Counted from the first letter of the stretch, positions 1-23,643 are shown. The stretch is DNA of 23,643 bases from Candidatus Caldarchaeum sp. (GCA_038885755.1 JAVZZH010000007.1:1-23643); one strand, 5' to 3'. The notes: generated by a model not told the origin, from the letters alone. Program-made: numbers and translations.

Positions 1-319
1 CCTCCCAGCGGAGGAGCCGCTTGTTGCCGAAGACCGGCACGTAGAACTTTCTCTCGATAAGGTCGTAGCCCACGTAGACTGCGAAGCTCCTGTTGGGGAC
101 GAAGACCGAGTCAAGGCTTCTCAGCCATTCCTGCACCTTTTCGGAAGCTATTTCGACGTAGTCGTCCAGGACAAGCAGGTCGTCGACGACTGGAAACTCC
201 CTGTAGGCTGTTTCACGTCCCTTCTTGGCTAGGGCCGCTGTCTTAAAACCCTCGTCTCTGGCTCCGTCCAGAACGTCGAGGGCGCTATGGCTGGCGAGCA
301 CCGCAACGTACCTTACCAC
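1..319 (-). CDS. purP: PurP-family FAICAR synthetase (formate--AICAR ligase, ATP-grasp), 5' part; runs off the window
   Basis: Not in the ORF track. Manual translation from GTG 319: MVRYVAVLASHSALDVLDGARDEGFKT...FVPNRSFAVYVGYDLIERKFYVPVFGNKRLLRWE, matching the PurP N-terminal motifs (SHSAL..GAxDEGF, PNRSF, FGNxxLLRWE). Could be a PurP paralogue. Confidence 0.85.
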   Translation of the reverse strand, partial: MVRYVAVLASHSALDVLDGARDEGFKTAALAKKGRETAYREFPVVDDLLVLDDYVEIASEKVQEWLRSLDSVFVPNRSFAVYVGYDLIERKFYVPVFGNKRLLRWE

Positions 320-353
320 GTCCTCGAACCCCTACTTCAGCAATAAAAACATG

Positions 354-1037
354 CTAGCCGAGGCTCTCCAGCTTCTGCTTGACTTCCCTCAGAAACTCCG
401 CCGCAGGAGCTCCGTCCACCACCCTGTGGTCGAAGACCAGCGTCAGATGGCCTTTATAATACGTGCCTTCGCTTCTCACAGCTCCGACGCCTAGGATGCA
501 TGCGTCGGGTGGGTTGATTATCGGTGTGAAGTAAAGCACGTCGAGGTGGCCGAGGTTCGAGACGGTGAAGCTGTGGCCCGTAAGCTCGTTCATCGTTATC
601 GAGCCCTCGACCGCCCTCGCCGACAGACGACGCAGCTCATCCTCAACCTCGAACAAAGTCCTTTTTTCAACGTTCCTTATGGTGGGAGCGTAGAGCCCTC
701 GAGGGGTCTCGACGGCCACGGCTATGTTCACCTCATCCACTTCAGTGACTTGGTCGCCTTCCACGACGGAGTTTATGGCCGGGTGCTTGGGAAGTATGTC
801 GCCGACAGCCTTGACGATTATCGCGGTGATGCTGGGGCTCTCCTTTCCACGTGTCTGTTTGTAGTTGTTGTACAGGGCTATGAGCCTCGAGGCGTCGTAG
901 TCGGTCATCAACGCAACCGGTAGGGAGTTTCGGAGGCTGTAGCCCAGCCTGTCGGCAATAGCTTTCCTCACTCCAGTGATTCTGTAAGACCTGCCCATCT
1001 CGGCTAAACTAGGCATCCACGCTATTAAGGCGTTCAT
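354..1037 (-). CDS. 2-oxoacid dehydrogenase E2 acyltransferase, catalytic domain only (no lipoyl or peripheral-subunit-binding domain)
   Basis: Motifs VNIAVAVETPRGLYAP, FTVSNLG, FTPIINPP and catalytic DHRVVDG. The true start may be ATG 1016 or 998 (TTAATA box ~25 nt upstream of 998). Confidence 0.88.
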   Translation of the reverse strand: MNALIAWMPSLAEMGRSYRITGVRKAIADRLGYSLRNSLPVALMTDYDASRLIALYNNYKQTRGKESPSITAIIVKAVGDILPKHPAINSVVEGDQVTEVDEVNIAVAVETPRGLYAPTIRNVEKRTLFEVEDELRRLSARAVEGSITMNELTGHSFTVSNLGHLDVLYFTPIINPPDACILGVGAVRSEGTYYKGHLTLVFDHRVVDGAPAAEFLREVKQKLESLG

Positions 1038-1074
1038 GCGTACTGCTTAAATTCAAGCATGAAGCTTTTTAGCC

Positions 1075-1182
1075 ATGTGCCACTGCACGTCCGACGCAGA
1101 ATACGAGATGTGGCTGAAGAAGATGAGGGAGGCGTCAAAGAAGCAGGCTGAGCAGAAGGCCGTCATCACCGTCTCCGCATAG
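1075..1182 (+). CDS. Candidate 35-aa small protein MCHCTSDAEYEMWLKKMREASKKQAEQKAVITVSA
   Basis: Fills an otherwise empty gap. TTAAAT at 1047-1052 lies at leaderless spacing, codons look host-like, and it has a short convergent overlap with rnhA. Confidence 0.4.
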   Translation: MCHCTSDAEYEMWLKKMREASKKQAEQKAVITVSA

Positions 1183-1585
1183 CACGGTCTATAGCCTCGT
1201 TCGCCAGCCTGTCGGCCTCGGCGTTCTCCCTCCTACCCACATATTTTATCTCGAACATCTCCAGCCTTGAGGTTAGGTCGACAACCTTCGCGTGTAGAGG
1301 CTTGAGCACGGGACTCCTAACCTTATACTCTTCGTTAACCTGTTTGGCCAAGAGCTGGCTGTCTGTAAACACTTCCAGCCGTCTCACGCCTCGGGTGAGA
1401 GCTATCTCCAGCGCCTTGATCAAGGCATGGTACTCGGCTTGGTTGTTCGTCATACGGCCGAGATACTCGCCATACTTCTCGACCCTGCCGCCGGCCTCGA
1501 AAACCACGCCCAACCCGGCGGGCCCTGGGTTTCCTCTAGCCGCACCGTCCACATGTGCTCTGGCGAAATCCTCCAACCTAGGCAC
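1166..1585 (-). CDS. rnhA: Ribonuclease HI family protein
   Basis: DGAARGNPG, TNNQAEY, DSQL and NAEADRLAN motifs carry the D/E/D/D catalytic set of type 1 RNase H. Confidence 0.9.
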   Translation of the reverse strand: MPRLEDFARAHVDGAARGNPGPAGLGVVFEAGGRVEKYGEYLGRMTNNQAEYHALIKALEIALTRGVRRLEVFTDSQLLAKQVNEEYKVRSPVLKPLHAKVVDLTSRLEMFEIKYVGRRENAEADRLANEAIDRAMRRR

Positions 1586-2081
1586 TCTGAGCCAGCTGAT
1601 GCTCTACTATGTAGTATTTCTTGGGGAGCTTCTTGCCAGCCAGCTCCAGAGCCTCACGGGCCGCCGCCAAGCCTTCGCCGTAAACAAGCAGCCTGAGAAC
1701 AGGTTCTCCAGCCTCGACCCTAGCGGCCCTCCCTATCGGCTTACCGAAAGCCCGCCGCATTCCTTCCTGAAGCCTGTCGGCGTGAGCTCCGAAGATCATC
1801 TTGTTCTCACGCAGCACGTGGTGGGGGTGAGCCTTGACCTCAAGGTAAAACTTGTCGTTGAGCTTCTCGGTCAAGACCTTGTTGACGGCTATCCTAGCCG
1901 ACTCGATGGCCACGTCTCTTATCTGCAGGTCTGTCTCGGGAACTAGGAGAAGCTCGTGGGTGTAGTCGTTTCGGTAAACGCCTGCGGTGTACTTTGTTAT
2001 CTTGGACGGCGGAGGGCCGTGGATGTACTCGTTCCTAGCGTATGTCATGCCCTCGGGCCTCCTGTAGTTCCTAGCCTTCAT
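1578..2081 (-). CDS. rpl10e: 50S ribosomal protein L10e (uL16)
   Basis: QIRDVAIESARIA, HPHHVLRENKM, GADRLQEGMRRAFGKPIGRAARV-like motif, KKLP. Confidence 0.96.
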   Translation of the reverse strand: MKARNYRRPEGMTYARNEYIHGPPPSKITKYTAGVYRNDYTHELLLVPETDLQIRDVAIESARIAVNKVLTEKLNDKFYLEVKAHPHHVLRENKMIFGAHADRLQEGMRRAFGKPIGRAARVEAGEPVLRLLVYGEGLAAAREALELAGKKLPKKYYIVEHQLAQSA

Positions 2082-2106
2082 ACCGCTGCAGCCTGCGTCG
2101 ATGCTA

Positions 2107-2114
2107 TTTATAAA
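2107..2114 (-). promoter_or_regulatory. TATA box (TTTATAAA) for rpl10e-rnhA, overlapping the mscS stop codon
   Basis: Lies ~26 nt upstream of ATG 2081, the typical archaeal leaderless spacing. Confidence 0.55.
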
Positions 2115-3007
2115 CTGTTCTGGATGCTCGAAGCCCTCATAGCGCGGTGAACCTCGATGACGGCTGTCAAAATCCTAGACTTCACATCCCTCCATGTGTC
2201 AGGCGGAGCGTCGAAGACGACGGCCACTATGTAGTGGGTTTTGTCGCTCTGTTCCTCGAGGTAGACTTCCTTCACCTCTCGGAACGCGGCCAGCTGGCTC
2301 CTAACCTTGGCGACAACCTCCGCCGGGCTGAAGTCCAGCGGAAACTCGTACCGAAGCTTCCGCACTCTCTCGCTAACCTCGGAGTAGTTGGCGATCGCTG
2401 AGTTGGCTAGGATCAAGTTGTTGGGTATCTTGACAACCAGCCCGTCGTCTGTCACCAGAGTCGTGTACATGAGGCTCATGTTCTCGACAACGCCTGTATA
2501 GGCTGGGACGACGTAGTCTCTGGAGAAGAACTTGTAGCCGGGGAGGAAGGCCCACTGGTAGGGGATGGAGCTGGTGATGACGCCCACTCGGTCTCCTATC
2601 TTGAAAGGCCTCGACACGAGAATGATTATTCCAGCGATTATGTTGGACAGAGTTGTCTGGCCTGCAAGGCCTATGACGAGCCCTGTCAAAGTGCCTCCCG
2701 CCAGCGCTGTCTCAGGCGGCACTCCGAGGGAGCCCAGCACGAAGGCGGCTACCGCGATGTATCCCAGCAGCTGGATCGTCAGCGAGACTCCTATGGCCTG
2801 CTGTCCAACGAGAGGCTTGAAAGTTCTCACTGTGTAGGAGCTTATCAACCTGACGATGGAAACTCCGGCGAAGACAACGATCAATACGTAGACCATGCGT
2901 TCAGCGTTGGCAGGCAGCAAACCCAGTTGCGAGAAGGCGTAGACCGTCAGGTAGAGGCCTACGGCGAGGGCCACGACCGTGAATATGTGAAGCCTTATCC
3001 TCTGCAT
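2108..3007 (-). CDS. mscS: Small-conductance mechanosensitive channel (MscS family)
   Basis: N-terminal TM helices, then GLVIGLAGQTTLSNIIAGIIILVSRPFKIGDRV and T..DG..VKIPNN. Confidence 0.9.
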   Translation of the reverse strand: MQRIRLHIFTVVALAVGLYLTVYAFSQLGLLPANAERMVYVLIVVFAGVSIVRLISSYTVRTFKPLVGQQAIGVSLTIQLLGYIAVAAFVLGSLGVPPETALAGGTLTGLVIGLAGQTTLSNIIAGIIILVSRPFKIGDRVGVITSSIPYQWAFLPGYKFFSRDYVVPAYTGVVENMSLMYTTLVTDDGLVVKIPNNLILANSAIANYSEVSERVRKLRYEFPLDFSPAEVVAKVRSQLAAFREVKEVYLEEQSDKTHYIVAVVFDAPPDTWRDVKSRILTAVIEVHRAMRASSIQNSL

Positions 3008-3077
3008 GATGCTTATATGTGTTGCGCGGGATTCTTTTTAAGCTGCCTATCACAATCCTATGCTGCCGTAGGCTGAG

Positions 3078-3695
3078 ATGTTGTGGACGTCGTTAAAGAA
3101 TTTTAGGAAAAGGCTGGGCCTCGTGCTGTCTTATTCGGGTAAGAGCGGGGCTGTTAGGAGGTATTTCTTCAGCAACTCTTTCGACGGAATTCTGGCTATG
3201 GTAGGCCTCACGCTGGGTGCTTCGCTGGCCCCTTCGACGCAGGCTACGACCGTCGTGTTCGCAGGCCTTGGAATGTCGGTTGCCATGCTGGTTTCAGGCG
3301 TTTCAGGCATCTACTTGACCGAGAGCGCCGAGACGAAGCGGCTTATCAAGGATCTTCAAGCCTCGTTGCTGAGGGATGTCAGCGACACGGTTATCGGCAG
3401 AGCTGGAACCGTTGGAACAGTTGTCGCATCGCTGGTAGGAGGACTCTCAACCTTCATACTATCCCTCACAGTCCTCTCACCCTACATAGCCAGCATCTAC
3501 TACGGAGACCTCAGGCCCATCGCCCCACACATCTCAACCCTGATAGGTCTTGGACTGCTCTTCACGCTGGGGTTGATGATGGGCAGGTTTTCGAAGACAG
3601 ACGTACTCAAGTCGGGGATAAGGATGGTAAGCATCGGCTTTGCGGCGGTCCTGTTCATACTCTTGATAGAGCTGTTCGCGGGACTAGCCGGTTAG
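3078..3695 (+). CDS. VIT1/CCC1-family (DUF125) membrane protein, putative metal transporter
   Basis: NSFDGIL in TM1, SG..GIYLTESAE after TM2, about five hydrophobic segments. Confidence 0.75.
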   Translation: MLWTSLKNFRKRLGLVLSYSGKSGAVRRYFFSNSFDGILAMVGLTLGASLAPSTQATTVVFAGLGMSVAMLVSGVSGIYLTESAETKRLIKDLQASLLRDVSDTVIGRAGTVGTVVASLVGGLSTFILSLTVLSPYIASIYYGDLRPIAPHISTLIGLGLLFTLGLMMGRFSKTDVLKSGIRMVSIGFAAVLFILLIELFAGLAG

Positions 3696-4721
3696 AAACT
3701 TCTCCAGCTCGTCAGGCTTGAAAACACCTCTTTCAGTTATCACGGCCGTGACGAGCTCGGGCGGCGTGATGTCGAAGGCGTAGTTCAGAGCTTTAACCCC
3801 TACGGGAGTAATCCTTGTTCTTCCCACGTAGTGTACCTCGTCCTCGGACCGTTCCTCGATGACTACCTCGTCGACAGACTTGTATAGGTCGACCGTTGAG
3901 AGGGGTGCCGCGACGTAGAACGGTATGTTGAAGTGTTTGGCGTTTACGGCGGCTGAGAGGGTGCCTATCTTGTTTATCACATGGCCGGTTTTAGCCAGAA
4001 CTCTGTCTGCGCCTACCACCACGCAGTCAATCATCTTCTTCGACATCAAGAACGCGACAGCCGTGTCGGGGACTACCACGACTGGAATGCCCAACATCTT
4101 CAGCTCGAAGGCAGTCAGCTTCGCTCCCTGAAGCCGTGGCCTCGTCTCGCTGGCGTAAACCATCACCTTCTTGCCCTGCTCAAAAGCAGACCTAACAACG
4201 CCCAAAGCAGTACCGTAGCCGGCGGTCGCGAGAGCACCAGCATTACAATGAGTCAGGACTCTCGCACCGTCTTCAATCAAGTCTGAACCATACCTGCCTA
4301 TTCTTTTGTTCATCTGGACGTCTTCGTCGAGTATTCTCTTGGCTTCCCGCAATAGCTCGTCGGTGATTGTATCGGGATTGCCGCCGCTGGTTTGTGCCTT
4401 GACCATCATCCGGTCTAGGGCCCAGAACAGGTTGACGGCTGTCGGCCGTGTTGACGCAAGAAGCTGTCGTGCTTTTTCAAGGTCCTTCAACAAAGCATCA
4501 CGTGTCCTGGCCTGCGACCTCAGAGCCGCCACCGCCATCCCAAAAGCCGCGGCAACGCCGATGGCTGGAGCGCCTCTCACGGTCATGTTTTTAATCGATT
4601 CAGCGACTTGGCTGACGGTTCTGCAGCGCACGAACCTTACACGGTTGGGTAAAACACGTTGGTCAAGCAGAACAACTTCACGACGTCTGTCGTCCCATCG
4701 AACAGTCTCCACGTCCAGCAA
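3684..4721 (-). CDS. mtnA: Methylthioribose-1-phosphate isomerase (eIF2B-related family)
   Basis: LLDQRVLP, MTVRGAPAIG, TRPTAVNLFWAL, THCNAGALATAGYGTALG, ETRPRLQG, NKIGT, FDITP. Start moved from 4883 to TTG 4721 (or 4727), given the TTAAATA box at 4754-4748 and where family similarity begins. Confidence 0.92.
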   Translation of the reverse strand: MLDVETVRWDDRRREVVLLDQRVLPNRVRFVRCRTVSQVAESIKNMTVRGAPAIGVAAAFGMAVAALRSQARTRDALLKDLEKARQLLASTRPTAVNLFWALDRMMVKAQTSGGNPDTITDELLREAKRILDEDVQMNKRIGRYGSDLIEDGARVLTHCNAGALATAGYGTALGVVRSAFEQGKKVMVYASETRPRLQGAKLTAFELKMLGIPVVVVPDTAVAFLMSKKMIDCVVVGADRVLAKTGHVINKIGTLSAAVNAKHFNIPFYVAAPLSTVDLYKSVDEVVIEERSEDEVHYVGRTRITPVGVKALNYAFDITPPELVTAVITERGVFKPDELEKFLTG

Positions 4722-4777
4722 ATTCAACGCCACAAACACCACGACAATATTTAAGCTATTAGAGATGAGGGCCGAGT

Positions 4778-5086
4778 ATGAGGTTGGAAGCAGCTGTTTT
4801 GAGGCTGGTTCGGCGGGCGAGCCACAGCCGTGGAACTCCGTCGAACCCTTCCTAACCACCGCATGGCGGTCGTCGACCGGCATGACAAACTCTCGACGGG
4901 CTTCATGAACCTCAGGCTGCTGGTGGATGTGAAAACCAAGTGAATTTTTATTCCCACTCGAGGCCGTGTTTGACGGGAAATCGGCGACGGCTACGCCGCA
5001 ATAGGCGTTAAAAACTTCGCATCATCCGACCGAAGGACGGGAAAGAGGAGCTTGGATGCAGCATGTTCTTTAAATGGCTTTTTTAA
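4778..5086 (+). pseudogene. Collapsed relic of an FAD-dependent oxidoreductase (sulfide:quinone oxidoreductase/FCSD-like)
   Basis: Frameshifted pieces MRLEAAVL / FGGRATAVELRRTLPNHRMAVVDRHDKLSTGFMNLRLLV resemble a Rossmann GxGxxG start. They are followed by EAVFDGK / EIGDGYAAIGVKNF / GKEELGCSMFFKWLF*, resembling the C-terminus of this family. TTTAAG at 4750-4755 lies upstream. Confidence 0.55.
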
Positions 5087-5117
5087 CGGGTGGAATGTGG
5101 TTTGTGGACCGTTATCA

Positions 5118-5128
5118 TTTAAATTATA
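5118..5128 (+). promoter_or_regulatory. TATA box (TTTAAATTATA) for cdc48
   Basis: Ends ~23 nt upstream of ATG 5151. Confidence 0.55.
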
Positions 5129-5150
5129 CGTCTGAATGTTTTTCCTCTAG

Positions 5151-7331
5151 ATGAGTGTTAAAGAGCTGCGGCTTCGGGTTGCAGAAGCAAAGCAGCGCGA
5201 TGTCGGCTACGGCATCGCTCGTATAGACCGCAACGTGGGAGCTGAGTCAGGGCTTTCCACAGGCGATATTATCGAGATAAGAGGGAAGAAGCTTACCGCG
5301 GCGACGGTCTGGCTCGGATACGTCGAAGATGAAAGAGAGAAGGATACTATTCGTATAGACGGCCACATAAGGAACAACGCCGGGGTGTCGCTCAACGACT
5401 ACGTGATAGTTCGGAAGGCGAACGTCAAGGAGGCGCAGGTCGTAGTGCTAGCTCCCTACAACACATCCATCAAGGCCGACGAAAACTTCACCAAGCTGGT
5501 GAAGAGCCGGCTTATAGAGTATCCAGTCGTCCACCGCAACATCATCCCCGTCCTCTTCTTCGGAAACCTCTTCACGTTCGTAGTCGTGCAGCTCAGGCCT
5601 TCGGGAATAGCGAAGATCACCCCGAAGACAAAGCTCATAATTCAGAGCAGAGCGATGCAGGAGAAGGCTCTGAGGACGAGCATCACTTACGAAGACATAG
5701 GCGGGCTGCAGGAGCAGATCCAGAGGGTGAGGGAGATGATCGAGCTGCCGCTGCGTTTCCCCGAGCTTTTCCAGAAGCTTGGCATAGACCCGCCGAAAGG
5801 CGTTCTCCTCTACGGTCCTCCGGGCTGCGGCAAAACCCTGCTGGCCAAGGCTGTGGCAACGGAGGCCGAGGCCAACTTCATACTCATCAACGGCCCAGAG
5901 ATAATGAACAAATACTACGGAGAGACCGAGGCCCGGCTCAGAGACATCTTCAGGAAAGCTGAGGAGGAGGCTCCCAGCATAATATTCATCGACGAAATAG
6001 ACGCAATAGCTCCGAAGCGCAGCGAGGTGACTGGAGAGGTTGAGAAACGAGTCGTCGCCCAGCTGCTCGCCTTGATGGACGGGCTGGAGGGAAGAGGGTC
6101 GGTAATAGTCATAGGAGCCACCAACAGACCCAACGCGCTCGACCCGGCTCTTAGGAGGCCTGGAAGGTTCGACAGAGAGATAGAGATAGGCATACCCGAC
6201 AAGAAAGGCCGTGTGGAGATTCTTACGATTCACACCCGCGGAATGCCCCTAGCCAAGGACATATCAGTCGAGAAGCTCGGCGAGATGACCCGTGGATACA
6301 CGGGCGCAGACCTAGCCGCCCTCTGCCGTGAAGCAGCCATGAAAGCCATCAGGCGGATCCTTCCAAGCATAGACTTCTCGGGTGAGAGAATATCTCCCGA
6401 GATACTCAGCAACCTAGAGGTGACGATGAAGGACTTCATAGACGCCTACAAGGAGATCACGCCCAGTGCTTTGAGGGAGGTTGAGGTGGAGACTCCGACG
6501 GTCAGGTGGGAGGACATAGGTGGTTTGGAGACGGTGAAGCAGAAGCTCATCGAGATGATTGAATGGCCGTTGAAGTATCCGGAGAAGTTTGAGAAGCTCG
6601 GCATCAAGCCTCCCCGCGGAGTTCTTCTCTACGGTCCTCCGGGCTGCGGCAAAACCCTGCTGGCCAAAGCCATCGCCACAGAGAGCGAGGCTAACTTCAT
6701 AACGGTCAAGGGGCCTGAAATATTCTCCAAATGGGTGGGCGAGTCTGAGAAGGCGATTAGGGAGATCTTCAGGAAGGCTAGGCAGGCTGCTCCGGCGGTG
6801 GTTTTCTTTGACGAGATAGAGGCGATAGCTCCCCGGAAGGACGTGATGGAGGATAGCTCCGGCGTGGCCAACAGAGTAGCGAGCCAGCTTTTGGCCGAGA
6901 TCGACGGCATCGAGGAGCTTAACGACATAGTCGTGATAGGCGCCACTAACAGACCAGACCTGCTCGACCCAGCCCTGCTGAGGCCGGGCAGGTTTGACAG
7001 GCTGCTGCTCATCCCGCCGCCCGACGAGAAGGCGAGGGCCGAGATATTCTACATCTACACGAGGAAGATGCCTCTAGCCGACGACGTCAACATCGAGATG
7101 CTGGCCAGCCGGTGCGAAGGCTTCTCCGGAGCCGATATCGAGTCCCTCTGCAGGGAAGCCGCCCTAGCAGCTCTGCGGCGCGACAAGGATACTGAAAAGG
7201 TTTACAGAAGGGATTTTGAGGAAGCGCTGCTCTCCGTCAAGCCGAGCATCTCACCGCAGATGATGAGAGAGTATGAGAGGATCGGCGACATCCTTAGGTC
7301 CTCTGAGAAACCCTTGATGATGATTGGATGA
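5151..7331 (+). CDS. cdc48: Cdc48/VCP (VAT) AAA+ ATPase
   Basis: N-domain ([12 protein letters not shown]) plus two AAA modules with GPPGCGKT Walker [17 protein letters not shown] Walker B and ALxRPGRFDR second region of homology. Confidence 0.97.
5808..6667 (+). repeat. 41-bp perfect direct repeat (5808-5848 and 6627-6667) encoding the D1 and D2 Walker A regions of Cdc48
   Basis: ctctacggtcctccgggctgcggcaaaaccctgctggccaa is read at both positions. Confidence 0.9.
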
Positions 7332-7552
7332 AGCGATTGATAAGCCATGCGAGGATTTTAGAGGTTCTGAGAAAAGCCGGTGGGAAGGCGATGCTGCAGA
7401 GCCTTTACGACGACTTGAAGAGGCAGGAGCCGAAGACGTCTCTTCAGGAGGTTCTGCAGGCTTTGATGAAGCTCGAGATCCACGGCAAGGTGCGGGTTTC
7501 CAGCCTCGACGAGGAGAGGAAGGTCGTCGAGCTTGTCGAGAACGTCAGCTGA
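7328..7552 (+). CDS. Small hypothetical protein, probable winged-helix fold, translationally coupled to cdc48
   Basis: ATGA overlap with the cdc48 stop. Helix-helix-helix plus beta-wing pattern (ALMKLEIHGKVRV). Confidence 0.75.
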   Translation: MKRLISHARILEVLRKAGGKAMLQSLYDDLKRQEPKTSLQEVLQALMKLEIHGKVRVSSLDEERKVVELVENVS

Positions 7553-8576
7553 AAAACTCGTCTAAGCTGGTCGACTTCTTGGCTTTTGATTGTCTAAGCT
7601 CCTCCAGAGCCTTTCTCACCCTTTCCTTCGAAAAATCAAACTCATCGACTAGAAGGCTTATCACACCGTCCTCGGAGATTTCACGGAACTCGATCCTGTA
7701 ATCCTCCGTGACCGAGGGTTGTTGGAAAAGCTTTTTTACAGCAGCGTGGTCAAAGTCAACCATCACAGCGCCAGCCTCCAAAGCTTTCTCGAGGGAGCCG
7801 TGCTCCTTGATGATTTTAAGGGCTGTTTTAGGGCCGACTCCTTTGACCGGAGGCGAGTAGTCTGTGCCGACTAGAAGCCCGATGTCGATGAGCTGGTCTC
7901 TGCTGATGCCGAGGCTGGTGAGAAGCTTGTCCAGATGGATTATCTCGGGCTCGACCTCGACGTACTCGTTTCTTCGGGGTAGCTTTCTTCGCCCAACGAC
8001 CGACAGGTTTCTCACCAGCCTCGGAGAGCCGAACAGCAGCGAGTCCATGTCCTGGGAGCCTGAGGCGTAGACAACCCCCTTGGCAGCCATGAAAGCTGCC
8101 TGAGCCTCGCCCTCCGCCGGAGCCATGACGTAGGGAACCCCCATAGCTCTCAGTAGGTCCACCGCGCTTTCAACCATGTATCTCTCGAGGCTGGCCGCCC
8201 GCTGAGCATAGCGCCTAGCCGCCTCCATGTCGCCCGCTTCCAAAGCCTCCTCGTAGAGCTGTCCAGCTGTCCTCCTAGCCTCAGCTCTCTTCTCGACGGT
8301 CATCCTCTTCATCTCCGGCGGCCTTCCGTCGAAGACGTAGACAGGCTTGACGTTTTCCTGCAAAAAGTTCAACGTCCTGAAGAACAAGCCGCTGAGGTGG
8401 CTTGTCACTCTTCCACGCCTGTCCATCAACGCCCTGCCGTCCGGTCCTCGGATGGTTGCGATGAACTGGTAGAGGATGTTGTAGGCGTCGAGAGCTATCG
8501 TTTTACCGGACAGCCCCTTCAGCGAAGTCTTCTCGACCGCCGCATCGGGGATGATGTCTCCCAGCCTAACACCCAT
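7545..8576 (-). CDS. fen: Flap endonuclease 1
   Basis: MGV start, DAYNILYQF, SHLSGLFFR, VFDG.PP, EGEAQAA, SQDMDSLLFG, GTDY, GVGPKTA, C-terminal PIP-like SLDEFF. Confidence 0.97.
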   Translation of the reverse strand: MGVRLGDIIPDAAVEKTSLKGLSGKTIALDAYNILYQFIATIRGPDGRALMDRRGRVTSHLSGLFFRTLNFLQENVKPVYVFDGRPPEMKRMTVEKRAEARRTAGQLYEEALEAGDMEAARRYAQRAASLERYMVESAVDLLRAMGVPYVMAPAEGEAQAAFMAAKGVVYASGSQDMDSLLFGSPRLVRNLSVVGRRKLPRRNEYVEVEPEIIHLDKLLTSLGISRDQLIDIGLLVGTDYSPPVKGVGPKTALKIIKEHGSLEKALEAGAVMVDFDHAAVKKLFQQPSVTEDYRIEFREISEDGVISLLVDEFDFSKERVRKALEELRQSKAKKSTSLDEFFS

Positions 8577-8602
8577 CCCTCGTATCTGTCGTCATAGACT
8601 GC

Positions 8603-8608
8603 TTTAAA
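8603..8608 (-). promoter_or_regulatory. TATA box (TTTAAA) for fen
   Basis: ~27 nt upstream of ATG 8576. Confidence 0.55.
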
Positions 8609-8713
8609 CTATAAGTCGTCCATGACGGAGACCTATCACTCCCGCGACACAGCCACTCCAGCCCTTGACTGAAGAGTCCTGCCTCTAGCCTGCGACATCC
8701 CGCCCGCTCGATG

Positions 8714-8971
8714 CTAGCTCTGAGACTCCGGTGGTGATGTCTCGGCCAAGGCCGCGGCATCCGCAGCGGCTTTCGCCTTCTTCATTTCAAGCTTCTTCAA
8801 AGCCACGAGGTACCCCGCTATCCTGTTCGACAGCTTCTTCGAATACCTCCCCTCCAGAACGCTCCTCACCAGCTTCTTGTTCTCCTCGAAGCTTATCGTT
8901 ATCTTGTCGGAGTTCTTCTCCATAATCTCCCTAGCCAGCGTCTTTATCTTACGCGTCCTCACCTTGCCCAG
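8714..8971 (-). CDS. rps17e: 30S ribosomal protein S17e (probable CTG start at 8971; GTG 8962 is the alternative)
   Basis: (M)GKVRTRKIKTLAREI...FEENKKLV...SKKLSNRIAGY. An SD-like AGGTGA lies 7 nt upstream of the CTG. Confidence 0.92.
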   Translation of the reverse strand: MGKVRTRKIKTLAREIMEKNSDKITISFEENKKLVRSVLEGRYSKKLSNRIAGYLVALKKLEMKKAKAAADAAALAETSPPESQS

Positions 8972-9007
8972 AAATCTATCACCTAGGCTCTCGGGGCTCT
9001 GCGCAGA

Positions 9008-9013
9008 TTTAAA
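9008..9013. promoter_or_regulatory. Palindromic TTTAAA box, likely shared by divergent rps17e and the glycosyltransferase operon
   Basis: ~27 nt before TTG 9040. On the minus strand it gives a short leader containing AGGTGA. Confidence 0.5.
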
Positions 9014-9039
9014 GATTAAGACGCGGGCTTATCAAAGGC

Positions 9040-10065
9040 TTGAGGGAAGTGTTCGACGTTGTTCTGGTGTCGCCGACCAGCCGCGGCATGGGAGGGATAG
9101 CGCAGCATGTCGAGGGGTTGGCAATCCGCTTGGCCCGTAGAGGCTACCGGGTCTGCACAGTGTCGTCCGAGAACACGCCCATAGTGAGGGTCAAGGGCCT
9201 CAGGAACCCTTCGTTCATGGTTTCGTCGACCTTACGGTCTTTCTCGATGCGGGCGAGGGTTGTCCACGCCCACAACATCCCAGCCGCCCCGGCTATGAGG
9301 TTCTCGGATGCTGGTCGCCGGGTCCTCACCCTCCACGGCGTTTACGCTGAGCAGGTGGGTCTGCTGCACGGAGGCTTGCTGGGGGCGGCGGCATCGCTTG
9401 CTGAGAGAGTGTCTGTCAGGTGGGCTGACGTCTCGACGACCGTCTCACGTCAAGTGGCTGAGGCTTACAGGAAGCTCGGGCTCGAAGTGGTTTACGTGCC
9501 CAACGCCGTCGACGTTGCAGGGGATGAGTTGGAGGCTTTTAGGGTTGGCGCGGTTCAAGCAGTCTACGTGGGCCGTCTCTCGAGGGAGAAGAACGTCGAG
9601 GCAGTGGTAGAACTAGCTCGGAGAATTCAAGGAGCTACGTTCCTAGTGGTGGGGGATGGGCCTGAAGCTGGAAGGCTCAGGCAGAAGGCGAAAGACGTTA
9701 AGAACATCGTCTTCACCGGTGGAGTTTCTCGGAAAAATGCTTTAAAATACATAAAGGGCTCGGACGTGCTCGTCCTCCCCTCTTTGATGGAAGGTTTGAG
9801 CACAGTAGTGCTGGAAGCCATGGCTCTGAAGACCCCCGTCGTAGCCAGCAAGGTCGGGGGGAACGTGGAGCTCATTCAGGACGGCCGGACTGGCCTGCTT
9901 GTCAACCCTAAGGACGTCGAAGACCTCACGGAAGCGGTTTCAACCATCCTCAACGACAGGCCGCTAGCCCGCAGGATCGCCGAAAACGCATACCGGCATT
10001 TCTTGGAAAACTACTCATGGGACGTCGTCCTCCCCAAATACCTGAAGGTGTACGGCCTTGAGTAG
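9040..10065 (+). CDS. GT-B fold glycosyltransferase, family 4
   Basis: GGIAQHV, VVHAH, TLHG, VPNAVD, YVGRLSREKN, VVGDGP, LPSLMEGLSTVVLEAMA (E-x7-E), VGGNVELI. Confidence 0.93.
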   Translation: MREVFDVVLVSPTSRGMGGIAQHVEGLAIRLARRGYRVCTVSSENTPIVRVKGLRNPSFMVSSTLRSFSMRARVVHAHNIPAAPAMRFSDAGRRVLTLHGVYAEQVGLLHGGLLGAAASLAERVSVRWADVSTTVSRQVAEAYRKLGLEVVYVPNAVDVAGDELEAFRVGAVQAVYVGRLSREKNVEAVVELARRIQGATFLVVGDGPEAGRLRQKAKDVKNIVFTGGVSRKNALKYIKGSDVLVLPSLMEGLSTVVLEAMALKTPVVASKVGGNVELIQDGRTGLLVNPKDVEDLTEAVSTILNDRPLARRIAENAYRHFLENYSWDVVLPKYLKVYGLE

Positions 10066-10969
10066 GGTTGTGATCACCGGCGGAGCGGGTTTCATCGGGT
10101 CAAGAGTTGTCGTCAAGTTTCTCGAGCAAGGCTACAGCGTTGACGTGGTTGACGACTTCTCGACCGGCGAGCCGGAGAGCTTGCCGGCTCATCCGAGGCT
10201 CAGGGTCTTTGTGCACGACGTAAGTGTCGAGGAAGGGTTGGAGAAGTTTGTGAAAGGCGCCGATGCCGTGGTGCATCTGGCTGCGGTTTCATCCGTTCCA
10301 GCATGCGAGAGAGACGTCAAGCGGGCTTTCGAGGTCAACGTCAAGGGTGTGGAGAACGTGGCTAGAGCCTGCTTAAGGGCGGGCGTCGAGAGGATTGTCT
10401 TCAGCTCCTCAGCCGCAGTATACGGCGGGGGAGACCTCCTAACCGAGACCAGCCCAACCAACCCAGTCTCCGTCTATGGAAACACTAAGCTGGTCGCCGA
10501 GGAGATGCTGAGATGCTTGAGCGAGGAGGAGAATGTCTGCACCACGGTGCTCAGGATATTCAACGTGTACGGGAGAGTAAGACCCGGCAGGGGAGTTTAC
10601 GGAGTGGTCGACCAGTTCATCGCAGACGCCCTCTCCACAGGCTGTTTGAAAGTCTTCGGAGACGGAAGACAGGTCCGGGACTTCATCCACGTCGACGATG
10701 TTGCTGAGGCGGTTCTCAGGGCCGTCGTTAACGCTGCCGACGGTTATCGAGTCTTCAACATCGGTTCGGGGCAGGGCGTATCAGTGGCCGAGCTAGCCCA
10801 ACTCATCCAAGCATCGATACCATTCCGGAAGATAGAGGTCGTACACCTGCCCGCAAGGCCAGCCGACATCAAGCAAAGCGTAGCCGACCTTTCGAAGGCG
10901 TTCAAGCATCTCGGGTTCAAGCCCAAGTTTAATCTTAAAACCTACATCGAGCAACGACTAAGAGGATGA
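10058..10969 (+). CDS. NAD-dependent nucleotide-sugar epimerase/dehydratase (extended SDR, GalE-like)
   Basis: TGGAGFIG, HLAA, SSAAVYG, YGNTK (YxxxK), FNVYG, GDGRQVRDFIHVDD. Confidence 0.93.
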   Translation: MSRVVITGGAGFIGSRVVVKFLEQGYSVDVVDDFSTGEPESLPAHPRLRVFVHDVSVEEGLEKFVKGADAVVHLAAVSSVPACERDVKRAFEVNVKGVENVARACLRAGVERIVFSSSAAVYGGGDLLTETSPTNPVSVYGNTKLVAEEMLRCLSEEENVCTTVLRIFNVYGRVRPGRGVYGVVDQFIADALSTGCLKVFGDGRQVRDFIHVDDVAEAVLRAVVNAADGYRVFNIGSGQGVSVAELAQLIQASIPFRKIEVVHLPARPADIKQSVADLSKAFKHLGFKPKFNLKTYIEQRLRG

Positions 10970-10976
10970 TTAGGAC

Positions 10977-11660
10977 TTGGTCTTGTCTGCTAAAATCTTC
11001 GAGCTCAAACAGCAAGCCTCCCTCATGGAGATAGCTGAGAAGCTGAAGGACTTCAGGGTCTCGGAGACGCAGAAACATGGCGACAAGGAGTTTGAGCTCG
11101 TCACGGATTTGACGGACCTTGACCTTAAGAACGATGCTCTCTACTGCACGTTTTCCAAGGACAAGGTAATCTATGTCAACCGGAGGGAGGGCCTGACGCC
11201 TATGGTTGCAACCGTGAAGGCGACGATCTTCTTCCAGAAAAGGAACAACAAGACCTATCTCACGGTTGTGCAGAACAAGCACTTCGCCAACTACGTGGCC
11301 AGCTTCCTGTCGCATCACCTCTTTCTCAACTACAGAAGCATAGTGGAGGCCCGGATACCGCCGGAAAACCTTCAAAGACACCACGAGGCCAACCCCGAAG
11401 CGACCAAGGTCATCTTCTTCGACAACCTCGACTACCCGGGAGTAGACAAAGTCGCCCTGTACGGCAAATCCCTGATATCCACGGGGAAGTATGAAGAGTA
11501 TCTGGCTCATGGCAAGATATGGTACCTCGTCTTCTCCGTCAAGGGAGCCAACGCCGTACTAGGGGCGACTAGGAACGGGGTCGTCGTGTCTTTCTCCCGC
11601 ATGTCTGAGGGCCAGTTCATTCAGTACATTCTGGACAACGTGTTCCCGCTTCTGGACTAG
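10977..11660 (+). CDS. Hypothetical protein (227 aa), co-oriented with the GT/epimerase genes
   Basis: Long ORF with host-like codons. A conservatively substituted relic copy at 13299-13539 indicates selection on this frame. Confidence 0.85.
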   Translation: MVLSAKIFELKQQASLMEIAEKLKDFRVSETQKHGDKEFELVTDLTDLDLKNDALYCTFSKDKVIYVNRREGLTPMVATVKATIFFQKRNNKTYLTVVQNKHFANYVASFLSHHLFLNYRSIVEARIPPENLQRHHEANPEATKVIFFDNLDYPGVDKVALYGKSLISTGKYEEYLAHGKIWYLVFSVKGANAVLGATRNGVVVSFSRMSEGQFIQYILDNVFPLLD

Positions 11661-11944
11661 ATTACCGCCTCCTATGCGACCCCCGCCAGCTTCAGGTAAA
11701 CCCTCTCCATGATGTGTGATGCGAGCAACCCGGCTACGGCCGGGCTCAACAGGTAGATGGTAGGCTTCAACGTCGCAAAGCCTCCTTCAATCTTCTCCAC
11801 ACATACATCGGCTGTCGGGCGCCATCTCGCCCTTGGCTAATTCAGTGCTGTCTTCATCAACACGAGCTTGGCGTCGGCCATGCTCATCTGCCTGCCGTTG
11901 ACCTTCATCCTCACAGTCAGGACTTCTGCGCCAGACCTCGTCAT
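11657..11944 (-). pseudogene. Displaced 3' fragment of the MscS-like gene (homologous to 13536-13829)
   Basis: Reads MTRSGAEVLTVRMKVNGRQMSMADAKLVLMKT/TELAKGEMAPD/ADVCVEKIEGGFATLKPTIYLLSPAVAGLLASHIMERVYLKLAGVA*EAVI*, with two frameshifts and one internal stop relative to the intact copy. Confidence 0.92.
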
Positions 11945-11987
11945 GAAAATAAATCTCTATATGGTGCTTCCGTAGATTTTCCTTGGT

Positions 11988-12953
11988 ATGCGGCTGTATT
12001 CTGACAGGCTTAAAGTATTTGGTATCATCGCCCTCGTTCTGATTGGTGTAATAGGGTATGTTCATGGTCAAACCACCATCACCACAACCACCACCCGTGT
12101 GATAACGGTTCAGCCAACCACCTACACCACGGAGACGACAATCTCCGGCACGACAATCATAGCCACCGTGCAGGTTCCCGGCTACGTCTTGGTGATTGAG
12201 GTGAGGCAGCCCGACCAAGTCTGCACATACACTTTCACGGCCCAAGCCCCACCGTCAGTGATAACAATTCCCGGGACAACAATATCTATACCCGGAATCA
12301 CGTTCACCACTGTTTTCACCCAGCAAAGCTATGCGACCACCGTGACACGGGTTCAAGGCGGGTCAACAGCAACCCGAACAGGGATTGAAAACATGCCTGT
12401 GGTCGTCGGCGGTTTCACCATGACGATGCCCGTCTACGGCCAAATCCGGGAAATCTGCAGCATCATCACCATCACTGATATATTGTCCTACGTCCTTCAA
12501 ACTGTTCCAGCCACTGTAGTGGTGGCGGTTGGCGGGTTTTCCACAACCTTCACCGGAACAACATTCACCCTGACAGGAGTGTATCCGACAATCACATTGA
12601 CGACGACAGGAGTTAGCACAGTTAAAGGAACTACTGAAAGACGTTCAATAACTTTTCCAGGCACGTTTTTCACCACGACTGAAGTTGTCAGCCCTACTAC
12701 GTTAAAAAAGACTGAGGTCGTTCCGGGGACTACGAGAACCGAGACCATCACAACCGTCATAACCCTTCAGCAGACCACGTCGCCGGCTACAACAACACCG
12801 ACGCCTACGACAGGCGTTGCTACACAGCCTCAGACAACCTTTCAAACCATTACACAGCCAGCTCAAGCACCCGCCTTAGACATCCTGATACCGATAGCTG
12901 CGGTCATCGTAGTGGTTATCGTAGTGATCTTGGCGTTGAGATTGAGAGGTTGA
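11988..12953 (+). CDS. Thr/Val/Ile-rich cell-surface protein with signal peptide and C-terminal membrane anchor
   Basis: N-terminal basic plus hydrophobic signal ending VHG-Q, a beta-prone Thr-rich body, a T/P/Q linker, and TM ILIPIAAVIVVVIVVILAL with a basic RLRG tail. Confidence 0.88.
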   Translation: MRLYSDRLKVFGIIALVLIGVIGYVHGQTTITTTTTRVITVQPTTYTTETTISGTTIIATVQVPGYVLVIEVRQPDQVCTYTFTAQAPPSVITIPGTTISIPGITFTTVFTQQSYATTVTRVQGGSTATRTGIENMPVVVGGFTMTMPVYGQIREICSIITITDILSYVLQTVPATVVVAVGGFSTTFTGTTFTLTGVYPTITLTTTGVSTVKGTTERRSITFPGTFFTTTEVVSPTTLKKTEVVPGTTRTETITTVITLQQTTSPATTTPTPTTGVATQPQTTFQTITQPAQAPALDILIPIAAVIVVVIVVILALRLRG

Positions 12954-12961
12954 CGGCTAAG

Positions 12962-13296
12962 CTTGGGAGGCTTTATCAGCAAAGTTAAGGGATTAGGGTT
13001 TGGCAGCGACGTGTCAGCTGCGCGAAGCCAACTTCGCGACAGTGGGGGGCGGGGCTGATTTTTACAGGCTTAAGAAGGATTGGAGAACGTTCTCTTCACA
13101 GGCGAGGTTAGCAACGGAAAGGGCCCCGGATACATCGCTGCTTGTCCTTCCACCGCTCGTGGAAGGGCTTTAGCACTGTTGTGCTTAAAGCCATGGCCTG
13201 TCAAACCCCTGTGGCTGCAACCGATGTAGGCGGTAGCACACAACCCCTCGTAGAAGCAATAACGAAGGTTCTTGGCGACAGACGGTTTGCTGAAAG
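12962..13296 (+). pseudogene. Decayed C-terminal half of a GT4 glycosyltransferase (homologous to ~9568-9972)
   Basis: Frameshifted pieces LGRL, QLREANFATVGGGADFYRLKK, LENVLFTGEVS, LLVLPPLVEGL/STVVLKAMACQTPVAATDVGG and LVEAITKVLGDRRFAE are collinear with the intact GT. Confidence 0.85.
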
Positions 13297-13298
13297 CT

Positions 13299-13539
13299 TT
13301 CTACAGCCTTGACATCCCGGGATTGGACAAGGTCTCACTCTATGGCTGGTCGCTGATATCTACAGGTTTCCCGTGAGCCAGACACTCTCCATACTTATCT
13401 GGTATCTTGTCTTCTCGGTCAAAGGCTCCGATGCTGTTCTAGGCGTCGCGAGAAGCTGCGTCGTGGTTGCTTTCTCCGGATGGTCGAGGCTCAGTTCGTC
13501 CAATACTTTCTTGACAACATTTTCCGGTTAATCGATTAG
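13299..13539 (+). pseudogene. Decayed 3' end of the 10977-11660 hypothetical gene (homologous to ~11418-11660), containing a ~30-bp inversion
   Basis: FYSLDIPGLDKVSLYGWSLISTG [inverted KYGECLAHGK] IWYLVFSVKGSDAVLGVARSCVVVAFS/MVEAQFVQYFLDNIFRLID*, versus intact FDNLDYPGVDKVALYGKSLISTGKYEEYLAHGKIWYLVFSVKG...LDNVFPLLD*. Confidence 0.92.
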
Positions 13540-14273
13540 GTCATGGCCTCTGTAGCTACCTCCGCAAGCTTGACGTATACACGCTCCATGATGTGTGAGG
13601 CAAGCGCCTCGGCTTTAGCTGGATTCATCAGATAGAGAGTGAGACGCAGCGTCACATAGTCGCCGTCAATCTTCTCGACACGTACCTCAGCAGCTCTGTT
13701 GGGAGCCATCTCACCCTTCGCCAAATCCGTTCCCGTTTTTAACAGCACTAGCTTTGCATCAGCCATGCTTATCTGCCTTCCGTTGACCTTTATCCTCACA
13801 GTCAGGACTCCTGCGCCAGACCTCGTCATATTGACATGCTTCTCGGCGAGGAAAACGTCGTTGGGTACGAGGACCTTCCTCAGGTCCGAGGTTGTCAGGA
13901 CTGTGTGCGTCGCACCAACCTCTGAAACTCTAGCCGTCTGCTTTCCGAGGACTATGTAGTCTCCTTCCCTCAGAACTCCGCCGGCCTTCAACGCGTCGCC
14001 GACGACAACCAGTTTTAGAGGCTTGTAGCCCGCTGCCAGTAGGACGCAGATTGACGCCGTCAGCAGCAGGCCTAGGGCTTGGTCAAGCTTGTAGGCCTCG
14101 AACACGAGGAGACCCAGCCCTGCGATGAAGGAGAAAACCCCGCCCAGCCTCACGAACCCTCCCAGCCTCGGTGAGAACAGGTCGGATAAAGGGCCTAGGA
14201 AAACCCTCGACACGATAGACAAGCCTAGGAGAGTTAGGGGCCAGAGATAGGCGGCAGCCTCCGGGCTAAGCAT
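13536..14273 (-). CDS. MscS-like mechanosensitive channel family protein (probably chimeric)
   Basis: Three N-terminal hydrophobic segments, LREGDYIVLG, RVSEVGATHTVLTTSDLRKVLVPN (MscS beta-domain pattern) and a C-terminal alpha/beta domain. Confidence 0.8.
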   Translation of the reverse strand: MLSPEAAAYLWPLTLLGLSIVSRVFLGPLSDLFSPRLGGFVRLGGVFSFIAGLGLLVFEAYKLDQALGLLLTASICVLLAAGYKPLKLVVVGDALKAGGVLREGDYIVLGKQTARVSEVGATHTVLTTSDLRKVLVPNDVFLAEKHVNMTRSGAGVLTVRIKVNGRQISMADAKLVLLKTGTDLAKGEMAPNRAAEVRVEKIDGDYVTLRLTLYLMNPAKAEALASHIMERVYVKLAEVATEAMT

Positions 14274-14370
14274 TCCAGCGGACTGCTGAGAAGGCCGTTT
14301 TTACCCTTTAACCCCGAGCAGTTCAGGCAGACTATCCATGTATGCGAGGAACAGATGCCAGTGTATTGTT

Positions 14371-14580
14371 TCAACGCTCGAAGAATGCCAGCGTGCTGTC
14401 TTTCCCGAGCTCAGATGTTTTGATGAGCTTGGCTGTCGGCGATTTAGCCTTGCGTATGACGTGGTAGCCGCAGAAAGGACACTGGGACTCGGCGTGCTTA
14501 GTAAGCCTCTCCTTCTCAAACTCCTTCCCGCATTTAACGCACTGGTAGAACGTTTTGGAGTCGAGGTATGGCTCTCCCAT
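14371..14580 (-). CDS. rpoP: DNA-directed RNA polymerase subunit P (Rpo12)-like zinc-ribbon protein
   Basis: YQCVKCGKEF...QCPFCGYHVIRKAKSPTAKLIK matches the Rpo12 pattern YxCxxCG...CPxCGx(R)I..K.R....K..K. Start placed at ATG 14580. Confidence 0.72.
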   Translation of the reverse strand: MGEPYLDSKTFYQCVKCGKEFEKERLTKHAESQCPFCGYHVIRKAKSPTAKLIKTSELGKDSTLAFFER

Positions 14581-14649
14581 CTCTGGCGTCGATGAATGCT
14601 CGGGTTGTTGATAAACGTTAATTATGTCCCCGCCGGTCCTCGACACAGG

Positions 14650-16269
14650 TTGATAAACCTTAGCTTGGCGGTTCTCGTGGTTCTTTCTGGAGCTGTCGTG
14701 ATGTGCATAGAGCTCGCCTCCAGCAGGCTTCTAGCCCCCATATTCGGAAACACCATCTTCGTTTGGGGCAGTTTGATCGGCGTCGTCCTCACGGCTCTGT
14801 CGGTGGGCTACTGGCTGGGCGGCCGGCTGGCTGACAGGGTCTCCAGCATAAAAACTCTCGAGGCCATCGTCTTCACCGGTGGTCTTCTGACGTTCTCCAT
14901 CCCCTTTCTCTCCCCCATGGTGCTGGAGGTTGTTGCGTCGGCAGGGCTGGATGAAAGAGCCGGGCCCCTGCTGGCTACAACGATTCTGCTCGCGCCTCCA
15001 AACATCCCGCTTGGAATGGTTTCGCCCTACGCCGTGAAGCTTCTGTCGTCTGCGCGCAGCAGAGTCGGGTCTTCGGCGGGCGACGTCTACTCTTTGTCGA
15101 CCGCTGGAAGCATAGCCGGTACTTTTCTCACGGTGTTCGTGCTTCTTCCGAACCTAGATGTGAGGACTGTGATTCTCGCCGGAGGGGCTTCGCTCATGGC
15201 TGTTTCAGCCCTCCATCTTTCGAAATCATCCAAAGCCATCACCGTCGCTCTCTTCCTGACGGTCTTCACGCCTGCGGGATTCGTCGTCCAATCAATCACG
15301 TCGACGGGCGGAGAAGTAATCTACGTCAAGGAAACCCTCTACAACAGCATGGCGGTCGTGAGGCAGGATGAAATCCTGACGATGTACTTGAACGGCCTGC
15401 CCCACAGCGCAACCTCGGTCAACGACCCTTACAGGCTCGTGTTCGCATACACCCGGTTCTTCGAGCTCGGCCCAGCGCTCAACCCAAACGCTTCAAGGGT
15501 GTTGTTCGTCGGAGGCGGTGGTTTTTCAGGGCCTAAATACTTCATCAAAACCTATTCACAAATCAAGGTCGATGTGGTTGAGCTTGACCCAGACGTTGTA
15601 GAGGCTGCGAAAAAGTTTTTCATGGTCCCTGAAACCGATAGGCTCAGAATCTTCGTCGACGACGGCCGGATGTTCCTCCAGAGGGTTGAAACAGTTTACG
15701 ACGTCGTTGTGCTCGACGCCTACGCAAAGACCTATGTCCCTTTCCACTTGATGACGCTTGAGTTCTACGAGCTGGTGAAGAGAAGGATGTCGAGCGACGG
15801 CGTGCTTGTCGTAAACCTGATAGCATCCCTTACGGGAGACACCTCTGAAATATTCTGGGCGGCTTACAAGACTGTTGGGATGGTTTTTGAGAGGCTTTAT
15901 GTCTTCAAGGCCTCGGAATACTCGAGCGGAACTGTTCAAAACCTCATCCTCGTCGCCTGCGTTTCTTCATCATGCAGCCTAGAAGACGCCGTGAAACGTG
16001 TTAGGGATGGATGGCTGGCTGAAAGAGTCAAAACCAGCCTCTGGACGGTGGTCCCGCCCCTCGATGAATACCCCTTGCTGACCGACGCGTACGCTCCCGT
16101 TGAGAGGATGATAAACCCCGTGACCGGGAAGCCTTACTCGGTCGAGCTTGAAGGCTACAGCGGCAGCCTCCCCGCGCTGCTGTACACGGGGAGCAACGCA
16201 TTCTCGCTCGCCGCCGTCTTCATGGCTTTGACGGTTTGGTTCTTCAGCCTGCTGTGGCGAAACCTCTAA
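14650..16269 (+). CDS. Fused membrane (MFS-like) domain / spermidine synthase-like SAM-dependent transferase
   Basis: SGAVVMCIEL..SRLLAPIFGNTIFVWGSLIG TM region, then VLFVGGGGFS, VDVVELDPDVV, DDGRMFL, YDVVVLDAY, TLEFY, LTDAYAPVE. Start moved to TTG 14650 (TTAATTAT at 14618-14625). Confidence 0.88.
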   Translation: MINLSLAVLVVLSGAVVMCIELASSRLLAPIFGNTIFVWGSLIGVVLTALSVGYWLGGRLADRVSSIKTLEAIVFTGGLLTFSIPFLSPMVLEVVASAGLDERAGPLLATTILLAPPNIPLGMVSPYAVKLLSSARSRVGSSAGDVYSLSTAGSIAGTFLTVFVLLPNLDVRTVILAGGASLMAVSALHLSKSSKAITVALFLTVFTPAGFVVQSITSTGGEVIYVKETLYNSMAVVRQDEILTMYLNGLPHSATSVNDPYRLVFAYTRFFELGPALNPNASRVLFVGGGGFSGPKYFIKTYSQIKVDVVELDPDVVEAAKKFFMVPETDRLRIFVDDGRMFLQRVETVYDVVVLDAYAKTYVPFHLMTLEFYELVKRRMSSDGVLVVNLIASLTGDTSEIFWAAYKTVGMVFERLYVFKASEYSSGTVQNLILVACVSSSCSLEDAVKRVRDGWLAERVKTSLWTVVPPLDEYPLLTDAYAPVERMINPVTGKPYSVELEGYSGSLPALLYTGSNAFSLAAVFMALTVWFFSLLWRNL

Positions 16270-16296
16270 AAACATCCGCCCGTTATTATTGACGGG

Positions 16297-16935
16297 TTGC
16301 TGTTCTACGACCGTGCTGATGCAGGCCGCCGGCTGGCTAAACACTTGGGGAAGCGTGTTCAGGGTGAATGCGTTGTTCTGGCCATACCTAGGGGAGGTGT
16401 GGTGGTGGGTTTCGAGGTGGCGAAACAGCTCAACTGCCCGCTAGACGTCGTGATCTCGCGGAAGATTGGTGCTCCCAGCCAGCCGGAGCTGGCGGTTGGG
16501 GCTGTTGCGGAGGATGGAACGATCTTTATCGACGAAGAGATAGCACGGATAGTCGGTGCTTCAGAGGAATACATCAGGCAGACGGCTTCTGAGGAGAATA
16601 GGGAGGCGAGGAGGAGGGCTGAGGTGTATAGGATGGGGAGGCCGATGCTGGACCTCAGGGGGCGTACTGTTGTGCTGGTGGACGACGGGCTTGCGACAGG
16701 CTTGACGATGAAGGCCGCGGTGCACATGGCTCGGAGCAAGGGGGCTGAGAGGATCGTGGTCGCCATACCGGTCGCTCCGCCGGAAAGCGTTGAAAAGCTC
16801 AAGAGAATAGCCGACGAAGTCGTGTGCTTGGAGACGCCTACCGACTTCTTCGCAATAGGCCAGTTCTACGACAGGTTTGAGCAGCTGAGCGACGAGGAGG
16901 TTATCTCCATACTCAACAGACACAGAGGGGGATGA
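16297..16935 (+). CDS. Type I phosphoribosyltransferase family protein, substrate unknown
   Basis: FYDRADAGRRLA, LAIPRGGV, RKIGAPSQPELAVGA, PRPP motif VVLVDDGLATG, AIGQFY. Confidence 0.9.
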   Translation: MLFYDRADAGRRLAKHLGKRVQGECVVLAIPRGGVVVGFEVAKQLNCPLDVVISRKIGAPSQPELAVGAVAEDGTIFIDEEIARIVGASEEYIRQTASEENREARRRAEVYRMGRPMLDLRGRTVVLVDDGLATGLTMKAAVHMARSKGAERIVVAIPVAPPESVEKLKRIADEVVCLETPTDFFAIGQFYDRFEQLSDEEVISILNRHRGG

Positions 16936-17168
16936 GAATGCAGCATGATGTTTTTACAGGCTGGTCTACGTTGCTGGGTTTGACGCTCATCTTGCTGGGC
17001 TTTGCCCTGCTGGTGCTGCCGTTCGTGGCAAGGTATCTGGCTGACGTGGAGAAGATACATCCTCTCCTACTGATTGGATGGAGGTTCGACGGCCTGTACA
17101 TAGGTACCTCTCCTCTACTAATCATAGCCCTGCTAGCCATATACCTCATCCTCAGGTATCTTTCCTAA
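16932..17168 (+). CDS. Small hypothetical membrane protein (two TM helices)
   Basis: ATGA overlap with the PRTase stop. Two hydrophobic segments flank KIHPLLLIG..DGLYIGTSP. Confidence 0.7.
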   Translation: MRMQHDVFTGWSTLLGLTLILLGFALLVLPFVARYLADVEKIHPLLLIGWRFDGLYIGTSPLLIIALLAIYLILRYLS

Positions 17169-17594
17169 TCACTTCTTCGACAGTAGGCTTCGAGCAGCCT
17201 GCTCCAGCAGCTTAACCCCCGCCGGAGTGAGCATCCTCCCCTTTCTCGGAACGGTTGAGACAAGCCCAGCCTTCTCCAGCTGCTGCATGATCTTCCTCAC
17301 AGCCGCGCCTCCGCCGCGCGCAAACCTCGGAGGCATCATACCCACACGGTGTCTACCTCCGTAGAACTTCCTCATCCGTGACACGCCGAGGGGGCCTTTG
17401 ACGTAGAGCTTTCTCAGCATGGACGCGGCTCTGACAAACCACCAGTCGGAGCTGCGCGGCGGCTCTGTCCTCGCCACCGATGTTTTGGCGAACATGGCCC
17501 ACAGGGGCGGCTTAACCGCTTGATTGTTCTTCAGATAAGACGCTACTCTCTGGATAAGTTTTTCAGGCTCAACCATTCGAACGACGTCAGTCAA
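17169..17594 (-). CDS. rps19e: 30S ribosomal protein S19e
   Basis: PPLWAMFAKTS, DWWFVRAASMLRKLYV, GVSRMRKFYGG, RKIMQQLEKAGLV, GRMLTPAG. Confidence 0.96.
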   Translation of the reverse strand: MTDVVRMVEPEKLIQRVASYLKNNQAVKPPLWAMFAKTSVARTEPPRSSDWWFVRAASMLRKLYVKGPLGVSRMRKFYGGRHRVGMMPPRFARGGGAAVRKIMQQLEKAGLVSTVPRKGRMLTPAGVKLLEQAARSLLSKK

Positions 17595-17741
17595 GCTGGA
17601 TAACGACTCATCAATCCGTATTTTAGGATGCTTTTAGATGGTTTAATCACGTCGTTGGCCGGGATATTATCATGACCGGCGTTTCAGAGGAGACTGACTG
17701 GCTCCACACGATGAGAGCGGTTGGGGGACGGCGGCAGCAGT

Positions 17742-17756
17742 CGAAACATTTTTATA
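17742..17756 (+). promoter_or_regulatory. BRE/TATA (cgaaacattTTTATA) for the CFI-box surface protein
   Basis: TATA ends ~25 nt upstream of ATG 17781, preceded by a purine-rich BRE-like run. Confidence 0.6.
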
Positions 17757-17780
17757 CTATTTGTTGGGCTGCCAATCGTT

Positions 17781-19241
17781 ATGAAGTGTATAGCTATCGC
17801 GGCTTCATGCTTAATTGCATTAGCCGCTGCTCTACCCGTTGTCTTTTCGCAGGAGGAGATAGCCATATACAACCTAATTTCGAGAGCCAACGACCCAAGG
17901 ACCGTGTGGGCAACCTGCACACTCCCCACCTGCGCCGACTACGCTGAAATAACGTTCGGAGACATGAGCCCGGTAGGCGGTGCTCGATACCACCTCAACG
18001 ACGTTCTCAACGACGGGAATGTCCACAGCTGGGTTCTTGAGACTCATCCCAAATGGGTTGACAACGGCTATATCCAAGGCTGGTATCACGACCCGGTCTA
18101 TGTTCCGGCCAGCGGTGCGAAGCTGAGAGTACTCGTAGGCTTTCGCCAAGGAGCTGGAGCTGGAAGAGCCACTGTGCAGATAAACCTCGTCGTCCCGGGG
18201 TCCAGCCCGCCGACATTAATACCGTTGCTCAACCAAGAAATAGCTTATTCGGACGGTGTGAGGGAGTTCACTGTCGACCTTCCCCCCGAGACACGTGGGA
18301 ACGCGTATGAGATAGCCCTGATTGCCATGGCCGGTGAAACTTCCGCCCAAGACTGGGTTGCTTGGTCAAGAATTTGGATTACCGCTAGGGTTGGATCAGT
18401 TTCCACCACAACTTCAACCACGACGGTTAGACAGACCTCCACCACGACTCAGACAACTACCGCGACAACAACTATAGCCATGGGAACAACCGCCACAGTG
18501 ACGCAGACCACAGCCGTCACTAGAGTTGAGACCCTGCCCACAACAATAACTCAGACTGTTCAGTCCCCTACAACTAGAGTCGAGACAACCACTCAAACCC
18601 TAACCAACACAGTCACGCAGATCCAGCCTACTGTAATCGTTCAGACCGTGACCGCGCAGGGAGGATTGACTTCCAGATGTCTGATAGCCACCGCAGCTTT
18701 TGGGTCCGAGCTCGACCCATCTGTCAAAATGCTCAGGCAGTTCAGGGACGGGTTTGTCCTGCAGACCTTCTCCGGGAAAACATTCATGGACGTGTTCAAC
18801 GCCTTCTATTACTCGTGGAGCCCTGCCGTGGCTGAAGCCGAGTACGCCAACCAAGGCTTCAGGACGATGATCAAGTACTCCATATACCCGCTGCTCGGAG
18901 TTCTTCATCTATCTCAGGCCGCGGCAACTCCCTTGACGCCTGTCAACCCAGAGCTTGCGGTTTTAGTCGCCGGCTTGACGGCTTCATTCCTGTTGGGGGT
19001 TGTCTATCTATCGATTCCGCTAATGGCTGTGCGGATGTTTCTGAAAGTCAGGACGGGGATTAGGGTTAGACACGTGCTGCTGATGCTGGTGGGTGCTCTA
19101 TGCCTGTTTGCTGCCGCCCTCACCCTCTACCACCCGTTGATGATGGCCGTCGCAAGCTCCGCAGTTGTTCTGACCACACTGTTCATCGGCGCATACAGCC
19201 CAACAATATTAATAAGCCGAGCGTCTGGAAGGAAAACCTAA
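17781..19241 (+). CDS. Secreted/surface protein: beta-sandwich-like domain, Thr-rich stalk, CFI-box-CTERM domain and C-terminal TM helices
   Basis: Signal peptide MKCIAIAASCLIALAAALPVVFS. CLIATAAFGSELDPSVKMLRQFRD...FNAFYYSWSPAVA is the CFI-box-CTERM signature. Start moved from 17721 to ATG 17781. Confidence 0.88.
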   Translation: MKCIAIAASCLIALAAALPVVFSQEEIAIYNLISRANDPRTVWATCTLPTCADYAEITFGDMSPVGGARYHLNDVLNDGNVHSWVLETHPKWVDNGYIQGWYHDPVYVPASGAKLRVLVGFRQGAGAGRATVQINLVVPGSSPPTLIPLLNQEIAYSDGVREFTVDLPPETRGNAYEIALIAMAGETSAQDWVAWSRIWITARVGSVSTTTSTTTVRQTSTTTQTTTATTTIAMGTTATVTQTTAVTRVETLPTTITQTVQSPTTRVETTTQTLTNTVTQIQPTVIVQTVTAQGGLTSRCLIATAAFGSELDPSVKMLRQFRDGFVLQTFSGKTFMDVFNAFYYSWSPAVAEAEYANQGFRTMIKYSIYPLLGVLHLSQAAATPLTPVNPELAVLVAGLTASFLLGVVYLSIPLMAVRMFLKVRTGIRVRHVLLMLVGALCLFAAALTLYHPLMMAVASSAVVLTTLFIGAYSPTILISRASGRKT

Positions 19242-19248
19242 ACACCCC

Positions 19249-19542
19249 TCACTTTTTTATCAAGTATCTCCTGACATGACCGCATACACGGCAACTAACG
19301 ACCACGTGCGGAGACCTCCTGCTCCTAACCCTGACGGAGAACGTGGTTGGTCCCACAAAGGGGGTTGCGCATCTCCTGCAAAACCTTCTCCTTAGGTCCA
19401 CGGGAAGGCGTAGCCTATTCTTCTGGCACAGCTTGATGACGAGCTGAACCGCCTTCCTAGCTCTCTCGGGGTCGGTTGGATAGGTCTCGGCTGCGAACTC
19501 TAAAGCCCTCCTGACGTGGTTCAGCTGACTCCTCCTTGACAA
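19249..19542 (-). CDS. rnp4: Ribonuclease P protein component 4 (Rpp21)
   Basis: RLRLPVDLRRRFCRRC...VRVR...VVVSCRVCGHVRRY zinc-ribbon signature. Confidence 0.9.
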   Translation of the reverse strand: MSRRSQLNHVRRALEFAAETYPTDPERARKAVQLVIKLCQKNRLRLPVDLRRRFCRRCATPFVGPTTFSVRVRSRRSPHVVVSCRVCGHVRRYLIKK

Positions 19543-19585
19543 AGCTCCAAATGTTTATCCTAGCCTTTGTTTATGCTTATCCTCG

Positions 19586-20263
19586 TTGGAGAAGCTTCTG
19601 CTGGTTTTAGCCGAGTCAGCCGTAGAGACGGTGCCCCCCGAGATCCAGAGACACCCCGCCGTGGTGAGGCACGCCGAGAGGCTTGGCAAAGACCCGTCGA
19701 AGATCCTGCTGGACAGGTCTTACCACCACTGGGCGATGAAAAGCCTGCGGGAGGCGGAGAAACGTGGTAGACCCGACATAGTTCATTTCAGCTTATTGGA
19801 GGCCTTGGGGTCTCCACTCAACCTCAACGGTTTGTTAGAGACCTACGTAGCTACACGGGACGGGTTCATCATTCACGTCAACCCCTCGGTGAGGCTGCCG
19901 AGAGTCTACGAAAGGTTCAAGGGGCTGGTCGAGCAGCTGCTCGAGGAAGGCGAGGTGGTGTCGTCTTCGGGAACGAGGCTGCTCAGCTTGGAAAGGGCTT
20001 CGCTCAAGCAGCTCGTCGATAGGCTTCAGCCCTCTCGGAAGGTTTTGATGACGGAGAGGGGCGAGGTCTTCAGCCCCGTTCGTTTTCAGTCTTTGCTGAG
20101 GGATGGAAGGCCGCTGGTGATTGTCGGCGGTTTTCCACACGGAAGCTTTAAGAGAGAGACTGAGGAGATTGCCGATGTGAAGGTGTCGATACACCGCAAG
20201 CCGCTGGAGGCTTGGACGGTTGTCTCGAGAGTCCTCTGCATGGCTGAGCAGCTGACGATTTAG
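19586..20263 (+). CDS. nep1: Nep1/Emg1 SSU rRNA pseudouridine N1-methyltransferase (SPOUT)
   Basis: LAESAVETVP, LLDRSYHHWAM, RGRPDIVHFSLL..LGSPLN, RLPRVYERFKGLVEQLL, VGGFPHG. Confidence 0.95.
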   Translation: MEKLLLVLAESAVETVPPEIQRHPAVVRHAERLGKDPSKILLDRSYHHWAMKSLREAEKRGRPDIVHFSLLEALGSPLNLNGLLETYVATRDGFIIHVNPSVRLPRVYERFKGLVEQLLEEGEVVSSSGTRLLSLERASLKQLVDRLQPSRKVLMTERGEVFSPVRFQSLLRDGRPLVIVGGFPHGSFKRETEEIADVKVSIHRKPLEAWTVVSRVLCMAEQLTI

Positions 20264-20299
20264 AAAAAACTTAAACTCTATCCATACAACTATACAAAC

Positions 20300-20635
20300 A
20301 TGGCCAAGCCAGCTCGTTCCGGTAAAGACGTTGAAATAGAGTACGAGTACATCGACGACTTGGGTCAGGTGGTGAGGAGGGAGAGGGAGAAGATGGGTCT
20401 ATCGCAGGCTGAGCTGGCGAACCTCGTCAAAACCAAGGAGACGATAATAAAGAAGATCGAGCAGGGCGAGTTCAACCCTCCGCTTGACCTCGTGAAACGC
20501 CTCGAGAAACTCTTCAAGATAAGCCTGCTGCAAGTGGTTGTCGAGGAGAAGTTTGAGACCAGAACAGCGGCGGCTCCGGCGACCTTTACGCTCGAAGACC
20601 TCATCAAGAAGCAGCAGCAGGAGAAACCGCGCTGA
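20300..20635 (+). CDS. mbf1: Archaeal MBF1-like cro/XRE HTH protein lacking the N-terminal zinc ribbon
   Basis: YEYIDDLGQVVRREREKMGLSQAELA..VKTKETIIKKIEQGEFNP....VKRLEKLFKISL and C-terminal FTLEDL. TTAAAC box at 20271-20276. Confidence 0.75.
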   Translation: MAKPARSGKDVEIEYEYIDDLGQVVRREREKMGLSQAELANLVKTKETIIKKIEQGEFNPPLDLVKRLEKLFKISLLQVVVEEKFETRTAAAPATFTLEDLIKKQQQEKPR

Positions 20636-20681
20636 ACTAGTTTAATAAGTGGTAAAAAAGGGGAGAGACCAGTGATCGTGT

Positions 20682-23411
20682 TTGCTGAAGCAGGATGCGT
20701 TTAGCAGCTTCAAGCTGGAGGGACAGGATTACGCATACTACTCGCTCTCCAAGCTCGAGGAGGCAGGGGTCTTCAAGCTCAGCAAACTCCCTTACAGCAT
20801 CAAAGTGCTTGTCGAGAACGTCTTGAGGAACGTCGACGGAGTGGTGATAACAGACGACGACGTCAAGGCTGCGGCATCCTACAGAGACGGCGGAAGCCGT
20901 GAAATACCTTTCAAGCCAACTAGAGTCCTCCTGCAGGACTTCACGGGCATCCCCGCCTTGGTAGACCTAGCTGCGATGAGGTCAGCGATGTCCAGAGCAG
21001 GGAGAGACCCGTCCAAAGTAAACCCATCGATCCCCGTCGACCTAGTTGTAGACCACTCCATCCAAGTAGACTACTTCGGTGTTCCAGAGGCTTTTGTTCT
21101 CAACCTTGAGAAGGAGTTTGAGAGGAACGAGGAGCGGTACACGTTCCTCAAATGGGCTCAGCAGGCTTTCAGCAACTTCAGAGTCGTGCCGCCGGGCCGT
21201 GGAATAGTTCATCAGGTCAACCTAGAGTATTTGGCAAGGGTTGTTGACGCGCGAGTGGATGGGGGAAGGTTGACGGCTTTCCCCGACACCGTGCTGGGCA
21301 CAGACTCTCACACGCCGATGGTTAACGGAATGGGTGTTGTGGGGTGGGGTGTCGGAGGCATCGAGGCTGAGGCGGTGATGCTCGGCCAGCCGTACTACAT
21401 GCAGACGCCCGAGGTTGTGGGTGTGAAGCTTGTGGGGGAGCTGCGTGAAGGCACGACCGCCACCGACCTAGTTCTCACAATCACCGAGATGCTGAGAAAG
21501 CTGGGCGTCGTCGGCAAGTTCGTCGAGTTCTTCGGCCCCAGCCTGTATAAGCTCAGCGTGCCCGACAGAGCCACAATAGCCAACATGGCCCCCGAGTACG
21601 GCGCGACAATAGGCTACTTCCCAGTAGACGACGAAACCCTGAACTATCTAAGGCTAACAGGCAGGAGCGAGAAACACATCAAGCTAGTCGAACACTACTC
21701 GAAGCTTCAAGGCCTTTTCTACGACCCGTCGACAACCCCCGACTACACAACCGTGGTCGAGCTGGACCTCTCAACCGTGGAGCCGTCGATCGCGGGGCCA
21801 GCCAACCCGGAGGACAGAATTCCCCTGCGTGAAGCCAAGAAGAGGACGAGACAGCTTATCGAGGAGTATCTCAAGCAGGCCGGCCAAGCCGTCCAAGCTG
21901 GTAATGCAGGGGCCTGGCATTACGAGGGAGGAGGACCGAGGGCCCAAACCGCTCAAGTGTCTAGGGGGATGGTGGCTTCGGGGGACGGGCTGAGCCACGG
22001 GTCGGTTGTCATCGCTGCGATAACCAGCTGCACCAACACCTCCAACCCGTCGGTGATGATTGGAGCGGGGCTTCTAGCCAAGAAAGCCGTCGAGAAAGGC
22101 CTCTCGAGAAAACCCTACGTCAAAACAAGCCTAGCCCCCGGATCGACAGCAGTCGTGGAGTACTTGGAGAAGGCCGGGCTGACGCCTTACCTTGAAAAGC
22201 TCGGCTACCACTTGGTGGGGTACGGCTGCACAACTTGCATAGGCAACAGCGGGCCCCTGCCGGAAGAAGTGGCTGAGGAGATCAAGTCCAATAACCTGTA
22301 CACCGTGGCAGTGCTCAGCGGGAACAGGAACTTCGAGGGGAGGATAAACCCGCTGGTAAGGGCTAGCTACCTGATGTCCCCGATGCTCGTCGTCGCCTAC
22401 GGGCTCGCCGGGAGAATCGACGTAGACCTTCTGAACGAGCCGTTAGGCGTCGGCTCTGGAGGTGATCCAGTCTACTTGAGGGACATCTGGCCGAGACTGG
22501 AGGAGATTAAGCAGGCGGTCGCAGAGGCCCTCAGCCCCGAGATATTCATCCGGAAGTACGCCGACATCCTTAAGGGTGAGCAGAGGTGGGAGAGGCTCAG
22601 CCCGCCGCAGGGCCAAGCCTTCGCATGGGACAGCTCCTCGACCTATATAAGGGAGCCTCCGTACTTTGAAAACCTCAGCCTCGAGCCGGCGCCGTTCAAA
22701 GACATCGTGAACGCGAGAGTTCTTGTGCTTCTCGGCGACAGGGTGACGACGGACCACATATCTCCGGCCGGCGCCATACCTCCGAACAGCCCGGCTGGCA
22801 GGTATTTGATGGACAGGAACGTTTCTCCGCATGAGTTCAACACCTACGGAGCACGGAGAGGCAACCACGAGGTTATGGTGCGTGGAACGTTCGGGAACAT
22901 AAGGCTCAAAAACCATCTCGTCGAGGGGAGAGAGGGCTGGTGGACGGTCTACCATCCCACGGGCGAGGTAGCGACGATCTACGACGCCGCCACAAGATAC
23001 ATGGCCGAAAAGACGCCTCTCATCGTTCTGGCGGGTAAAATGTACGGCGCCGGCAGCTCGAGGGACTGGGCGGCGAAGGGAACCATGCTCCTCGGCGTGA
23101 AGGCGGTGATAGCTGAGAGCTTCGAAAGAATTCATCGCAGCAACTTGGTTGGGATGGGTGTTCTGCCGCTGCAGTTTGAGGAGGGAGAGGGCTGGCGCCA
23201 GCTTGGGCTGAACGGGTCGGAGGTTTACAGCATAACAGGCATAGCCGAGGGCCTGCATCCGAAGAAGAAGCTGACAGTCAAGGCGGTTGACAGGAACGGC
23301 GGCACTACGGTCTTCAAGGCCACGGCGCGGCTGGACACCAGCATAGAGGTCGAGTACTACAGGCACGGAGGAATACTCCACTACGTTTTGAGGAGCATGA
23401 TGAAACAATAA
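20682..23411 (+). CDS. acnA: Aconitate hydratase A (AcnA/IRP family)
   Basis: RVLLQDFTG, DHSIQVD, GIVHQVNLE, GTDSHT, AITSCTNTSNP and GYGCTTCIGNSG (three Fe-S Cys), TTDHISPAG, GSSRDWAAKG. Confidence 0.97.
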   Translation: MLKQDAFSSFKLEGQDYAYYSLSKLEEAGVFKLSKLPYSIKVLVENVLRNVDGVVITDDDVKAAASYRDGGSREIPFKPTRVLLQDFTGIPALVDLAAMRSAMSRAGRDPSKVNPSIPVDLVVDHSIQVDYFGVPEAFVLNLEKEFERNEERYTFLKWAQQAFSNFRVVPPGRGIVHQVNLEYLARVVDARVDGGRLTAFPDTVLGTDSHTPMVNGMGVVGWGVGGIEAEAVMLGQPYYMQTPEVVGVKLVGELREGTTATDLVLTITEMLRKLGVVGKFVEFFGPSLYKLSVPDRATIANMAPEYGATIGYFPVDDETLNYLRLTGRSEKHIKLVEHYSKLQGLFYDPSTTPDYTTVVELDLSTVEPSIAGPANPEDRIPLREAKKRTRQLIEEYLKQAGQAVQAGNAGAWHYEGGGPRAQTAQVSRGMVASGDGLSHGSVVIAAITSCTNTSNPSVMIGAGLLAKKAVEKGLSRKPYVKTSLAPGSTAVVEYLEKAGLTPYLEKLGYHLVGYGCTTCIGNSGPLPEEVAEEIKSNNLYTVAVLSGNRNFEGRINPLVRASYLMSPMLVVAYGLAGRIDVDLLNEPLGVGSGGDPVYLRDIWPRLEEIKQAVAEALSPEIFIRKYADILKGEQRWERLSPPQGQAFAWDSSSTYIREPPYFENLSLEPAPFKDIVNARVLVLLGDRVTTDHISPAGAIPPNSPAGRYLMDRNVSPHEFNTYGARRGNHEVMVRGTFGNIRLKNHLVEGREGWWTVYHPTGEVATIYDAATRYMAEKTPLIVLAGKMYGAGSSRDWAAKGTMLLGVKAVIAESFERIHRSNLVGMGVLPLQFEEGEGWRQLGLNGSEVYSITGIAEGLHPKKKLTVKAVDRNGGTTVFKATARLDTSIEVEYYRHGGILHYVLRSMMKQ

Positions 23412-23447
23412 AGGTTTACATGCAGGCGTGGACTGTTAGGTTCTGAC

Positions 23448-23643
23448 ATGGCTGAAGACGTTGACGACGAAGCGTTGAAAGAGCTGGCTGAAGTCTTCTC
23501 GGCTCTCGGCAGCCCGCTCAGGCTCAAGATGCTGAAAGTCGTCTCGACGAGCGACCGCCCGCTCCACATCAAGGCTGTAGCCAAGCTTACCAAGACAAGG
23601 TATGCCCTAGCATACAAACACGTCAAGACGCTCGAGAAAGCGG
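23448..23643 (+). CDS. ArsR-family winged-HTH transcriptional regulator, 5' part; runs off the window
   Basis: Not in the ORF track. Manual translation MAEDVDDEALKELAEVFSALGSPLRLKMLKVVSTSDRPLHIKAVAKLTKTRYALAYKHVKTLEKA matches the ArsR pattern F.AL..P.RL.IL ... HL..L..AG. Confidence 0.8.
   Translation, partial: MAEDVDDEALKELAEVFSALGSPLRLKMLKVVSTSDRPLHIKAVAKLTKTRYALAYKHVKTLEKA

What the first reader, a model, noticed from the sequence alone, without database searches (positions are those of the whole stretch)
11657..13829. Additive integration of syntenic DNA from a related lineage: reciprocal pseudogene pair, cargo gene and chimeric mscS
Seen: the convergent junction 'hypothetical gene -> <- mscS' occurs twice, with the same 4-nt stop overlap (11657-11660 and 13536-13539). 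On the left the hypothetical gene is intact and the mscS 3' end is dead. On the right mscS is intact, and the hypothetical and GT copies are dead. The copies differ mainly at third codon positions or by conservative changes (GCC GAC GCC AAG CTC vs GCT GAT GCA AAG CTA), so both evolved under selection before decaying, which does not fit a recent tandem duplication. The dead mscS end has the C/G-ending codons typical of this window, while the live 3' end has more A/T-ending and CGT codons. Inference: donor DNA from a related species (Thr-rich gene, GT, probably epimerase, hypothetical gene, mscS 3' end) entered by a single crossover inside mscS. That replaced the gene's 3' end, and only the surface-protein gene and the new mscS tail survived. 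No integrase or transposase is present in the window.
Basis: partly seen in the sequence, partly recalled or inferred. Interest (0 to 1): 0.8.

Follow-up and report, generated by a model that had tools for sequence, protein, structure and literature searches.

The report
Foreign gene block spliced into mscS
A hot-spring archaeon took up a stretch of DNA from a distant cousin species by recombining inside a channel gene, which left a hybrid working gene, one new surface-protein gene and several decaying leftovers; it is a clear natural example of a process already known from bacteria.

Summary
The 'Hyp -> <- mscS' junction occurs twice (13299-13829 matches 11418-11944, 73% nt, E 2e-70), and a GT fragment lies beside the second copy.

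The genome is a Candidatus Caldarchaeum MAG.
- **Native copy.** The left copy (GT, epimerase, Hyp, dead mscS tail 11657-11944) matches the closest relatives G002 and G004. Both have the empty site.
- **Foreign segment.** 11945-13761 comes from a G003/G007-like congener. The backbone is only about 70% identical to that lineage; the insert is 84-90% identical.
- **Origin tests.** Informative sites, trees, AU tests, GC3 and dS all agree. An in-lineage duplication is rejected (p-AU 1e-82).

- The exchange lies in a 26-nt identical stretch (13762-13787, codons 163-171), not at 13829/30.
- The 42 nt beyond it are native in both copies, so a simple single crossover with a circle fails.
- The left joint (11944|11945) is illegitimate. 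It fuses mscS codon 149 to the donor's Thr-gene promoter.

No integrase, transposase or tRNA was found. Independently built contigs from two studies bridge the left joint, and contigs of one of them bridge the exchange.

This works like homology-facilitated illegitimate recombination, with a displaced 'orphan' 3' end. It is a known kind of event, here in an uncultured archaeon. The scan noted a similar scar before in another genome (e1-4411253).

The parts
8717..9021 (-). Small conserved ORF between FEN1 and GT (context). The donor's copy of it was lost from the insert.
   Evidence: 8717-9021 aligns to the spacer before GT in all 9 relatives; an open frame lies on the minus strand.
9040..10065 (+). 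Native GT4-type glycosyltransferase, intact
   Evidence: PF00534, E 6.8e-38. 94.7% aa to G002 and 58% to G003. dS to G002 is 0.26.
10058..10969 (+). Native NAD-dependent epimerase/dehydratase, intact
   Evidence: PF01370, E 3.7e-57. 92.7% aa to G002.
10977..11660 (+). Native hypothetical gene (Hyp), intact, no Pfam family
   Evidence: 97.4% aa to G002 and G004. Groups with G002/G004 at 100/99 support. No Pfam hit.
11657..11944 (-). Orphaned native mscS 3' end (codons 149-245). Dead: no 5' part, a 1-nt and a 5-nt deletion, and a premature TAG.
   Evidence: 90.9% nt to G002 against 70.7% to G003. 36 native and 0 donor informative sites, plus 6 and 0 in the last 68 nt. Differences to G002 fall 5/8/8 by codon position. 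Translation.
11944..11945 (.). Left, illegitimate joint: mscS codon 149 fused to the donor's spacer upstream of the Thr-rich gene
   Evidence: Homology between the copies ends here. From 11945 on the sequence aligns to the FEN1-Thr spacer of G003, G007 and G005. Bridged by exact contigs in X1, X3 and X5.
11945..11987 (+). Donor-derived 43-nt upstream region of the Thr-rich gene. It has an A/T-rich, TATA-like element at the same distance from the ATG as in G003, G007 and G005; its role as promoter is inferred.
   Evidence: Alignment and raw sequences.
11988..12953 (+). Cargo: intact Thr-rich gene (321 aa) with an N-terminal hydrophobic helix, a predicted all-beta middle and a C-terminal TM helix. 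Putative surface (glyco)protein.
   Evidence: 84% nt and 83% aa to G003. dS 0.45 and dN/dS 0.22 against G003. Family limited to Caldarchaeum/Aigarchaeota hypothetical proteins. AF2 model of low confidence, pLDDT 57.
12954..12995 (+). Donor 3' flank of the Thr-rich gene, followed by a deletion of about 815 nt relative to G003 (small ORF and the first ~555 nt of GT)
   Evidence: Comparison with G003.
12996..13311 (+). Donor GT pseudogene fragment (about nt 560-950 of 1023) with internal deletions of 10, 11 and 51 nt and a 1-nt insertion
   Evidence: Aligns to GT of G003 and G007 far better than to the native GT. BLAST 74-86% to G003.
13299..13539 (+). Donor Hyp pseudogene fragment (last ~80 codons) with frameshifts and a 29-nt inversion at 13368-13396. 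It follows a 1.44-kb deletion (GT 3' end, all of the epimerase, Hyp 5' part).
   Evidence: 21 donor against 6 native informative sites. Inverted match. Deletion joint.
13536..13761 (-). Donor-derived, live 3' part of mscS (codons 172-245)
   Evidence: 90% nt to G007 and G003. 30 donor against 7 native sites. aa 172-245 are 72/74 identical to G007 and 61/74 to G002. Differences to G003 fall 3/0/22 by codon position. GC3 0.58.
13762..13787 (.). Exchange interval: 26 nt identical between the native type (G002) and the donor type (G007; 25/26 in G003). Covers codons 163-171.
   Evidence: Last donor-type site is 13761 and first native-type site is 13788; alignment.
13788..14273 (-). Native 5' part of mscS (codons 1-162). 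Its first 42 nt (13788-13829) are duplicated as 11903-11944.
   Evidence: Native against donor informative sites: 6 and 0 in 13762-13829, 126 and 5 in 13830-14273. aa 1-162 are 151/162 identical to G002 and 87/162 to G003. PF00924 beta-domain at aa 102-151.

Best explanation
The structure is the scar of a chromosomal gene transfer between two Candidatus Caldarchaeum species, made without any mobile element. A piece of DNA of about 4 kb came from a congener related to G003/G007. It carried the Thr-rich surface-protein gene with its promoter, a small ORF, GT, epimerase, Hyp and the 3' end of mscS. It was joined to the recipient chromosome at two points. On the right there was a homologous exchange inside mscS, within a 26-nt stretch identical in both lineages (13762-13787). 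On the left there was an illegitimate joint that fused recipient mscS codon 149 (11944) to the donor's spacer 43 nt upstream of the Thr-rich gene (11945). The illegitimate joint lies 42-68 nt beyond the exchange point, so that piece of native mscS is present twice and no recipient DNA was lost. The most economical way to get this is one event in which the incoming fragment bridged two copies of the recipient chromosome; this step is inferred. The native mscS tail was orphaned at once. mscS continued as a chimera whose last 74 codons are foreign. The redundant donor GT, epimerase, small ORF and Hyp then decayed through two large and several small deletions, frameshifts and a 29-nt inversion. 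The Thr-rich gene stayed under purifying selection; the recipient's clade lacks this gene at its ancestral site next to FEN1. Shown here: the origin of each segment, both joints, the decay and the empty sites in relatives. Inferred: the one-step bridging mechanism, the route of DNA entry, the original content of the fragment, and the adaptive value of the cargo.
For: Synteny: in 9 of 9 relatives' loci Hyp and mscS converge once only. The Thr-rich gene lies between FEN1 and GT in 6 of 9 (G003, G005, G007, G008, G009, G011) and is absent there in the 3 closest (G002, G004, G006) and in the window. Segment origin: 11601-11944 is 91% identical to G002 and 71% to G003; 11988-12956 is 84% to G003 with no match in G002 or G004; 13397-13835 is 85% to G003. 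The backbone is about 95% identical to G002 and about 70% to G003. Backbone dS to G003 is saturated (1.8-4.2), while the Thr-rich gene has dS 0.45. Informative sites in the live gene are 30 donor to 7 native in 13536-13761, against 5 donor and 132 native-type sites in 13762-14273 (Fisher p 6e-22 on its 13787-14273 part). AU tests reject the two tails as sisters (p 1e-82), the live tail inside the G002/G004 clade (p 0.0009-0.0018), and the 5' part with the donor clade (p 0.0014). No other donor-type tract of more than 3 sites occurs among 1721 informative sites in the flanks. Decay: dead tail against G002 gives 13 changes at positions 1+2 and 8 at position 3, against 4 and 15 for G002 versus G004 (p 0.012). 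Reality of the DNA: Logan contigs with 0 differences span 11603-14100 (X1), 11606-13721 and 13694-14100 (X3), and, in another study, 11855-12176 and 12154-13698 (X5). The exact Thr-rich protein is on record on 10 contigs, the longest 294 kb. No integrase or transposase in 23 ORFs and no tRNA.
Against: The donor itself is not sampled; the nearest genome, G003, is still 10-16% different in the insert. Microhomology at the left joint therefore cannot be read, and the donor's gene content is inferred from relatives. In the tail tree the live copy sits in an unresolved polytomy with G003, G007, G005 and the stem of the native clade. A position as sister of the whole native clade including G006 is not rejected, although the Thr-rich gene points to a G003-like donor. 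Classical HFIR deletes recipient DNA rather than duplicating it. The one-step model needs two chromosome copies in the cell, which is not known for this organism. The read evidence consists of assembled contigs, not raw reads. In X5 no exact contig across the exchange interval was among the rows shown (9 rows not shown). The excess of position 1+2 changes in the Hyp pseudogene is not significant (p 0.06 and 0.24).
Confidence: 0.78

Rival explanations
1. Two-step history. First, an ordinary double-crossover replacement put the donor block (Thr-rich gene through the mscS tail up to 13761) in place of the native genes. Later, a native-type block (small ORF, GT, epimerase, Hyp, mscS tail up to codon 149) from a conspecific or G002-like cell was inserted between FEN1 and the Thr-rich gene by classical HFIR: a homologous anchor in or left of FEN1 and an illegitimate joint at 11944|11945.
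For: It explains why 13788-13829 and 11903-11944 are both native-type. It needs only a single chromosome copy and the textbook HFIR topology (abstract of PMC3240628). The left block is uniformly G002-like (754 native, 27 donor and 37 other among 818 informative sites).
Against: It needs two transfers and four joints instead of one transfer and two joints. The second event's homologous tract would have had to erase every donor-type site left of the Thr-rich gene: 208 of 226 informative sites in FEN1 and its spacer are native, with no donor run longer than 3. dS of GT, epimerase and Hyp to G002 (0.13-0.26) does not differ from that of FEN1 (0.17), so nothing marks the left block as a newcomer.
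Confidence: 0.14
2. Campbell-type additive integration. A circularised donor fragment integrated by one reciprocal crossover inside mscS, and later gene conversion made the end of the left copy native-type.
For: Direct repeats of the homologous segment flank the insert, and nothing of the recipient is lost.
Against: The product should carry donor-type sequence between the crossover and the end of the left copy. That stretch (11877-11944) has 6 native and 0 donor informative sites and differs from the live copy at 4 of 68 positions. The rescue by gene conversion is ad hoc.
Confidence: 0.04
3. Tandem duplication within the lineage, followed by divergence and decay of the copies, with no foreign DNA.
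For: The two copies are direct repeats 1885 nt apart.
Against: The copies are not each other's closest relatives (AU p 1e-82). The right copy is 84-90% identical to G003/G007, while the backbone is about 70%. The Thr-rich gene has no native counterpart at this locus in G002 or G004. GC3 of the live tail equals that of the donor clade.
Confidence: 0.01
4. Assembly or binning artefact: a chimeric contig built from two co-occurring Caldarchaeum species.
For: The genome is a 10-contig MAG, 86.5% complete. Run X5 also holds a more abundant G002-like relative (75-90x against about 25x).
Against: A collinear chimera would not duplicate the junction, and it would carry intact donor genes rather than fragments with indels and an inversion. 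Contigs assembled per run bridge the left joint in 3 of 4 runs laid, from two studies, with 0 differences, and bridge the exchange interval in X1 and X3. Depth along the insert in X5 is even at 23-25x.
Confidence: 0.03

Closest known systems
Homology-facilitated illegitimate recombination (HFIR), described in naturally transformable bacteria and in E. coli conjugation (PMC3240628, abstract seen in the search listing; de Vries & Wackernagel 2002 and Prudhomme et al. 2002, seen only as references inside PMC5361080)
   Same: Foreign DNA is integrated with a homologous exchange at one end and an illegitimate joint at the other. No recombinase or mobile element is involved. The donor is a related species.
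   Different: Here recipient DNA is duplicated (42-68 nt of mscS, with the whole native block kept) rather than deleted. The homologous anchor may be as short as a 26-nt identity island in sequence that is otherwise about 75% identical. The host is an uncultured archaeon with no known DNA-uptake route.
Displaced 'orphan' 3' ends at Rhs, CdiA and T6SS effector loci (passages of PMC5361080 read)
   Same: A new 3' end arrives with linked downstream genes. The old 3' end is pushed downstream and kept as a promoterless fragment that still carries a piece of the conserved upstream part. HFIR is the proposed mechanism.
   Different: The gene is a housekeeping MscS-type channel, not a polymorphic toxin. 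The cargo is a surface-protein gene, not an immunity gene. There is no array of successive displacements.
Transformation-triggered merodiploids in Streptococcus pneumoniae (PMC3784515, abstract and section 9 read)
   Same: A single donor fragment bridges two sister chromatids and yields a tandem partial duplication without loss of recipient genes. This is the topology needed for the one-step model.
   Different: There, both pairings are homologous (IS-derived repeats) and the duplications span 100-900 kb of self DNA. Here one joint is illegitimate, the duplicated unit is about 4 kb, and one copy is foreign.
Earlier finding of this scan, e1-4411253 (a 4.6-kb operon inserted after rplK in a Patescibacteria genome)
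   Same: An insertion bounded by a duplicated, chimeric gene tail with no integrase, read as an HFIR-like scar.
   Different: It is in another domain of life and another gene, and I did not re-examine it. The present case adds an identified donor clade and dated decay of the redundant copies.

Membership tests
HFIR product | One end of the foreign DNA is joined by homologous exchange in sequence shared by donor and recipient | tested here: met
   The switch from donor-type to native-type sites falls between 13761 and 13788, inside a 26-nt identical stretch.
HFIR product | The other end is joined without homology (at most a few nt of microhomology) | tested here: met
   11944|11945 joins mscS codon 149 to the spacer upstream of the Thr-rich gene, and the sequences on the two sides are unrelated. 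The amount of microhomology cannot be read because the donor's own sequence is unknown.
HFIR product | No site-specific recombinase, transposase or att/tRNA site | tested here: met
   None of 23 ORFs scanned against Pfam; no tRNA in the window.
HFIR product | Recipient DNA between the anchor and the illegitimate joint is deleted or replaced | tested here: not met
   Nothing is deleted relative to G002 and G004, and 42-68 nt of native mscS are present twice. I therefore say it works like HFIR rather than being a textbook HFIR product.
HFIR product | Entry of linear DNA by transformation or conjugation | not testable with these tools
   The route of DNA entry in Caldarchaeum is unknown.
Campbell-type single-crossover integration of a circle | Reciprocal hybrid repeats: the left repeat turns donor-type after the crossover and the right repeat turns native-type | tested here: not met
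   The left repeat is native-type throughout (36 native and 0 donor sites, then 6 and 0).
In-lineage tandem duplication | The two copies are each other's closest relatives | tested here: not met
   AU test p 1e-82 against sister copies. The copies fall in different clades.
Orphan 3'-end displacement as at Rhs/CdiA/T6SS loci | A new 3' end plus cargo lies next to the gene body, and the old 3' end sits downstream with a piece of conserved upstream sequence | tested here: met
   In the direction of mscS, the order is native 5' part, donor tail, donor genes, native tail beginning with 42-68 nt duplicated from the gene body.
Orphan 3'-end displacement as at Rhs/CdiA/T6SS loci | The gene is a polymorphic toxin with a cognate immunity gene | tested here: not met
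   The gene matches the MscS beta-domain PF00924 (26.5 bits, cut-off 20.2). The cargo has no Pfam family.
MscS-type mechanosensitive channel (the chimeric gene) | Match to the MS_channel beta-domain above Pfam's gathering score, and full length like its orthologues | tested here: met
   PF00924 at aa 102-151, 26.5 bits against 20.2. The protein has 245 aa, against about 244-246 aa in 6 relatives. Channel activity was not tested.

The most novel reading that the evidence does not exclude
Caldarchaeum cells in hot springs exchange chromosomal DNA directly across species that share only about 70% nucleotide identity. A few tens of identical bases serve as the only anchor, and the incoming strand bridges two chromosome copies in one step. 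By this route a lineage that had lost a surface-protein gene regained it. The insert also exchanged the C-terminal 74 residues, most of the cytoplasmic part, of an MscS channel at a domain boundary. If this is general, short-anchor additive recombination would be a routine, element-free way of gene gain, and of reversing gene loss, in uncultured thermophilic archaea.
Probability: 0.3. Interest if true: 0.55.

Novelty: new member of a known kind. Interest (0 to 1): 0.38.

Why it matters
It is a well-preserved natural record of how an archaeon with no known competence system or mobile element at the site gained a gene from a distant congener. Both joints can be read almost to the base, the donor clade is identified, and empty sites exist in sister species. 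The later fate of every redundant copy is visible. It shows that about 26 nt of identity can anchor exchange between genomes that are about 70% identical. It also shows that a domain-level chimera of a housekeeping channel was kept: its donor-derived tail still shows the pattern of purifying selection. The case bears on species barriers and on reversal of gene loss in hot-spring archaea. The mechanism itself is already known from bacteria.

Tried and rejected
- **Closer donor or second composite.** A scan of JGI metagenome contigs with the Thr-rich protein gave 285 pattern matches, none confirmed. The protein search found nothing between the exact protein and 74% identity. The genus holds only 13 species genomes in the collection, and G003 remains the nearest.
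- **Function of the Thr-rich protein and Hyp.** Neither has a Pfam family. The Atlas gave no usable hit for the Thr-rich protein and only unnamed clusters for Hyp. The AF2 model of the Thr-rich protein has pLDDT 57, too poor for a fold search, so none was run.
- **Other donor-type tracts in the flanks** that could separate the one-step from the two-step history: none longer than 3 sites.
- **Microhomology at the left joint:** cannot be read without the donor sequence.
- **Run X7** holds only about a fifth of the words at 2-4x depth and adds nothing.
- **Excess of first and second codon-position changes in the Hyp pseudogene:** not significant.
- **Literature.** Searches for HFIR together with archaea (23 papers, 10 listed) and for Caldiarchaeum with gene transfer and recombination (10 papers) showed no paper on such an event in this group among the titles and abstracts listed. 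I read none of those papers in full.
- **Failed call.** One search failed on a word limit and was re-sent.


Full report
**Observation.** The window is the whole of contig C7 of a 1.33-Mb, 10-contig genome, 86.5% complete. Source names of related proteins, and earlier notes on this genome, place it in Candidatus Caldarchaeum.

- Self-comparison confirms the repeat. 13397-13829 matches 11517-11944 (73.3%, E 1.8e-70), 13299-13363 matches 11418-11482, and 13139-13197 matches 9767-9824 inside the GT gene.
- Both Hyp/mscS junctions have stop codons overlapping in four letters.
- On the left, Hyp is intact. The mscS piece covers only codons 149-245 and carries a 1-nt deletion, a 5-nt deletion and a premature TAG.
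- On the right, mscS is a full 245-aa ORF with the MscS beta-domain. The Hyp and GT copies there are fragments.

**Context.** I fetched the locus from nine congeners and mapped the window's proteins on them.

- The order in the genus is CDC48-like ATPase, a small ORF, FEN1 (reverse), [Thr-rich gene], a small reverse ORF, GT, epimerase, Hyp, mscS (reverse), a zinc-ribbon protein (reverse), then a spermidine-synthase-like protein.
- Hyp and mscS converge only once in 9 of 9 relatives.
- The Thr-rich gene sits between FEN1 and GT in 6 of 9 (G003, G005, G007, G008, G009, G011).
- It is absent there in the three closest relatives (G002, G004, G006) and in the window. G002 and G004 are therefore the empty site.
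- A search with the Thr-rich protein found no copy anywhere in G002 (93% complete) or G004 (92% complete). It found one 54%-identical copy at an unrelated locus in G006.

**Origin of the two copies.** The window's backbone is about 95% identical to G002 and about 70% to G003, G007 and G005. Synonymous divergence from G003 is saturated, at dS 1.8-4.2.

- *Left copy.* It behaves like the backbone. The dead tail is 91% identical to G002 and 71% to G003. It has 36 native-type and 0 donor-type informative sites and groups with G002/G004 (96/94 support for the tail, 100/99 for Hyp).
- *Thr-rich gene.* It is 84% identical to G003, with dS 0.45 and dN/dS 0.22.
- *Donor pseudogenes.* The GT fragment aligns to the GT of G003 and G007, not to the native GT. 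The Hyp fragment has 21 donor-type against 6 native-type sites.
- *Live mscS tail (13536-13761).* It is 90% identical to G007 and G003, with 30 donor-type against 7 native-type sites.
- *Live mscS 5' part.* Beyond the exchange point, 13762-14273 holds 132 native-type and 5 donor-type sites (Fisher p 6e-22 on its 13787-14273 part).
- *Protein level.* Residues 1-162 are 151/162 identical to G002 and 87/162 to G003. Residues 172-245 are 72/74 identical to G007 and 61/74 to G002.
- *Codon usage.* GC3 of the live tail (0.58) equals that of G003 and G007 (0.57-0.58). The native type has 0.68-0.74.
- *AU tests.* They reject the two tails as sisters (p 1e-82), the live tail inside the G002/G004 clade (p 0.0009-0.0018), and the 5' part with the donor clade (p 0.0014).
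- *What stays open.* The live tail's exact place among G003, G007, G005 and the stem of the native clade is unresolved. A position as sister to the whole native clade including G006 is not rejected. The donor is an unsampled lineage; on the evidence of the Thr-rich gene it is nearest to G003.

**Joints.**

- *Right joint.* The last donor-type site is 13761 and the first native-type site is 13788. The 26 nt between them are identical in G002 and G007, and 25 of 26 in G003. They cover codons 163-171, just after the beta-domain (aa 102-151). That this is the boundary to the C-terminal cytoplasmic domain rests on my recollection of MscS architecture.
- *Left joint.* The repeat ends at 11944/13829, which is codon 149. 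From 11945 on, the sequence aligns with the spacer upstream of the Thr-rich gene in G003, G007 and G005, including an A/T-rich element at a conserved distance from the ATG.
- *Why a single crossover fails.* Both 11903-11944 and 13788-13829 are native-type (6 native and 0 donor sites each). One reciprocal crossover with a circular donor would have left donor-type sequence at the end of the left copy. The left joint must therefore be illegitimate.
- *Extent of the tract.* Among 1721 informative sites in the flanks, no donor-type run exceeds 3 sites. The foreign tract is confined to 11945-13761.

**Decay.** If the donor was organised like G003, the fragment measured about 4.1-4.2 kb. About 1.82 kb remains.

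- Missing are about 815 nt (the small ORF and the 5' part of GT) and 1.44 kb (the 3' end of GT, the epimerase, and the 5' part of Hyp). The second deletion has about 3 nt of microhomology at its joint.
- The GT remnant has further deletions of 10, 11 and 51 nt and a 1-nt insertion.
- The Hyp remnant contains a 29-nt inversion at 13368-13396.
- The dead native tail differs from G002 at 5/8/8 sites by codon position, against 4/0/15 for G002 versus G004 (p 0.012). The live tail differs from G003 at 3/0/22 sites, so it is under purifying selection.
- The dead tail's rate at positions 1+2 (0.09) is about half the raw third-position divergence between G000 and G002 (0.18), i.e. about one lineage's share. 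The event therefore probably dates from about the time the two species split, or soon after. This is a rough inference from few sites.

**Is the DNA real?** Seven public hot-spring runs from three studies hold at least part of the stretch. Four were laid.

- X1: a 2835-nt contig covers 11603-14100 with no difference.
- X3: contigs cover 11606-13721 and 13694-14100.
- X5, from another study: contigs cover 11855-12176, across the left joint, and 12154-13698, both without differences and at an even 23-25x. A G002-like relative is present in the same run at 75-90x.
- These are per-run assemblies, not raw reads, and X1 and X3 may be source samples.
- In X5 no exact contig across the exchange interval was among the rows shown.
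- The exact Thr-rich protein is on record on 10 contigs, the longest 294 kb.
- A collinear co-assembly chimera would not produce a duplicated junction or fragmentary genes.

**Mechanism.** I favour a single event. An incoming linear fragment paired with mscS through the short identical stretch, and its other end was joined illegitimately to a second copy of the recipient chromosome at codon 149. The result is an additive product. This follows the topology shown experimentally for transformation-induced merodiploids in pneumococcus (PMC3784515, abstract and section 9), combined with the one-sided homology of HFIR (PMC3240628, abstract).

The main rival is a two-step history: replacement by the donor block, then HFIR re-insertion of a native block anchored in FEN1. 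It fits the same sites but needs twice as many joints and has left no trace.

Neither a Campbell-type integration, nor an in-lineage duplication, nor an assembly artefact fits the tests above.

**Comparison with known cases.** The architecture is that of displaced 'orphan' 3' ends at Rhs, CdiA and T6SS effector loci, for which HFIR has been proposed (PMC5361080, passages). In the direction of the gene it reads: gene body, new tail, new downstream genes, then the old tail carrying a piece of the gene body. It is not a member of those systems, because the gene is an MscS-type channel and the cargo is an uncharacterised Thr-rich protein.

- The cargo has terminal hydrophobic helices and a predicted all-beta middle, from a low-confidence model.
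- No integrase, transposase or tRNA is present.
- The scan had noted a similar scar after rplK in a Patescibacteria genome (e1-4411253), which I did not re-examine.
- My two searches for HFIR with archaea, and for Caldiarchaeum with gene transfer and recombination, listed no paper describing such an event in this group (listings only).

**Verdict.** The reading as foreign syntenic DNA is right, and the proposed single crossover is not. The event is a clear archaeal example of a known kind of element-free gene gain. Interest is moderate.

Noticed in passing
window 13368-13396: A 29-nt segment of the donor-derived Hyp pseudogene is inverted relative to the native Hyp (11487-11515, 86% complementary). 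Of the 9 relatives compared, 5 gave an inverted match at the thresholds used. It is a small inversion inside a decaying gene.
   Followed up: partly
L032 (G006:C125) 661-1674: G006 lacks the Thr-rich gene at the FEN1-GT site. It carries a 54%-identical homologue at an unrelated locus, inserted between sequences syntenic to G000 C1:113042-113269 and C1:113472-115167. G000 has only about 200 nt there. The gene family appears to move between loci in this clade.
   Followed up: partly
window 17721-19241: A 506-aa ORF with no Pfam family is only 78-89% nt (82% aa) identical to G002, while its neighbours are about 95%. It has no counterpart at the syntenic place in G003, G007 or G005. This is a second variable spot in an otherwise conserved contig.
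   Followed up: no
window 8717-9021, minus strand: A small ORF of about 70-95 aa in the FEN1-GT spacer is conserved at the nucleotide level in all 9 relatives examined. Its function is unknown.
   Followed up: no
window 2108-3007, minus strand: A second, larger MscS-family gene (299 aa, PF00924, E 3e-15) lies 10 kb away, so the chimeric mscS is not the only channel of this type in the contig.
   Followed up: no
window 11400-14100 in run X5: In the independent run X5 a G002-like relative (variant contigs at 75-90x) co-occurs with the window's organism (about 25x). Close species therefore share the spring, which gives opportunity for exchange.
   Followed up: no
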